From: a virus
Reading direction: 5' to 3' (one strand)
IMG/VR virus record: IMGVR_UViG_3300039310_000050
Coordinates: 37,634 to 101,633 of that record
Length of the DNA stretch: 64,000 bases
The notes beneath the pieces were generated by a model. It had not been told where the DNA came from. It did not search any database and saw only the letters and a program-made list of their open reading frames with translations. Below, piece by piece: positions 1 to 64,000 of this stretch. Numbering within the stretch: the first letter of the stretch is position 1; every line of letters starts with the position of its first letter. Position numbers and translations under genes: made by a program.

Positions 1-763
1 GAAATTCATTACTATATGGAAGTTTATCATTTCGGATACAATCATTAATATACAATTGGAATAAATCATTAGATCCTAAAGTAGCTAATGCAGTTTTAGA
101 AATATCAATTGCTCTATGACGTAATGAAGAAATTGCAGTTTCAATTTTTCCCCAATCTCCGGGAGCTATCATTTCTTCTTCTGGAAGTTCTGGTTCAAAA
201 CAATAAATTTGTTCTTGAAATGCATTTTCTGGAGCATTTGCTCCAAAATTAGCTTCCATATCTTTTATTTTATTTCCAGTATATGTGGTATGAAATACAC
301 AACCAATTTGACAAGACCGTATATATTTCGAAATTATGAAATGATGAGGAATTTTATAATTTAAAGTATTTGGTTGAAATGAAATTTCACCACCTGTGCG
401 GTACTTTGTCCAAAGAACATCTCCTTGAATAATTTGTGGAATATCACAATACCATAATCTATCATAAAGTTCCATTAAAGTAATTTGAAGTCCTTTTGAT
501 TCATGGTTTTCTAAAATATCAGCATGACAATAATTTATTTTCCCTGAAAATACACTTTTTGTTCCTACAAAAAATCTTTGATTTTCAGGATTTTTCCCAC
601 AAATAAAAGCCGGAGCACCATCCCATTTAACTGATATTCTGGTATTAGAAGTGTTTATACCACATAAAAAGTGATATACTTGTTCCAAAATATTCAATGG
701 AATAAATGGATCAGCTTTTGTAAAACATAAATCTTCTACATGCTGCAAATGAATATTCTTCAT
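1..763 (-). CDS. Conserved T4-like phage protein (DUF6267-like), runs off window start
   Basis: Manual translation from ATG 763: MKNIHLQHVEDL...SVKWDGAPAFICG...FFVGTKSVF...QGDVLW...FQPNTLNY; frame appears open to base 1; absent from the ORF track, consistent with no stop in the window. Confidence 0.75.
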   Translation of the reverse strand, partial: MKNIHLQHVEDLCFTKADPFIPLNILEQVYHFLCGINTSNTRISVKWDGAPAFICGKNPENQRFFVGTKSVFSGKINYCHADILENHESKGLQITLMELYDRLWYCDIPQIIQGDVLWTKYRTGGEISFQPNTLNYKIPHHFIISKYIRSCQIGCVFHTTYTGNKIKDMEANFGANAPENAFQEQIYCFEPELPEEEMIAPGDWGKIETAISSLRHRAIDISKTALATLGSNDLFQLYINDCIRNDKLPYSNEF

Positions 764-794
764 ACTTACATATTATCAGATTTTTTCATTAATG

Positions 795-2873
795 TCAAGT
801 GGCTTTACGAATATTTTCTAATGTATAATTTGGAGAAACATATTGTTTTGCAGTTTGTGCTTCTTGATTTTCTAAAAGAATATGGCGTTTAGCTATAGTT
901 TTCTTTGTTACAGCCAATACACCTAATCCTTTTAATAGGTATTTTGGATTTTTATTTTCAAAATTTCTAATTTGAAAAAATGGATAATCTTCAAAAGGAA
1001 CATCATTTAAATTTTGAATAATGGTTTTACATTCTAAAATTAATGTATTAAACCTATAATCCCAATCAAAATATCTTGTTTCCCAAGTTTGTTTAATAAC
1101 CGCACCATGTTTATAAATATCATCACCAAAAATTACATCTTGAGCTTCTTGGGAAGAAGTTTGAATATCTATTTCTGGATCCAAATTATATATACCATTC
1201 TTATTTTTTAATTTCACCAATTTTGGATAAGTATCTAATACATATTCAAATACATGTTGAGTAATTTCTCCCCAATATGTTTCTGGTGATTCCCATCCAG
1301 GCGCATCAGCTTGTTTGATTGAAATTGGAACTATACCTCGATACGTAACCAAATTCATATTACTTTTTAAACGTTCTTTAGTTTTTTTGGTACTTACATC
1401 AATAATATCAGTAATATTTTTAACAAAAAAATCTGTTCGTCCATTAACTTGGAATTCAATATTAATATTTTTATATACTTCCAAATATTCATGAATTGCA
1501 TTATAAAAATCTAATTCATTTTTTCTTCCTGCAGACATTGTAGGTAATTTAATTGTATCTTTAATTCTTGCAAAAATTTTAAAATCTCCTACTTCAATAT
1601 ACCGATATTCTGGTAAGTAAGGACCTTCATGTTCTAATTCTTTCATTTTAGGATTATAAATTCTTAAAGCATCAAAAATAGGTTTAACAAAATTAATAAT
1701 TTCTTTTTTATTTTTAACCATAATATAAAATGCTTTAGGAATACCTATAAGAGGTTCATTTAAAACATCTTTATATCCTAATTTAGTTATAATTTGTTTT
1801 ATGGTAGCTGAAGATAATTTGGCAGTAGGTGAAACTGGGAGTCTAAGAGAAATAAGATGAGTTTTTTTATTAAATTCAAATTGGCTACCCAATACTTCTG
1901 TTTTTGGATCTAATATATAATTATATAAATCTAATATCCATTTTTCAAATGATTTATGAAAAATTTTCCCACAAAAAACTTCAGCCACAAATTCTGTAGA
2001 ATTTACCGCAGCATATTCACTAACTTTATCTTCTATATCTCGTTTCAATTTAAGAGAAAATGAAGTCTCTTTTGAAAATGTTTTACTTTGTGTTTTTTCA
2101 TGATAAATATGTCCTAATTCATGCCATATTAAAGCTTCTTTATCATTATCAATTACATAAGAATGGGTAATTGTAGGATTTAAAAATAATCCTGTATTAA
2201 TTCCCATAAAATGATCAATATGATCATAATAAGCATATAATTCCATTGAATTATCAACTTTAATTTCAGGAGGTAATTTCAAATTTTTTTGTTTAGCTTT
2301 TTTAAAAACACCTAAAATTATATCCAGAATTTTAATAGAACAATCATTTTTTAAAAATTCTCCATTTCTTGGATGATCTGAAAAAGATATAACAACACCT
2401 AATTTTTTAAATTCAGCAATTAATCTATCAGGAGAATTATCTGGTAAATGATCTAAATCTAAAAGTTTCCCAGAAACATTTGTTTTACCAAATAAAATCA
2501 TTGCAGCTATTCTATGATTTCCATCAATAATATATTTTTGATTATGATATTGGATTACATAAACGGCATCTTCTCCACTTGTTGATGTTCGTAATTGTCC
2601 TTTTTGAATGATTCTTACCAATCGTTCAAAATTACTATAGGATAATACATCTTGTAAAGATAATAAGTTACTAAAATTGATTTGGGTAGGTTTCGCAAAT
2701 TCGAATCCAATATCTTCGAATTCTTTAGTAGGAGTAGGAAAATTTCTTTGGAGGATTTCTGTTATATCTTCAAGGATGGAACCAGCATTACTGGGTTGTT
2801 TAATAAAATTTTCAAACAACCCATTATAACTTTTAGTTTTTATTTCTGCGAGTTTAGTATCAATATCTAGCAT
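795..2873 (-). CDS. Multidomain protein: ParB/Srx-like + zincin (HExxH) + C-terminal restriction-endonuclease-like domain
   Basis: IIDGNHRIAA (ParB-like); WHELGH...SEYAAVNSTEFVAEVF (zincin); KSNMNL...PISIKQ (nuclease-like); late-type TCTAAATA at 2881-2888. Confidence 0.55.
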   Translation of the reverse strand: MLDIDTKLAEIKTKSYNGLFENFIKQPSNAGSILEDITEILQRNFPTPTKEFEDIGFEFAKPTQINFSNLLSLQDVLSYSNFERLVRIIQKGQLRTSTSGEDAVYVIQYHNQKYIIDGNHRIAAMILFGKTNVSGKLLDLDHLPDNSPDRLIAEFKKLGVVISFSDHPRNGEFLKNDCSIKILDIILGVFKKAKQKNLKLPPEIKVDNSMELYAYYDHIDHFMGINTGLFLNPTITHSYVIDNDKEALIWHELGHIYHEKTQSKTFSKETSFSLKLKRDIEDKVSEYAAVNSTEFVAEVFCGKIFHKSFEKWILDLYNYILDPKTEVLGSQFEFNKKTHLISLRLPVSPTAKLSSATIKQIITKLGYKDVLNEPLIGIPKAFYIMVKNKKEIINFVKPIFDALRIYNPKMKELEHEGPYLPEYRYIEVGDFKIFARIKDTIKLPTMSAGRKNELDFYNAIHEYLEVYKNINIEFQVNGRTDFFVKNITDIIDVSTKKTKERLKSNMNLVTYRGIVPISIKQADAPGWESPETYWGEITQHVFEYVLDTYPKLVKLKNKNGIYNLDPEIDIQTSSQEAQDVIFGDDIYKHGAVIKQTWETRYFDWDYRFNTLILECKTIIQNLNDVPFEDYPFFQIRNFENKNPKYLLKGLGVLAVTKKTIAKRHILLENQEAQTAKQYVSPNYTLENIRKAT

Positions 2874-2883
2874 TCTTTAATAT

Positions 2884-4338
2884 TTAGACTTTAAAATCGG
2901 AGAATGTTTTCTTTCCACGCAACCCAAATTTCCTGGTTTGTAGATTTTTATAACCAGGTTCATATGGTTGGCTTCCATGTCTCTTGGATACATCACGCTT
3001 CATTTGTTGTTCATCTTGTTCAGGGGGATCATCTTCTCTTGTTTGGCCACGTTGTTCTACATCATACCAACGGAATTTCTTACGATCTAATCCAATAAAA
3101 AATCTTTTGTTTTCACTTGCATCTTTATATCTATTCTTGTGCTGAATAATCTTCATTTGTCCTAATTCACGCAATTTATCGGTACAAATTAAAAACCATG
3201 CAAGATCAACAGTTGCTAATAAACCAACTTTACTACCAGCTACTTGAGTAATTGTAGGATCTGTAGATTCAATTCCAGCGGCATCAAGTTGCGTTGCGCT
3301 CCAAATAGGAACATTATATTCTTGGGCTAATGCCCTTACTTCTTCAGCAATTGCCAAAATTGTAATGTGTGTTTTATCGCTTGCTTTAATACGGCAAGAT
3401 GCCATCAAGTTCATTGAATCAATGATAATAACATCTGGAATAAATTGTTTTTTTAATTTCAATTCTCCTAATAATGCTCGAATATTATTTACATGGATTG
3501 AACCTGCTGGATATTCTTTAGTTTCTAATTTACCTGGAGTACTTTCACGTGCCTTTTGTATCTTCTTTAAGAAAATTTCCTTCGGAAGATCTTCAATAGT
3601 ATCAATTGAAGTATCCAATAAATTACAATCAATTCTCAAATTGATATTTACTTCTGAAACTTCTAAAGTAATATAAAGAACATTCTTTCCCGCGCACATA
3701 TAGGATTTTGCAAGATGACAAAGACCTAATGTTTTACCAACATAAATTCCACCAACCAAAAGATTGAGAGTTTTGGAAGGTACTCCACCTTTTGTTACCT
3801 TATTACAATATGAAACATCAAAAGGTAATTTATATTCATCCGCATGTAATGTATCATATCGGAATTCTGCATCATTAAAATAATCATGACCAATGGAAGG
3901 ATCAAATGAAACTGCTAAAGCGTTTTCAAAAATATGTGGAATCGCACCTGAATCTAGTTTTTTATCTTTCCCTTCCAAAATCGCAACAGATCTATAAGCA
4001 GCGCAAACAAGTGCCTTATCTTTACAGAATTTCTCGGTCTCATCTATTAACCAATCTAATTCAAATTTTTCACTATCATCTTCCAATTCTGTTAAAGTTT
4101 CCAATACTTCTTTATATGTTTCTTCAACTACATTTTCCTTTTCAATCGATACAGCAATAACTGAAATTGTTGGAAGTTTATTGTATTCGGCAATATAATT
4201 TACGGTATGAGTAAAAATTAATTTCTCGTGAGTCTGTTTAAAATATTCCTCTTTTAAATAAGGAATAATTTTACGAGTATATTCCTCATTATGAAATAGT
4301 TGGCGGAGGATAATTGTTTCTATTCTAGTGTCTGACAT
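2884..4338 (-). CDS. 41: Replicative DnaB-like helicase gp41
   Basis: Walker A GGIYVGKT, LYITLE, KEYPAGS, IIIDSMNL, IWSATQ, KNRY. Confidence 0.95.
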   Translation of the reverse strand: MSDTRIETIILRQLFHNEEYTRKIIPYLKEEYFKQTHEKLIFTHTVNYIAEYNKLPTISVIAVSIEKENVVEETYKEVLETLTELEDDSEKFELDWLIDETEKFCKDKALVCAAYRSVAILEGKDKKLDSGAIPHIFENALAVSFDPSIGHDYFNDAEFRYDTLHADEYKLPFDVSYCNKVTKGGVPSKTLNLLVGGIYVGKTLGLCHLAKSYMCAGKNVLYITLEVSEVNINLRIDCNLLDTSIDTIEDLPKEIFLKKIQKARESTPGKLETKEYPAGSIHVNNIRALLGELKLKKQFIPDVIIIDSMNLMASCRIKASDKTHITILAIAEEVRALAQEYNVPIWSATQLDAAGIESTDPTITQVAGSKVGLLATVDLAWFLICTDKLRELGQMKIIQHKNRYKDASENKRFFIGLDRKKFRWYDVEQRGQTREDDPPEQDEQQMKRDVSKRHGSQPYEPGYKNLQTRKFGLRGKKTFSDFKV

Positions 4339-4651
4339 TGTTCTCCTGAGGAGTTAATTTCCAACCTTCTTCTTGTTCGCAAACCAATTCAAGTGCTATA
4401 GCTGCTACTATCCGAGAAAGTGCTTTCGATTTTTCACATTCTCTAGGATTATGCCCTGCATAATGTAGAATTCTATAATCATAACAAAACTGTGGTTGTC
4501 CTGGTCTATAATCCATTTCTTTTACAGGTATAATTTTAATTTTCTCTGCGACCTGGATTTTAAGTCCTTTATAAGGCCCCATATTTAATGTTACGAGATA
4601 AGGATTTGATTCATTATTGGTATAATATCCTTCTGGTAATATTCTTTTCAT
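4325..4651 (-). CDS. gp40-like protein (tentative)
   Basis: Immediately upstream of gp41 as in T4 (uvsX-40-41); GPYKG motif; size 108 aa. Confidence 0.4.
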   Translation of the reverse strand: MKRILPEGYYTNNESNPYLVTLNMGPYKGLKIQVAEKIKIIPVKEMDYRPGQPQFCYDYRILHYAGHNPRECEKSKALSRIVAAIALELVCEQEEGWKLTPQENNVRH

Positions 4652-5235
4652 TTACTACACCTCGCAAGTCTTGCACGCCAATTAATACGGCATTTCTCCA
4701 TATCGTGGCGGTTTTCTTGGATTATTTTATCTTTTTGGTGTTCTGATATTGATGGAGCCAACGGGCCGAATAATTTATAGGACTTCTCAATAGGAAACTT
4801 TTTGAGATATAAACCATCGTCAGCATCTACAATATATTTTTTAGCAGCATCTTTATTTACCAGAATACCACACTGTTCCTCAAGTACCATAATAAATTGG
4901 GAATAGTCTTCAGGCAAAACATTGTAATGATTATTCCCACGGAACTTCATTAACTGGATTCCCTTAATACATTCTCTCCAACCAGTCTTACCATATAAAG
5001 CATGAGAACTGTATTTCACTTCAACATATAAATCAAATTTAGGAACATAAAGATCTCGTCCTTGTTCATCTTTAAACTGGATCTTTCCGTTACTAAAATC
5101 AGCAATACTATGTTCTAATTCATCTGCTTTCAGGAAATGACCTTTATTGGTATTATAGATCAATGGATCTAATGTATAATTGTTATTCACATACATCTGC
5201 CAATTTACACCCTTCTCAATATAATTTTCCACCAT
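4648..5235 (-). CDS. Putative PD-(D/E)XK nuclease
   Basis: E...GRDL...YVEVKY spacing typical of the PD-(D/E)XK fold. Confidence 0.45.
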   Translation of the reverse strand: MVENYIEKGVNWQMYVNNNYTLDPLIYNTNKGHFLKADELEHSIADFSNGKIQFKDEQGRDLYVPKFDLYVEVKYSSHALYGKTGWRECIKGIQLMKFRGNNHYNVLPEDYSQFIMVLEEQCGILVNKDAAKKYIVDADDGLYLKKFPIEKSYKLFGPLAPSISEHQKDKIIQENRHDMEKCRINWRARLARCSK

Positions 5236-5282
5236 GTCATATCATAGGTCACATTAGACATTATATAGGCACCTTTCACAAT

Positions 5283-5591
5283 TTATTCAGCATTTAAATG
5301 AAAATCAATTACAATCATAGCAATTCTATTTCCTTTACCTGAAACATCTTTTTCAAGTAAAGCATGAACCGGATAAAATCCATCACCATATCCTGTAGAA
5401 ACACAAACTCCTAATCCTTCATGGCCCGCTTCATAGTTGAAACTTTTCATATATGGGCCTTTTTCATTACTAACATCCAATTCTGGTAATCCATCACCAA
5501 TATAACATGGATCACCTATCCAACACATTCCTGAATCTACACCAATATGGCCCACTAACTTCCAATTTTCTTTTACTGGTTTCTTTTTCAT
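5283..5591 (-). CDS. DUF4241-like protein
   Basis: GVDSG..W.GDPCY and STGYGDGFYPV motifs. Confidence 0.55.
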   Translation of the reverse strand: MKKKPVKENWKLVGHIGVDSGMCWIGDPCYIGDGLPELDVSNEKGPYMKSFNYEAGHEGLGVCVSTGYGDGFYPVHALLEKDVSGKGNRIAMIVIDFHLNAE

Positions 5592-5593
5592 AT

Positions 5594-5917
5594 TTACTCC
5601 GTTGTATGTAATTCGTTTTGAATTTGTTTCACCATAAATCCTAATTTATCTTTATCCAAACCCAATTCTTTTATAGAAACACCTCCCATTAAAGATTTTA
5701 CAAAATTTTGTTGTGGAGAAGTTAATTTCTTCATCATATCTTCTCTGCGCATATTTTGTTCCACTTGTTCAAATGGCTCATAATAGAAATCTACACCAGC
5801 ACCATTAAATGGTTTTAGTTTAGATACTCCGCATTCATGGAAGGCTTTCTCAAGTTTAAACTTCTTCAATTCTTTTCTCATAACACCATTATAACACAAA
5901 GGGCGCGTGGATAGCAA
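5594..5917 (-). CDS. Hypothetical protein (likely start 5881)
   Basis: ORF in operon context. Confidence 0.5.
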   Translation of the reverse strand: MLSTRPLCYNGVMRKELKKFKLEKAFHECGVSKLKPFNGAGVDFYYEPFEQVEQNMRREDMMKKLTSPQQNFVKSLMGGVSIKELGLDKDKLGFMVKQIQNELHTTE

Positions 5918-5918
5918 C

Positions 5919-6665
5919 CTACTTGAAGAATTTGTCTATATCTATAGGTTTATCCTTAATGGCTTGTTTTATGCGTTTATCGGCACCAATATAAATTTTC
6001 TTATCCTTCTCTATACCTGTAAATTTTCTATTGGTATTCACACACGCGACGCCAGTAGTACCAGATCCCATACAACAATCTAATACCATATCACCAGGAT
6101 TTGAATATGTGTTAATTAAATATTCCATTAAGGCCACGGGTTTTTGAGTTGGGTGTAATCCACGATCTTGTGAAAATTCTAAAACTGATATGGGATATCT
6201 GGTTCCTTCATTATCAATAGGAGTTTCTTTAGTTTGTTTTATTGATCCCGCTTCCCCACCAGAACGCTTACTATTCCATTTATATGGTTTTCCTTCTCTC
6301 ATTTGAGGATTATATGTCGGTTGTTTATCATAAAATACCACAACATCTTCGTGGCACTTCATTGGCATATATTTGGCTTGATATGGACTTGTACCATTAG
6401 GTTTTTGCCAAACTAAACAATATTTAAACCATTTCAAATTACTATTGATAAGCGTAGTTGTAAAAGGTTGTTGTGCTGTAAAAACATATGCCGCATTTGA
6501 CTTGGCTACTAATTTCAATTCTTTCCACAATTTATCCAAAGGTAAAATAGAATCCCAAGGACATGCAGTTGTACCATATGGAAGATCAATCAAAACCAAA
6601 TCCACAGAATGTTTTTCTATTTTGGTAAAACTTTTAAAACAATCTTCGTTATATAATGTGCCCAT
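5919..6665 (-). CDS. DNA N6-adenine/N4-cytosine methyltransferase, beta class
   Basis: Motif IV DLPY precedes HPTQKP and motif I DCCMGSGTTG; start moved to MGTLYNEDC. Confidence 0.92.
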   Translation of the reverse strand: MGTLYNEDCFKSFTKIEKHSVDLVLIDLPYGTTACPWDSILPLDKLWKELKLVAKSNAAYVFTAQQPFTTTLINSNLKWFKYCLVWQKPNGTSPYQAKYMPMKCHEDVVVFYDKQPTYNPQMREGKPYKWNSKRSGGEAGSIKQTKETPIDNEGTRYPISVLEFSQDRGLHPTQKPVALMEYLINTYSNPGDMVLDCCMGSGTTGVACVNTNRKFTGIEKDKKIYIGADKRIKQAIKDKPIDIDKFFK

Positions 6666-7185
6666 ACAAATATTTATGCAAATCTTTTTTAATAACCTCA
6701 TTGTTCAACTCTCCATAACAAAATTCAATTCCCTTTTTATGTGTCACTGTCGCTCGAAAATAAGGTACTAATAAACCTCCAAATTTTGGAATAAATTCAT
6801 TAACAAGTTTTTTAGATTTCTTTATATATTCCAACCAAATAATATAATCATCAATTTTACTAATATGTTCTCCCAAAAAAGCAACAGAAAAATCTGGAGT
6901 TATATAAGTATATAATGCGTCATCTTCTTTTTTTACAAAATGACCGTTATACATTGGTTTTACATGGATCCCATGTTTTTTATTTGATTTTTCTTCTATC
7001 CGAAAACAGCATTTTCCTTCTTTAAAAATATTTTCAACAGGATCAAAATCTGGAAAATTTTGACTACCTTTTGGTTGTTCTATAAAGTCAGCATCACATT
7101 TTATTAAATATTTCTTTGTTGCTACTCCAGGATGTTTATCATATTTTAAATCAAATAATCCATTAACAAAATCATCTATAGTCAT
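6649..7185 (-). CDS. Putative type II restriction endonuclease-like protein
   Basis: QPKGSQNFPDF...IEEKS...PMYN (PD..ExK); overlaps the methylase start. Confidence 0.55.
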   Translation of the reverse strand: MTIDDFVNGLFDLKYDKHPGVATKKYLIKCDADFIEQPKGSQNFPDFDPVENIFKEGKCCFRIEEKSNKKHGIHVKPMYNGHFVKKEDDALYTYITPDFSVAFLGEHISKIDDYIIWLEYIKKSKKLVNEFIPKFGGLLVPYFRATVTHKKGIEFCYGELNNEVIKKDLHKYLYGHII

Positions 7186-7260
7186 AAAATATTTTTCGTC
7201 ACATCAATCCATTATATACTTAAACCACCTTTCATTTCAATTCAAAAAGTCAAACAATTC

Positions 7261-8505
7261 TTAATCTTCCTCAACCTCACTCGCTACTTCCTCCGGCATT
7301 TCAACCGTCATACCATAATTGAATTCTTTACCGGCAAATACATCAAGCGCCTTCAGCACTTCATCGGTAAAATATACCTCTGGGTTTGCTTCGATCTGTT
7401 TTTCAGTTGCTACCTTATCACCAATTCTAATTTTACCACCCTTCTTTGCTTTCTCTTTACCTTCTTTCAGTTTCGCAAATCCTTCTGTTGCTGTTTTCTC
7501 TTTCTTCTCTTTTACTCTCTTGAATAGTTCATACTTCAATCCAAGTTCCAGTAATCCATAATACTTATCTAATCCGCCCGCATAATCCAGAGATACATCA
7601 ATCAATGTATTCTCTTTCGTCAAGCGGCCCTTTTCTAACTTACAGTGTAAAATAACTCCAACTACTTCAGTTCCTTCTTTATCTTTACTCTTACTCAAGA
7701 ATACTGAAAGCGAATTGGCATATTGTGGCCCACTGCCACCCGATTGGACTGTGTGAGAAAATAGATCTTGAGTCTTATATACATGATTCGTAATAAAGAA
7801 TGGAATATTTAATAAACCCATTTTCAATGTAATAGTTCTGAATGCTGATTTAATCAACCGGGTTCTGGTCATATCTTGTTTCTCACTACCCGATTCAGCA
7901 TCTTCCATTTCTTTCTGTGTAGAAAGATTTCCCAAAGAGTCGCATACAAACATCAATTCTTGCCGCTCTGAAGGTTTTGTTTCTTTCACTACGCGCAACA
8001 TCTTAAGTGATTGAGTCCGGAATTCTTGAACCGTTTCGATAGGAATCACATATACACGAGATACATCAATTCCTCTTGACACCATCATATCTTTTGTAAT
8101 CGCACCTTCAGTTTCAAAGAACATGATCCCCGATCCCGGGTGCGTATCCAAGAAATGTTTAACCAATGCTAAAATGAAATAGGTCTTACCTGTAGCAGAT
8201 GGTCCTGCGAAAACAACAATCTTGTTGTTAGGTGCTCCACCAAATAATGAACCACTCCATTGAGCGTTCAATAGATATACACCCGTATCAATCCAACCCG
8301 TTACATCGCCTGATATAATTCCATTTGAAGCCGCTTGAGCAAGGTCATTTCCTGTTGCTTTGGCTATCTTTTCAAAAAAGGCGATATTGGCCGTTTGCTT
8401 TACTTTCTTTTCCCGTACCTTCTTTTCTCTTACAGGTTTAGGTGCTCTTGGTTTCTTTACCCGTTGAATTTTGTTTGCTGCTTTAATTTTCTTTGGACGC
8501 GCCAT
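7261..8505 (-). CDS. uvsX: UvsX RecA-like recombinase
   Basis: AGPSATGKT, FETE, DSLGNL, TNHVY, SGGSG. Confidence 0.95.
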   Translation of the reverse strand: MARPKKIKAANKIQRVKKPRAPKPVREKKVREKKVKQTANIAFFEKIAKATGNDLAQAASNGIISGDVTGWIDTGVYLLNAQWSGSLFGGAPNNKIVVFAGPSATGKTYFILALVKHFLDTHPGSGIMFFETEGAITKDMMVSRGIDVSRVYVIPIETVQEFRTQSLKMLRVVKETKPSERQELMFVCDSLGNLSTQKEMEDAESGSEKQDMTRTRLIKSAFRTITLKMGLLNIPFFITNHVYKTQDLFSHTVQSGGSGPQYANSLSVFLSKSKDKEGTEVVGVILHCKLEKGRLTKENTLIDVSLDYAGGLDKYYGLLELGLKYELFKRVKEKKEKTATEGFAKLKEGKEKAKKGGKIRIGDKVATEKQIEANPEVYFTDEVLKALDVFAGKEFNYGMTVEMPEEVASEVEED

Positions 8506-9184
8506 TCATTCTCTCCATTTGTAAGAAATCTTCATCAGTGGCTATTGATAGTTTCACACCATTTAATTCTAAAAACCGTTTAATATACATCGCTTTGGCA
8601 GTTACAGGAGGCCAACAAAAAAATCTTGGAATCATAGGTTTATCTAATCCCTCTTGTGACAATCTTTCCGTTACCCAATCTGGAATAGGTTTAAATAGAT
8701 AATATCCTTCAGCCATCAAGGCCATATCATCTGCCCATTTAACATCTTGTACCATTGGATATGGTAACCCAAATTTCTCATTGATTACTCGTTCTAATTT
8801 AGCTTCGACTTCACGATAACCTTCAAGTGCTTTACTATATTTAACAGGTCGGGCAATATCACTTAAATATGCTTCTGAAGCATCATGGAGCAATCCAGCT
8901 AAAGCATTTTCTGGTTGAACTAATTCGCTTACTATTACACAATGTTGTGCCACGGAATAAAATTGATTCACATGACCAGTATATCGGCAGTTATTTCCCA
9001 ATGCATGGGCAATATCTTGAATATCAATTTCATTAGGATCTGGATTAATTGGGAAAATTTTATGTCCTCTATAAGTACCTATCCAAGATCCTTTTTCATA
9101 ATTACCTTGGCGATTACTTGCTTTACTATCCGACACTTCACGATCATAAATTTCTTGACCAGTTAATTCTTTAATTTGTTCCAT
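8483..9184 (-). CDS. HD-domain 5'-deoxynucleotidase / dNTP phosphohydrolase (YfbR/DatZ-like)
   Basis: DIAHALG..CRY.GH...YSVAQH...LLHDASEAYLSDI.RPVK. Confidence 0.85.
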   Translation of the reverse strand: MEQIKELTGQEIYDREVSDSKASNRQGNYEKGSWIGTYRGHKIFPINPDPNEIDIQDIAHALGNNCRYTGHVNQFYSVAQHCVIVSELVQPENALAGLLHDASEAYLSDIARPVKYSKALEGYREVEAKLERVINEKFGLPYPMVQDVKWADDMALMAEGYYLFKPIPDWVTERLSQEGLDKPMIPRFFCWPPVTAKAMYIKRFLELNGVKLSIATDEDFLQMERMNGASKEN

Positions 9185-9715
9185 TTACTTCCTACGATTC
9201 TTATTTTGTTCACTTCTTGTAGACCATTTAACATTTCCTGGTTTATAATTACCATCATTATCTATACGATCAATTGAATATTCAGGTCCAGGTCTTTTAC
9301 CAACATCTTTAATAAAATTTTCAAAAGATTTTCTCCATCTACTACAAACAGAAATACCTCTTCCACCATAATTTTTATAACCTTTGGCATTTGGTTCATA
9401 GCATCTTTTCAACATATTAATATATGAACCATATGTTATATTATTTCTTTGTGTTGGTATTTCTCTATGGTTATATCTTGAAAAATATCCATGTTTTAAA
9501 TGTGCTTTTCTATAATTTTCAATATTTTTACATCCACAAGAAATAGTTTTTCTCTTTCTTCTAAACAAAACCAGTGGTAAAATTATTTCTTTCTGACAAC
9601 CATTACAAAAACATTTCCACCAAGAACAAACTTTATCATTATATGGTTTATAATAACAAAATTCTTTAACAATTAAATATCCAAATTTTCTGCAGGAATA
9701 TTCAACATACGCCAT
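9185..9715 (-). CDS. HNH homing endonuclease
   Basis: SCGC, YGGRGI.VC.RW, SIDRIDNDGNYKPGNVKW. Confidence 0.9.
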   Translation of the reverse strand: MAYVEYSCRKFGYLIVKEFCYYKPYNDKVCSWWKCFCNGCQKEIILPLVLFRRKRKTISCGCKNIENYRKAHLKHGYFSRYNHREIPTQRNNITYGSYINMLKRCYEPNAKGYKNYGGRGISVCSRWRKSFENFIKDVGKRPGPEYSIDRIDNDGNYKPGNVKWSTRSEQNKNRRK

Positions 9716-10178
9716 TTTTTAATTTTTCCTTCAATAACTCATGCAAATATCCTTGTGCATTAAATATAATAGCACATAATGCAGTTTCTTTATTTACTGG
9801 TTTACCAGTTTTTTTATCAATTGTAGGATATCCTCTATGTAATTTCCATAAATCCCAAACATGTCGTAACAAAGATTTAATATATGAATTAAAAGTTATA
9901 CCTAACTGCCAATTATCTCCAGGTCTTTTGGATCCATCCGCTTGTACACTACAACTTAACATATATTCTCCAAATGCTTCTAATACAATTGGAGATAAAC
10001 AAGCTTCATAATCAATCTTTGATATATCTAAATCTCTGGTTGCTCCAGTTTCAAATTCTCTAACCAATGAAAGTCCTCTAGTCATAGTACCCATTACTGT
10101 ATGAGATTTATTATCACCTTCTAATGTTTTATATTTCGGATATTCATTATTTTCTTCTATCATTTCTTCTGTATTCAT
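9702..10178 (-). CDS. dATP/dGTP diphosphohydrolase-domain protein (DUF5664-like)
   Basis: FETGATRD...NWQLG...Y.KSLLRH...LCAIIFNA. Confidence 0.7.
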   Translation of the reverse strand: MNTEEMIEENNEYPKYKTLEGDNKSHTVMGTMTRGLSLVREFETGATRDLDISKIDYEACLSPIVLEAFGEYMLSCSVQADGSKRPGDNWQLGITFNSYIKSLLRHVWDLWKLHRGYPTIDKKTGKPVNKETALCAIIFNAQGYLHELLKEKLKNGVC

Positions 10179-12838
10179 ACGAAAAATTTATCCATATCTT
10201 CTATTTTTTCTGTACTCCACCCAATTGGGTCTAAAATTTTCTCAATTGGATTTATAAAAGTCTTTTCATACATTTTTTCATAATCAACATACTTATGCAA
10301 TCCAAATTCTGGTGGTAATTTACCATTAAAAGCAATTACTTGATCATCAATTGGATTAGGTTGTTTCAAATATACATACTTGATTCTTTCAGATGATGTA
10401 ATTGGAGGATATTTTTTCTGCAACTTTTTATCCTCTAAACATTTATTATAAATTAAAACGGCTTTAACTCCAATATCTGTTCCTTTTTTATAAGTGTCTG
10501 CTTCATCTTCCCATTTTTTTAAATTATTCACTCCTCGAGGGCGGGCAATATCTTCAACTGGTAATTTCATAAACTTTTGTCGAAATGTTTCTATGAAATC
10601 TGCCATTTCAAATTGTGTTCCTGTCATCATAATTTGGACAGCTTTTCTCATTGCATCTCGGCAATATTGTGGGGTACTTGATTTAACAAGATCAAATCCC
10701 ATAATTTTCAATTTAGAAACTCGTTTAGTATTTTTACTTTTACAATCATTACAAGGTGGTGCTTTTTCAGAAGGACCAGAAAACTCATTATGGCAAGCAT
10801 TACATTCAAAATAATTATCACCTTCTGAATTCCATACTTGTAAAGCGTAGTGCTTCTTGGATGCCCAAATGCCGCGGTCTGCTAATACTTCCCGTTTCAT
10901 ACTTAAGATCGGCTTTTCAAGTTTCATCCCATTGATAAGGTCATTTGTAATTTGAGAAAACAATTGATCAATCAATGGTTCTAATTTAGTCTTACAAACT
11001 TTATCCAAGAAACTAATCAATGTCTCAATATCTGGTTTCTTTCCTTTAAACACATGCTGAATCAATTTATCCAAACTTACATAAACTGAATCTGTATCTG
11101 AATAAATCACAAAATCTAAATTTTCAGTCTTATATAGGTCATTAAAATACCGATTCAATTCACGCGCAATATATTGGATGATGAATTGCCCAGTCATTGT
11201 GACCGCTTCAGCATTGTCCAAATCATACCAACGAAAATAAGGATTTCCATAAGCACCGTAAAGTGAATTGAGCAAAATTTTAGTTGCTTTTTGTTTTACA
11301 TCTAATTTGGAAACCAAATTCTCTAATTCTATTTTTCTCTTTGGATCGGTACATCTTTCTAATTCTTTTTTAGCTGCTTTCAGATCCGCTTGATATTTCT
11401 TCCGTTTAGTAAAAATAGTTTCAACCATGCGACTATAGAAACTTTGTTTCTCCTTACTATAGAAAACTCCATTAGAAGCACTAGTACAATTATTACTTGT
11501 CGCTCTACCAAAAGCCTCTTCCCATTTATCATTTTCCGCCAACACATCATCAGAATTTAAATTCATTTTCAGGTCGGTTAATTTAACTTCAGGACCAATA
11601 TTCAGTACGCGAATAATATTAGGATACAGTGAAGCTACGTCAAACGATACTACACTTTCATAAACTCCCGGATTAGGTGGTTTAACATATGCACCTACAT
11701 ATTGATCCTTTTTCTCTTGATATTCTTTTTGTGGGATTACAATCTTCTCTTGATGAAGCCAATTAAAGATCAATACATCCCATGTTCTTACTTGCGCGAG
11801 AACATCCATAAAATTCACTTTAGCCAAATAAGCTACATCAACAGTTAACGCAATCAGATTTACTTTCTTTTCCAATTGTTCAATCAAATTCACATCTTGG
11901 ATATTATATTCAGTAAACCATTGAAAATCTTTTTCATAAAATTCTTTCATAGTTTCATATTTTTCTCGCCAATCAACTTTTCCTTCACCTTTCAATTCTG
12001 TTTTGGCAATATAATCCAATTTATAATTTTCTCTTGGATCTTTGATATTTTTAACATAGATCTGATAATAATCGATTTGAGATATCCCATAAATCTCATA
12101 ACATTGCCATTCTCTATGATTGAAATCTACTGAAACCGCTTGGACAATTCCCCATGTTGATAATTTCTTTGCGGTCTTTTCATCAAACAAATTCATTAAA
12201 CGATTATACAAATATGGGATATCAAAGAATCTTGAATTCCATCCTGTGATAATATCAGGGTCTAATTTATTCCAGAATTCAAGGAACCCCAAAAGCATTT
12301 CTTTTTCACTTTCAAATTCATAATGCTTAATGTTCTTTGATTTTGGAACAAAATGATTCTTCTTATTATATTTCTTTCCATCTACGAATGTGAAAACATG
12401 GAAGATATCAACATTGAATTCTTTAACAGTCAGAACATTGATTCGTTCACGCGCTATCTTCGCATCATCCTGTGTAAATCCTTGTTCGTTCTCATGCTCT
12501 AAATCGAGAGAAACAATACAAAGAGCATTCAATGAATATTCAAGGTCATGTTCTGGATATTCTTCAGCAATAAAACTATATTGAAATTGTGAATTCCCAT
12601 AGATGGGATACTGATCATTTTCGGCATGATCTTTGATAAATTCCCGCGCTTCTTTGATTTCATTGAAATGTATGGGTTCAACCGGATCTCCGACTAATGT
12701 ATGCCATTCTGAATTAGATTTTCCTGGGACATATAAGGTCGGGTGATATTTTATCCGGTACCGTTTTCTTTTCCCGTTATCAAATTCCTTTAATAGTACA
12801 TTTGAACCATAACAACATACATTGGTGTAAAATTTCAT
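10175..12838 (-). CDS. 43: Family B DNA polymerase gp43, with Zn-ribbon insertion
   Basis: Exo DLE and GWNS.FFDIPY; pol SFDVASLYP, KILLNSLYG, YSDTDS, KKHYAL, LKIMG. Confidence 0.97.
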   Translation of the reverse strand: MKFYTNVCCYGSNVLLKEFDNGKRKRYRIKYHPTLYVPGKSNSEWHTLVGDPVEPIHFNEIKEAREFIKDHAENDQYPIYGNSQFQYSFIAEEYPEHDLEYSLNALCIVSLDLEHENEQGFTQDDAKIARERINVLTVKEFNVDIFHVFTFVDGKKYNKKNHFVPKSKNIKHYEFESEKEMLLGFLEFWNKLDPDIITGWNSRFFDIPYLYNRLMNLFDEKTAKKLSTWGIVQAVSVDFNHREWQCYEIYGISQIDYYQIYVKNIKDPRENYKLDYIAKTELKGEGKVDWREKYETMKEFYEKDFQWFTEYNIQDVNLIEQLEKKVNLIALTVDVAYLAKVNFMDVLAQVRTWDVLIFNWLHQEKIVIPQKEYQEKKDQYVGAYVKPPNPGVYESVVSFDVASLYPNIIRVLNIGPEVKLTDLKMNLNSDDVLAENDKWEEAFGRATSNNCTSASNGVFYSKEKQSFYSRMVETIFTKRKKYQADLKAAKKELERCTDPKRKIELENLVSKLDVKQKATKILLNSLYGAYGNPYFRWYDLDNAEAVTMTGQFIIQYIARELNRYFNDLYKTENLDFVIYSDTDSVYVSLDKLIQHVFKGKKPDIETLISFLDKVCKTKLEPLIDQLFSQITNDLINGMKLEKPILSMKREVLADRGIWASKKHYALQVWNSEGDNYFECNACHNEFSGPSEKAPPCNDCKSKNTKRVSKLKIMGFDLVKSSTPQYCRDAMRKAVQIMMTGTQFEMADFIETFRQKFMKLPVEDIARPRGVNNLKKWEDEADTYKKGTDIGVKAVLIYNKCLEDKKLQKKYPPITSSERIKYVYLKQPNPIDDQVIAFNGKLPPEFGLHKYVDYEKMYEKTFINPIEKILDPIGWSTEKIEDMDKFFV

Positions 12839-12870
12839 AATGAATTCCTAAAACATTTATATCCTTTATG

Positions 12871-13464
12871 TTATTTGTGTTTTCCTTCCGAAACTTTATA
12901 CATACAATCATAATTGAGTTTATGAATCTTACAAAATTTATATAAATTATTAACAATTCGCATTTTAAAATCCGGATAAACTATTTTCCAATTTTTGGAA
13001 TGTAATTCAGAATTTTGTTTTAGAAATCTTTTGGAACGCTTAAGTCCTAATTGATTATTTGGCTTACCAATTTTAGATTCCGATAAATGTATCTTATGTT
13101 CTTCTGATTTCTTTTTTCCAGAAAGAGATTTTGATATTTTTATATTTGTCTTTTTGGAATTTTTTCCATGACCACCTCCACCAACAGTATAATTATAACC
13201 GTGTTTATAGGTATCAAAATAAAATATACAAAGTATTTCCAAATTTAAGGCTTCTTTTAAAGTAGGAATATTATCAATTAAAATTTGGTGAATCCATTGA
13301 TTTTCTTTTGTATATTTTCTTATAGCGTAATCTATTTTCAATTTATGGTTTTCATTTTTAGAGTGTTTAATTTCTTCTTTCCAACGGACCATCATTGGTT
13401 TATAAGTATATCCAATATATGCTTTCTTGGAAATTTTACAAGTATGTTTATAAATTAGATACAT
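12871..13464 (-). CDS. GIY-YIG homing endonuclease (Seg-like, NUMOD3)
   Basis: LIYKHT...AYIGYT, GYNYT.GG, KSEEHK repeats. Confidence 0.88.
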   Translation of the reverse strand: MYLIYKHTCKISKKAYIGYTYKPMMVRWKEEIKHSKNENHKLKIDYAIRKYTKENQWIHQILIDNIPTLKEALNLEILCIFYFDTYKHGYNYTVGGGGHGKNSKKTNIKISKSLSGKKKSEEHKIHLSESKIGKPNNQLGLKRSKRFLKQNSELHSKNWKIVYPDFKMRIVNNLYKFCKIHKLNYDCMYKVSEGKHK

Positions 13465-13478
13465 AGCTCTATTTACAT

Positions 13479-13508
13479 ATTATATCATAATTTGCTATTG
13501 TTTGTCAA
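13479..13508 (-). promoter_or_regulatory. Sigma70-type promoter
   Basis: TTGACA-18-TATAAT upstream of the GIY-YIG gene. Confidence 0.7.
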
Positions 13509-13516
13509 TATAAATA
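13509..13516 (+). promoter_or_regulatory. T4-type late promoter
   Basis: TATAAATA 5 nt before the lysozyme ATG. Confidence 0.8.
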
Positions 13517-13521
13517 TTAAC

Positions 13522-13968
13522 ATGAACGTATCACAAAATGGATTAAACCGAATCGAACATTCTGAAGGATTTGTCGATCATGCTTATCCCGATGCAGGTG
13601 GATTATCTATTGGATATGGCACAAATCTTAATACACCAGAATTACTTGCCAAATATAATGTACCCGGAGTGACCATCACTCAAGCGGAAGCTGTGGAACT
13701 AATGATGGTTAAAATTGCGGCTATTGAGGCCGCATTCGCTGCGAGTATTATTGTTCCACTCACACAGAACCAATATGATGCTTTAGCCAGTTTTACTTAT
13801 AATATGGGTATAGCATCTTTTGAAACATCTACTTTATTGAAACTTCTAAATCAGAAAAATTACCAAGGTGCTGCGGATCAATTATTGCGTTGGGTATATT
13901 CTCAAGGTAAAGTGAGTACTGGACTAACTTACCGCAGACAAGAGGAAAGAACTTTGTTTCTTACTTAA
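13522..13968 (+). CDS. GH24 phage lysozyme (endolysin)
   Basis: SEG...AYPD.GG.SIGYG, LTQNQYDALASFTYN.G, GL..RR.EE. Confidence 0.92.
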   Translation: MNVSQNGLNRIEHSEGFVDHAYPDAGGLSIGYGTNLNTPELLAKYNVPGVTITQAEAVELMMVKIAAIEAAFAASIIVPLTQNQYDALASFTYNMGIASFETSTLLKLLNQKNYQGAADQLLRWVYSQGKVSTGLTYRRQEERTLFLT

Positions 13969-14100
13969 CCTGTTCTAAAACTTTAGCAACAATTTCCTTA
14001 TCAATCTCTTCCATAATAGATTCTGGAGAAATTCCAAAGAAATGCATTATACCTTCAGGAACTTCTTGAAAATTAGAATTAACATATACAAGATGGATCA

Positions 14101-14625
14101 TTAAAATATTCCAGTTGAATTAAATCCACCTGTTCTTTGAGTTTTCTTACCAGGTGGTTGGTAAAGTTCTTCCAAAACACTATGGATTTTACGTTCTAAT
14201 TTCGCTTGTGCTATACGTTCTCCATTTTGAATGGTAATAGAATTTTCTGTAGTATTCATTACACAAATAAAAAGTTCATTTACATAATCCCAATCAATGA
14301 TCCCAGTTGAATTACAAAGGATTAATCCCGTTTTAAAAGCAGTCCCACCACGCAGATTTACATCAACTCTATATCCTTCAGGTATATCAAGAATTAAACC
14401 AGTAGGAATTTTATAACGCCAGTTTGGCCATAAAATCAATTCAGGATTTATAAGTGGTACATATTGAAATGCAACTTCATTATTATCTCTATAACATTCA
14501 ATTGAAGATCCATCTAAAAATACCCGCAAATCAAAAGCGGCCGCCCCATCAGTGGCATATGTAGGTATTTGAACTTCTTTGGATAATCTATAAAATTTCA
14601 AAATATTATTTACATTTTCTAGCAT
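14101..14625 (-). CDS. dut: Trimeric dUTPase
   Basis: AAFDL, PTGL, GIIDWDY, GERIAQ, RTGGFNSTG. Confidence 0.92.
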   Translation of the reverse strand: MLENVNNILKFYRLSKEVQIPTYATDGAAAFDLRVFLDGSSIECYRDNNEVAFQYVPLINPELILWPNWRYKIPTGLILDIPEGYRVDVNLRGGTAFKTGLILCNSTGIIDWDYVNELFICVMNTTENSITIQNGERIAQAKLERKIHSVLEELYQPPGKKTQRTGGFNSTGIF

Positions 14626-14959
14626 TCACCTTTTTTTCAACTTCCTTTTTATCTTTTTTAACTTTAGCTTTTTTACGGGAAGCTTCCATTCTAGCATCAC
14701 AATCTGCAATAGCTTCTTGAACTGCTAATTTAGCAGAATATAGACTAATATATGATCCAAATTCTTCATCATTTACTTCTACTTCCCAAATAAAATTTTC
14801 ATCTCCATCTTCATCATCATAACTAGTGAAGACTATAGCCAATACTTTGTTATTTTCATCAACAAGCGAATGGCATTGTTTATTAACTCGGATCCACTGA
14901 GTAGTTTCTAACATAGGAAATCCTTTTTTATTTCGGATTCCATAATCTAATTCTGTCAT
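14606..14959 (-). CDS. Hypothetical protein
   Basis: ORF with SD in operon context. Confidence 0.6.
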   Translation of the reverse strand: MTELDYGIRNKKGFPMLETTQWIRVNKQCHSLVDENNKVLAIVFTSYDDEDGDENFIWEVEVNDEEFGSYISLYSAKLAVQEAIADCDARMEASRKKAKVKKDKKEVEKKVNARKCK

Positions 14960-14977
14960 TCAATTATCCTCAAAATA

Positions 14978-15763
14978 TTATGGTCGGGATGAAAGAAATG
15001 ATGCTCCTGTTAAAGCAATACTTGTTACTGGATTTAAATTTCGATAAATTACTGCCGCATTTAACCCATAACCGATAAGCCGGTCATACCATTTAGGATT
15101 AGTCAATCTTCTAAAATTCCCTGTAATCGCATCTACATTATTTGTAATACTTCCAGCATCTTTCATCAAACTTGGAAAACCTGCATTAAAAGTTTTTGTC
15201 ATATCACTAATATCACGCCCTGTATAACGGAAATTAGCTAATACATCTGTTGTCATGTTTTGCCAACATAAACCATTTGTAGTACAATCTGTTTGTTGAT
15301 TAAATCTTTCCCCAACTTGTGCCGGAAGAGCAGCATATACTGTTGTCACTTGATCTATATTTTTATTTAATTCCGTTTCCTGTTCATTCAAATTTGCATT
15401 AAAAGTACCTAATTGCGTATTAACATTTGCTGATAAAATATCTACCGTTTCCGTAAATTTATCCACACGGGCGAATACATCGGTTTTAAAACTCTGTTTA
15501 GGTCCTAATAAAGCGTCCTGGATATTCCCAACTCTCTTATCCGTTTTATCAAATAATTGCGTAGTCAATTCCTGAAAACTATCAGCACGTTTATTTACCA
15601 ATGCAATTGTATCTGTTCTTAATACATTCATTTGTATTGTAGCATTATTTTGTAAGGAAGTCAACTGAGAATTGATAATAAATGGGAGAGTAAAAAATGC
15701 ACCTGCTATGGCACAATACATTAGAATTTTAGAATATATTAAAAGCCTTTTTTCTACTAACAT
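14978..15763 (-). CDS. Membrane-anchored helical/coiled-coil protein
   Basis: N-terminal TM segment followed by a long amphipathic helical region. Confidence 0.6.
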   Translation of the reverse strand: MLVEKRLLIYSKILMYCAIAGAFFTLPFIINSQLTSLQNNATIQMNVLRTDTIALVNKRADSFQELTTQLFDKTDKRVGNIQDALLGPKQSFKTDVFARVDKFTETVDILSANVNTQLGTFNANLNEQETELNKNIDQVTTVYAALPAQVGERFNQQTDCTTNGLCWQNMTTDVLANFRYTGRDISDMTKTFNAGFPSLMKDAGSITNNVDAITGNFRRLTNPKWYDRLIGYGLNAAVIYRNLNPVTSIALTGASFLSSRP

Positions 15764-16080
15764 GAAAAATTTCCTCCAAATAGGAGAGATAATTCATTAT
15801 CATTAGTGCAATGAATTGCCGCACCCACCAATCTTCCATTTTTAAAAGCATAGATATCTGGCAAATTCCTAACAGAGAATTTTTCAACCAATTCTCTTTC
15901 AGTATCATAATCAACTGAATAAACTTTAACAATATGTAAATTGGATTCATTCACCGTTTCTAAATAATTACGTGTTTGAATTCCTATAGTATCCCAAGTA
16001 GCTGTAAAATATACAATAACTGGGCATAAAGCTTCAATAACTTTAGATTGGAAATCTTTAAATGTAAGATTTTCTATCAT
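15757..16080 (-). CDS. Thioredoxin-fold protein lacking CxxC
   Basis: PVIVYFTATWDTIG...VDYD...FSVRNLP..YAFKNG. Confidence 0.75.
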   Translation of the reverse strand: MIENLTFKDFQSKVIEALCPVIVYFTATWDTIGIQTRNYLETVNESNLHIVKVYSVDYDTERELVEKFSVRNLPDIYAFKNGRLVGAAIHCTNDNELSLLFGGNFSC

Positions 16081-16544
16081 TATAACCTCGATATTTCATT
16101 AACAATATCTGTTAAGAAATGTTGATAATCGGCATGTGGTTTAATACCGTATCTTTGGCAAGTTACATCAATATTATCAAATCGAAAATATGATGGAGGA
16201 CAATATACTATCACTTCTTTATGACTACCTAAACACTGTCCTAATTCTAAAAGTGAAATTGGACTTTGTTTAGATGGATCAAAATAGAAAACTACAATAG
16301 TCGCTAATTTAATTGCCTCTTGTTCCCAAGTAATTTGTTTACGTAATTGAGATCCGCCAAGATTAGGATTCCAATTCTTCCGGCGAGGATTAAGAACCAC
16401 AATATAATCGAAACGATCTAATTCTTTGGCTAATTTATCTTGCCAATCGATAGCAGTCCCATTAGCAATAGATCCAGCCAGAAAAATACTAAATCTATTA
16501 TTAGCTATTCCAAATTCGTGTGGTGCTTCTATTACTGTGGCCAT
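16080..16544 (-). CDS. Nucleoside 2-deoxyribosyltransferase-like protein
   Basis: IFLAGSI...WQ...LNPRR...QITWE...SPISLLELG. Confidence 0.85.
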   Translation of the reverse strand: MATVIEAPHEFGIANNRFSIFLAGSIANGTAIDWQDKLAKELDRFDYIVVLNPRRKNWNPNLGGSQLRKQITWEQEAIKLATIVVFYFDPSKQSPISLLELGQCLGSHKEVIVYCPPSYFRFDNIDVTCQRYGIKPHADYQHFLTDIVNEISRL

Positions 16545-16555
16545 TTTATTCCTTT

Positions 16556-16631
16556 TGGCAGGGGTGGGGAGACTCGAACTCCCGTCTTACAGTTTTGGAG
16601 ACTGCCATCCTTCCCATTAAACGACACCCCT
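16556..16631 (-). tRNA. tRNA-Trp(CCA)
   Basis: Cloverleaf, loop CT-CCA-AA, encoded CCA end. Confidence 0.93.
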
Positions 16632-16649
16632 ATTAGTGGCGTTATACAA

Positions 16650-16934
16650 TTATTTATCGCTTTCTAATTCTAATAAAATATCATTAGGGATATTATCTTT
16701 AGACAAAATCATAAATGGTGCCACAAAAAGAGTTACTGTTTTTACTTTCCAAGTTTTTGCTCTTCCAATTCTATAATCCCATTTATCTTCTATACGAGCC
16801 CGAATAGAAATATTACCATTTTCTGTAATGTTGACAACTCTTCCAACTCTTAAATGTGTTCCTTTATATTTACTAGAAGTGGGAGCAGCGATATAATCTC
16901 CAATTTTAATTTCACGTTCAAAAATATCTTTCAT
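16650..16934 (-). CDS. Hypothetical phage protein
   Basis: MKDIFEREIKIGD N-terminus, SH3-like appearance. Confidence 0.6.
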   Translation of the reverse strand: MKDIFEREIKIGDYIAAPTSSKYKGTHLRVGRVVNITENGNISIRARIEDKWDYRIGRAKTWKVKTVTLFVAPFMILSKDNIPNDILLELESDK

Positions 16935-17803
16935 ACTTTTATAATTTTTCCTTTTGAGAAAATAGCAGCTAAATCCGATAAATTACCAGCATTCTTAACC
17001 AAAATACTGGCCATAGAAAACATAACCATCATTGTTATTACCTTTAGTGCCTTTTCATATCCGGATTGTGGATTAACACAATCGGATATAATATGCATAT
17101 CAATCGGTGCATGAGGTGGTACTCTATAAAATTCATCCATAATTATTATTTGCGGAAATTGTTTCTGCATTTTTTCAGCAATTATCTGTTCTTCTGGTTG
17201 AAACCAAATTTTATATGTTGGATGTTCTATTAATAAATTCTCTAAAATACCAAAATAATCTTCAATTGAAACCAATTTCAAACCAGGATTAATTCGTAAA
17301 TCATTAAATTTATTTGTTCCTCTGTGAGAAACCGCTATTGTTTCTTCTGGAATTAAATTATACCTTTTAAAAAGTATATTTGCATACTGTTGTACACTTG
17401 GACTCCATTTTACAAGTCGTGGTACAATTTCCCTTAATAATTCCATTTCAGATACATTATAAACATCAATACGACCTAATGTTAAAAGATCATTCAACTT
17501 TCGCATATATTCACCCATACCAATAGGGTATGGATATACTTGCGGCCAAATATCATGTGGATTATCTAAGACTTCATCTAATTCTACTAACGGTTGTTCA
17601 AAAAACCAATCCCAAACATTTGGTCCTAATAATATAGGAGCATTTGAATCTTTATATAAACCAATTGTAGATCCTCGGCGCCAATCAACGGCCGCTTTAA
17701 TTCCACACAATTCAGCATTTCGGAGCATCAATACATAATTCAATATATGAAATGCTAATGGTGATTCATCATCGCTATCACATTGGATTAATGCATAACT
17801 CAT
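16931..17803 (-). CDS. NodZ/O-fucosyltransferase-like glycosyltransferase
   Basis: NVWDWFFEQP and IAVSHRGTNK (cf. VHxRxTDK). Confidence 0.6.
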   Translation of the reverse strand: MSYALIQCDSDDESPLAFHILNYVLMLRNAELCGIKAAVDWRRGSTIGLYKDSNAPILLGPNVWDWFFEQPLVELDEVLDNPHDIWPQVYPYPIGMGEYMRKLNDLLTLGRIDVYNVSEMELLREIVPRLVKWSPSVQQYANILFKRYNLIPEETIAVSHRGTNKFNDLRINPGLKLVSIEDYFGILENLLIEHPTYKIWFQPEEQIIAEKMQKQFPQIIIMDEFYRVPPHAPIDMHIISDCVNPQSGYEKALKVITMMVMFSMASILVKNAGNLSDLAAIFSKGKIIKV

Positions 17804-17944
17804 GGTTTAAATTCCGTATCTTTAATAGAACAATTTGAGATTCTTTCTACTGGAAGAAGTCTTTCAATAAAATCACAAGCTTCCTCATAAGTATCAGTAG
17901 AAACCAATTTCTTTTTAGATTCATAAATAATAAAACGTTTAGTT

Positions 17945-18205
17945 TTATTCATTTTTAAGATTTTCCAAATAAGATCTTTGTTCTAAAAGTTCTTTTCTTT
18001 CATCTGCCAAAACCACTAATATAGAACAATCTATACCATATTTTTTCAAATTATCAAGTATATCTTTCCAATTACTACAGCTTATTGATTCTAATTTATC
18101 AGAAATATCTTTCAACATATAAGCAATATCATTAAATTTTCTTGTATTATCTTCTATTTTTCTTGCTACTTCTTTTTCTTTTTTAAAATATTCTTTTACT
18201 TCCAT
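17945..18205 (-). CDS. Hypothetical protein
   Basis: Start MEVKEY after a GGAGGGG SD; the longer ORF call overlaps tRNA-Leu. Confidence 0.6.
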   Translation of the reverse strand: MEVKEYFKKEKEVARKIEDNTRKFNDIAYMLKDISDKLESISCSNWKDILDNLKKYGIDCSILVVLADERKELLEQRSYLENLKNE

Positions 18206-18230
18206 AAAATTTCCCCTCCCTTCAAAAATT

Positions 18231-18307
18231 TGGTAGCCCGAGAGGGATTCGAACCCACAAAAAATAGCTCCTAAGGCTACCGCGTCTGCCAATTTCGCCA
18301 CCGGGCC
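18231..18307 (-). tRNA. tRNA-Leu(UAG) with no long variable arm
   Basis: Leu-type D arm GCGAAATTGGCAGACGC, loop CT-TAG-GA, variable region only T5, A73, CCA. Confidence 0.85.
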
Positions 18308-18319
18308 AATTTTACTTTT

Positions 18320-18511
18320 CTATAATACTTCCAAAACTGGTTTAGAAATTATTTTAACTTCTTTTACCAATTTATAAATACCAAAAATCACTTCTCCATC
18401 ACCACTATTATTGCGTAATTGTTCATTTAGAAATTCAGTATCTTGTAAATCTTTTTCATTTGAAGATACTATATTTTCATCAATATCACTATATATTAAC
18501 GTATTTTCCGT
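18320..18511 (-). CDS. Hypothetical protein, paralogue of upstream gene, possible ACG start
   Basis: EVIFGIYKLVKEVKI resembles EILVGVYELVRTYKL of 18513-18740. Confidence 0.45.
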   Translation of the reverse strand, partial: TENTLIYSDIDENIVSSNEKDLQDTEFLNEQLRNNSGDGEVIFGIYKLVKEVKIISKPVLEVL

Positions 18512-18512
18512 T

Positions 18513-18740
18513 TTATTTCCCTTTCTTTGGTGTAGTAACCAAAACTGCTGAAGGATTAGCAGATAATTTATAAGTTCTAACCAATTCATAAACTCCAACT
18601 AAAATTTCTTGTCCTTCATTAAAATTACTAAGGACATCTTCAACATACTCCTTTTGTTTTACATCAGATTCCTTAGTATCCAGATCAAAAGAATCCTTTC
18701 CTTCAACAACAACAATCGTTTTTAGTAAATTATGTGACAT
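18513..18740 (-). CDS. Hypothetical protein
   Basis: ORF in operon context. Confidence 0.6.
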   Translation of the reverse strand: MSHNLLKTIVVVEGKDSFDLDTKESDVKQKEYVEDVLSNFNEGQEILVGVYELVRTYKLSANPSAVLVTTPKKGK

Positions 18741-18756
18741 TTTTTTTCTCTCTTTT

Positions 18757-19119
18757 CTATAAATATAAACTTGGTAATTTAACTGCTTCTTCTACTAATC
18801 CAACCCAATAATCATCCAAATTATCAATATTAAAATCTTTTTCACCAAAACCATTATCCCTCAAAAAATTTCTAATATACATCCCATAACCAAAATGATA
18901 TTCTGTCCACCATTCTTGTGGGTCATTATCAATCGCTTGACGAATTTTATCTATTGATTCCCGTTTTAAATGAACTTTTAAAAATTGAACACATTCATTA
19001 CGTAAATCCGGTCTTAATAAAGCCACTTTATCCGCATGATATTTTTGCCAATTTTCTGGTAAATTCAAATCGACTTCACCAGTTATTTTCTCCTCGGTTT
19101 GTTTCCATATTCTAAACAT
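18757..19119 (-). CDS. Hypothetical protein (HFGxGxxIRN motif)
   Basis: Follows an early promoter; YHFGYGMYIRNFLR. Confidence 0.6.
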   Translation of the reverse strand: MFRIWKQTEEKITGEVDLNLPENWQKYHADKVALLRPDLRNECVQFLKVHLKRESIDKIRQAIDNDPQEWWTEYHFGYGMYIRNFLRDNGFGEKDFNIDNLDDYWVGLVEEAVKLPSLYL

Positions 19120-19181
19120 ATATTACCTTTTAAATGATTGGTTCCACATGTGGATGTAATTCTTCAAAATAACATAATCTA

Positions 19182-19210
19182 AATATATCACAAATAATTC
19201 TGGTTGTCAA
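19182..19210 (-). promoter_or_regulatory. Sigma70-type promoter
   Basis: TTGACA-17-TATATT with TG extension. Confidence 0.7.
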
Positions 19211-19220
19211 GTAAGAAATT

Positions 19221-19295
19221 TGGCTCTGGCCCTTGGATTCGAACCAAGATCCTAAATGTTAACAGCATTTCGCTTTACCATTAAGCTAGACCAGA
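19221..19295 (-). tRNA. tRNA-Asn(GUU)
   Basis: Cloverleaf, loop CT-GTT-AA, G73, CCA. Confidence 0.93.
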
Positions 19296-19306
19296 AGATC
19301 CTTTAG

Positions 19307-19538
19307 CTACCCGGGAATGTAATTACTTTCAGAATCTAAAACCAATTCATATTTGAGCAAGTAAAATTTATAATTTTCAATATAACATTGGTGGTCTTTT
19401 TAAATATAAATAATAGCTTGTGTAACATAATCAGGACGTTTGTATAATTTAGCTTTACTTATTTTTTATCCACGTATCACGACCACAATAAAATGGCTTA
19501 ATCCATCCATCATTACGCCGCAAAATATACACATTCAT
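19307..19538 (-). pseudogene. Disrupted small ORF
   Basis: SD + MNVYILRRNDGW...; +1 shift in an A-run gives ISKAKLYKRPDY..., then an in-frame TAA. Confidence 0.4.
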
Positions 19539-19550
19539 AATATTATCCTT

Positions 19551-19625
19551 TGGAGCGAGGTGCGAGGATCGAACTCGCATAAACTAGCTTGGAAGGCTAG
19601 CGCACAACCATTATACCAACCTCGC
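19551..19625 (-). tRNA. tRNA-Gly(UCC)
   Basis: GCG acceptor start, loop CT-TCC-AA, U73, CCA. Confidence 0.93.
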
Positions 19626-19717
19626 CACGCTCATCCGAGGCGCCCATTCGCGATTCGCGAATCGCGAATCCCGAATCTATAATGGTCTCATGGTCTTGAA
19701 GCCACAGGATTCCTCGC
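19626..19717 (-). ncRNA. Candidate structured RNA/leader directly 5' of tRNA-Gly
   Basis: GC-rich; perfect 24-bp palindrome 19646-19669; AATCCTG/CGGGATT and CGAGG/CCTCG helices. Confidence 0.4.
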
Positions 19718-19909
19718 TTATCGAATACGCAATTGATATTGTAACTTTTCTGCCAAAATCATAATATCTTCGGCATTTTCGGTACAAACAAATCTTAACC
19801 CACTATCCTTACGTATTTCTACATTTTTTAGTATTTCATATATTTCTCCTATTGTTAGATAATCTCTCAATAGAAAAAATAAAAATAATTTAATTCGTTC
19901 TTGATCCAT
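19718..19909 (-). CDS. Hypothetical protein
   Basis: Start MDQERI after GAGG; the longer call overlaps tRNA-Gln. Confidence 0.55.
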   Translation of the reverse strand: MDQERIKLFLFFLLRDYLTIGEIYEILKNVEIRKDSGLRFVCTENAEDIMILAEKLQYQLRIR

Positions 19910-19930
19910 ACTATTCCTCAATTCAAAATT

Positions 19931-20004
19931 TGGCACCCGGTCAGGGACTCGAACCCCAATTAATGGCTCCAAAGGCCACTGTCCTACCATTAGACGAACC
20001 AGGT
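19931..20004 (-). tRNA. tRNA-Gln(UUG)
   Basis: Loop CT-TTG-GA, G73, CCA. Confidence 0.92.
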
Positions 20005-20005
20005 A

Positions 20006-20368
20006 TTAACCCATAGAACTTGGTGAAGTACCCATAGTATTTACATTAGCATTATAAGGTTCTTCTATTTTTGACCGACGAAATTCCTTATTTTTTTCTT
20101 CTCGTTCTGTTTTATCTCTATCTTCAGTTATTGGTGTATCTTTCAAAAAATTTTCAAGAGACATATCATCCATACGGCCTACTTGGATAACTACACCATC
20201 AAGGACAAAATGCCATTCATTTGCTGGAAGATCAAGTAATATTTCTTGCCCTTCATCAAATCGGTAAGACCAATGTTCATCAGCCCCTTTAACAGGACCT
20301 ACATAACCATGCATATTTAATAAAATGGTTTGCGTTGCTTGTTTAAAAATTTCTTTATAAGATTTCAT
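20006..20368 (-). CDS. Putative late, capsid-targeted (internal) protein
   Basis: MKSYKEI N-terminus; GATAAATA at 20375-20382. Confidence 0.45.
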   Translation of the reverse strand: MKSYKEIFKQATQTILLNMHGYVGPVKGADEHWSYRFDEGQEILLDLPANEWHFVLDGVVIQVGRMDDMSLENFLKDTPITEDRDKTEREEKNKEFRRSKIEEPYNANVNTMGTSPSSMG

Positions 20369-20380
20369 ATTTAATATTTA

Positions 20381-20776
20381 TCAAAATTTCAAAAAACTTT
20401 CATGGATTAATATACCTTTTGGTGGTCTTGTTTCACACCTTCCATACCGAGAACTACAATTATATGGTATATATTTCTCAGTATTAAAAATTGCTTTCTT
20501 TCCATTTAAAGGACCACCAATACAAGGAAATTTAGTAGATCCACTTACTCTTTTATAAGAATAACTATATTCCCATTTTGATTTGGTTTTTAATTTATAA
20601 AATACATCACTAATAAAAACATCTTCCGATCGATTTTCAGTTTCATTATGTATTGTTAACACATCCTGATCCCATTTTATATCATATTTTTCATAAGAAT
20701 CATAATCTTTTAAGAAAGCGGGTTGTTTGAATGTTCGTTTTATAACATCAGGGAATTTCGTTTTTCCTATCCACAT
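20381..20776 (-). CDS. Hypothetical protein
   Basis: ORF; CIGGPLNG motif. Confidence 0.55.
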   Translation of the reverse strand: MWIGKTKFPDVIKRTFKQPAFLKDYDSYEKYDIKWDQDVLTIHNETENRSEDVFISDVFYKLKTKSKWEYSYSYKRVSGSTKFPCIGGPLNGKKAIFNTEKYIPYNCSSRYGRCETRPPKGILIHESFLKF

Positions 20777-20884
20777 ACTACTACTCCATGTTTAAATAAT
20801 ACACTCGGTTCTATCGTTCCATCATTATACATTGCAACCTTTTCTTCACTCATAATTTCCACCAATAATATACATGAAATAACA

Positions 20885-22069
20885 TTACATATCCTTCTTA
20901 TCCCGAAATCCAAGTGCCCTTGGAAACCTTGGAATACCATCTGCTGTTAAATTTTGAAATGCTACTTTCACCAACTTACCAATATATTTCTTTCCATCTC
21001 GGTAATATTCTTCACGTTTTGCCGCCGATGCTTTAGGTGTAGCTTTAAATCTCTTATGATCTTTTGTTTCACAAATCCAAATGGCTGAATTAGCCATTTT
21101 ACCAACACCATGTTCGAAATCAACTACCTTATATTCTGCATCTTGGAAAGATTTTACTTTTTGAATATCGCTTGATCGGTGGCCAAATAAATATTCACCA
21201 TCCCAATTACGGACAATACATCCTTCATATCCTTGTTCCACAAATGTTTTTTCAAAATCAAAAATTTCATCATATTCATATGTAGGTTGTAAACATGCAC
21301 TACAAACTCCTGCATAATATTTTGGTAATTTAACTACTTGATTTACAATATAAGTTGGTACTAAAACCAAATATGCACTTTCATATTTTGGACTAGTAGG
21401 GTTTAATTTATGAAAAAATGCTTCAAGATTTTTCAAGCGATTCTTCCAAATATCACGTTTCCCCAATTCATTAATTGGCATATCAAATACATGATATTCT
21501 AATTGTTCTGTTTCACCTTCATGATATTTCTTTGCCCATGAAGTAAGAGATTCAAAATCAACTCCATGAACATATAATTCACCATCCAGAACCATTTCTT
21601 GTGGCATTACTTTTTCAAGTTCTTCAATAATATGTTTAGGAGCCGTCCATTCTTTACCACCGCGAGTCCCTAATACTACACGGCCATCTTCCCAATATGC
21701 CATTGCACGAACACCATCCAATTTTGGTTGGAGGTCACATGGATAAACGATTCCGCGGCCTTTCTTTTTATGAAAATCGTGTGCCAACATAGGTAAAAAG
21801 ATTTCTTCTTTAGCACCTTCTTTAGTTTCAGAATATTTTCGTTCCCGTTTAAAAGTCCACATTGCTTGAGCTTCCAAAATTGCTTGTTCTTCCGCAGTTG
21901 TGGCATTTGCTTTACCAAAATTTTTTGGAGTAGCTTTTTTGGGTGAAAGTTGTAATTTACCACCAATTTGTCCATGGCGGGTAATAATAGTATCACCTTC
22001 TGTCCAAATATCCCATTGAACTAAAGCTCCCGTTTTACTTTTATGATATAATGTTGGAAATGTTTTCAT
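20885..22069 (-). CDS. ATP-dependent DNA ligase with a 21-aa insertion
   Basis: PMLA, QPKLDGVR, LDGELY, YHVFD, GYEGCIVR, KVK, GIPRFP; start set to MKTFPTLY. Confidence 0.93.
   Translation of the reverse strand: MKTFPTLYHKSKTGALVQWDIWTEGDTIITRHGQIGGKLQLSPKKATPKNFGKANATTAEEQAILEAQAMWTFKRERKYSETKEGAKEEIFLPMLAHDFHKKKGRGIVYPCDLQPKLDGVRAMAYWEDGRVVLGTRGGKEWTAPKHIIEELEKVMPQEMVLDGELYVHGVDFESLTSWAKKYHEGETEQLEYHVFDMPINELGKRDIWKNRLKNLEAFFHKLNPTSPKYESAYLVLVPTYIVNQVVKLPKYYAGVCSACLQPTYEYDEIFDFEKTFVEQGYEGCIVRNWDGEYLFGHRSSDIQKVKSFQDAEYKVVDFEHGVGKMANSAIWICETKDHKRFKATPKASAAKREEYYRDGKKYIGKLVKVAFQNLTADGIPRFPRALGFRDKKDM
21278..21342. repeat. Exact 65-bp direct repeat, copy 1 (in DNA ligase)
   Basis: Identical to 34445-34509. 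Confidence 0.95.
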
Positions 22070-22070
22070 T

Positions 22071-22256
22071 TTAAAATCCTTGTGAACGGTCATATGCAGC
22101 TTCCGCTTGAGCGGCCTTTTTTTCCGACCAATTAACCTCAGCATCAAGGAAAACATTATACTGTTCATTTTCAGGCAAATCGTAAAAATCTACACCAAAA
22201 CGTTCTTCAGCAAGACGTTCTGCTTCCATTTGAATTTCATATTTATAGTCTGACAT
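22071..22256 (-). CDS. Small acidic early protein
   Basis: GAGG SD downstream of a consensus promoter. Confidence 0.65.
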   Translation of the reverse strand: MSDYKYEIQMEAERLAEERFGVDFYDLPENEQYNVFLDAEVNWSEKKAAQAEAAYDRSQGF

Positions 22257-22273
22257 ATTCAACCTCAATTACA

Positions 22274-22302
22274 ATTATAGCGTATGTAAGGCCGCTTGTC
22301 AA
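22274..22302 (-). promoter_or_regulatory. Consensus sigma70 promoter
   Basis: TTGACA-17-TATAAT. Confidence 0.85.
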
Positions 22303-22314
22303 GTGATTTTTAAA

Positions 22315-22417
22315 GACGCCTAGTGGATTCTTTGCTCACGCGAAAGAACCCTGTAAGGAGGCGAGATGATCTTGCTCAAGGACCATCTTCTTGTGGTATG
22401 CTAGGCGTACCCATACC
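22315..22417 (-). ncRNA. Candidate three-way-junction ncRNA 3' of tRNA-Thr
   Basis: ACGCCTAG/CTAGGCGT closing stem; two 8-9 bp hairpins with G-U pairs on the minus strand; GUGA tetraloop; CCUCCUUA linker. Confidence 0.7.
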
Positions 22418-22421
22418 AAAC

Positions 22422-22498
22422 TGGAGCCGCGGGGGAGAATCGAACTCCCTCTCTGTTGATTACAGGTCAACCGCTTTCCCGGATTAAGCTACCGTGGC
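22422..22498 (-). tRNA. tRNA-Thr(UGU), C33
   Basis: GCC acceptor start, loop CC-TGT-AA, CCA. Confidence 0.9.
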
Positions 22499-22570
22499 TA
22501 ATAACTTTTTCCTTTTATTTTAAAAATAAATCTCCTTCCCTTACCTTTTGTATTTAAAGATCCGAAATTA

Positions 22571-22646
22571 TGGCGGGACCGAACGGATTCGAACCGTCAA
22601 CATCTTGCTCGACAGGCAAGAACTCTAACCATTGAGCTACGGTCCC
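22571..22646 (-). tRNA. tRNA-Asp(GUC)
   Basis: Loop CT-GTC-GA, G73, CCA. Confidence 0.92.
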
Positions 22647-22870
22647 TAAACTTTCTTTTTCGGATAATCATTCACATAAAATCCAGGGCCCACAAATTTC
22701 AATGCGGAAGTAGAAACTTTCCGTTCCAAGTGGCCGCGGCATCTACTTTCTGTCAATTCATAATTTTCTGCTAAATCACCGTGGGTCAAAACTCTGGCTT
22801 CTTCATCCATCTTTTGGAAGATTTCAAAAGTCTTTCCGCATTCACTACACACGTAATCGTAATATGGCAT
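22646..22870 (-). CDS. FmdB-family zinc-ribbon protein
   Basis: MPYYDYVCSECGKTFE...FVGPGFYVNDY. Confidence 0.85.
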   Translation of the reverse strand: MPYYDYVCSECGKTFEIFQKMDEEARVLTHGDLAENYELTESRCRGHLERKVSTSALKFVGPGFYVNDYPKKKV

Positions 22871-22877
22871 AAAAATC

Positions 22878-23660
22878 CTAATGGTCTTTTTCACCCTGTG
22901 TAGCCGCAGGTAATGGAGCATCTGGATCCGATTGATACCATTTATATTTTCCATCTTTTAATAATTTTCGAAATTTAATTAAACGCGATACTGGCATAGC
23001 AATCATACTTGTTTGTGCTACAGTACCAACTATAAAAGCACAAATAGCATGTTGATTCAAACAAATAACCGATGAACCACTTGATCCACCATTTATACCA
23101 AATTCTTGTAATAATATAGTTCCAGTCCATTGAATGGCATCATCAACAATAGGACGATCAACACTTGTACTAGAAACAGACCCTAAAAACACTTGTTTAC
23201 CAATTCCTAATGGACCACCAACATTAATTACTTCATCTAATAAATTAGGATCTTCACCTAATGGAATAATAGGAAAACTAAAAGTTTTATCAACTGTTAA
23301 TAAGAAAAAATCATCACCTTTAGTCCTATATCCGCAACCTTTAGGAATTGCTTTTAAATAAACTTTATCCCCAGGAATATCTGGAGATATAAAGAAAAAT
23401 GTTTTTTCTGGTGTAACTGTCTTTTTTTCCGAATCATCTATACAACCACAATGAGCGGCTGTAACAAATGTATATGTAGTTTTATCTTCATCAATAGCTG
23501 TAGCGGTGCATTTCATTTCCATTGTACCTTGTGCTGTTTGAGCATATAATAATGTTGTAGCTGGCCATAATACTTTATTCACATATAATTTATCGGCATT
23601 CGATAACTGTCCGAATATTAATGTTGAAAACATCAACGAAAGAACTATTAATTTCGTCAT
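22878..23660 (-). CDS. Exported trypsin-like serine protease
   Basis: Signal peptide, TAAHC, DDF, GGSSGS. Confidence 0.85.
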   Translation of the reverse strand: MTKLIVLSLMFSTLIFGQLSNADKLYVNKVLWPATTLLYAQTAQGTMEMKCTATAIDEDKTTYTFVTAAHCGCIDDSEKKTVTPEKTFFFISPDIPGDKVYLKAIPKGCGYRTKGDDFFLLTVDKTFSFPIIPLGEDPNLLDEVINVGGPLGIGKQVFLGSVSSTSVDRPIVDDAIQWTGTILLQEFGINGGSSGSSVICLNQHAICAFIVGTVAQTSMIAMPVSRLIKFRKLLKDGKYKWYQSDPDAPLPAATQGEKDH

Positions 23661-23681
23661 CCAATTTCCTTAATTTAAATT

Positions 23682-23939
23682 TTAATCTCCTTTTCTTGGA
23701 TCTTCTTTACTAGCATTTTTAATTTCTATTTCTGTTAATTTTACAGTTAATTCATTTTCATCCATTGCTTCAAAAAGAGCCATTTCAATAGCAATACCAC
23801 CCTCTTCTTTTATAGTGGCTGCCCGTTTATTAATTCCGTGTGATACTAATAAATGATCTTTTTCCTTATCAGATAATTGATTCATTTGTTTTACAAATTT
23901 AAGTGTATTTAATAATGTATGTTGCATACTTATAACCAT
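23682..23939 (-). CDS. Hypothetical protein
   Basis: ORF. Confidence 0.55.
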   Translation of the reverse strand: MVISMQHTLLNTLKFVKQMNQLSDKEKDHLLVSHGINKRAATIKEEGGIAIEMALFEAMDENELTVKLTEIEIKNASKEDPRKGD

Positions 23940-24022
23940 TCTCTTCCATAATCTTGTTCTTGATCATATCTTATTAATCTTTCAACAAAATCTTTTATTT
24001 TCATGATATTTCCTTTAATCTT

Positions 24023-24098
24023 TGGAGGGACGTCAGAGAGTTGAACTCTATCTAATGGTTCCACAGACCATCGTGCTTACCGGCAACACTTCCGTCCC
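24023..24098 (-). tRNA. tRNA-His(GUG), atypical
   Basis: Loop CT-GTG-GA; no G-1, U73, G7-A66 mismatch; abuts the CCA of tRNA-Tyr. Confidence 0.75.
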
Positions 24099-24190
24099 TG
24101 GTGTAAGGTAATGGATTTGAACCACTGAGGCCTCCGAAGAGACAAAGGAGCTACAGCCCTTCGCATTCAACCGAACTCTGCCAACCTTAC
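24099..24190 (-). tRNA. tRNA-Tyr(GUA)
   Basis: Loop CT-GTA-GC, long variable arm with UUCG loop, A73, CCA. Confidence 0.9.
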
Positions 24191-24194
24191 AAAA

Positions 24195-24587
24195 TTATTC
24201 TGCTTTATCTACTTTATTTAAACTTTCCACTTCTGTTCTTGGACGGCAAGCCTCACAAGTTAAAGAATTTAATTCTTTAAGTAATTCCGAATTACGATCA
24301 TAAAGAAAATTAATATCCTCAATCAAATTGTCTACTGCTAAATCAGTTTCCTTAACTCTATCCATTAAATCCTTTTCAACTTCTTCTAAGGATTCAACTT
24401 GTTCAAATAACTCATCATTTTCTTCTTCTAAGTTTTCAACCATTTCATTAGCTTCGTCCAAAGAATATTCTAAGTCACGATAGGCTTCATCTAAATCAAA
24501 ATTTTCTCTTAACAACTCTTTATTATTTTCTTTTAATTCTTTTACTAATTCTTTTAATTGTTTAACCGTTTTCATAATTATCCTCAT
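24195..24587 (-). CDS. Acidic coiled-coil protein
   Basis: Heptad-rich, E/D-rich sequence. Confidence 0.65.
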   Translation of the reverse strand: MRIIMKTVKQLKELVKELKENNKELLRENFDLDEAYRDLEYSLDEANEMVENLEEENDELFEQVESLEEVEKDLMDRVKETDLAVDNLIEDINFLYDRNSELLKELNSLTCEACRPRTEVESLNKVDKAE

Positions 24588-24595
24588 TTCTAATT

Positions 24596-24673
24596 TGGAC
24601 CACCAGGAGGGACTTGAACCCTCTAAGACCAGTTTTGCAGACCTAGCGCCTCGACCACCTCGGCATCTAGTGA
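24596..24673 (-). tRNA. tRNA-Cys(GCA), bulged anticodon stem
   Basis: Loop CT-GCA-AA, U73, CCA. Confidence 0.75.
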
Positions 24674-24676
24674 ATT

Positions 24677-24751
24677 TGGTGGACCCGCCGAGACTCGAAC
24701 TCGGAACTCAACCTTGCAAAGGTCATATTTTCCCATTAAAACTACAAGCCC
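24677..24751 (-). tRNA. tRNA-Ala(UGC)
   Basis: G3-U70 pair, loop TT-TGC-AA, A73, CCA. Confidence 0.9.
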
Positions 24752-24848
24752 AATTTTCTTTCTTCATACCACTGTTTTCTGTGGCAATTAGCACAAAGAA
24801 CATCACTCTAAACCATCGTTTTCTATCTTCTGGATTTTTAAATGCCAT
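24752..24848 (-). pseudogene. Internally deleted HNH endonuclease remnant
   Basis: MAFKNPEDRKRW joined out of frame to DVLCANCHRK. Confidence 0.6.
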
Positions 24849-24860
24849 TTCTTTTAAAAT

Positions 24861-24936
24861 TGGTAGTGGATTAGGGAATCGAACCCTACTAAACTTGCTT
24901 GTAGAGCAAGTGCCTCAACCAGCCGGCCCATCCACT
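24861..24936 (-). tRNA. tRNA-Val(UAC), C33
   Basis: Stem CTTGC/GCAAG, loop TC-TAC-AA, A73, CCA. Confidence 0.85.
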
Positions 24937-25276
24937 AAACTACATCCGGATCAACTGGCGCCACTACCACGCGGGCCGCGCTATCCAAATAACCATATGC
25001 TGTAGCCGTCCATTCACGGCTTGGAACAACCCGCAAAGTATGAGTACCCTTTTCAGTACCTTCTCTAATTGTTGCCTTATGTTGTTTGGGGATTCTATCC
25101 CAACACTTTGAGCAAAACAAATTCTTACCAGATGCCATATTCTTACACTTCGGATAATCAAAACATCTATGAACACTACCAACCTTTTTCTTGGTTTTAG
25201 TAGCACGCCGGATAGCATCCTGGCATTCACTACATTTTTGATCGTTTCTTCCGATACTTGAGCAACCTGAACACAT
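24935..25276 (-). CDS. Cys-rich (zinc-binding) early protein
   Basis: Several CxxC pairs; GAGG SD after a promoter. Confidence 0.65.
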   Translation of the reverse strand: MCSGCSSIGRNDQKCSECQDAIRRATKTKKKVGSVHRCFDYPKCKNMASGKNLFCSKCWDRIPKQHKATIREGTEKGTHTLRVVPSREWTATAYGYLDSAARVVVAPVDPDVV

Positions 25277-25295
25277 AAATTTTCAACCTCAATTC

Positions 25296-25324
25296 ATTGT
25301 AACACAATTTATTTAGAATGTCAA
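25296..25324 (-). promoter_or_regulatory. Sigma70-type promoter
   Basis: TTGACA-17-TACAAT with TG. Confidence 0.75.
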
Positions 25325-25347
25325 GGGGAATTTTAATTCCCCTATAT

Positions 25348-25530
25348 TTAAATCAACAAAATCAATTTGGGTAATAACCACGCGAATAACCAAATTAATA
25401 ACCCAATAACCAAAATAAAATTAATAACTACTCGAATTCTTTGGTCCATCGTCAAAGTACCCAATAAATACCACGCAAGACCAACAAAGGCAAGAACTAT
25501 ACAAGACACAAAAATTAAATGAAGAAGCAT
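25348..25530 (-). CDS. Small two-TM membrane protein (Thivi_2564-like)
   Basis: Two hydrophobic helices around MDQRIRVVIN; AGGAG SD; TATAAATA at 25579-25586. Confidence 0.65.
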   Translation of the reverse strand: MLLHLIFVSCIVLAFVGLAWYLLGTLTMDQRIRVVINFILVIGLLIWLFAWLLPKLILLI

Positions 25531-25589
25531 AAGATATCTTACTCCTTTCTGGAGATACAGACACTTATCTCATGTTAGTATTTATATTT

Positions 25590-25664
25590 TGGTAGCGGGT
25601 GGGGGTATCGATCCCCACTCTATGGCTTATGAGACCATCGTGACACCTGTTCACTTCACCCGCA
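25590..25664 (-). tRNA. tRNA with CAU anticodon (Met/fMet/Ile2 unresolved), atypical
   Basis: Loop CT-CAT-AA; 1-72 mismatch; T loop ATCGATA; CCA. Confidence 0.75.
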
Positions 25665-25673
25665 TCAACCGTT

Positions 25674-26111
25674 TTAAATAATAACTATAAATCTATCATC
25701 CAAAAATTTTAAATGTGGTTTTACATCTTCCCACTTTAAACCACCATTTCCACAACCGACTTTAGGTAAATAAATTTCATTAATTCTCATTTCATTTACT
25801 AAATTTAAAAGTTCTTCTCCACTTTTAATAATTAATGATAAAATTGATTTTTCCCACCATTTATCTTTAGTTGGAAATGTAAATATATTAAATTCTTTCC
25901 AGTAATGGGTTCTATTACCATAATTTTGAATAAATTGGCCTAACATTTTTGATAAATTGGGGAAAGTATTTTTAGCTTTAAGAGCAACCCCTTTCCCCAT
26001 TACAGCATTATCATTTTTATTTAACCAATTATTTACAGTAATTATAATCGGATACCCAAGTTTATGTACCGTCCATAAATTATAAACTAAACTTTCTTTT
26101 ATTTCAACCAT
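25674..26111 (-). CDS. Macrodomain (ADP-ribose binding/hydrolase, DarG-like)
   Basis: TVN...AVMGKGVAL..K..FP, FPTK..W, LPKVGCGNGGLKW. Confidence 0.85.
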   Translation of the reverse strand: MVEIKESLVYNLWTVHKLGYPIIITVNNWLNKNDNAVMGKGVALKAKNTFPNLSKMLGQFIQNYGNRTHYWKEFNIFTFPTKDKWWEKSILSLIIKSGEELLNLVNEMRINEIYLPKVGCGNGGLKWEDVKPHLKFLDDRFIVII

Positions 26112-26529
26112 TTTTATTTATCAAGTTAGCAACCGCTTGTTCATCTAATGGTTCAATCAAAAAACTTTTACCACGAGAATAATAACCAGACATTACTTCA
26201 CGGGCTGATTCTGTTATAATAGTGTGGGTTGATACTGCTTCCTCAAGTGCCCTAGTTAAAGAAAGAACACGTCCCGTTTCTTTTTTATAATTATCAACTG
26301 GATGCGTAAATGCTTTTCCAAAAAATTCTACTTCTGGAAGTGTAGGATGTTCTTCCATATATCCAACATTTAACTGTAAAGTACAATGAGTTTCCCCTCG
26401 TAAAAATTGCAATTTATCAGCTAAAGAAACCAATGAATTTACATTTGTATCTGCGATCCTAACTTCTGGAAGAAAATGCCGGAATTTAATTACAACCTTC
26501 CCCAATTTTTGTGTCTCAAACTTAATCAT
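26104..26529 (-). CDS. Hypothetical phage protein
   Basis: HPVDNYKKETGRVLSLTRA motif; start MIKFET after SD. Confidence 0.6.
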   Translation of the reverse strand: MIKFETQKLGKVVIKFRHFLPEVRIADTNVNSLVSLADKLQFLRGETHCTLQLNVGYMEEHPTLPEVEFFGKAFTHPVDNYKKETGRVLSLTRALEEAVSTHTIITESAREVMSGYYSRGKSFLIEPLDEQAVANLINKNG

Positions 26530-26588
26530 ATAATTTTCCTTTTTATATTTAAACAACATCAATTTACAGTCCAAACTGTAATTGAATT

Positions 26589-26665
26589 TGGTGGCTTGTT
26601 TGGGGTACGATCCCAAATCTCTCAGCTTAAAAGGCTGGAGCTTTTTCCATTTAAGCTAACAAGCC
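26589..26665 (-). tRNA. tRNA-Lys(UUU), A54
   Basis: Loop CT-TTT-AA, T loop ATCGTAC, CCA. Confidence 0.85.
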
Positions 26666-26691
26666 AAAACTTTTTGTATTTCTTTTATTAT

Positions 26692-26719
26692 AGTATAGCA
26701 TATTTTAAAAAATTGTCAA
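26692..26719 (-). promoter_or_regulatory. Sigma70-type promoter for tRNA-Lys
   Basis: TTGACA-16-TATACT with TG. Confidence 0.7.
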
Positions 26720-26730
26720 GCATTTTATTT

Positions 26731-26801
26731 TGATATTCCATTACCGCTCGCTTCCCACCTGGGTTGGCTACCAGCCTCAGCCTCGTCCGTATGGAACATC
26801 A
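26731..26801 (-). ncRNA. Candidate small structured RNA 3' of tRNA-Arg
   Basis: 11-bp terminal stem TGATGTTCCAT/ATGGAATATCA (G-U on minus strand); G-rich interior with GGCT/AGCC hairpin. Confidence 0.55.
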
Positions 26802-26806
26802 AAACT

Positions 26807-26883
26807 TGGTACCCGTAGAGCGATTCGAACGCCCGACATACTGGTTAGAAGCCAGTTACTCTATCCAACTGAGTTATACGGGC
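26807..26883 (-). tRNA. tRNA-Arg(UCU)
   Basis: A20, loop CT-TCT-AA, CCA. Confidence 0.94.
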
Positions 26884-26911
26884 AAAATGTTTCATATATT
26901 TTTATAATTTT

Positions 26912-27008
26912 TGGCAGAGGGAATAGGATTCGAACCTACGGATGAACTTATTAAGCCCACCTACGGTTTTCAAGACCGCCGCAATAAACCGGACTCTGCC
27001 ATCCCTCT
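26912..27008 (-). tRNA. tRNA-Ser(UGA)
   Basis: Loop CT-TGA-AA, long variable arm, G73, CCA. Confidence 0.94.
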
Positions 27009-27279
27009 ATAAATTAATACCAGCATCTATATATCCGTGACAATGATCTTCCCATTCGCCAGTGGCCTCATTGTACTTCATTCCACCTACTTCATTAAAT
27101 CCAAAAGCGCAACATTCACAAGGAATATAACTTTCATGAGTAACCTCATAATATTCTAAATTCATTACCATACACAAATGGTGTTCTCTCCAAGAACATC
27201 CACATATACAAATACCAGAACAATTAGGACCACTATATTTTGGTTCCCATTTTTCTATTGTTTGTTCTATTTGTATCAT
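27007..27279 (-). CDS. Cys/His-rich hypothetical protein
   Basis: CICGCSWREHH...CECC. Confidence 0.6.
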   Translation of the reverse strand: MIQIEQTIEKWEPKYSGPNCSGICICGCSWREHHLCMVMNLEYYEVTHESYIPCECCAFGFNEVGGMKYNEATGEWEDHCHGYIDAGINL

Positions 27280-27298
27280 AATTTATTAACCCATTAAA

Positions 27299-27586
27299 TT
27301 ATTTCTTTTTCTTAGCAACTTTTTTAATAGGTTTCTTTACTGTTTTAAATGGTAATTTTGATTGATCATTATCAGGAATTTCAACATCATAAATATGATC
27401 CTGAAGTCTATCAGTTGAACCTGATTCAATTTTCATTTCATCTCCATTATCATCTACTAAAGTAAGTAATGGAAATATAACTCCAGTTAAATGGCTTGTT
27501 TGTATGTCTTTAACTAACCAACTTTTAGTTAAACCAATAATTCTATCACCAACCCTCAAATCCTTTGCTTTCTTTTGTACCTTCAT
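27299..27586 (-). CDS. Hypothetical protein
   Basis: AKDLRVGDRI SH3-like start. Confidence 0.6.
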   Translation of the reverse strand: MKVQKKAKDLRVGDRIIGLTKSWLVKDIQTSHLTGVIFPLLTLVDDNGDEMKIESGSTDRLQDHIYDVEIPDNDQSKLPFKTVKKPIKKVAKKKK

Positions 27587-27587
27587 T

Positions 27588-27842
27588 TCAAACCTCCATA
27601 CCTTCTTCTTCTAAAATTTCTAAAGGTGTTCTTTTTCTTTCTTTGGCTAATTTATTAATATATTCACCCATTTCTGGTGATAATTGTTCATAAATTACCA
27701 ATTGTTTAATTTGTTTCTCGGGTGGAAGATTCCTTATATAATCTTTTCTTCCCATAATACAAGTTTTAGGATCATTATTATGCGGGTATTTATCAAGACC
27801 TGTTGCACATGCTTTACATATTTCACGCTTTTGATTTATCAT
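27588..27842 (-). CDS. Hypothetical protein
   Basis: ORF. Confidence 0.55.
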   Translation of the reverse strand: MINQKREICKACATGLDKYPHNNDPKTCIMGRKDYIRNLPPEKQIKQLVIYEQLSPEMGEYINKLAKERKRTPLEILEEEGMEV

Positions 27843-27964
27843 AATATTTTCTTATAAAATAGGGAATTTCATTGACATATGTATCGTACCGTTTTTCATC
27901 TAAATTGGTCCTACTTCATACACATAATATTCTAAACCTTCTTCAAATACTATACCACAATTTC

Positions 27965-28315
27965 TCATATTAAAACTTCCTTAATATCTAATGGAACTAT
28001 TTTCTTTTTATTCCATTTTTCTTTTTCTTCTTTATTCATTTGAACTAAACCACGATCCCATGCCCAACGAGCTAAACCTCTCATATCTCGAATAGAAGTT
28101 AAATATTTTGAAGTCATAAGTAATCGAGATATTTGATTATAATCTTCATTTTCTCGAATAGTTACAATAACTCTCCCACCTTCATCTTTTAATTTACCAA
28201 AAAAATTAGAAATACCAGATGGATTATATTTACCTTGAATTTCAAAAGTCCATTGGTGATGTTTCGCCTCAATTTTTTGTGCCGCCTTTTTTGTTTGGTT
28301 TTTCATGTGAAACAT
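27965..28315 (-). CDS. Hypothetical protein
   Basis: ORF. Confidence 0.55.
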   Translation of the reverse strand: MFHMKNQTKKAAQKIEAKHHQWTFEIQGKYNPSGISNFFGKLKDEGGRVIVTIRENEDYNQISRLLMTSKYLTSIRDMRGLARWAWDRGLVQMNKEEKEKWNKKKIVPLDIKEVLI

Positions 28316-28330
28316 TAAAGAAAAAACATG

Positions 28331-29320
28331 CTATTTCTTCCTTTTGTCCTCCAAATAATCTATAGATACATATTTTAATATTAATCTTCCATGTAACCTT
28401 TCAGAATATCTTTCTTTAATACATTTAACTACACACCCCTCGCGGATATGTTTCGCGCCTTCTATTGTAGATAATCCATTTACATATTTTTGCATCACTT
28501 CTATAGAATATGGCCCGCGATATAACACTGGTACCAAAAAATCAGATTTGGCACCACCGAGGGCATCGTCATAATCCAAAAATTGACCTGCGGCGAATAC
28601 ATCAAACGCTCTAAACTTATAAGGACATTCCTGAGTAACACCATAATTAAATCCCTTCTGTACTGCACCAAAAATTTCTCCATATAAAATTACATCCGGA
28701 TTAAGACGGCAAAATGCTTCTACCCAAGGACAATATTCTAATACATTCCAATAAAGATTCTTTCCCTGTTCTGGTATTTTTTTCCATTGATAGTGCGATC
28801 CACAATACATTTTTCCATTTTGGAAAGTATACCGTGAATTTGCACCATGGATTTTTTCTGTAATTACAACTTCTTCACCTTCCACAAATTCATTCCGATA
28901 TTTTTGCCATGGTTCAATATCATAAATTACACCATCAATTGGTGGAGGATCTTGAAATTCTCCTTGAGCCGAATTAATTTCTGCGGATAATTCTGGGTCA
29001 TAATGTTTAATTCCAAGAATATCAGCAACATCATCACCAACTACCGATCCTTCAGGCGCAGGTATGAGCATACCATAAGATTCTTCCCCGCGGAATCTCC
29101 TAGCCCTGATTTTTAAATGCCCTTCCAAAAATTTAAATTGTTCAGTATTTGGAACAACTGAATCGGGTGGAAGATAAGCAGCCAAATCTCCTTTCTTCCA
29201 ATCTTCTAAACGAACAACACATTGATATCCATCAAATACTTTACAAATTCCGAGTAGGTCTGCGTTGGGGTGTTTTTCAATTTTTTCAATTCTAACCACT
29301 TCAACAATGAAATTACTCAT
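28331..29320 (-). CDS. RNA ligase, DRB0094/Rnl2-like
   Basis: N-terminal HPNAD OB-like domain; TEKIHG, LYGEIFG, FDV, REGCVV, ILKY. Confidence 0.9.
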   Translation of the reverse strand: MSNFIVEVVRIEKIEKHPNADLLGICKVFDGYQCVVRLEDWKKGDLAAYLPPDSVVPNTEQFKFLEGHLKIRARRFRGEESYGMLIPAPEGSVVGDDVADILGIKHYDPELSAEINSAQGEFQDPPPIDGVIYDIEPWQKYRNEFVEGEEVVITEKIHGANSRYTFQNGKMYCGSHYQWKKIPEQGKNLYWNVLEYCPWVEAFCRLNPDVILYGEIFGAVQKGFNYGVTQECPYKFRAFDVFAAGQFLDYDDALGGAKSDFLVPVLYRGPYSIEVMQKYVNGLSTIEGAKHIREGCVVKCIKERYSERLHGRLILKYVSIDYLEDKRKK

Positions 29321-29348
29321 AATTTATCCTTTATTTTATGATACATCT

Positions 29349-29377
29349 ATCATAACATAAAATAAATGAAATGTCAA
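29349..29377 (-). promoter_or_regulatory. Sigma70-type promoter for RNA ligase
   Basis: TTGACA-17-TATGAT with TG. Confidence 0.75.
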
Positions 29378-29382
29378 GTGAA

Positions 29383-29462
29383 TATAAATATTATTATCGG
29401 GACCAAGTGGTGTTTAAGACCGCATTGGCCCCTGAACAAAGCATTAGAGGTAACTAACGCAA
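29383..29462 (+). promoter_or_regulatory. Late promoter plus structured 5' leader of the GIY-YIG gene
   Basis: TATAAATA 29383-29390, then two hairpins; the second encloses the GAGGT SD. Confidence 0.65.
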
Positions 29463-30083
29463 ATGTCTAAACCTATTTATTTAATATATAAACACACCAG
29501 TCCATCAGGAAAATCTTATATTGGATATACTTGTCAAACTATGAAAGAAAGATGGAAACAAGAAATTTCACATTCCAAAAATTTTAAACATGGACACAAA
29601 TTAGATACTGCTATTAGAAAATATCCAAATGAGGATCAATGGACTTATAAAATCCTAATATATAATATTCCAACTTTAGACGAAGCCAAGAATTTAGAAA
29701 TCATTTGTATATTTTATTTTGATACAAATATTAATGGATATAATATGACTCCTGGTGGAGATGGACATGGAAAACATTCTAAAGAAACTAAAAATAAAAT
29801 AGGTATGAAAAATAAAGGAAAAATTTCTTGGCGTAAAGGTAAAATTAATTTACCAAAACATTCTAAAGAAACTATATACAAAATGTCACAAATAAAATTA
29901 AATAAACATCCATCACAAAAAACTAAAAATAAAATATCTAAATCTTTAACTAATCGGAAACTTTCCAAAGAACATATATTTAACAGGTCTAAATCTCAAA
30001 CAGGATTAAAACGCTCACAAGAAACCAAAAGGAAAATACAAATAGCCAAATTAGGACAACATTACACAAAACAATGTGGATAG
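29463..30083 (+). CDS. GIY-YIG homing endonuclease with NUMOD3 repeats
   Basis: LIYKHTSPSGKSYIGYT, GYNMTPGG, HSKETK repeats; paralogue of 12871-13464. Confidence 0.9.
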   Translation: MSKPIYLIYKHTSPSGKSYIGYTCQTMKERWKQEISHSKNFKHGHKLDTAIRKYPNEDQWTYKILIYNIPTLDEAKNLEIICIFYFDTNINGYNMTPGGDGHGKHSKETKNKIGMKNKGKISWRKGKINLPKHSKETIYKMSQIKLNKHPSQKTKNKISKSLTNRKLSKEHIFNRSKSQTGLKRSQETKRKIQIAKLGQHYTKQCG

Positions 30084-30221
30084 CAAATATTTATTTGATG
30101 GTTTCTTTAAAGGTTAAGAAAAGGTGCGGTATTACGCAGATTCAAGTAAAACAAAAATCCATGAATTTTATCTCATTCTAAATCAACAAGATAGAGCGAT
30201 TGGAAATCATAAAAATGTGTT

Positions 30222-30434
30222 TTATAGGCCAAGAAGTGTGGTTTCGATAGCTTGAACAAGCGATTCCAAATCATCATCCAAGCGGCCTATATCAATCAAG
30301 GACAATTGTGTATTACTTTCCAAAGTATATTCTCTCCGGATCTTTCCAAGTTCTGTTTTCAATAAGTAAAGAGTATCCGAATATAACTCATTCTCTCTTT
30401 CTAATTCCAACGTTTCGTTAATCTGTCTAGCCAT
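30222..30434 (-). CDS. Hypothetical protein
   Basis: ORF coupled to the upstream gene. Confidence 0.55.
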   Translation of the reverse strand: MARQINETLELERENELYSDTLYLLKTELGKIRREYTLESNTQLSLIDIGRLDDDLESLVQAIETTLLGL

Positions 30435-31071
30435 TTAATTTCCACTCTGATGCTGGGAGGTAAGTTCTTATCCGAGCATACAATTTACTATTGGTTCCTT
30501 TTTGTAGATTTGGTGTTACATTTTTCTTTATTTCTTCTTTGGATAATTGGCGTTGATGGTAATTCTCCTGTATATAGATACCATCATCAACCTTAACACC
30601 ATTATGATATATTGGATAAGTAGTTTCATTTTTTGTTATCCAATAAACAAACCAACAACCTTTGATTTGTTTAAAGTCATATACATCACCAAAACCCAAA
30701 TTTATTGGTAAAAATTTACTTTGAATATAATCAATTTCTAATTCATTTGTATGAGGTTGTTTCCAAGATCTACTCTTATATTTTCCTTTACAAAGAAAAC
30801 CAGTATTTGGATCTACATAAAGATCTTCAATAGGATAAATTTTAGGAAAATGTGAATGTTGAGTATATGCTTCACCATTTAATATATAAACATTTTTTTC
30901 TACCATCCATAAAATACGATGACGAATTTCCTGTCCTATTTCAGTTTTATCATCAGCAAAATGGCAAATTTCAGAATATACTTTATCCCAAAGTTGTCCA
31001 ACTTTAGATTCTAAAAAACTATGCAAAACCGAATAATCAAAATAATCTTTAGCTTTCTTTTTATTCAACAT
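30427..31071 (-). CDS. Hypothetical early protein
   Basis: FLESKVGQLWDKVYSEI motif; directly after a consensus promoter. Confidence 0.65.
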   Translation of the reverse strand: MLNKKKAKDYFDYSVLHSFLESKVGQLWDKVYSEICHFADDKTEIGQEIRHRILWMVEKNVYILNGEAYTQHSHFPKIYPIEDLYVDPNTGFLCKGKYKSRSWKQPHTNELEIDYIQSKFLPINLGFGDVYDFKQIKGCWFVYWITKNETTYPIYHNGVKVDDGIYIQENYHQRQLSKEEIKKNVTPNLQKGTNSKLYARIRTYLPASEWKLNG

Positions 31072-31079
31072 AATACAAA

Positions 31080-31108
31080 ATTATATCATACCTCAATATT
31101 TTTGTCAA
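31080..31108 (-). promoter_or_regulatory. Consensus sigma70 promoter
   Basis: TTGACA-17-TATAAT. Confidence 0.85.
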
Positions 31109-31111
31109 GAT

Positions 31112-31360
31112 TTATTTTTGCTTTTTCCACCCAGTAGAAATTTTAGAATAACGCCGGTCTGACATTTCTACAATATTAGGATCTATTTGATTATTTAATG
31201 ATTCTTGAGCCCGCTGACGGAGTAATTGAGATGTAGAAAGAGTTTTAGATCTTTTTTCAACTATATCCTGCATCATTTCATTTACTTTGGGGCTTACTAC
31301 ATTATCAGGATTATTCTTTACTTGTTCCTTTAATTCAGAAATTTTTTGATTATCAAACAT
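31112..31360 (-). CDS. Hypothetical protein
   Basis: Coupled to the regA stop codon. Confidence 0.55.
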   Translation of the reverse strand: MFDNQKISELKEQVKNNPDNVVSPKVNEMMQDIVEKRSKTLSTSQLLRQRAQESLNNQIDPNIVEMSDRRYSKISTGWKKQK

Positions 31361-31836
31361 TATATCACTCTTTTCGGTTTTCCAATATTATATTTTGGAA
31401 CTAAAGTCCATCCTTCCTTTTCTTTGAAAGATAAAATTTTAATTAAATTAATTGGTGTAATAGGTGATTTAGATTTTTCTGGATCCACCAATTTTACTAA
31501 TCCCCATTCTGCCAAAAGATTTGCAATTGTATTACGGCGCCCTTTATCTTCTTCTGAAAAATTCGTTTGTTTTCCATCTAATGCAAAAAGTTCTTTAAAA
31601 TGGAGAATTTTATAGTGACCTTGTTTATGTAATATATGTGCCGATTGATATAATTTTGGTTCTTTACGTGAAGCTATTCCAATACGAGTTAAAGTTTCCT
31701 TAGTTTTTAAAAAATCATCCGGTGAGGATAAAGTGACTTCAATTCCAATATCATCAAATAACATAATTTTTCCTTTTATTTCTTTGTTGTTCAGATCTTG
31801 TGGCCCACCCAACATTACCAGGCTCATAATTTTCAT
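31360..31836 (-). CDS. regA: RegA translational repressor
   Basis: DDFLK.KETLTRIGIAS...LYQSAHILHKQG.Y.I.HFKEL..LDG. Confidence 0.95.
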   Translation of the reverse strand: MKIMSLVMLGGPQDLNNKEIKGKIMLFDDIGIEVTLSSPDDFLKTKETLTRIGIASRKEPKLYQSAHILHKQGHYKILHFKELFALDGKQTNFSEEDKGRRNTIANLLAEWGLVKLVDPEKSKSPITPINLIKILSFKEKEGWTLVPKYNIGKPKRVI

Positions 31837-31881
31837 TATTATTTATATGATCAATAGTCTTTAGATGGACCTGAAATATCT

Positions 31882-32301
31882 TTATAAAACATTTTTCTTT
31901 TTATTTATACCACCCTGATACATTCGAGATTTAATATATTCAAGATCCTTTTCAGTAAGGATTTTCAATGCTTCTCTAGCTTTTTTAGTAGAATAGGAAT
32001 AATATTCTTTAACTAAATCTAAATTTTCAGGTTTTTCATCTTTTGTTCCTTTTGCAAAACGAGGACGCGCAGAAACACCATACAGATAAAAAAGATATTG
32101 AGGAGCACCATCTAAACTCGATCTTTTATTCATTTCTTGGGCATAATAAAGTGAATCAGGAAAACGAGCAAATATACGATTTATCACATACGCATACCGC
32201 TTATATTCTTTTTCAGTTATTTGAGGATCTGATTCAGAATCCTCAAGTAAATTTTTTTTCGTTTTATTAATTGAATCTAAAAACCTAAAAAAATCTGCCA
32301 T
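31882..32301 (-). CDS. 62: Clamp loader subunit gp62
   Basis: FLDSINKTK, A.EMN, VKEYYSYS..KAREALKIL; synteny. Confidence 0.88.
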   Translation of the reverse strand: MADFFRFLDSINKTKKNLLEDSESDPQITEKEYKRYAYVINRIFARFPDSLYYAQEMNKRSSLDGAPQYLFYLYGVSARPRFAKGTKDEKPENLDLVKEYYSYSTKKAREALKILTEKDLEYIKSRMYQGGINKKKNVL

Positions 32302-32391
32302 TACAGAATATATTCCCAAGTACCATCCGCATCTGATAGGATATCTCCCGATTGTCTTTTCATTTTTACTACTTTCTTTTCTGTCATATTA

Positions 32392-33276
32392 TTATCCTTC
32401 TTTCAATAATTGTTCATGCATTGTTTTAAATGCTGCATAAAAATCTTCTGGATGAATTGAATAAGACCATAAATCACCATTCCCATCGGGAAAAGAAATT
32501 TCATAAAACCCAAAAAAGGTTCCACCGAAATGTGCTACTTGTTTTTCTTTTGGTGTATTTTCATTTTCAATTACATCTACCATACAATCTGCCAATTTAA
32601 ATCTCATTGTCCCTTTAGTTTGTCCGGGATACCAATCTCTTTGAACTGGGACAGAAATTGTAGCCACTGGAACTCTTGGCTTTTTGACAACTGGATCCGG
32701 ATCATTTTTGATTTCTTTTGGCTCTTTCTTTTTCTTTGCAATTTTCTTTTTCTTAACAGTTTTCTTTGGTACATATTTTTCCTCTACCAAATCTTCTGTC
32801 GGTGAATCTATTGAAGCATCAAATGCTTTATCGAGATTATCACCACTAATAACAATACCATGGTCATCTAACCACCATTGCGGAAATGAATGATCTTTGT
32901 TATGGTCTTCCAAAATTATATTATGTAATTCTATACCCCCCTTTTCAAACAATTCATCTATTTCATATTTTACATATACACGATAAGTATAATCTGAAAC
33001 CACAAGTATCAAAGAATTAGGATTATTTTCAGCCCATTTAATCAAATACCGTGAATTATCTTCCATCAATGAGGTTCCTGGCAGCATTCCACCAAAATCG
33101 TAAATAACTAAATCTGTACCTTCTTGAATACCACCCACGGAATGCGCCCGATATGCATCCAATTCACATGGAAAAATTAAAGCAGCAAATACTTTTTTAT
33201 GAGTTTCTACTTCCTCTTCTGCTGTATGCATAGAGGTGCCCATAGGATCTACAAGGATACAAGTTTTAATTTTCAT
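32392..33276 (-). CDS. Protein with a receiver (CheY)-like N-terminal domain
   Basis: ILVDP...DLVIYDFGGMLPG...LILVVS pattern. Confidence 0.45.
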   Translation of the reverse strand: MKIKTCILVDPMGTSMHTAEEEVETHKKVFAALIFPCELDAYRAHSVGGIQEGTDLVIYDFGGMLPGTSLMEDNSRYLIKWAENNPNSLILVVSDYTYRVYVKYEIDELFEKGGIELHNIILEDHNKDHSFPQWWLDDHGIVISGDNLDKAFDASIDSPTEDLVEEKYVPKKTVKKKKIAKKKKEPKEIKNDPDPVVKKPRVPVATISVPVQRDWYPGQTKGTMRFKLADCMVDVIENENTPKEKQVAHFGGTFFGFYEISFPDGNGDLWSYSIHPEDFYAAFKTMHEQLLKEG

Positions 33277-34217
33277 ATAACTTCAAATCCTTCATCTGCC
33301 ATTACAGTTGTTAAAAACGCAAGCAAACAAATTTCTTGATCCAAACTACGTGATGCTTGATCCAGAAAATCACCCAAAATCAAAACAAATTGTGGAATGA
33401 ATTCTGGCTTAAAATGAACATACATCACATCAAACAACTGCCGATATATGCGCGTGGGTTCATTATCTGCGTTATTAGCTACCCACTTTCTCACTTTACC
33501 AAAATCTTTATCTTTCATTGCTGCTAAAAGTTCCTTAATCGGAACATCGGCCAACTGGCTTAAAATACCTGAATCAATCTTTCCTGTAATTGCATATCTT
33601 TGAATTACACCAATTGTCATACGAAAATCAGGAAAGAATTTCGAAATCAATTGCATTAAAACTGCATTTTCAAATGGGATCTTTTCTATCTTTAAGATTT
33701 CGGCAATCCGTTGATGCATTTGTTTGGCCATAGAAACTTTTTCTTCTTTTGTTGGTTTAAAATCAACAATAGGACAGCGAGAAAATAAAGCATCAATTAC
33801 TTGATTCTTAAAATTGATAGTTAAAATAAAACTACAATTTCCAGAAAATTCTTCCATGAAATTCCGTAATGCTTCTTGAGTTAACTTGGTAAGCCCATCA
33901 GCTTCATCCAAAATAACTACTTTACGTCCACCAGTCATAGATACTGTTGATGAAAAACCACGAATATCTGTTCTCAATGTATCAATATTACCATTTTCAG
34001 AACAATTGATAATTAAACTATCCGCATCCAACTCATCACATAGCGCACGAGCAATAGTTGTTTTTCCAATTCCTGGAACACCATGTAAAGTTATATTAGG
34101 AATAATATTTTGATCTACATAAGATTGGAATATTATTCTGAGGTTTTCTGGAAGGACTGTATCTTTTACCGTACGTGGACGATATTTCTCTGCCCAAATA
34201 ATTTCTTTACGAATCAT
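33273..34217 (-). CDS. 44: Clamp loader ATPase gp44
   Basis: WAEKYRP, G.PGIGKTT, ILDEAD, SRC, FPDFR. Confidence 0.95.
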   Translation of the reverse strand: MIRKEIIWAEKYRPRTVKDTVLPENLRIIFQSYVDQNIIPNITLHGVPGIGKTTIARALCDELDADSLIINCSENGNIDTLRTDIRGFSSTVSMTGGRKVVILDEADGLTKLTQEALRNFMEEFSGNCSFILTINFKNQVIDALFSRCPIVDFKPTKEEKVSMAKQMHQRIAEILKIEKIPFENAVLMQLISKFFPDFRMTIGVIQRYAITGKIDSGILSQLADVPIKELLAAMKDKDFGKVRKWVANNADNEPTRIYRQLFDVMYVHFKPEFIPQFVLILGDFLDQASRSLDQEICLLAFLTTVMADEGFEVI

Positions 34218-34397
34218 GTAATACTTTTTCCTTTTCTTTTTTCAATTTAATTATTGTAGGATATTTAGGATCTCTACACCATCTACAAAGTAATGGTGCT
34301 CCTTTCATTTCACCCTCAAGAATTACAGCATCATAAAATAACCCGCGCGATCAGGAAATAATTGGTCACTCTCTCCACAAATTTTACATTTTTCCAT
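34207..34397 (-). pseudogene. Frameshifted small Zn-finger ORF
   Basis: CKIC and CRWC pairs lie in different frames; one T missing in TATTTTAT. Confidence 0.45.
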
Positions 34398-34684
34398 TAT
34401 GTAACCACCACTTTCAATTTAGTTCCTTGATTTTGTCCTTGATAATATGTAGGTTGTAAACATGCACTACAAACTCCTGCATAATATTTTGGTAATTTAA
34501 CTACTTGATCTGATTGAATTAAATCAAGGAACTTCTTTACACTAAAGGGATATGTTTTACGTTTTTCTTTATTTTCTGGTTCACTGGTATCAATTGCCAA
34601 AAATTGAGCCATTTTACGTTTCTGACCACAAAATTGGCAATGTAAAGTTGTATTTTTTCTTTTAGTAGATTTAGCCATTTTCAA
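34397..34684 (-). CDS. Small Zn-finger protein
   Basis: CQFC...CSAC. Confidence 0.65.
   Translation of the reverse strand: MKMAKSTKRKNTTLHCQFCGQKRKMAQFLAIDTSEPENKEKRKTYPFSVKKFLDLIQSDQVVKLPKYYAGVCSACLQPTYYQGQNQGTKLKVVVT
34445..34509. repeat. Exact 65-bp direct repeat, copy 2 (probable donor)
   Basis: Identical to 21278-21342. Confidence 0.95.
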
Positions 34685-34940
34685 TAGTCAAGGTTGATTT
34701 TAATTCCTTGTATCCTTTAACTATAATATCCCATTCAGGACCTACATATATAGAATTAAAAGGATGAAGTGATTTATCTAATTTAAAAACACCTTCACCA
34801 GCTAAAAGAAAAATTCCATTACCCAAACCATCAATATATCCAGAAAATACTGTTCCATATGTAATAGATCCTAAACGTCTAGATTCTTTTTTAACTTCTT
34901 TAGTTTTAATATTAATTTTCATTTGTGCCATAATTTCCAT
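34671..34940 (-). CDS. Hypothetical protein
   Basis: ORF with SD. Confidence 0.55.
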   Translation of the reverse strand: MEIMAQMKINIKTKEVKKESRRLGSITYGTVFSGYIDGLGNGIFLLAGEGVFKLDKSLHPFNSIYVGPEWDIIVKGYKELKSTLTIENG

Positions 34941-34981
34941 TTTTCCTTTTCACATTATTTGATTTATTATCCATAATATTT

Positions 34982-35057
34982 TGGTAGAGTTACCGAGGAT
35001 TGAACTCGGATTTGTGGCGTGAAGGGCCACCTTCCTATCCATTTAGAAGATAACTCC
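34982..35057 (-). tRNA. tRNA-Glu(UUC), C33
   Basis: Stem GTGGC/GCCAC, loop CC-TTC-AC, CCA. Confidence 0.88.
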
Positions 35058-35062
35058 ACATT

Positions 35063-35761
35063 TTAATTACCATATTGACTAGCATTTGCTTCTAATACAA
35101 TATGATATGTAAGTGGTAAAGTCTCATGTTTAAAGCGGCTAATACCATCTTTACATACTGCAACATCATAAGTGCCTGGAATTAATGTTAAATAATCAAT
35201 TTTCCAAACAAATTTAAATGGAGGAATTTTAGCAGGTGCTTTACCAATTTCAAGACTGGTTGTATTTGTACTGCTATTTTTACTATCTAATGTAGTTAGA
35301 CTTAACTTTTTACCATCACTTTCAAGAGCCAATTCAGGCGTTCCTAAAGTTCTAGCCATATTTGTAATTGATCGAAATTGAGCTTCTGTTAATTTTAAGG
35401 TAACTTCAGTACTAGGTAAAGCTATTTTTTTCTTAGGATCTGGAATATATGCTAAAGCTTCATCTCCATAATGATATTTAACCGATAAACCACCAGATTC
35501 ATCACTAATTTTAACATATTCATCAGCTTCATCAAAAATCAATGTTGGTTTTTCAAATTGTGTTGTTACTGATAAAAATTGAGTTAAATCATAAATTGTA
35601 AATCTTTTAGGAAATTTTTCTGTTATTTCTACTTCTGCAAAAGTATGTTTCTTTACAGAACGTGTTACCAAATTATTTCCTTTTGGAAACAATAATGTTT
35701 GATTAATAGTTGCAAAATTCTTTAAAATATCAGTTGTTATTGGTGTTAATAATAGAGACAT
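35063..35761 (-). CDS. 45: Sliding clamp gp45
   Basis: ILKNFATINQ, IYDLTQFLS, LIPGTYDV, Y.I.LE. Confidence 0.93.
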   Translation of the reverse strand: MSLLLTPITTDILKNFATINQTLLFPKGNNLVTRSVKKHTFAEVEITEKFPKRFTIYDLTQFLSVTTQFEKPTLIFDEADEYVKISDESGGLSVKYHYGDEALAYIPDPKKKIALPSTEVTLKLTEAQFRSITNMARTLGTPELALESDGKKLSLTTLDSKNSSTNTTSLEIGKAPAKIPPFKFVWKIDYLTLIPGTYDVAVCKDGISRFKHETLPLTYHIVLEANASQYGN

Positions 35762-36173
35762 TAGCTAATTCCTTTTTCATTTCAATTATAAATTTCAATC
35801 TTAATGTATTTTCCAATACCGATTTATAATGTTGCATTAAAACTAATTTATATGCTTCAGAATCTTTAGTAACTATTACGGTATCCATTGCTTCAAATAA
35901 AGCTTGGCGCATATATACTAAACTATCCAAATGTTCTTCATAAGCATCTTTTAATGCATCACGCCCATTGAATGGTTGAAGTCTTGTACCATACTTATGA
36001 TATCCTGTACGGTCCCTTAATTTAATATCATCCATCAATTTTAATTGTGTTTTTTCTTGTATTGATCCTGGAGGAAATTTTTGTCTTGATAAATCACTTA
36101 ATACAAGATCCCAAATAGCAGGTTTATTATTTACTATTGGAGGCGGTTCTTTTTTCCATAATTCTTCATTCAT
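35730..36173 (-). CDS. All-alpha NTP pyrophosphatase-like (MazG superfamily) protein
   Basis: G..KYGT.L...DAYEE.LD..VY. Confidence 0.55.
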   Translation of the reverse strand: MNEELWKKEPPPIVNNKPAIWDLVLSDLSRQKFPPGSIQEKTQLKLMDDIKLRDRTGYHKYGTRLQPFNGRDALKDAYEEHLDSLVYMRQALFEAMDTVIVTKDSEAYKLVLMQHYKSVLENTLRLKFIIEMKKELANVSIINTNNN

Positions 36174-36218
36174 TTTAAATATATCCCAAAATACTAAATT
36201 TTCTTTTTATCATTATTC

Positions 36219-36247
36219 ATTATAACATATTTCTATTTGGTTGTCAA
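36219..36247 (-). promoter_or_regulatory. Consensus sigma70 promoter
   Basis: TTGACA-17-TATAAT. Confidence 0.85.
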
Positions 36248-37177
36248 TTACCAAGTTTTCTTAATTGGCGGAGCAATAGGGTGTGAATTATCTTCATTTC
36301 CTATATCATCAGGTCCATCTTGTGCATTTGGATCTATTTTGGTATAAACATCAAGGAAACTAGTTTGAGTATTTAAATCAAATCTAGCAATACTATCTCG
36401 AATAGCCTTAATTCTATTACGTTTAAAAATGGCATAAGCTTTCACAATATATACTAAACGACCAGTACTAATTGTTTCATCTACACCACCTTGATTATAT
36501 GTTTGCCGTATATTTTCTGCCCATTGACACAAACAATCAATAAAATCAGGAGATTCAATACCATATATTGATAAATTCTTTTTAAGAATTTTGGCAGTTA
36601 TTTTTGAATTTGGATATCCTTGTTCATACATTAAAGGAAATCTTTCCAATAATGCTTCATTCATTACATTTGTTCCAATATATTTACCATCTTCACTACC
36701 TCGACCTTTTGTATTAGCTGTAGCTACAATATTGAAACCCTTACAAGGATGCACCCAACGATTAATTTTTTTAATATAAATTCCACTACCTTCTAAAAGA
36801 GGTTGCATACATAAAAATTTGGAAGAACCTAAATCAATTTCATCTAATAAAAGAAGTGCACCACTAGGATCTTCGGCTGCTTTAACTGCTGGTCCATCTT
36901 CCCAAATTGTATCTCCATTAATTAACTTATAACTTCCTAATAAATCACTTTCATCCGTTTCAATCGTAATATTTACTCGATACAAATTTTTCTTATTTTC
37001 TGCACAAATCTGTAAAGGAATTAATGTCTTCCCAGATCTTGTGGGACCTGTAATATAAAATGGTAGAAAAATACCACTATCAATAATAGTTTTTACATCA
37101 TTATAACAACCAAAAGGAACAAAGGTTGGGTCTTTTTCAGGAATAAAATTATTTGAATTTTCAATTTTCTTCTTCAT
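36248..37177 (-). CDS. MoxR/CbbQ-type AAA+ ATPase (phage CobS-like)
   Basis: GPTRSGKT, LLLDEID, ATANTKG.G, NEALLERF. Confidence 0.9.
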   Translation of the reverse strand: MKKKIENSNNFIPEKDPTFVPFGCYNDVKTIIDSGIFLPFYITGPTRSGKTLIPLQICAENKKNLYRVNITIETDESDLLGSYKLINGDTIWEDGPAVKAAEDPSGALLLLDEIDLGSSKFLCMQPLLEGSGIYIKKINRWVHPCKGFNIVATANTKGRGSEDGKYIGTNVMNEALLERFPLMYEQGYPNSKITAKILKKNLSIYGIESPDFIDCLCQWAENIRQTYNQGGVDETISTGRLVYIVKAYAIFKRNRIKAIRDSIARFDLNTQTSFLDVYTKIDPNAQDGPDDIGNEDNSHPIAPPIKKTW

Positions 37178-37239
37178 AATGTATATTATCCAATTTTTTA
37201 TTCTATTCCAAAAGGTTTCGCTTTTACATCATTTTCATC

Positions 37240-37566
37240 TTACCATACTTCAGGTTCAACTGGCTCCTTTGGAACTTTCAATGGTTTCGTTTTAATTACT
37301 ACATCTTTAAATGCCACAACTGGCAATTTTAAAAGAACAGTCAAATCATATCGGGCCCGTTTATCTGGAATACGAACCTTTAAATTCTTACTAATCCATG
37401 ATGGTGCAAATTTTAAACCATTAATCTCTTTTGTAGCTTTTAATAAATCAGAACGTTTTACAAGATTTGCATTCTTTCCAAATTTTGCAATTAGTTGATC
37501 TAAAAATAATCTTTGGCTTGTTGTTAAACTTTTTGGTGAATTATTATCCACTTTTTTCTTGGACAT
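37240..37566 (-). CDS. Hypothetical basic protein
   Basis: After a consensus promoter, upstream of the AAA gene. Confidence 0.6.
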   Translation of the reverse strand: MSKKKVDNNSPKSLTTSQRLFLDQLIAKFGKNANLVKRSDLLKATKEINGLKFAPSWISKNLKVRIPDKRARYDLTVLLKLPVVAFKDVVIKTKPLKVPKEPVEPEVW

Positions 37567-37584
37567 TTCTAACCCCTATCTTTA

Positions 37585-37613
37585 ATTATACTATATTTTC
37601 AATGAATTGTCAA
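37585..37613 (-). promoter_or_regulatory. Consensus sigma70 promoter
   Basis: TTGACA-17-TATAAT. Confidence 0.85.
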
Positions 37614-37659
37614 GTACCCTATTTAATGAATCTTGTTAAAAAACGCGGACATTATAAAA

Positions 37660-39861
37660 TTAAGAAATCATCCGTATAAACCGAGTGAGAACTACGCGTT
37701 GTTTCCTCTGTTTCAATCCATGATCAGTCATTGCTGTTACCATTTGACGATTACTCATTGGCATTGCTGGCGCAAACGGACTTGATGGTAAATGAATTTT
37801 CAATTCTTTTCCTCCAGGAATAATATAAAATTCATTATATCCCATATCATCAGCCAAAATAAAACCATTTTTATTAAATTCACCTCTTAATTTATTTTGG
37901 CTATCTTCATCTATCCATCTTTTAGGACATAAAATTTCAAACGCATGATTTTTTAATTCTTCAGAATCTCCCGAAATAAAAAATCCAATAGCATTAACTC
38001 CTGTACGATTACGGAAAATTTGTAAAAATTGTGAAGTATTTTCCATAGATGATACCGAAATTGGATAATCTATATGAGTTATTGGATCTTTCAAAAATAT
38101 ATCATTTTTATTACAATCAATAGGTAATACATGTCCTTCTTCATTACCTACATAATAATGATCTGTTGTTGCTTCACCATCTGTAATAAAAATTGTATTT
38201 ACTTTTTGATATTTCTTACAAAATGGTTTAACCATCTCTATCGCAGTTACAATGGTTTCATTTAAAGGAGTACCTCCCATTAAATCTGTGGGTGGTAAAG
38301 AAAGTTGATTACTAGAAGCCATCATTAATAAATTAATACAAGCATCATTAAAATCTGTGGCGGACATATTACTTGATAAAATTTGACGTAACTTAAATCC
38401 TGCAAAAAAAGCAAAATCATCTTTATGATGTATAAATTCATCCGCGTTTGCTTCTATTCCCAAAGAAAAAATATTTTGCTTACTATGTGTTGCATATGAT
38501 CCAAAAGTATAAACATCAAATGGAATTTGTTCTTTTTTAGCAAATAAAACCAAATTCAATAATTGATGAATAGCTCCCAACATATGTGGTTCCATGGAAC
38601 CACTCCAATCAACAAAAATTTGTAAAATATGATTCTTACCTTCTGGTATAGTGGCCACTTTCAACATAATATCATCTTCAAATTTATACCTATTTAATTT
38701 ATGAAGATCGATAATTCCCATATTTGAAATTTGGGTTCTACGGTATGCATCGGCCGCTTTATGTATTTCAAATTCTTTTTGTAACCATGCAACCACTGGT
38801 TTATTTTCTTCTTTAAATTTTTCAAATTCATTAGTATGAAGAGAAACCATATTTGGTTTTTGATCATAAAATAATCTAATTTCAGAATGAACTACCCAAT
38901 AAGGAATAATAATTTGATCTAATTTTGGAATAGGTATACCTAAATATTTAACATTTTTAGCCATAGAATCAATTAAATTTTCTTGAGATTTTTCCCAAGT
39001 TTTATCAGTTTCCGATTCTATAGGAATATCTAATTCCGATTCATTGTCCTTTTCGGTTTTAGTGGTTTCTTTGGATTTTTTGTCTTCATTGGTTTCTTTG
39101 GTTTCTTTGGAAGTATCTTTTTTAATTTCATTTTCTTCCTTTTCTGGTTCTACAGTATCTTCCTCATTATCAGATTCATCAATATCTGAATCGGGATCAA
39201 TTACATCAGAATCTTCTTTTTGAGATACATTCTGTTCTTTTTGTTTCTCTTCTTGATTTTCTTCCTTTTGTGATTCTCTTTTTTTCTTTTGTTCCTCTTT
39301 AGCATACTTATATAAGTCAAAACAAATATCTATAACATCATTAAATATTAATGCTTTTTCAATACGATCAACAAATTCATGTTCAATTGGAGAAAAAATA
39401 ATTGAAGAATCTCTCGTTTTAAAATAAACATTAATACGGTCTATAATATTGAATTCATTTATATTACGAGATTTCGTAGCAAAAAAATCTCTATCTACTA
39501 ATTCTTTATATCCATTTAAAAATGCTTTTCGGCCACCAGGATATTTGATCTTTATAAGTTTTTCAATACGGCAATCTTCTACAATATTGATAAGTCTTTT
39601 TGCAGCCCGAGGATGAATAGGATTAACATACATACATGCTTCAGTAAATATATTTCCTCCTTGTGTAGAAAATAATGCATGTGATACTTCATGAAGGATA
39701 AAAAGATCATATATATCATTTGATATATCTTTCCAAATTGGAAGAGTTAATATTCTTCTTTTTGGATCGAAGGACGCAGTACAAATACCCGCATGTACTA
39801 CTGTTAAATCTTCTTTAGCTAATAATTTTGCCAACATCTTTTTGGATTGAATGTTTATCAT
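37660..39861 (-). CDS. Metallopeptidase-like + VWA protein (partner of the MoxR ATPase)
   Basis: HEVSH, NIVED.RIE, acidic linker, DWSGSM, GGTPL, ITDGE. Confidence 0.85.
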   Translation of the reverse strand: MINIQSKKMLAKLLAKEDLTVVHAGICTASFDPKRRILTLPIWKDISNDIYDLFILHEVSHALFSTQGGNIFTEACMYVNPIHPRAAKRLINIVEDCRIEKLIKIKYPGGRKAFLNGYKELVDRDFFATKSRNINEFNIIDRINVYFKTRDSSIIFSPIEHEFVDRIEKALIFNDVIDICFDLYKYAKEEQKKKRESQKEENQEEKQKEQNVSQKEDSDVIDPDSDIDESDNEEDTVEPEKEENEIKKDTSKETKETNEDKKSKETTKTEKDNESELDIPIESETDKTWEKSQENLIDSMAKNVKYLGIPIPKLDQIIIPYWVVHSEIRLFYDQKPNMVSLHTNEFEKFKEENKPVVAWLQKEFEIHKAADAYRRTQISNMGIIDLHKLNRYKFEDDIMLKVATIPEGKNHILQIFVDWSGSMEPHMLGAIHQLLNLVLFAKKEQIPFDVYTFGSYATHSKQNIFSLGIEANADEFIHHKDDFAFFAGFKLRQILSSNMSATDFNDACINLLMMASSNQLSLPPTDLMGGTPLNETIVTAIEMVKPFCKKYQKVNTIFITDGEATTDHYYVGNEEGHVLPIDCNKNDIFLKDPITHIDYPISVSSMENTSQFLQIFRNRTGVNAIGFFISGDSEELKNHAFEILCPKRWIDEDSQNKLRGEFNKNGFILADDMGYNEFYIIPGGKELKIHLPSSPFAPAMPMSNRQMVTAMTDHGLKQRKQRVVLTRFIRMIS

Positions 39862-39885
39862 TTAATCTCCAAAGACTTCAAAATT

Positions 39886-40350
39886 TTATTTTGGATCATT
39901 CCCGCATGGCGCAAAAGTCTCTTTCTCTTCCACCTCGTACAGCCAAACGTGATCGTCTTGGTGGCCTCTCGCCATCGGGATGATCCATCGAAGGTTTGGA
40001 ACCACGTTGGGGAGGTCCGAAACTGGGAATATGCGCACCTCTTCGGACTCCAGCGTGCGGCAAGCCTCCAGTTTTGTTGTGTCAAAGGCATGAAAGAACT
40101 CAACAGACCAATCCTTCCCAAAAAGTCTGAGAAATAGCGTCCAACCCACGGCAACTCCAGCCTCTTCATTGAACTCGCGCCACATGGCCGCGCTGGCGCT
40201 TTCATCTGGCAACCCAGGCTCTCCGGATGTGCGCTTACCGCCGATGGCATTCCAGTGCCCTACCACCGAAGCAGGCCCGTGGTTCTTGTGGATCAAGGCT
40301 ACCTTGGAGCCGTCAGAACTGAAAAGAAAACCGGCAACGTACTTTGTCAT
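39886..40350 (-). CDS. Nudix hydrolase (GC-rich, recently acquired)
   Basis: WNAIGGK...ESASAAMWREFNEEAGV; GGAGG SD. Confidence 0.88.
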   Translation of the reverse strand: MTKYVAGFLFSSDGSKVALIHKNHGPASVVGHWNAIGGKRTSGEPGLPDESASAAMWREFNEEAGVAVGWTLFLRLFGKDWSVEFFHAFDTTKLEACRTLESEEVRIFPVSDLPNVVPNLRWIIPMARGHQDDHVWLYEVEEKETFAPCGNDPK

Positions 40351-40372
40351 TCGGCCCTACCTCCCGCTGTAG

Positions 40373-40438
40373 TCATGTTTTAGATGAATATACCAACTTC
40401 TTCTTACATTTTGGACAAATTCTACTATATTCATTCAT
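40373..40438 (-). pseudogene. Truncated CxxC ORF interrupted by the GC-rich segment
   Basis: MNEYSRICPKCKKKLVYSSKT*; stop coincides with the composition shift. Confidence 0.5.
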
Positions 40439-40445
40439 AAATTTA

Positions 40446-40474
40446 ATTATAACATGATTTATGTAATTTGTCAA
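40446..40474 (-). promoter_or_regulatory. Consensus sigma70 promoter
   Basis: TTGACA-17-TATAAT. Confidence 0.85.
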
Positions 40475-41487
40475 GCGCCATGAGCAGTACTTTCATGATA
40501 ACCCGCGGCACTAATTTGAACAAATTCAGCATTCTTCCATAATTCTACAATATTACGTGCACCATTATATGAAAAACCAGAACGAACACCTTCCATTAAT
40601 TGAGTAAGAATTGTAGATACATGTCCTTTATATGGAACTAATGTTTCTTCACCTTCAATATATCCTTGTTTTTGAACTTCAAATTTTTGTCCAAACGATG
40701 CTGAACCGCGATATATTTTGAATAATTTTCCATCATCTTTAATCACATTACCTGGAGTTTCTTTTGTCCCAGCAATCAAATGGCCTAACATAACTGAATT
40801 GGCTCCAGCGGCTAATGCTTTTACAATATCACCAGAATTCTTTATTCCTCCATCAGCAATTAAATTAATTTTAGGAAAAAATTTCCGAATTCTAAAAATA
40901 CTTTCTAAAGTAGGAAGACCAGATCCTGTAACAATTCTTGTAGTACATTGACTACCACTTCCAATCCCCACTTTAAATGATAAATCATATAATGGAAAAT
41001 TACCTCCCAACCTTTTTAAAAGATTATCAATACCTTTAGGAGTTGCATAATTACCTATAATCAATCTAGGTGTTGGAATAATTTTACTATAAATTTCTAA
41101 AATTGTATTTTCAACTTCAGGAGAATCAGCATGAGCCACATCAATACAATATCCATAGGGATGATACTTTTCACACAATCTAATTCTTTCTAATGCTTCT
41201 TTATATTTCCCTTCAACCGAAACAAATACAGGTGGTTTTTCATATTTTGGAAGTAAATATAATTGTTCTTTAGGAGAACACATTCTATGTAATACTCCAA
41301 CTCCACCAAATTTATACATTTCTATTGCCATATCGGTTTCTGTAATCGAAGACATATTAGCAGATAAAATGGGAAATTTTAATGGAATACCAGCAACCGA
41401 AGTAGCCAATGAAACTTGATCACGACTACCTCCAAATGTTCTTTGTGGAACTAATAAAACATCATCAAAACTATTTGCATATAACAT
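40471..41487 (-). CDS. IMPDH/GMP reductase family enzyme (probably GMP reductase-like)
   Basis: [38 protein letters not shown]; no CBS domains; no RY flap dyad. Confidence 0.9.
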
Positions 41488-41671
41488 GTTTCTTCCTTAT
41501 GAGTGTTGTATTTCTCTACTATCCTTTCCCAAATTTGCGTAGTTTCTCAACATACGAAAATTTCCTTATCTTTAGAATCAATAACTTGAGATTTGCATTA
41601 AACGTGCAACTATAATAGTATGACAGTCATACTCGTTTTAACTGTATTTACAGTTTTTGTCCTCATTGATG

Positions 41672-41920
41672 CTATTCAGAGGAAACACCAGAAAAGCTAG
41701 TTTTCTGGATATAACTTGGACGGAATGTCTTGACCGCATCAATAACAATTTGTTGCCGTCTTCGCATTTCGTCCAAGTGAATTACACAAATTGAATTTGG
41801 ATCTTCATGTTTCCCATAATTTTCAATTAAATCAATTATACTATCTAATAGTTTATTAAATTCATCTAGGTTAACTTTAATTTCCACATTATTCTTTCTT
41901 CCACACATAAACCGGCTCAT
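41672..41920 (-). CDS. Hypothetical protein
   Basis: ORF. Confidence 0.45.
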   Translation of the reverse strand: MSRFMCGRKNNVEIKVNLDEFNKLLDSIIDLIENYGKHEDPNSICVIHLDEMRRRQQIVIDAVKTFRPSYIQKTSFSGVSSE

Positions 41921-43604
41921 ATTTCCGGAATCGTCCTAATACTTTGATATAATTCTTACAAAGAGGGGTTCCATCTTCTCCAATGCGATTCGCACCCGGC
42001 ATATTCATTAATACCATTTTTTCAACACCAACAAATTTCATTCCAAGTGATTTCAAAATCTCAGAACTGTCTTGTTCAATTGGCATACATTCTTTTCCAT
42101 AAAAAACATCTGCTACATTCCAAAGTAAATATCGATTTTTCTTAAGATAAGAAACCGCAGTTTCTAAAGTTGGACGTAAAAATCCTTCTCGCCATGCATC
42201 ATATTGAGGGAATTTAATACATGATTGTGTTTCATCTTCACTATATTGTTCCTTTGAAAAATATGGAGGTGATGTAAAAACAAGGTCTAATTTTCCTTTA
42301 TATTTTTTGAATTTCTTATCTTTTCCAATTACTTCAGACCCTAATTGAAATACTTCAAATGTATGTGGTTCATAACCCCAATGTTTCAATGAATTATTAA
42401 TAAATCCTGCCAAATACTCGTAACGAGTTTTTCCAAGTTCATCAATAAAATTATCTGTATTTGGATCTGTTCCAATATAATGAATATGTCTATCATCTAA
42501 TACAGTCATTGCACCCGCAATTCGGCCACCCCAACCCGCAGATGGGTCATAAATGTTAATTACTGGTTGATCTTTAATATGGTCTGTATATTTTTCATAA
42601 AGATATTTGGCAACCATTGGTGGAAAATTTACTGCTACTTGAATATAACCAATTTTAAATGCTGTAAATCCAAGTGGAAAAATTCGAGTTGAATTCTTAA
42701 AGAAACGGATATGGTATTGTTCTTCTTCTTTTAAATCCTGTTCCATTGCTTGAAAATATGGATCTAGATATATTTTTATCTTTTTATTTGAACCAAAAGG
42801 TTTAATGAAAGCTGGAGGAAGTTCTCCTAATAAATTAGTTAGGTGTTCTGGACCTATAATTCCTAATGTAAATAATTCAATAATATCAGCTTTAGAAAGC
42901 CATAAAAATTTTGAAGCATCAACTTGAGTATAACCACTACCTGTTTCACCTTCTTTGGAAGGTTCAACACGACTCAACCAAAATCCATATTCACCAAATT
43001 TTACAAAATCTCTTTTGAATAATTGAACCCATTCTTTACCAGTAGCCGCTGGAACTAAACCCATATCACTATTAGCTAAAATTGAAATGGAATATTTGTA
43101 AAATGAATCTTTACGAAAATGTCTACGGCATCCTTTTTGCATCCTATTTCGGAATCTATTATCTTTGAATAAATCATAAACTGCATACCCATTAAATCCC
43201 TTTTCAGTCACTTTAGTTTGATAATTTATTTTAGCACGCATCATGGTTGGAAAAAATTGATTCACACATGATCCCATACATCCATCATTAATAATCACAT
43301 TTTCTTTTCCATCTAATTCATCAACATAAGGTTTTGTAGATCCTGATTTAGGTTTATATCGTGAAAGAGTGATTCCAGGAGTTCCACTCATCTTACGGAA
43401 TTCTTCTTCCATTTCAAATTCATTGGATCCAGCTAATGGTGGAACTCCATATTCATCCCATACCTCAAGCACACGGGCGCGCATCTTATCAACCCACGTT
43501 TCGAATTCTTCATTATCCATTAGTAACAATTCTTTAAATGTTACATTGATAGATTGATCTTCAAGAATATAATCATTTCTATCCCAATAATGTTTTTCCA
43601 TCAT
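41889..43604 (-). CDS. Large DNA methyltransferase (amino-MTase, SPPY)
   Basis: YDPSAGWGGR, YIGTDPN, LVFTSPPYF..EQY. Confidence 0.85.
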   Translation of the reverse strand: MMEKHYWDRNDYILEDQSINVTFKELLLMDNEEFETWVDKMRARVLEVWDEYGVPPLAGSNEFEMEEEFRKMSGTPGITLSRYKPKSGSTKPYVDELDGKENVIINDGCMGSCVNQFFPTMMRAKINYQTKVTEKGFNGYAVYDLFKDNRFRNRMQKGCRRHFRKDSFYKYSISILANSDMGLVPAATGKEWVQLFKRDFVKFGEYGFWLSRVEPSKEGETGSGYTQVDASKFLWLSKADIIELFTLGIIGPEHLTNLLGELPPAFIKPFGSNKKIKIYLDPYFQAMEQDLKEEEQYHIRFFKNSTRIFPLGFTAFKIGYIQVAVNFPPMVAKYLYEKYTDHIKDQPVINIYDPSAGWGGRIAGAMTVLDDRHIHYIGTDPNTDNFIDELGKTRYEYLAGFINNSLKHWGYEPHTFEVFQLGSEVIGKDKKFKKYKGKLDLVFTSPPYFSKEQYSEDETQSCIKFPQYDAWREGFLRPTLETAVSYLKKNRYLLWNVADVFYGKECMPIEQDSSEILKSLGMKFVGVEKMVLMNMPGANRIGEDGTPLCKNYIKVLGRFRKYEPVYVWKKE

Positions 43605-43606
43605 AA

Positions 43607-45319
43607 TTACTCCAAAATGCTAAATCCCTTTTCTTCAATAAATTTCAATGTATTATTAAACTTATCAATCAATAAATCACCTTGAGGACTAATAACAAAA
43701 ATATTTACATCCTTACTTAATAACTGAATAATCTTTAAAAGATCATCCACACCTGATGCATCCAAACTCTTTTCAAAAATTTCATCCATTATCAATAAAT
43801 TCGTATTTGCGGAATTTTTTAATCTAGCAATTTCTCGCCATGTAAATAAAATTGCCAAATCAATACGAAGTTTTTGTCCTTCTGATAATTGATAATATGT
43901 TCTTTCTTTATTTCCACGAATATGAATCAATTCTTTAAAATTCTCATCAATTGTAAAATTAGCAAAGAAGTCCATAGCTGCCAAATATCGATTGACATAT
44001 TTATTAATAATTGGAAGATATTGCCTAATAATTTTAGTTTTAATACCAGTATCTTTCAACATTACAGAAATTATATCCAAATAATGTTTTTTGGATGTTA
44101 ATTCATCTCTTTGTTCCATCAATTTGGATAATTCTTTGTATAAATCTTTCAATTTATCTTCTTGTTCTTTAGTATCTCCACTTTTTTCCTGTAATTCATT
44201 AATATCTTCTTGTACCTTTTCAATAAAGTTATCAATTGCACGAATTGAACTTTGTAACTTATTTACCTCTTTAGAATTTTCTTCAATTTCTAAAAGGATC
44301 TTTTTAATTCCATTTAACCTAGATTCAGATTCTGATAATTCTCCCTCCAATTTAATTAAAGCAGATTCAATTTCTTTAATTAAATCACCTTTTTCATTCA
44401 ACATACTATTTCGAAAAATATCATCAATAGTTTGCTTACATGTTGGGCATTTATCAGTCTTTTTATAAAATTCTTGTTCTTTTTCAGTTTTATTTTTATT
44501 AGTTCTAAGTTTATCTTCAGTTATTTCCAATTTTCTTATACGTTCCTGAAGATTTATTTGTTCAGAAGTTGTCATAATCAATTCAGTTATAGCTTGTTGA
44601 ATATATTGGATTTTTTCGTCAACTTCTTTTCTTTGTTTTAAATTTTCAGATATCAAATTCTTTTTTTCAGTAATCGCATTAATATTATCTGATTGTAATT
44701 TTTTGAGATAACTTTTTACCAATGTTATCTTTTCATTTTGTAATTCAATCGAATTACATAAAAGGATATATTCTTCTTTCATTTCTGCTATGCGTTGTTT
44801 AAGAACAATATTCATAGCTGAAAAAATTTGAATATCTAATAAATCTTCAATTAAATAACGCCGATCGGCAACTGATAATTGCATAAATGGTACAAATGAA
44901 GCCGATCCCAATACAACCACTTGCGTAAAACTTTTACGATTTAATTTAAGAATAGATTGTTCTAAATATTTTTGATAATCCCGAGATTTAGATTCTTGAT
45001 CTACCATTACTTGATTAATATAAATTTCAAATATTCTTGGTTTTAAACCTCTACGAATTTTATAATTAGTTCGACCAATTGAAAATTCAATTTCAACAAT
45101 CATTTCCTCTTCATTTGTATCATTAATTAAATCTGGAATATTAACATTTCGAAAAGCTACTCCAAATAAACCAAAAATTAAAGCATCTAATACAGTTGAT
45201 TTCCCTGTTCCATTAACACCATAAATTAATGTCGTAGGAGCTCCACGTAAATTTATTTCAGTAAAATTATCTCCTGTATTTAATAGGTTTTTCCATCTTA
45301 CTTTTTTAAAATTTACCAT
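43607..45319 (-). CDS. 46: Recombination ATPase gp46 (Rad50-like)
   Basis: G.NGTGKS, CPTC hook, LSEGQKLRIDLA, LIMDE. Confidence 0.95.
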   Translation of the reverse strand: MVNFKKVRWKNLLNTGDNFTEINLRGAPTTLIYGVNGTGKSTVLDALIFGLFGVAFRNVNIPDLINDTNEEEMIVEIEFSIGRTNYKIRRGLKPRIFEIYINQVMVDQESKSRDYQKYLEQSILKLNRKSFTQVVVLGSASFVPFMQLSVADRRYLIEDLLDIQIFSAMNIVLKQRIAEMKEEYILLCNSIELQNEKITLVKSYLKKLQSDNINAITEKKNLISENLKQRKEVDEKIQYIQQAITELIMTTSEQINLQERIRKLEITEDKLRTNKNKTEKEQEFYKKTDKCPTCKQTIDDIFRNSMLNEKGDLIKEIESALIKLEGELSESESRLNGIKKILLEIEENSKEVNKLQSSIRAIDNFIEKVQEDINELQEKSGDTKEQEDKLKDLYKELSKLMEQRDELTSKKHYLDIISVMLKDTGIKTKIIRQYLPIINKYVNRYLAAMDFFANFTIDENFKELIHIRGNKERTYYQLSEGQKLRIDLAILFTWREIARLKNSANTNLLIMDEIFEKSLDASGVDDLLKIIQLLSKDVNIFVISPQGDLLIDKFNNTLKFIEEKGFSILE

Positions 45320-45605
45320 AATTTTTCTCCACATATTTAAAAGCTTGTAAAATTATTTTTGGATCATCTTGTAATAACCCTATTCCCCTATTACAATTAC
45401 TACATAATAATCCCCTAATTTTTCCAGATTTATGTTGGTGATCTACAGCAAATTTTCTTCCTATTGGATCCTTATCAATTTTACATATAGCACATTTTCC
45501 TTTTTGTTTTTTTAATAAAATATTATATTCCTCTATAGTTATACGAGACCATTTCCTAAATTTATCAGATCGTCTTTTTTTATTACAAATAGAACATATC
45601 TTCAT
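45306..45605 (-). CDS. Endonuclease VII-like HNH protein
   Basis: Q.GKCAIC, VDH.H.SGKIRGLLCSNCN. Confidence 0.85.
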   Translation of the reverse strand: MKICSICNKKRRSDKFRKWSRITIEEYNILLKKQKGKCAICKIDKDPIGRKFAVDHQHKSGKIRGLLCSNCNRGIGLLQDDPKIILQAFKYVEKNYGKF

Positions 45606-45620
45606 ATTTGATCCTATAAT

Positions 45621-45977
45621 TTAAGAATATTTTTCAATTTCTTCAGTATTAGATAACATGATGGTCTTATCTGGGAAAACTACACTCATGCGCATCTGTT
45701 TACAAAAATGCAACAATTCACCCGCCAACATAAGTGCCTTCATTCTAATATCTTGTTCCTCTGAAGGGAATCTTGGATAATTAATGAACCCAACAATCAA
45801 CCCAGGTTCATTACCTTTCTTATATACAAATTGAGTCCTCGTAACAGTAACACAAATACTGATTCTATCCACCCATTCTTGGATAAATTTCTCAACTGAT
45901 TCAAATGGCATTACTTCATTAGTATATCCTCTACGAAGACCTACATAAATTGTTGCTGTAAAAGTTGGAACTGTCAT
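45621..45977 (-). CDS. Conserved hypothetical phage protein
   Basis: EPG..VGFINYPRFP motif. Confidence 0.65.
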   Translation of the reverse strand: MTVPTFTATIYVGLRRGYTNEVMPFESVEKFIQEWVDRISICVTVTRTQFVYKKGNEPGLIVGFINYPRFPSEEQDIRMKALMLAGELLHFCKQMRMSVVFPDKTIMLSNTEEIEKYS

Positions 45978-47047
45978 TATCTATCCATTCCCTGAGCTTC
46001 AGTATAAAGGATTTTAATTTCTTCTTTAATTTTGTCTTTATTTGAATCTATTTCCAAATTATCAACATATTTATTCAAAATTGTTAAAGTATCTTCAGTC
46101 AAATCTACTTTCATATTTGCATCTTCCTCAGATAATTGTAAATCATCATCAATTTTTACATCTGCTGGATTCATATTAAATAACTTTTCAATAAATTTAT
46201 CAAAAAAGAGTGGATTTATCCTATTTTGAACTATCACTTTTATATAAGCACCTTGGTACTTATCATTAATCTTTTTCAATAAAAAATCTAAAGTTTTTTC
46301 TTTATCATCATAATATATCTTATAAAACATTCTATAAGGATTTTCATGGAATTCTAATTTCATAGTACCTGATTTCCATGTATGAAATCCTCGTGGATCA
46401 TTCATATCATCAAATTTAATTTCATAAGGTGACCCCAAATATGATATATTTCCTTCTTGAGATTTATGATGTAAATGACCGGACCAAACACCTTTAAATT
46501 TTTTAAAAATTTTGGCTTCCAATCCTTCTGCCAATCTTAAACTACGATTTACCAAAAATCCTTTAATTTCTAAATGTCCCATAAGGATTTTAGCAGTTGT
46601 AGTTTTAATCATTTTCATTGAATGTTCATAATTTTCTTCATTAATCCATGGGACAAATAATATTTTTGTTTTATCAAATGTCACTTCTGTAGCTGTATCA
46701 AAAATTTCAATATTAGGATACATTCCACACAATTCTTTAACAGCATTTACTTTAGATGTATTTTTAAAATAAGTAGTATGATTTCCTAACATACTATAAA
46801 GTTTAATCTTTCGTTCCAATAATCGATCAAAATACATTTCCCTAGATCTTTGAAAAGATAAAAAATTAACAAATTTTCTACGATCAAATGTATCTCCCAA
46901 ATCAATTATTTCAGTAATTTTATTTTTATCAATAAATGGGAAAAAAATGTCATCATAAAATTTTTGGAAATAATCTAAGAAAATGGGGCTATCAGAACGA
47001 GCACCAAAATGTTGATCGGCAATAATTACTTTAATGGGATTTTTCAT
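45977..47047 (-). CDS. 47: Recombination nuclease gp47 (Mre11-like)
   Basis: DQHFG, LGDTFD, GNH, GHLE, SGHLH, YLGSPY. Confidence 0.95.
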   Translation of the reverse strand: MKNPIKVIIADQHFGARSDSPIFLDYFQKFYDDIFFPFIDKNKITEIIDLGDTFDRRKFVNFLSFQRSREMYFDRLLERKIKLYSMLGNHTTYFKNTSKVNAVKELCGMYPNIEIFDTATEVTFDKTKILFVPWINEENYEHSMKMIKTTTAKILMGHLEIKGFLVNRSLRLAEGLEAKIFKKFKGVWSGHLHHKSQEGNISYLGSPYEIKFDDMNDPRGFHTWKSGTMKLEFHENPYRMFYKIYYDDKEKTLDFLLKKINDKYQGAYIKVIVQNRINPLFFDKFIEKLFNMNPADVKIDDDLQLSEEDANMKVDLTEDTLTILNKYVDNLEIDSNKDKIKEEIKILYTEAQGMDR

Positions 47048-47681
47048 TTTTCTTGATATATACATCTCCCCAATCAAAATTTTTACAATTAAAAGTATTT
47101 AACATCCAACTAATTTTACCATAATCTACCCAATCTTTAAAATGAAAATTTGGTCCTTCTCCAATTACAACATTATATTCTCTGTCTTTATATCCTACAT
47201 AATCCAAACAAGCAAATGTATTTTTCATCAATTCTGCCATAAATTCTATAGAAATGATATCAATCTGTTTGGTAAGCCCTTGTAAAACCGATAATTCATA
47301 TCCTTCTACATCAATCTTGATATAAAACGGTTTACCATATTTGGCAATCATATTATCTAATGTATCGGTTTTAACATATTCTGGTTCTTTATTCCAAGAG
47401 TGTCCTTGAAATCTATGGCCAGTATGTCCTATGAATTCTTGTGACATTGAAGTAATTTGGTTTTCAGTTGCTCTCCAAATAGGCGCTGTACCTACTGAAT
47501 TAGATAAAGCTACATTTTCAACTGTAATTCCTAATCGCTTTTCAGTAAATTTTGCTAAATCTTCTTGCGGTTCAAATCCTATAACTTGAGCCCCCGCGGC
47601 CATATATTGTTCTGCTTTTCTCCCAACATTACAACCAACATCAAATACAAATCTGTTTTTAAGTAAATCTGTTATCTGCAT
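47031..47681 (-). CDS. FkbM-family methyltransferase
   Basis: FDVGCNVG, FEP, IKIDVEGYE. Confidence 0.88.
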   Translation of the reverse strand: MQITDLLKNRFVFDVGCNVGRKAEQYMAAGAQVIGFEPQEDLAKFTEKRLGITVENVALSNSVGTAPIWRATENQITSMSQEFIGHTGHRFQGHSWNKEPEYVKTDTLDNMIAKYGKPFYIKIDVEGYELSVLQGLTKQIDIISIEFMAELMKNTFACLDYVGYKDREYNVVIGEGPNFHFKDWVDYGKISWMLNTFNCKNFDWGDVYIKKNEKSH

Positions 47682-48310
47682 ACCATAAATTTCTCTATAC
47701 CAATAATTTTTTTGGGTTGTTTTTTAATAGGTTTCTTTTTCTTATTTTTATTTGCTTCAAATTTTTCAATGGTATCATTTTGCAATTCTCGCATAAATTT
47801 GATAAAAGTATTAGCATATTCCCCATTATCACCTTTTTGAGTAGCAAAAAAATCTACCATACTACGAATACTCATTTGTTTAATATACTTATGCTTTTCC
47901 TCTTTAGAAATTCTTCGATAAAAAGCATACGTCATAATTTGAGTAAAATATGAAAAAGGATTTTTATATTTTCTAGGATTAAAATTTTCTAAACAAAGGA
48001 CCGCATTTTCTAATGCATCTCCAATCATTTCTTCTCTATATGGCGTAGTACTAAAAAATCCCTTACGTGTGAGATGTTGTGCTATAAGCACTAAACATTC
48101 TCCAATATAATTATATTCAGGAGTTTGAGGTCTTTCAAATTTAGGTAATTTACTCTTAGGTATTCCTTTTTTTAAAAGGACCTTACATTTCTGTTTATAT
48201 TTTTTCCGTAAAGGTTTTACCTTAGGGAGATATTCTTGGAAAGCTTTTAAGAAAGTTTTATTGTCTACTGGCCAAACAACCTTTGGCCAAACCTTGATGG
48301 GTTTTTTCAA
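47672..48310 (-). CDS. 55: Late sigma factor gp55
   Basis: VDNK.F, YIGEC, YREEMIGD, NPFSYFTQI..YAF.RRI.KE. Confidence 0.95.
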   Translation of the reverse strand: MKKPIKVWPKVVWPVDNKTFLKAFQEYLPKVKPLRKKYKQKCKVLLKKGIPKSKLPKFERPQTPEYNYIGECLVLIAQHLTRKGFFSTTPYREEMIGDALENAVLCLENFNPRKYKNPFSYFTQIMTYAFYRRISKEEKHKYIKQMSIRSMVDFFATQKGDNGEYANTFIKFMRELQNDTIEKFEANKNKKKKPIKKQPKKIIGIEKFMVCR

Positions 48311-48361
48311 ATTAAGTAACCTATTCCTGAAGATTTTTTTCTATTTCATTAACGTTCTTTC

Positions 48362-48390
48362 ATTATAGCAAATTTTACTATAATTGTCAA
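48362..48390 (-). promoter_or_regulatory. Consensus sigma70 promoter for gp55
   Basis: TTGACA-17-TATAAT. Confidence 0.85.
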
Positions 48391-48448
48391 GCCTTTGGTC
48401 TATATTTCTTTTAATACCAACAAGATCCAAATTATTTTCAAAAAACAC

Positions 48449-48477
48449 TTGACTTCCACAAAAAAACTTGCTATAAT
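48449..48477 (+). promoter_or_regulatory. Divergent sigma70 promoter
   Basis: TTGACT-17-TATAAT with TG. Confidence 0.75.
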
Positions 48478-48541
48478 ATACATGTCGTTTAAAAAGAGGG
48501 GCCATGGTATTAGTGGCCATTAATAGACATGATGATATTAT

Positions 48542-48772
48542 GTGGAGAAGAGGACCATTAAGGCCAAAAGAGTGGATATTATGACAACATTATTTATAAT
48601 GATATTGGCTATCTTAGCATTATTAGCTATAGGAAAATTTATCATAATGGTAGCAATTTTAGCATTTAGATTGGTATATATTATTGTAGCAGCATTCTTA
48701 ACTTTTATTATTGGATCCGCAATTATCATAACTATTTGGATTGCAATCCATGGGTGGGTCTTTTCAATCTAA
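48542..48772 (+). CDS. Small hydrophobic membrane protein (tentative)
   Basis: Downstream of the plus-strand promoter; almost entirely hydrophobic. Confidence 0.4.
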   Translation: MEKRTIKAKRVDIMTTLFIMILAILALLAIGKFIIMVAILAFRLVYIIVAAFLTFIIGSAIIITIWIAIHGWVFSI

Positions 48773-50294
48773 CTTTATATAACTTATAATCAAATTTTTC
48801 ATTATTATAGATATTCATCCTAATTACAAAATGTTTCATGGTATGGTTTTTATGACTTTTATATTGGAGAATATCAGAAATATCATAAAAATTTAATATA
48901 TCTTTGGAAGATGCTTTTCTTAAACCTCTTCCAATAGATTGAAGTAAACGAATACAACTTTTAATAGGTGAAGCAATAATCAAATTATGTAAATTCCTAA
49001 TATTCACACCTAAAGAAAATGTACCATAAGAAGCTACGATAATAGCATCTCTTTCTTTTTCAGTAATTTGTCTAAATTTTTCTCTAATTTCCGCATCTAC
49101 TTTACCAGAAATAAAAAATACTTTTCTTCCATCAATAACATTATTTTTAATAGATTCATAAAGAATTTTCCCATGACGATCAACTAAATTAAAAAGGACA
49201 AGAGTATTTCCTTTTAATGATATTGCAAGATTTCGGATAAATTTATTCCGCGCCTCATTTTCAACCAAAAATGTAATTTCTTGTTGATATTTGGCACCTT
49301 TCATTTTTTCACAAATTTCTTCTGGATAGTAAAGCATTAAACAATTAACTAATATATTGGATAGAATTTCTCTCTCTATTAAAAGTTTAGTTGTAGTAAC
49401 TTTATATACTCGTCCAAACAAACCTTCTAAAACTAATTTATGTGTTTTAGTTCCATCTAATGTTCCAGTTGTACCAAAACGATATTTCGCATTCATGGAT
49501 TTGTTCATAATTTTTATAAGAGAAGCAGCTTTAAATAAATGAGCTTCATCACCAATTATCACTTCAAATTGTTCAAAATATTCTTCAGGTAATTTATAAA
49601 TGGATTCCCAAGTTGATATAACAATTTGTTTTTTGGTTCCTTTTTCTTTTCCTTGATAAATCATATGAGTTTCATCTCTAACATCCCATTTATCAGCATA
49701 AGAATATTCCCCAAAATCTGTAAACATTTGAGAAACCAAATTTACAGTAGGTACTATAATAAGAATTTTTCCTTTTATAAATTGTTGATAATATCGAATT
49801 AAAAGATAAATGATTAAAGATTTACCTGATGCTGTAGGGCATAATAAAATAGATCTTGAAGATTGGACAGAATGACGAAAAGCATCTAATTGAAAATCGT
49901 GTGGTTCAATAGGAATAAAAATATCTTTTTCATTTTTATCTTCTCGTTTTACATGGATATTTAAAGATTTTGCAAATGCTAAAGCTTCTTTAACAGAAAA
50001 TTCTTCTTCTACATCTAAATCTTGTCCATTTTCATATTCTATTACATATTCATGTAACCTAGCATATTCTTTAATATGTTGTAAAAGACCAAGATAAATT
50101 TCTCCTGTATGCTTATTATAGAGTCGTATTTGTCCGTCCCAAAGTTTCATTTTATATTTCTTCATAAACTTGTAACCAGGAACAAAGAAACAAAAGAAAT
50201 CGGATAAAGAATTTACTATACTATCTGAAGCTAAAACTTCTAGGAAAATTTCGTCTTTCTTTCGGATATAGAGTGTATTATCATTTAATGTCAT
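48732..50294 (-). CDS. uvsW: UvsW SF2 helicase
   Basis: WDGQIRL, PTASGKS, GDEAH, GTTGT, LQSIGRGLR. Confidence 0.95.
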   Translation of the reverse strand: MTLNDNTLYIRKKDEIFLEVLASDSIVNSLSDFFCFFVPGYKFMKKYKMKLWDGQIRLYNKHTGEIYLGLLQHIKEYARLHEYVIEYENGQDLDVEEEFSVKEALAFAKSLNIHVKREDKNEKDIFIPIEPHDFQLDAFRHSVQSSRSILLCPTASGKSLIIYLLIRYYQQFIKGKILIIVPTVNLVSQMFTDFGEYSYADKWDVRDETHMIYQGKEKGTKKQIVISTWESIYKLPEEYFEQFEVIIGDEAHLFKAASLIKIMNKSMNAKYRFGTTGTLDGTKTHKLVLEGLFGRVYKVTTTKLLIEREILSNILVNCLMLYYPEEICEKMKGAKYQQEITFLVENEARNKFIRNLAISLKGNTLVLFNLVDRHGKILYESIKNNVIDGRKVFFISGKVDAEIREKFRQITEKERDAIIVASYGTFSLGVNIRNLHNLIIASPIKSCIRLLQSIGRGLRKASSKDILNFYDISDILQYKSHKNHTMKHFVIRMNIYNNEKFDYKLYKVRLKRPTHGLQSK

Positions 50295-50404
50295 TTAAGA
50301 AACCACTTGTCATTGTGGCCGCGAATGTGATTCGGAGATGGTGAATGCATGAAGCGTTTCTGAATCCATATTACAAAATTTTTGTGCATTTTCTTCCGTA
50401 AGTT

Positions 50405-50830
50405 TCATTTTAAAAACTCCGTCCAAACTGAATATTCAATTATGCGACCTACCTTTTTCGCGGCCTCTTGCATAGGTTTATTTTGTGAATATATACCACC
50501 AGAAATTCTTGGAAGACCTTGTTTAATTATTATTTTTTTCAATTTAGCATACATCTTTTCATATAAATATTGGTGTCGGTGCGATTTTTCGACAAAAGTC
50601 ATTCGAATCCAAGCATATTTTTCATCTGGGTGGCACGTAAATGTTATTAAAGCTACTGGTTTATTTTTATATTCCATCCAAATGACTTCATGATCTCCAA
50701 TTGTATCTTCATTTAAAATTATTAAAGGATCTACATATTTAATTTTAATTAATTCATTCCATCCTTCCATCATTAGAGGAAGACAGGGAGAATTGGAAAG
50801 TTTTTTATTATATTTTAATGAATAACTCAT
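50405..50830 (-). CDS. GNAT-family acetyltransferase
   Basis: FVEKSHRHQ.L...N.PM..A.KKVG. Confidence 0.65.
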   Translation of the reverse strand: MSYSLKYNKKLSNSPCLPLMMEGWNELIKIKYVDPLIILNEDTIGDHEVIWMEYKNKPVALITFTCHPDEKYAWIRMTFVEKSHRHQYLYEKMYAKLKKIIIKQGLPRISGGIYSQNKPMQEAAKKVGRIIEYSVWTEFLK

Positions 50831-51255
50831 TTTTCATTTCCTAAATACTTTAAATAATCTGTAACATTTTTCATAAGCCAAGTTCTTTGACCAATTTGAT
50901 CCATTGTGCGTTTTAAAAGGTCAATTAATTCTTCTTTAGATTCTATTTGGGTTCTTAATTTTTGAAGATCTTCATCCGCTGCAAGATATAATTTAACATC
51001 GGTATCAGCAATTCTTTTTAATAAAGGTTTTTTGATATAGACTTCATCTGGAGCTTTTTTCCTAAAATATTCCCATCGTTCTAAATATAATTTATCCCAA
51101 TCTCTTTCAAGTTTTTTTAATGCTAAACGTTCTAACATAAGCATTTTATTATATTTATGATGTATTTTAGGAGTACGGACCGCCTCATAATTTAATTCGT
51201 CATGTTCAATTCGGAGATCTTGTAAAATTTCCGCTTGTAATTCAGATAAAGTCAT
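50827..51255 (-). CDS. uvsY: UvsY recombination mediator
   Basis: PKIHHKY, WEYF, YLAADE, RTW.MKN; synteny. Confidence 0.9.
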   Translation of the reverse strand: MTLSELQAEILQDLRIEHDELNYEAVRTPKIHHKYNKMLMLERLALKKLERDWDKLYLERWEYFRKKAPDEVYIKKPLLKRIADTDVKLYLAADEDLQKLRTQIESKEELIDLLKRTMDQIGQRTWLMKNVTDYLKYLGNEK

Positions 51256-51256
51256 T

Positions 51257-51853
51257 TTATGTTGTAGAATCGTCTGTTGTATCAGGTTGAGTTGGAGTTA
51301 CACTTTCAAAATCATAATAACTATAAGCAAATCTTACAGTAGCTTCAATAGCTATAGGTTCATTTACATCATTTGTTAAATGAAATCCACTTAAATAAAT
51401 TGGAAAAGCATCACGAAAATAAAAAACAATATTAGGAACTGATTGGTTAGTTAAAAGTATCAATTGAGCATCTGAAGTTAAACCACCTTCTTCATGTGGT
51501 TGTAATTGTTCTAATTTCACAGTTTCATAATCAGCACTGGTTTTTACCATATACATCAATAACATCCAATTTGCTAATTCGCTCCAATTATTCATATCTG
51601 CATCAACAATAAATGTTACTTCTAATTCTTCAAATTCAATATTTAATCCACTTCTTGGAATAGGATTTACACTTGTTACTTGTTTCCAATTACTTCCATT
51701 CATTGATGGAATATTACAACTATTACTAGATAAAGATAATTCTGGTAATTTAGTTAAGAAAAAAATAAATTTATTGGGATATAATGGATTGACATTTTTT
51801 GGTTGTCGATTTAATGCACCATATAATTGAGATTGATCTGTTTTAGTTATCAT
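51257..51853 (-). CDS. 3: Tail tube terminator/completion protein gp3
   Basis: N.L.PNKF, F.VD.DM.NW, F.DAFP..LSG, F.YSY; start MITKTDQ. Confidence 0.85.
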   Translation of the reverse strand: MITKTDQSQLYGALNRQPKNVNPLYPNKFIFFLTKLPELSLSSNSCNIPSMNGSNWKQVTSVNPIPRSGLNIEFEELEVTFIVDADMNNWSELANWMLLMYMVKTSADYETVKLEQLQPHEEGGLTSDAQLILLTNQSVPNIVFYFRDAFPIYLSGFHLTNDVNEPIAIEATVRFAYSYYDFESVTPTQPDTTDDSTT

Positions 51854-51861
51854 AACACTAT

Positions 51862-51895
51862 TATTTATTATATCATATTTTAAAGGATTTGTCAA
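51862..51895 (-). promoter_or_regulatory. Overlapping sigma70 and late promoters
   Basis: TTGACA-17-TATAAT (51867-51895) overlapping AATAAATA (51862-51869). Confidence 0.8.
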
Positions 51896-51898
51896 GAC

Positions 51899-51940
51899 AA
51901 AAAAATGGGGAATTAAGGATTTTAAGGTCCCTAATTCCCC
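51899..51940 (-). terminator. Rho-independent terminator after gp23
   Basis: GGGGAATTAGGGA/TCCTTAATTCCCC stem followed by a T7 run. Confidence 0.85.
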
Positions 51941-51966
51941 GGAATTTTAAAACCAGTGGCAATTGA

Positions 51967-53325
51967 TTATAGAAGATTGACCACTTTAATCATACGGTAA
52001 TATGCACTTGAATTACCCTGGAGGGTAGCATTCGCGTCTGACCAGAATGGATTTGGCGCCAAAGCATACCGAGTCTTAAAGGCAATCTTCGGTTGGAAGG
52101 TATGAGGATCTTGTGCTCTAAACAATTGTAGAGGTACATATGGACAATAGAAAAGACCTGCATCATAAGCATTTGCACCCTTATAACCTACTAATACGAA
52201 TTCTTCATTTGTTCCACTATTACCAAAATAAGGATCGATATATACACGATAACGTCCATTTAATACACCAGTGAAAGTATTTCCAGTATCATCTACTGTT
52301 AAATCACTTTGTAATGCAGGTGTATAATCTAATTTTCCAGCCATTACTAACGCACTAGCAACGTCTGAAGAACAGATTATAACATTACCTCTTCCACGAC
52401 GCGTCGCCTTGGCAATAGCATTAGCTTCACGTTCAACTTGGAAGATAAGACCCTTAAATTTTTCAACTGACCAACGACCATTGGCATCAATGTCAAGATC
52501 GAATGTTCCAGGAACAGTTGTTTGTGCTGCACCAGTTACAGATACATAGTAAATTGTTCTAATAACTTCACGGTTAATTTCAGTTAAGATTTCAGCCGAA
52601 AGGATATTAGCCAATTCTGTTTCAGCATCTAAACCATGGATAGCTTTTAAGTCTTGTGCAACTTCAACTGAATATTCAGCTTTTAATGCACGGGTTTTAG
52701 CTTCCACAGTAATTTTATCAATACTGAAAGCCATCTGATTAAAATCAGATCCAACTCCATCACCTAAAGCTTCAGCTTGTGGTGTGGTCATAGGACGACC
52801 GATTGTATAACCAGATACACTTGATACTGGTGGGAATCCAGTTGATACAGGATCTGTTCCAGATTGAGATGAAGCACCAGGAAAACTATTCGATCCAGTT
52901 TGTCCTAACCAATCTTGTCCAGAAGGTCCATTAGGATCTTGACCAGAAAATTGTGTTTGGGCTTCATTGAATAATGCTTCTGTTCCTTGTTTGCTAGTAT
53001 AACGTGACTTCATGGCAAAAATTAAACCGGTAGGTCCAACCATAGGTTGCACACCACAAACATCGTATGCAATCAAGTTAGGCATAGCACGTCTTACCAA
53101 TGAAATCAAAATAGGATCGAAATTAGCAATTCCGGCTCCTGTACTTAATGTAGGTGCGGATTCTTTTAAAGTTTGGCTTTGTTTTTCAAAATCTTCACTT
53201 TGATTTTCCATTAATGTAGCAATTACACGCCGTTTGTGGCGATTAACAAGTTTGCCATAACTTGGATCATCAAGAATCGTTTCCCACTTTGTAACCAATT
53301 TATCAGTGGTCATATCGTCTCTCAT
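51967..53325 (-). CDS. 23: Major capsid protein gp23
   Basis: LVRRAMPNLIAYDVCGVQPM.GPTGLIFAM, RALKAEYS.E.AQDLKAIHGLDAE, YCPYVPL. Confidence 0.98.
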   Translation of the reverse strand: MRDDMTTDKLVTKWETILDDPSYGKLVNRHKRRVIATLMENQSEDFEKQSQTLKESAPTLSTGAGIANFDPILISLVRRAMPNLIAYDVCGVQPMVGPTGLIFAMKSRYTSKQGTEALFNEAQTQFSGQDPNGPSGQDWLGQTGSNSFPGASSQSGTDPVSTGFPPVSSVSGYTIGRPMTTPQAEALGDGVGSDFNQMAFSIDKITVEAKTRALKAEYSVEVAQDLKAIHGLDAETELANILSAEILTEINREVIRTIYYVSVTGAAQTTVPGTFDLDIDANGRWSVEKFKGLIFQVEREANAIAKATRRGRGNVIICSSDVASALVMAGKLDYTPALQSDLTVDDTGNTFTGVLNGRYRVYIDPYFGNSGTNEEFVLVGYKGANAYDAGLFYCPYVPLQLFRAQDPHTFQPKIAFKTRYALAPNPFWSDANATLQGNSSAYYRMIKVVNLL

Positions 53326-53367
53326 GTTAATTAATTCTCCTTAATTCTTTAATACACTATTATGGAA

Positions 53368-53375
53368 TATTTATA
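53368..53375 (-). promoter_or_regulatory. Late promoter for gp23
   Basis: TATAAATA. Confidence 0.85.
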
Positions 53376-53380
53376 ATCCA

Positions 53381-54814
53381 TTAATTTTTAGCCATTTGGT
53401 GTAATGCTGCTTTAACTGATTCTACCATTGTTAAAGTAGTAGTTTTTGTATCAGTGGCATTATCCAGTAATGTCTGTTCTGCTAAGGTTTTTGGCTTAGG
53501 TGATTCTTTTGAACTAACTACATTGTCTCTTAAAGTTGCTAACGCAGTTTCAAATTTCTTCGGTGTAGTGAATTCAACACTTTCAGCCAAAGTTCTCAAT
53601 TTTTCCACTTGTGTAGTTGCCAAACCTTTTGCTACCCGATCAAAAATTTCAGAACGTTCATGTTTTTTAACTTCTTTTTGTAAAGAAATATTAGTTTCGA
53701 TTTGTTCATTTAATTTTTGTTCTAATTTACTTATACGATTTGCCATTTCAGAAACAACATCAACTTTTTCTTCTGGTAATTCAATATAATGTTCTTCGAA
53801 AAGTTGTTTTAATTCACCAATAAAAGATTCTACTAATTCAGATTTAATTGCACTTTCCAAAGGTACTTCATTTTCTTTGACCCAACTTTCTACTACTAAG
53901 TCAAGAGAACCATTTACTACTTCTGCCAATTCTTGGCGGATTTCTTCAACACGTTCATTAAGTTTTCTCGTATTACGTTCTTTTAATGTTTTACGATATT
54001 CCTTAATTCTATTAGAAAGAGTAGCTTCAAAAATAGTAGATGTTTTTTCTTTTAATACTTCAGAAATAGGATCTCCAGCAAAAAGAGCAGAAGTTGCTTC
54101 TTTTACAGCTTTCTTATCAGCTTTTTCATCTTCCTCTTCTTCTTTTTTCTCTTCTTTTAATTTCTTTTTCTTTTCTTCTTTTTCTTTTTCTGCTTTACTT
54201 TCTTTTTCGTCTTCTTCTTCTTTAATACCAGGATCTTTTTCGTGAGTTTTTTCACCTTCTTCATTATCATTTTCTTCCTTTAACCGATCAGCTTTTTCTC
54301 CAGATCCTTTAGCTTTATCGGTATAACCAGCACGTTTATTGGCATTAGAAGTTTCTTTTTCTTCTTCTTTTTCTTCTTTAACTTCTTTTTCTTTCTTTTT
54401 CTTCAAAAATGGAGGAAGATCTTTCTTTTCCTTCTCTTTTTCATCATCTTCTTCCTCATGAAGACCATAAACTTTTGGAGTAGGAGGAAGTTCCCGAGAA
54501 CCAGGATCTTTATTATCTTTATCTACTCCACCCAATTGTTTACGGGGCAAATCTGCATTTGTAGGAAGATGTCCTGTAGGACCTTCAGTAGGTGAAACAC
54601 CTGGAGTAGTTTTTAATGTATCAACGGCACCTGTAGGAATTGGTCCTGTAGCATCAATTTTACCGTGACCATCAATAACACCTTTAGTTACATCTTCACC
54701 TTTTTCAGGTTTTACTTGTGTAGGACTATTGGTACCATAACGTTCTTCTGATTCTGTCAATACGGTCTTTTTTTTGCTGAGGATCGCGTCCAATTTTTCG
54801 TTAAAGGATTTCAT
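53381..54814 (-). CDS. 22: Prohead core scaffold gp22 with a long charged N-terminal extension
   Basis: TIFEA, W.KEN, LF.EHYI..PEEKVDVV; synteny. Confidence 0.9.
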   Translation of the reverse strand: MKSFNEKLDAILSKKKTVLTESEERYGTNSPTQVKPEKGEDVTKGVIDGHGKIDATGPIPTGAVDTLKTTPGVSPTEGPTGHLPTNADLPRKQLGGVDKDNKDPGSRELPPTPKVYGLHEEEDDEKEKEKKDLPPFLKKKKEKEVKEEKEEEKETSNANKRAGYTDKAKGSGEKADRLKEENDNEEGEKTHEKDPGIKEEEDEKESKAEKEKEEKKKKLKEEKKEEEEDEKADKKAVKEATSALFAGDPISEVLKEKTSTIFEATLSNRIKEYRKTLKERNTRKLNERVEEIRQELAEVVNGSLDLVVESWVKENEVPLESAIKSELVESFIGELKQLFEEHYIELPEEKVDVVSEMANRISKLEQKLNEQIETNISLQKEVKKHERSEIFDRVAKGLATTQVEKLRTLAESVEFTTPKKFETALATLRDNVVSSKESPKPKTLAEQTLLDNATDTKTTTLTMVESVKAALHQMAKN

Positions 54815-54867
54815 TCTATGTCTCCTCGACTATTAATCAAAATTAATGGATAAATATCTCTTATCCA

Positions 54868-54875
54868 TATTTATA
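54868..54875 (-). promoter_or_regulatory. Late promoter for gp22
   Basis: TATAAATA. Confidence 0.85.
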
Positions 54876-54880
54876 AAAAT

Positions 54881-55573
54881 CTATATCTTAAAACGGTCAT
54901 CTATTTCCGTTAAGAATTCTTTATAAACTTGTAAACTAACTTCATGTAAAGAATTTTCTGAAGCTAATTTAATAGCTTTTTTCCATTTATCTAAATTTGC
55001 TTCTTGAATTAATCCATCAGCAAAAATGTATTCTTTATTTTCCATTACACCTCTAACAAATGCATCAGGTGCAGATGGATCCATAACAATATCTGCCGCA
55101 GTTGCTAAATGGAAATCACCTTGAACCATATCAATACCATTTGTACGCCGAAGTGTTCCAACTGCTCTTGAAGATACTCCAAAAAGGATTTCTTCTTCCA
55201 AAAAATTTTGAACAATTTTTCCAAATGGTGAATTAGAAATTCTTGCTTTTCCAATATAATTATCACCATCTTTTATAAGTGAAATAATTTTATGTGAAAC
55301 TCTTTCAGGATTTACTGTAGGACCATCAGGATGTCCTAATTCTCCAACTGCTCTATTTTTAAGAACCATTTCATTTACATAACGGATTACTTCTGGTTCC
55401 ATAATCGATTTTGGATATTTACGTTTATTTTTATTAACTATTTCTTGTTGTAAAAATACACCTTCAATCATACGGTAGGTCTTACCATTAAGATCTTCTT
55501 TTATGAATTGAAATTCATCACATGCCTCAATTAGCATGTCCATTTCAACACCATTTAAAATGATTTTAGACAT
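54881..55573 (-). CDS. 21: Prohead protease gp21
   Basis: IEGVFLQ, GELGHP, GVSSR..G, DIV.DPSAPDA. Confidence 0.95.
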   Translation of the reverse strand: MSKIILNGVEMDMLIEACDEFQFIKEDLNGKTYRMIEGVFLQQEIVNKNKRKYPKSIMEPEVIRYVNEMVLKNRAVGELGHPDGPTVNPERVSHKIISLIKDGDNYIGKARISNSPFGKIVQNFLEEEILFGVSSRAVGTLRRTNGIDMVQGDFHLATAADIVMDPSAPDAFVRGVMENKEYIFADGLIQEANLDKWKKAIKLASENSLHEVSLQVYKEFLTEIDDRFKI

Positions 55574-55574
55574 A

Positions 55575-55814
55575 TTATTTTAATCCTACAATCGTACCGG
55601 CACTGGAAGATAATAGATACAGGATCTCAATAGGATAAATGAATCCAGGTTCAACAGTAAGTCCCGCAGTTTCCCCATAAATGGTTTGAATAACTATAAC
55701 TCCACTTGTACCAGCCATAAATGCACTATATGCACCGGCTGATCCACCACTAGCTAATCCGGAAGTACCGGCAGTAGTAACCGTTAAATTTACCACGTGA
55801 GTATAAGGATACAT
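55575..55814 (-). CDS. Small head protein resembling the RcGTA spike-base family
   Basis: AFMAGTSG.IVIQT..G....V.PG.IYPI.I...S..GTIVGL. Confidence 0.45.
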   Translation of the reverse strand: MYPYTHVVNLTVTTAGTSGLASGGSAGAYSAFMAGTSGVIVIQTIYGETAGLTVEPGFIYPIEILYLLSSSAGTIVGLK

Positions 55815-56104
55815 TACTTACCCGCCTTCGCATCCTCGTGTTGCTCTTTATTTTCACCATGTTTTAGGTGCTTCATTTTATCTTTAAAAGCCTTGCGCCG
55901 AGATGCATTTAATTTTGCTTTTTCATCTGAACCTGGAAGAGTATCAATTGCTTTCCAAGTTTTAGCAACTACTTGTTTCTTTTTCTCTTCTAAAATAACT
56001 CCAGCCTTTTGATACAATGACCGTTCTAATAATTCAGTAGATCTTAAATAATCTTTATTTTCAATAGCTGTAATTATATCTGTTTTAACCATATAGATCT
56101 CCAA
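55814..56104 (-). CDS. Prohead core protein (gp67/68-like by position)
   Basis: Small charged ORF between gp20 and gp21. Confidence 0.5.
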   Translation of the reverse strand: MEIYMVKTDIITAIENKDYLRSTELLERSLYQKAGVILEEKKKQVVAKTWKAIDTLPGSDEKAKLNASRRKAFKDKMKHLKHGENKEQHEDAKAGK

Positions 56105-56111
56105 TTAATAT

Positions 56112-56786
56112 TTAGTCATTTACCATTCTTTGGCAAAAGTCTACAGCTTTAAGGAAATGTGTTTTATCACCTGTTAAAAGGTCTACAAAATATTTTAAAT
56201 TATCTTCTGTTAAATTTTCCATTACTGTATCTATTTTTTTAATTATAGATTCATTTAAAACCATTCTATGTCCATCTTTAAGTACTAAAACTGATTCATA
56301 ACGAACGCGTTTATTAGTATCTTCATCATCCCGTAAACCTTTTCCACTTTGTGAATCTTGGTCATTTGATTTAGTACTATCTACCCTAATTTCAGTTCTT
56401 GTTGTTTCTCCAAGAAAGGTGTTAAAATATTCTCTTAAAGATTCTTCTTTAATTCCATATTGTTTAGCAGCCATTTGGATAGTATTTTCTAATTCGAGAT
56501 TATTTTCTAATACACTTTCCACAGTATAATCAATAGCTTCACGGACCTTAGGTTCATAAGATTCATATGGATCTTTATCTTTTTCAGGTTCCAATAATAA
56601 TTTCTTTCCTTCTGTTAAAACTTTCGAATTTAATTCTCTCTTTTTCTTATTGTAGGCTTTCGTTACTTTTTCAGTAAGAATTTCATCTACATTACTGATT
56701 AGAGAATACGGTGCCTGATTCTCGCAAGAGAGAACTATATTTTTAACGGATTTTGGTGTCATATATTCTCCTATTCTAAATTCCAA
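56112..56786 (-). CDS. Putative head-associated protein
   Basis: Between gp20 and gp21; several LxE motifs. Confidence 0.5.
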   Translation of the reverse strand: MEFRIGEYMTPKSVKNIVLSCENQAPYSLISNVDEILTEKVTKAYNKKKRELNSKVLTEGKKLLLEPEKDKDPYESYEPKVREAIDYTVESVLENNLELENTIQMAAKQYGIKEESLREYFNTFLGETTRTEIRVDSTKSNDQDSQSGKGLRDDEDTNKRVRYESVLVLKDGHRMVLNESIIKKIDTVMENLTEDNLKYFVDLLTGDKTHFLKAVDFCQRMVND

Positions 56787-56943
56787 TTAATCTTTAGTAT
56801 TTTCACTTCTTTTAAAATTTCGGGTATAATTTCCATTATATCAACTTCAGCTTCTAACCCATGAATTGTTTTATCCAATTCTTCTTGTGTATAATTTCTT
56901 TTGGCATGTAATTGCCCAAATGCCCCATAAATTTTTGTTTTCA

Positions 56944-58533
56944 TTATTTATTTTTCTCCGATTTTGATTTTTTAGGTGCTGGTGGAGGTTCCTGTTCAAA
57001 TACACCAGATTCTAAAGAAGCGATTCTTTCTTTTTCGTCATCAACTTCAGGTTTTTCATTTTTAATTTGGTCTTTCATAATTTCAATTTGATCTTCATCT
57101 AACATTAATACATTCTTGAATATCCATTCTCTTGAAAAATATCTATCAACAGGAGATTCTGGGTCAATCATAGTTAATAATTGAAGTCTTTTTGTCCAAA
57201 TTTCTTGTTCTTTAGCTTCAGTAAAGACCGAATCTTTTTGATAAGCAATAGTTATATTATCTCTAAAATCTCCCCATTCATCTTTAGTAATAACTCCACA
57301 TAATTCTAATTGAATTTTCAAAAGTTCTTTAATTAAATGATCGAATCTTTTACGAAGTTTTACAATAAATCTTGAAAATTTAACTTCATCTCTTGAAATT
57401 TCAGCTTCACGACCAACACCAAAACCACCATCAGATTTTAAACGTGATTTAGGAACATGTAAAGCTTGATATAACCGTTCCTGGAAATACATAATATCTT
57501 CAATTTGTCCAAGATTAGTTCCAGCAGGTAAAGTTGTTACTTCAGTTCCTCGTCCACCTTCACGTCTTGGTAAGAAAAAATCCTCTTGCATCGATAAGAA
57601 TTTATGGTCATCTCTAACATTTCCTGTATCAGAATCATATACTAATTTATTACGGAAGTCATTCATAATAACTTTAATATAAGCTTCTGCTCGGTTAGTT
57701 GGCATATTACCAACATCAATATAAAATACTCTACGTTCAGCCGCACGACTTAACCGATAAATAACATGAGCATCTTCCATTGCACGTAATTGATTGAGTG
57801 GTTTAATTGCTTTATGCAAATAACTTACAACCATATTCCGTGTACTATCAATTAAACCAGAATGAACATAACAAATGGCATCAGGAGCAATTTTAACTCC
57901 AATTGCCGTTGTTGCTTCAACATTAACAATTCCACGTTCATTATAAAGGTAATATTCTAAAATAGAATCTACAATTTCAACTCCACCTTCACCTAATTTC
58001 TTTTTAATTTCACGGATTTTACGAACTCTTCTAGGATCTAAATATCTTAGTTCCTTAATACCTTCTTGTGGTGTATCTGGATCAACTAATATATGATAAA
58101 ATAAACGTCCATCAACATACCACCGTCTAAAAATTTCCATACCATCTTCATTGAAATTCAAAAGTTTAAGAATTTCATCAAAAGCATCATGTATTTGCTT
58201 TTTGACACTTTCAGGTTGTTCTAATTGTTCTAAATTAATTGATAATGCAGGACGATTATCTTCTTGGACAACTGCATCAGTAATAATATCTTCTATTGCT
58301 TGGTCACACTCTGGTTGCATGGCCATGTCTCTATACCGAGTAATTAATTCAGCTTCGTTTTTAGCTGTACCTTCTAAATCTACATAAGTTCCATAAATTC
58401 CACCAGAGGCAATTTGTGAGGCACCATCTACATTAGCTGGGATAGCAAATGATTTGTATTTTTGGATAGGATTTTGAGTTCCTATCTGAAATCCCAATAA
58501 CCGAAATGCCTCCATTAAATAATTTTTAGCCAT
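56944..58533 (-). CDS. 20: Portal protein gp20
   Basis: FRRWYVDGR, SYLHKAIKPLNQLR..ED, RRVFYIDVGNMP, LPRREGGRGTE. Confidence 0.97.
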   Translation of the reverse strand: MAKNYLMEAFRLLGFQIGTQNPIQKYKSFAIPANVDGASQIASGGIYGTYVDLEGTAKNEAELITRYRDMAMQPECDQAIEDIITDAVVQEDNRPALSINLEQLEQPESVKKQIHDAFDEILKLLNFNEDGMEIFRRWYVDGRLFYHILVDPDTPQEGIKELRYLDPRRVRKIREIKKKLGEGGVEIVDSILEYYLYNERGIVNVEATTAIGVKIAPDAICYVHSGLIDSTRNMVVSYLHKAIKPLNQLRAMEDAHVIYRLSRAAERRVFYIDVGNMPTNRAEAYIKVIMNDFRNKLVYDSDTGNVRDDHKFLSMQEDFFLPRREGGRGTEVTTLPAGTNLGQIEDIMYFQERLYQALHVPKSRLKSDGGFGVGREAEISRDEVKFSRFIVKLRKRFDHLIKELLKIQLELCGVITKDEWGDFRDNITIAYQKDSVFTEAKEQEIWTKRLQLLTMIDPESPVDRYFSREWIFKNVLMLDEDQIEIMKDQIKNEKPEVDDEKERIASLESGVFEQEPPPAPKKSKSEKNK

Positions 58534-58618
58534 TATGATTCACACTTTCTAAATATTTTTTATGAGGGGCTTTCATTTTTAATTTTGTTTCTTCAGAATG
58601 GTGTTGATGTTTAGCCAT
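58526..58618 (-). pseudogene. 30-aa NUMOD3 remnant between gp19 and gp20
   Basis: MAKHQHHSEETKLKMK... with an AGGA SD. Confidence 0.5.
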
Positions 58619-58631
58619 GATATCCTATTTT

Positions 58632-58653
58632 GAGGGGAGATTAATCTCCCCTC
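58632..58653. promoter_or_regulatory. Perfect hairpin after gp19
   Basis: GAGGGGAGA-TTAA-TCTCCCCTC; no U-tract on the coding strand; AATAAATA just upstream. Confidence 0.55.
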
Positions 58654-58675
58654 TTTATCTATTTATTCGGATTAA

Positions 58676-59260
58676 TTATCCGTTCAAAGGACCAGCATCT
58701 CCATCAGTTGTAGGACCATTAACAGATACAGCATCCCACCATTGGTACCGAAATGTACATTGGAACTTTTCAATTGTGTTGTTTGTTCCCCAATCAAGTT
58801 CCATTGCACCTACTTCAGTTGGAAATGCTCCATTCATTTTATATTGTTTAATAGTAGGAACATCTAACTTTGAATATTGTTGAACATAAGCATCCACACA
58901 ATAAGCCGCAGGAGTAGCCGCTGCATTACTACGAATGTTAGCAACATGGGCATTTAATGCACTTAACCAAAGTTCAAATGCATCTCTGATTAAGAAGTTT
59001 TCATCATTCATAATTGTTACTGTCCAAGGATCAAATTCACGATCACCAGGATAGTAAGTTTTACGACCCATATATGGTACTTCAATTTCACCTAATTTAT
59101 CCGCTGGTAACGAACTTGTTTGGGCTAAAAGTGTAACTAATCCACTTGCAGCCCCCACTCCAGTAACTAAACTAGGAAATTGTAAAACGATTTGGAATAG
59201 ATTGGGTCTGGTACCAGATCCGGTTAAGGCTGCTCGAAACCCTGTAATACTTCTTGCCAT
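58676..59260 (-). CDS. 19: Tail tube protein gp19
   Basis: RPNLF, LPA..LG.IEVPYMGR, GDR.FDPWTVT..NDE. Confidence 0.95.
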   Translation of the reverse strand: MARSITGFRAALTGSGTRPNLFQIVLQFPSLVTGVGAASGLVTLLAQTSSLPADKLGEIEVPYMGRKTYYPGDREFDPWTVTIMNDENFLIRDAFELWLSALNAHVANIRSNAAATPAAYCVDAYVQQYSKLDVPTIKQYKMNGAFPTEVGAMELDWGTNNTIEKFQCTFRYQWWDAVSVNGPTTDGDAGPLNG

Positions 59261-59284
59261 AATAGTATCTCCTTAAAACCTTTC

Positions 59285-61552
59285 TTAGAATTGACCAACA
59301 ATCTCAGTGAAATCTACTCCAGTAGGAGTAGCAATGAAATTTAATTGAATATAATTAATAGATTTAGCTGGTTGTAAATAAATATCAGCTTCGAATTGGT
59401 GTGCATCAATCATTTGTGGTGTATTATTTGTTGCATCACAAACAATTAGATAATTATATAAACCACGTCTACCTTCAATATCACGTAAAAATGGATCAAT
59501 TAATCCACGGAATTGTGTCCGAGTAGTATCATCATTCAATTCGAATAATGTATATTTTGCCGCTTGTGATATTGCTTGTTCAATATAAATGAATAAACGC
59601 CGAACATTAATACGATCAAAAGCTCCCGGTTTAGAAACAAATGTTTTATCACCAAAAAGAACCGGTCCTTGACCTGCAAATGAAACTATGGGATTTATAC
59701 TTGCTTGATATAAAACATCACGATATGCTTGTTTTGGATTCCATGCAAGAGAAACCACACCCTTTAAATTACCACGATTTAATCCAGCAGGAGAAAACCA
59801 TGGATCACGTACTTGGTCAGTATAAACACATAATCCGGCTGTATCTCCATTTCCTGGAACCCACCGATAAACATCATTATATTTATCATATTTCTGTGAC
59901 CAATTACCATCCATAAATGCATAAGATGAATATGGTACAGTATTTGCATAAGCAACAATATCTGTTGCTTCATTTCCTGCATTATAAACAACTGCATCTT
60001 GAGGAGGTGAAAAACAAACTACACAATCTTGTCTTTCTTCTGCAATTTCTGTAATCAAATATCCAACTACAGTTGCATCATAATTTGCAGTCAAAATTAA
60101 ACCAAATGAAAAATCATCCACATTAAATAAATCATAACCTAACATTAATTCTCCATCAGTTACAGTATTATTTCCATCATTTCCACCTTCAAGAAGAGTA
60201 ACATATTGAATTGCATTTGATCCACTAGTTAATGGTGTATGACCTATTGCATAAACTGCACCAGTTCCACTACTTGTGACAATTGGGATAACTAATGCTG
60301 CCGCGGCAGGAACATTATTAATTGCACTTACAACTTGGTTTGCAGTAGTAATACCAGCAGTTCCTGAAGTTGAATTACCTAATGTAACATTAATAGCTGT
60401 ACCAACTACAGATACACTAGCACTTGTTCCATTTGTACCAAGATTTGTATATTGAATTGTAATATTATTTCCAGCACTTCCAACATTTCTAGCTGTATAT
60501 AAAATTCCAGTAACACCAGCTTCTAATGTTGAAGTAGCAGCCGTTCCAGCTACATAAAGAGTATCAAAAACCGTATTCTTAGCTTTAGATCCCCAATTAT
60601 TTAATGGAATTGTTGTCGGAAAATCTAACCAATAAACCCAACTTGATTTACTGAAAAGAACATTTGGATAATAGATACTATTCCCTTGAGAATCTTGAGC
60701 ATCTGAAGCTTTAGAAACAAATGCATAAGATTCAATTACATCACCAGGGGTTCCTGTAATTGTTCCTAAAGTATCAACAAATACTAAATGAAGTTCATCA
60801 TTTGATCCACCTAAGGCCGCAGTATATGCAGAAGTCCCTGGAGGATTAGAGAATAAGCCTTTATATTGCCATAATGCAAATTGTTCTGCACTATCACAAA
60901 TCCAACATTGTATACCATTTCCTAAATCACCCGGATATCGGGCAGCAAATTCACCACTATCTGTTTGTTGACCAGCAGCAAAATTGGTTGTATAGTCGTT
61001 TGAATTTTGAATTCTTAAACCAACAACTGGAGTTAAAACTGCTTCTTCAGTAATAATATCTCCACCTGTTGGAATAACTGTAATCGATGGAGGCGAATCA
61101 ATACTTAATCCTTCTCCAGAACTTGTAACTATTACATCTACGATTTCTCCATTAGCAACAACTACTGTAGCTGCTGCTCCTGAAGAACCAGAAAATTGTA
61201 ATGTAGGCACATGAACATATCCTGCACCTGGGACAGTAGGTTCTACATATGTTACACCATCATTAATAACCGCAGCATTTCTTGCATCTGCGGAAATTAC
61301 TCTTACAACACTTAAATTATTTCCATATTGTAAGAAACTTGATGCTGTAAACCATGTAGCAGAAGTATCGTTATCAGGTTCACCAAAAGTGTTTTTTAAA
61401 GTAATTTCACTATCTACAAGCGTTTTTAAATTTGCAGGACCCCATGTAAAAGGACCAGCCAAAACACCACCAGTTTCAGCGGTTCCTACAACCGTTGTAT
61501 CATCATCAATTTCACTAAATTGAACACCTGGACTTAATAAATTAAATGCCAT
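59285..61552 (-). CDS. 18: Tail sheath protein gp18
   Basis: LSPGV...EID, WFSPAG.NRG, AFDRINVRRLF, PAKSINYI.LNF. Confidence 0.97.
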   Translation of the reverse strand: MAFNLLSPGVQFSEIDDDTTVVGTAETGGVLAGPFTWGPANLKTLVDSEITLKNTFGEPDNDTSATWFTASSFLQYGNNLSVVRVISADARNAAVINDGVTYVEPTVPGAGYVHVPTLQFSGSSGAAATVVVANGEIVDVIVTSSGEGLSIDSPPSITVIPTGGDIITEEAVLTPVVGLRIQNSNDYTTNFAAGQQTDSGEFAARYPGDLGNGIQCWICDSAEQFALWQYKGLFSNPPGTSAYTAALGGSNDELHLVFVDTLGTITGTPGDVIESYAFVSKASDAQDSQGNSIYYPNVLFSKSSWVYWLDFPTTIPLNNWGSKAKNTVFDTLYVAGTAATSTLEAGVTGILYTARNVGSAGNNITIQYTNLGTNGTSASVSVVGTAINVTLGNSTSGTAGITTANQVVSAINNVPAAAALVIPIVTSSGTGAVYAIGHTPLTSGSNAIQYVTLLEGGNDGNNTVTDGELMLGYDLFNVDDFSFGLILTANYDATVVGYLITEIAEERQDCVVCFSPPQDAVVYNAGNEATDIVAYANTVPYSSYAFMDGNWSQKYDKYNDVYRWVPGNGDTAGLCVYTDQVRDPWFSPAGLNRGNLKGVVSLAWNPKQAYRDVLYQASINPIVSFAGQGPVLFGDKTFVSKPGAFDRINVRRLFIYIEQAISQAAKYTLFELNDDTTRTQFRGLIDPFLRDIEGRRGLYNYLIVCDATNNTPQMIDAHQFEADIYLQPAKSINYIQLNFIATPTGVDFTEIVGQF

Positions 61553-61633
61553 CTTGTATCTCCTTAATTCTTATAATCTTTTGCCAATTATGTTTTAATT
61601 CTAATTCATTAAATATTTATTATTTCCAAGACT

Positions 61634-63370
61634 TTAAGCCCATCCAACTTCCTGTAATCTTTTAAGTCTATCCATATCAATAGATGCTTTCCTTTGTTCT
61701 CTTTTACAAAATTCATCCCAAATTTCACTTTGAGCACTTTTCCAAACACATTCTTTAGTTAAAATTTCTTCTTCTTCTTCAATTCCAGTATCAACCCACC
61801 CATAAGGTGTTAAATCGTGTTCAAAATTTGGTGCATAATCTTCTTGTAAACTCTCACGAAGTTTAGCTTCTACCAAATCTCTAAAATGTTTTTGAGTTGT
61901 TAACCAAGAAAATACTACAAGTGTCATTACCAAATCATCTTTTTTACCTTCATCAGCTTGGTATTTGTCATTTTTTAAAACAAATGAAATCAATTCATCT
62001 TTAATATCTGCATCATAAAAAATTAATTTTTTATTTTCAATAAGAGTTTTTAAATTGGCGCATCCAGTTCTACGTACTGGTGTACTCATTTTAACACCGC
62101 GTTGAATATTTTTACCTACATTTCCAAATCCTGTTGCTAAAATTTGGCCAGATCTTCCTTTTGTAGCTACCATTAAAATATTTTCATACTCATGAATATG
62201 ATGTAAATCATCTGCTACTTGATATCCTGGTCCATCCATTTCTAAAAGAATATAAGCATTATTATATCTTTTAGCTACAGGAACAATTTCATCAGCTAAT
62301 AATACTGGTGGAATTGTATTAGACCAATATTTAGCTACTACTTCATATGGAGAATCTGTTACATCAATGACTGTAAATGCTGAATTATCTAATTGTTTTC
62401 CACGGGCTGTATCTACACAAATTACATAAATATGAGGTTCATCTATAGTTGATGAAGGGTCTTTCCAAACATCAAAGAAATGTTGTGAATGTTTTGGAGG
62501 AAAAGTTTCTATTAATTTTAAGAAACGTCCTGAAATTAAAGTAGCACCAGATCCAATAAATTCGCATCCAAATTCTTGGTCAAATCTTTCTTGACCAATA
62601 ATTGATATTGTTTGTTCTGCCCATTCTGGATTTTCATGTCCTGGAACTTCAGTATAATGAACTTCAAGAGCATGAAAATGATTCCACAAAGGATGGTCAT
62701 GAGGAAAGTTTGCTTTAACCCATAAATCATGAAAAAGATTTACTCCATTAGGTGTTGAAACAATAATAATTTTAGAAGTTGTTCCTTGAGAAATTACAGG
62801 ATAAGTTGAAGTCCAGAATTTATCAGCTAATTTATTATCAATATGAGCAAACTCATCCAAAAAGATAACATTAAAAGTTTGTCCACGTACAGATGCGCCC
62901 GTAGTGGCATAAGCTGCAATAATACATCCATTTTCTAATTCAATACGAGTTTTATTCCAAACTTTAACACCTTGTTGAAGCCACATAGGTAATAATTCAA
63001 ATGCTAATTGAATTTTTCCTAATAATTCAATGGCCGTTTCTCGCTTATTTGCAAGAATTCCAATTTTTTTATATTTATTAAATAATACGTAATGTAAAAA
63101 ATATGCAACCAATGTAGTTGATTTGCCTGATTGCCGAGGCATAACGGTAATTACAAACCGTTCTTCATGGACTGTTTTAACTAATTGGGCCTGGAAATCC
63201 CATAATTTAAAATCTGTAACACCTTCATCAATTGTAACAACTTGAATATAATTTGTAATAAAAAAAACAGGATCTTCGGCACACTTTTGTAATTTTTCAA
63301 ATAATTGAGGTGTCCATTTAACATGAACATTCGTATCTTTAAGAGATGGATTACCTAAATATGTACTCAT
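61634..63370 (-). CDS. 17: Terminase large subunit gp17
   Basis: YLGNP.LK, PRQSGKST, FLDEFA, STPNG, F.QEF.CEF, DDLVM. Confidence 0.97.
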   Translation of the reverse strand: MSTYLGNPSLKDTNVHVKWTPQLFEKLQKCAEDPVFFITNYIQVVTIDEGVTDFKLWDFQAQLVKTVHEERFVITVMPRQSGKSTTLVAYFLHYVLFNKYKKIGILANKRETAIELLGKIQLAFELLPMWLQQGVKVWNKTRIELENGCIIAAYATTGASVRGQTFNVIFLDEFAHIDNKLADKFWTSTYPVISQGTTSKIIIVSTPNGVNLFHDLWVKANFPHDHPLWNHFHALEVHYTEVPGHENPEWAEQTISIIGQERFDQEFGCEFIGSGATLISGRFLKLIETFPPKHSQHFFDVWKDPSSTIDEPHIYVICVDTARGKQLDNSAFTVIDVTDSPYEVVAKYWSNTIPPVLLADEIVPVAKRYNNAYILLEMDGPGYQVADDLHHIHEYENILMVATKGRSGQILATGFGNVGKNIQRGVKMSTPVRRTGCANLKTLIENKKLIFYDADIKDELISFVLKNDKYQADEGKKDDLVMTLVVFSWLTTQKHFRDLVEAKLRESLQEDYAPNFEHDLTPYGWVDTGIEEEEEILTKECVWKSAQSEIWDEFCKREQRKASIDMDRLKRLQEVGWA

Positions 63371-64000
63371 TATCCTATAACTACATAATACCAATTGTAG
63401 GTAGTTAATGCAGCCAGAGCCACAGAATTTGATTCTAATACCCATCCAGAAGAACTTAAAGAAGTTACAAATGGAGTAGCAGTTGTTAAAGCGGCCGCCG
63501 CAGCATTTCCAGGTTCTAAAATGATTGCAGAAGGAGCGGCTGGTAAATTAATACCAAAAATTACTGTAATAATTGGAGAAGCTGTATTTGGTGAAGATCC
63601 TGTTGTAATAGAAATTAATCCCGCAGCATCTTTACCAGTTATAGTTGCTGATCCACTTGTTCCTGCTCCTACTCCAAGTGAATAAGTTCCAGAGGTTCCA
63701 CCAGCCACAATTCTTGCTGTTATATTTCTAGCCGCAAAATCTCCATTAGTATCTCTCCGAACTAAAGTAGATGGAGTATTAATATTTGTTGCTTGATTTC
63801 CGGCTGAAGTTGCAGAAGCAATATTAACCGCAGTTTGACCACCAACCGTAGCTACTGAAGGACTTGGATAATTTCCTGTTAAATCTCCACCTGCTGTACC
63901 AAATGTTACTAAAGTATTTGTTACAGAAACTACACGCCCATTACTATCAGATACAAATACTGGGATATGTGTTGTATCTCCATATGTACCTGCTGAGCCA
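63370..64000 (-). CDS. Tail fibre / structural protein, C-terminal part
   Basis: Frame open to the window end: GTYG...IPV...GRV, AGGDLTGNYP, STLVRRD.NG.F repeats. Confidence 0.75.
   Translation of the reverse strand, partial: GSAGTYGDTTHIPVFVSDSNGRVVSVTNTLVTFGTAGGDLTGNYPSPSVATVGGQTAVNIASATSAGNQATNINTPSTLVRRDTNGDFAARNITARIVAGGTSGTYSLGVGAGTSGSATITGKDAAGLISITTGSSPNTASPIITVIFGINLPAAPSAIILEPGNAAAAALTTATPFVTSLSSSGWVLESNSVALAALTTYNWYYVVIG

Follow-up and report, generated by a model that had tools for sequence, protein, structure and literature searches.

Directly behind a tRNA-Thr gene on the minus strand of the window, the 64,000-nucleotide stretch of phage DNA analyzed here, lies an element that, judged from its sequence, is a gene for a compact non-coding RNA of about 100 nt belonging to an uncatalogued family. 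We consider it very probable, from the comparison of related copies, that a conserved structured RNA is encoded on this strand. Its predicted fold is an H-type pseudoknot in which a hairpin stem, P1, and a long-range stem arising from the loop of P1 join both ends of the molecule. By the same comparison the most conserved unpaired part is a linker that carries the anti-Shine-Dalgarno (anti-SD) sequence, and pairing of this free anti-SD with SD sequences in trans is a possible mechanism, to which we give somewhat less than even credence.

Location of the element

The window is part of a 101.6-kb IMG/VR virus record with an estimated completeness of 56% and a G+C content of about 32%. Besides genes for the tail sheath, the tail tube and a major head protein of the T4 type, the record contains at least 16 tRNA genes, every one of which was placed on the minus strand by ARAGORN, and the virus is an uncultured peat phage. 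The element and the features that frame it are the following:

22422-22498, minus strand: tRNA-Thr(UGU) gene with encoded CCA, called by ARAGORN and scoring 57 bits with the Rfam tRNA model
22316-22417, minus strand: whole element, about 100 nt
22274-22302, minus strand: sigma-70-type promoter TTGACA-17-TATAAT, matching at 12 of 12 positions

The CCA of the tRNA-Thr gene ends at 22422 and is followed by GUUU and then, after this gap of 4 nt and on the shared strand, by the element. On the other side, the perfect promoter (22302-22274) begins 13 bases beyond the element, constitutes its downstream limit and opens the next unit, which comprises a 61-aa ORF and an ATP-dependent DNA ligase. In the window this unit has a 17-nt leader with GAGG and is not leaderless. 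The neighboring genes and tRNAs near the element were all located on the minus strand, while neither a plus-strand gene nor a clear plus-strand promoter was seen in its vicinity. As arranged, the element would form the final portion of an early minus-strand transcript that also contains tRNA. In DNA contigs from four sequencing runs on soil, wetland and peat, dated 2014-2025, it was present without a single change, so that these contigs provided no informative within-population variation. None of the sequencing runs listed as containing this stretch was an RNA run. A ligase identical to that of the window occurred in 20 contigs.

Homologous copies of the element

Homologues were searched for with an alignment of the neighboring ligase against metagenome and viral contigs as well as with pattern scans derived from the first homologue. 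Three clear homologues were obtained, all of them in large myovirus contigs:

L012, positions 1947-2036: ENA contig of 175 kb
L086, positions 2711-2808: complete 176.8-kb phage with terminal repeats
L088, positions 5151-5248: 97-kb record

Together with the window, these three sequences are referred to below as the four core members. The ligases near the homologues were 45-58% identical to that of the window, with 58% for L012. One further locus (L005) was an identical copy of the window, and L007, whose sequence is the same as that of L008 and L014, contained two divergent copies of the element (L007a and L007b), which with the core members make up the six copies compared in this study. R2, a covariance model built on the correct structure, scored the four core members at 78-95 bits and found the L007 copies with E = 0.004 and 0.034, at the coordinates that had earlier been spotted by eye. 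The three phage records that were searched whole, namely the window's own and those of L086 and L088, each had one copy per genome.

No match was obtained when the region was compared by blastn with 50,697 phage records, and queries with the neighboring proteins P0001 and P0003 led to no related loci. Among the viral contigs, the first pattern returned no matches, a three-motif pattern returned four that corresponded to two true copies (L086 and L088) and two chance matches, and a P1/pseudoknot pattern returned 78, none of which exceeded 17 bits; those with a P1-like helix lay in GC-rich, mostly coding sequence. A pattern consisting of hairpin 1 plus the linker detected 64 stretches, 62 of which were new loci without a convincing example, the rest being L086 and L088. 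In 596 Gb of bacterial and archaeal genomes the three-motif pattern matched 69 times, which is about the chance expectation, and all of these matches scored at or below 18 bits with an earlier covariance model (R1) that had two helices one column out of register. The size of the family comes from scans of viral sequences (eight), metagenomes (one) and genomes (one), and since pattern scans demand exact motifs, distant members are missed by them. As found, the family is small, with four core and two divergent sequences, and occurs in a clade of large myoviruses that have a major head protein of the T4 type and come from samples of peat, soil and wetland.

Structure, covariation and strand

An earlier note, made from the letters of the DNA alone, had listed helices, G-U pairs, unpaired C's, a linker and a plus-strand ORF for this region, all of which we found to be present in the sequence. 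Read 5' to 3' on the minus strand, the RNA consists of the following parts:

22412-22417, minus strand: P1 5' strand GGUAUG, part of what had earlier been called a rival helix; pairs with 22395-22400 and covaries
22409-22411, minus strand: pseudoknot loop 1, GGU; GG in 6 of 6 copies
22401-22408, minus strand: pseudoknot stem 5' strand ACGCCUAG; pairs with 22316-22323
22395-22400, minus strand: P1 3' strand CAUACC; partner of 22412-22417
22364-22388, minus strand: hairpin 1, with a 7-bp variable stem, one G-U pair and a bulged C (22381)
22352-22363, minus strand: single-stranded linker CGCCUCCUUACA between hairpins 1 and 2
22325-22351, minus strand: hairpin 2, with a 9-bp variable stem, one G-U pair and an unpaired C
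22316-22323, minus strand: pseudoknot stem 3' strand CUAGGCGU; closes the RNA as the partner of ACGCCUAG

The strand ACGCCUAG sits within the hairpin loop of P1, in its 3' part, and directly adjoins the P1 3' strand. Invariant CUU/AAG pairs around a GAGC loop (22374-22377), preceded by an unpaired pyrimidine, form the apex of hairpin 1, and that of hairpin 2 consists of a GUGA tetraloop of the GNRA type (22336-22339) closed by invariant GC/GC pairs. The junction strands of the element are CAUACCACAAGA, CGCCUCCUUACA and A. Across the copies, the first pseudoknot loop measured 2-4 nt and always included GG, the second was absent, and the third was made up of the hairpins and the linker.

The stem sequences were almost wholly different between copies, yet every helix was fully complementary. 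P1 is represented in the homologues by GAUG/CAUC, UGCG/CGCA, UGGUGG/CCACCA and UUGGAAYG/CRUUCCAA, while the pseudoknot stem ACGCCUAG/CUAGGCGU showed changes on both sides in 4 of 7 pairs. A manual count over the six copies yielded 159 pairs (154 Watson-Crick and five G-U) with no mismatches. In the covariance-model alignment 92% of the cells were paired versus 76% in shuffles, with none of 500 shuffles reaching 92%; both sides had changed in 15 of 24 pairs, and sliding the partners by one to three columns caused the pairing to fall to 30-48%. A chance fold is excluded by the three other contigs, which keep the helices by compensatory changes and leave the linker and the apexes unchanged. The note had read GGUAUG/CAUACC as one side of a switch. 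This part of its interpretation has to be given up, because P1 and the closing stem share no nucleotides and both covary, so that the two helices would coexist as a pseudoknot.

Folding energy by itself says little as evidence, the z-scores being -2.6 for the minus strand and -2.5 for the plus strand. The minimum-energy fold of the 103 nt adopted the P1 helix, and a slightly longer piece folded into the three-way junction.

The five G-U pairs were more telling with respect to the strand. On the plus strand they become C-A mismatches, whereas A-C mismatches in the reverse direction were absent, and since these pairs are valid on the tRNA strand only, that strand is probably the functional one, as the note had proposed. 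Such a reading fits the direction of the neighboring genes and the terminators of L012 and L086, which are found on the same strand. The plus strand of the window reads TAAGGAGG-4 nt-ATG and continues into the ORF MILLKDHLLVVC, a 12-aa peptide; a functional plus strand would thus provide an SD, AAGGAGG, and the start codon of a mini-ORF, with the two strands forming a sense/antisense pair. AAGGAGG, a spacing of 7-10 nt and TTG-CTC-AAG are kept in 4 of 4 core members. However, the conservation of AAGGAGG and TTG-CTC-AAG follows from their being the complement of the invariant linker and of the hairpin 1 apex, the ATG of the window is absent in the homologues, and the peptides differ in length and share LLK only. 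Taken with the five mismatches and the plus strand devoid of neighboring genes and of any clear promoter, these differences make a functional plus strand extremely improbable.

Genomic neighborhood of the copies

The surroundings of the copies followed a conserved order. Behind tRNA-Thr, in some cases with an ORF in between, came the element, then a terminator in some of the loci and a strong early promoter, and 1-3 small ORFs separated this promoter from the ligase. Three copies began 4-6 nt past the CCA of tRNA-Thr, and L007b, a minimal copy, began 1 nt past the CCA of a cloverleaf without an anticodon loop. The L086 copy began 7 nt past a stop codon and the L088 copy was about 260 nt away from a tRNA; a tRNA-like handle upstream of the latter was considered and rejected, as its fold was no better than that of shuffled sequence (z = 0.3-0.6). 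Strong canonical intrinsic terminators followed directly 3' of the element, on the same strand, in L012 and L086, and were absent after the element in the window and in L007. In L007, the element was duplicated in tandem together with the promoter, the promoter copies being near-identical. Four loci without the element (L003, L011, L015 and L171), the ligases of which were 45-62% identical to that of the window, had tRNA-Thr followed directly by the promoter, and the existence of such close relatives implies that the element is dispensable.

The terminators in L012 and L086 raise the alternative of a riboswitch-like element or attenuator that governs whether transcription of the tRNA unit continues into the ligase operon, a role for which the aptamer-like fold and the pseudoknot with its invariant junction bases would be suited. 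This alternative appears highly improbable, given that no alternative pairing was seen between the element and the terminator, that the window and L007 are without a terminator, and that a strong promoter comes next in every case, which would render the control of read-through largely pointless.

Comparison with known RNA classes

The note's expectation of an undescribed structured RNA has held up. At gathering score, Rfam 15 detected only tRNAs in the window, and at E<=10 the segment 22200-22560 gave the tRNA and two chance matches of about 13 bits. Rfam models placed nothing on the element at the homologue loci either, the SSU models did not match the element, and a literature search found no paper describing such an RNA. 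Several specific candidates were rejected. The element was recognized as a tRNA or tRNA-like RNA neither by ARAGORN nor by the Rfam tRNA model. For an intrinsic terminator, no minus-strand site was called at 22300-22420, the tail being CUUUAAAAA. The CUGANGA and GAAA core strands of a hammerhead were absent from the junction, and an HDV-like or theta fold was dismissed because the P3/L3 between stem 2 and P1' is missing (0 nt) in 6 of 6 copies. None of the HDV, hammerhead, twister, pistol and hatchet models matched at E<=10.

Theta ribozymes adjoin tRNAs in gut phages, where their proposed role is tRNA 3' maturation; they have the nested order P1-P2-P3(L3)-P1'-P1.1-P4-J4/2-P2', with the catalytic C at the first position of J4/2 (PMC10879173). 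The element is similar to them as a pseudoknotted RNA a few nt from the 3' end of a phage tRNA, but it occurs in one copy per genome and two of its copies are not tRNA-adjacent. Its own order is P1 5' strand, loop, stem 2 5' strand, P1 3' strand, hairpins and stem 2 3' strand. We compared the copies with the criterion for theta ribozymes, a G1 cleavage site within +/-5 nt of the tRNA 3' end: the distance to the CCA was 1-6 nt in 4 of 6 copies, L086 and L088 again being the ones that are not tRNA-adjacent, and no J4/2 is definable without the theta fold.

These distances bear on whether the element is a new self-cleaving ribozyme, or another device acting in cis, with 3' maturation of the tRNA upstream as its task. 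The four copies that begin 1-6 nt past a CCA, either that of tRNA-Thr or that of a cloverleaf resembling a tRNA, would be well placed for this purpose, a compact pseudoknot with invariant unpaired bases and a GNRA loop would be in keeping with it, and tRNA-adjacent phage ribozymes set a precedent (PMC10879173). Nevertheless, we regard a ribozyme as very unlikely, considering that the topology is without P3, L3 and P1.1, that no ribozyme model matched at E<=10, that only one of the at least 16 tRNAs has the element, and that the L086 copy follows the stop codon of an ORF and the L088 copy is remote from its tRNA.

T4 itself transcribes two stable, structured RNAs of about 120-140 nt from its tRNA region, RNAC (species 1) and RNAD (species 2), whose role is unknown (PMC3014915, PMC9697503). 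They are located directly behind the last tRNA of the T4 cluster, RNAD starting 1-2 nt past tRNA-Arg, and the element likewise directly follows a tRNA of its phage on the same strand. Neither T4 RNA forms such a P1/loop pseudoknot; in RNAC there is a T-arm like that of a tRNA, and CCCUCUUACA of RNAD is paired in the predicted fold and not displayed. Homology was rejected: R2 found no match in the T4 tRNA region (L176) at E<=5, and R1 with its filters off reached a maximum of 7.5 bits. In this genomic niche the element constitutes a second family, unrelated to the first, and its readable clue is the invariant and probably exposed copy of the anti-SD.

The PeSL cassettes of T4-type phages combine a promoter with a short terminator-like stem-loop and are present many times per genome (PMC2839356, PMC4122927). 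The element shares with them the fusion of a structured element to a strong early promoter at module boundaries, its presence or absence among relatives and the tandem duplication in L007. It differs from them as a pseudoknot of about 100 nt with invariant loops that occurs once per genome. Even if the anti-SD reading discussed below should fail, a well-supported pseudoknot fold is added to the uncatalogued RNAs among phage tRNA genes.

The anti-SD linker

Three blocks were identical in 4 of 4 core members, namely the hairpin 1 apex CUUGAGCAAG, the hairpin 2 apex GCGUGAGC and the linker heptamer CCUCCUU (22355-22361), which is the sequence of the anti-SD tail at the 3' end of 16S rRNA. The earlier note had staked its reading in advance on conservation of the linker, and this is what the core members display. 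The base following the heptamer was A in three of them and U in L088, whose linker is CACCUCCUUU, while the bases 5' of CCUCC varied (CG, GG, GA and CA). The divergent L007 copies retain CCUCC and CCUCU, and the CCUC of L007a is able to pair with an internal GAGG. In a prediction that ignores the pseudoknot, the mean unpaired probability of the heptamer was 0.47-0.90, exceeding the average of each RNA. In terms of predicted accessibility, CCUCCUU therefore is the conserved and accessible seed complementary to the SD that characterizes an SD-masking sRNA. According to a rough estimate, the chance that any of about 15 conserved unpaired heptamer windows matches one of three ACCUCCUUA heptamers is a few in a thousand. 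Six sequences, four core and two divergent, are too few for the invariant nucleotides to tell a role in pairing from a tertiary or catalytic one.

A structural or processing module would give the same heptamer a different meaning. The element could be a nuclease-resistant cap or a transcript-boundary element, maybe a recombination cassette with its promoter, in which CCUCCUU is kept for tertiary contacts and resembles the anti-SD by coincidence. The copies invariably lie at the border of a transcription unit, with a terminator, a strong early promoter or both immediately behind them, the tandem element and promoter of L007 resemble PeSL cassettes (PMC2839356, PMC4122927), presence among close relatives is patchy, and the GG of loop 1 would be able to pair with the CC of the linker. 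Yet about 25 invariant nucleotides in unpaired or apex positions are more than a boundary hairpin requires, a chance heptamer equal to the 16S tail is as rare as estimated above, and there is one copy per genome despite many boundaries. We regard such a module as unlikely.

The preferred reading, SD pairing in trans, has parallels among bacterial RNAs. RsaE/RoxS and the loops of S. aureus RNAIII represent C-rich-seed sRNAs that mask ribosome-binding sites, with these sRNAs presenting UCCC or CCC motifs in hairpin loops to specific targets, and E. coli 3'ETS-leuZ is an RNA derived from a tRNA trailer. The C-rich-seed sRNAs resemble the element in the mechanism proposed for it, pairing of an exposed pyrimidine motif complementary to GGAGG with the SD, and 3'ETS-leuZ resembles it in the proposed biogenesis from the 3' trailer of a tRNA precursor. 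In contrast to the C-rich-seed sRNAs, the element is encoded by a phage and presents the full 16S-tail heptamer in the junction of a closed pseudoknot.

The layout of the element can also be compared with the 3' end of 16S rRNA itself, that is, helix 45 and the CCUCCUUA tail. Both have a hairpin followed by unpaired CCUCCUU(A/U), with L088 reading CACCUCCUUU, but the loop and stem in the element differ from helix 45 and its motif is internal and not the 3' terminus. A free-standing mimic of the 16S 3' tail, in which a stable, knotted RNA set free from a tRNA precursor would hold its exposed CCUCCUUA on SD sites in trans and either reprogram initiation in favor of leaderless or SD-less early messages or gate the late genes with strong SDs, is in our view a somewhat unlikely form of the anti-SD reading.

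The same layout might serve as a protein decoy. The hairpin and (CA)CCUCCUU would in this case imitate helix 45 and the 16S tail and titrate a toxin or RNase that cuts the anti-SD, or an assembly factor such as Era. Era binds GAUCACCUCC. The arrangement of a hairpin and then CCUCCUU(A/U) is conserved, the linker CACCUCCUUU of L088 is in line with a decoy, and toxins that remove the anti-SD exist, as exemplified by MazF-mt11, which cuts CACCU after its first C (PMC12274833). Since the bases 5' of the heptamer vary, however, a protein specific for CACCU or AUCACCUCC would miss three of the core members. The hairpin apex does not resemble the loop of helix 45, and SSU models gave no match. A decoy is accordingly quite unlikely.

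Translation initiation signals and a possible mode of action

Under SD pairing in trans, tRNA 3' processing would free the 5' end of the RNA, and coaxial P1 and long-range stem would tie its ends together and stabilize it. The linker could then pair in trans with (U)AAGGAG(G) ribosome-binding sites and compete with 30S subunits. Initiation would consequently shift from strong-SD messages to early messages that are SD-less or leaderless. If the clue is functional, this would be a virus acting on translation initiation by means of an RNA and not a protein.

The note had also brought leaderless phage mRNAs into its reading, and the promoters point to such messages. In the window, the strong promoters at 31108, 17485, 15664, 5917 and 798 were each followed by the ATG of a 95-254-aa ORF 4-9 nt past the -10 box. 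The corresponding distance was 6 nt in L012, L086, L007 (twice), L003, L011 and L015 and 5 nt in L171. Distances of 4-9 nt from -10 box to ATG imply leaderless mRNAs, which would be common in this phage group. In a crude set of about 155 ORFs from the whole record, the match to the SD was at most 3 nt in 62, 4-5 nt in 80 and 6-7 nt in 13. Abundant leaderless and SD-poor early genes would provide a plausible purpose for an anti-SD RNA, and a functional anti-SD would in turn be linked to how unusually frequent leaderless early genes are in these phages. A depletion of AAGGAGG in the window was considered as well and rejected, with 2 occurrences versus 6 +/- 2.3 expected being not significant.

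The caveat that some genes of the phage have strong SDs turned out to be justified. UAAGGAG, the strongest SD of the record, precedes the genes for the tail sheath, the tail tube and the major head protein, and it is the exact complement of CUCCUUA in the linker (perfect over 7 nt), so that masking of SDs in general would also strike late genes of the phage itself. The match of the linker to these structural genes can be taken either as a serious objection or as a hint of the targets, in which case the RNA may instead be a timing device for late genes with strong SDs.

Early promoters and apparently leaderless messages

Strong sigma-70-type early promoters were located in the window as follows, each listed by the first nucleotide of its -35 hexamer:
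31108, minus strand, strong sigma-70-type early promoter
17485, minus strand, strong sigma-70-type early promoter
15664, minus strand, strong sigma-70-type early promoter
5917, minus strand, strong sigma-70-type early promoter
798, minus strand, strong sigma-70-type early promoter

At these window promoters and at their counterparts in relatives, the ATG follows the -10 box after a gap of only 4-9 nt, and, given this spacing, leaderless mRNAs appear to be the templates for many early genes in this phage group. The same short spacing was observed in two contigs with clear homologues of the pseudoknotted element (L012 and L086), in L007 with its two divergent copies, and in four relatives lacking the element (L003, L011, L015 and L171), with a gap of 6 nt in most relatives and 5 nt in L171.

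A duplicated element and promoter pair

The L007 locus contains the following features:
103-470, plus strand, tandem duplication of the pair formed by the pseudoknot element and an early promoter
302-366, plus strand, tRNA-like cloverleaf with an acceptor stem of 7-8 bp, a T-arm and an encoded CCA

The promoter copies within the duplication are near-identical, which suggests that element and promoter move or duplicate together as a cassette; in this apparent behavior the pair resembles the promoter-early stem-loop (PeSL) elements of T4-type phages. The cloverleaf, which was not called as a tRNA, has at the position of the anticodon arm just a GGGG/CCCC stem capped by a very small loop. A promoter and a 10-codon ORF lie upstream of it, and the minimal copy of the pseudoknot element begins 1 nt after it.

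Sequences resembling or complementing the linker

RNAD, a small stable RNA of phage T4 (L176 2554-2672, minus strand), includes CCCUCUUACA, which is close to the window linker CCUCCUUACA and in the predicted fold pairs with the Shine-Dalgarno (SD)-like GAGUAAGG. This likeness may be coincidence, because the covariance model revealed no homology between RNAD and the element. Within the window, the 72-nt spacer from tRNA-Asp to tRNA-Thr (22499-22570, minus strand) harbors the purine-rich, SD-like GGGAAGGAGA, which is followed by no start codon, is not conserved in L012, and complements the element's CUCCUU, located 130 nt downstream.

Unusual tRNA- and rRNA-like stretches

In repeat family D1, window positions 24594-24623 align with the T-arm and acceptor portions at the 3' ends of the window tRNA genes; no tRNA was called here by ARAGORN or by the Rfam tRNA model, and the stretch may be a tRNA remnant or tRNA-like element. 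Two relatives encode tRNA-Thr(UGU) of 86-88 nt:
L003 3850-3937, tRNA-Thr(UGU) with a long extra arm
L086 2273-2358, tRNA-Thr(UGU) with a long extra arm

Threonine tRNAs do not usually have such an arm. The related phage L088 has, in its tRNA region, a stretch (6444-6538, minus strand) that matches the bacterial LSU rRNA model over positions 1071-1183 (29 bits, E 2e-5) and may represent a phage-borne look-alike of part of the 23S rRNA. Finally, window 21278-21342 and 34445-34509 form an exact 65-bp direct repeat (family D5), one copy of which lies within the DNA ligase gene.
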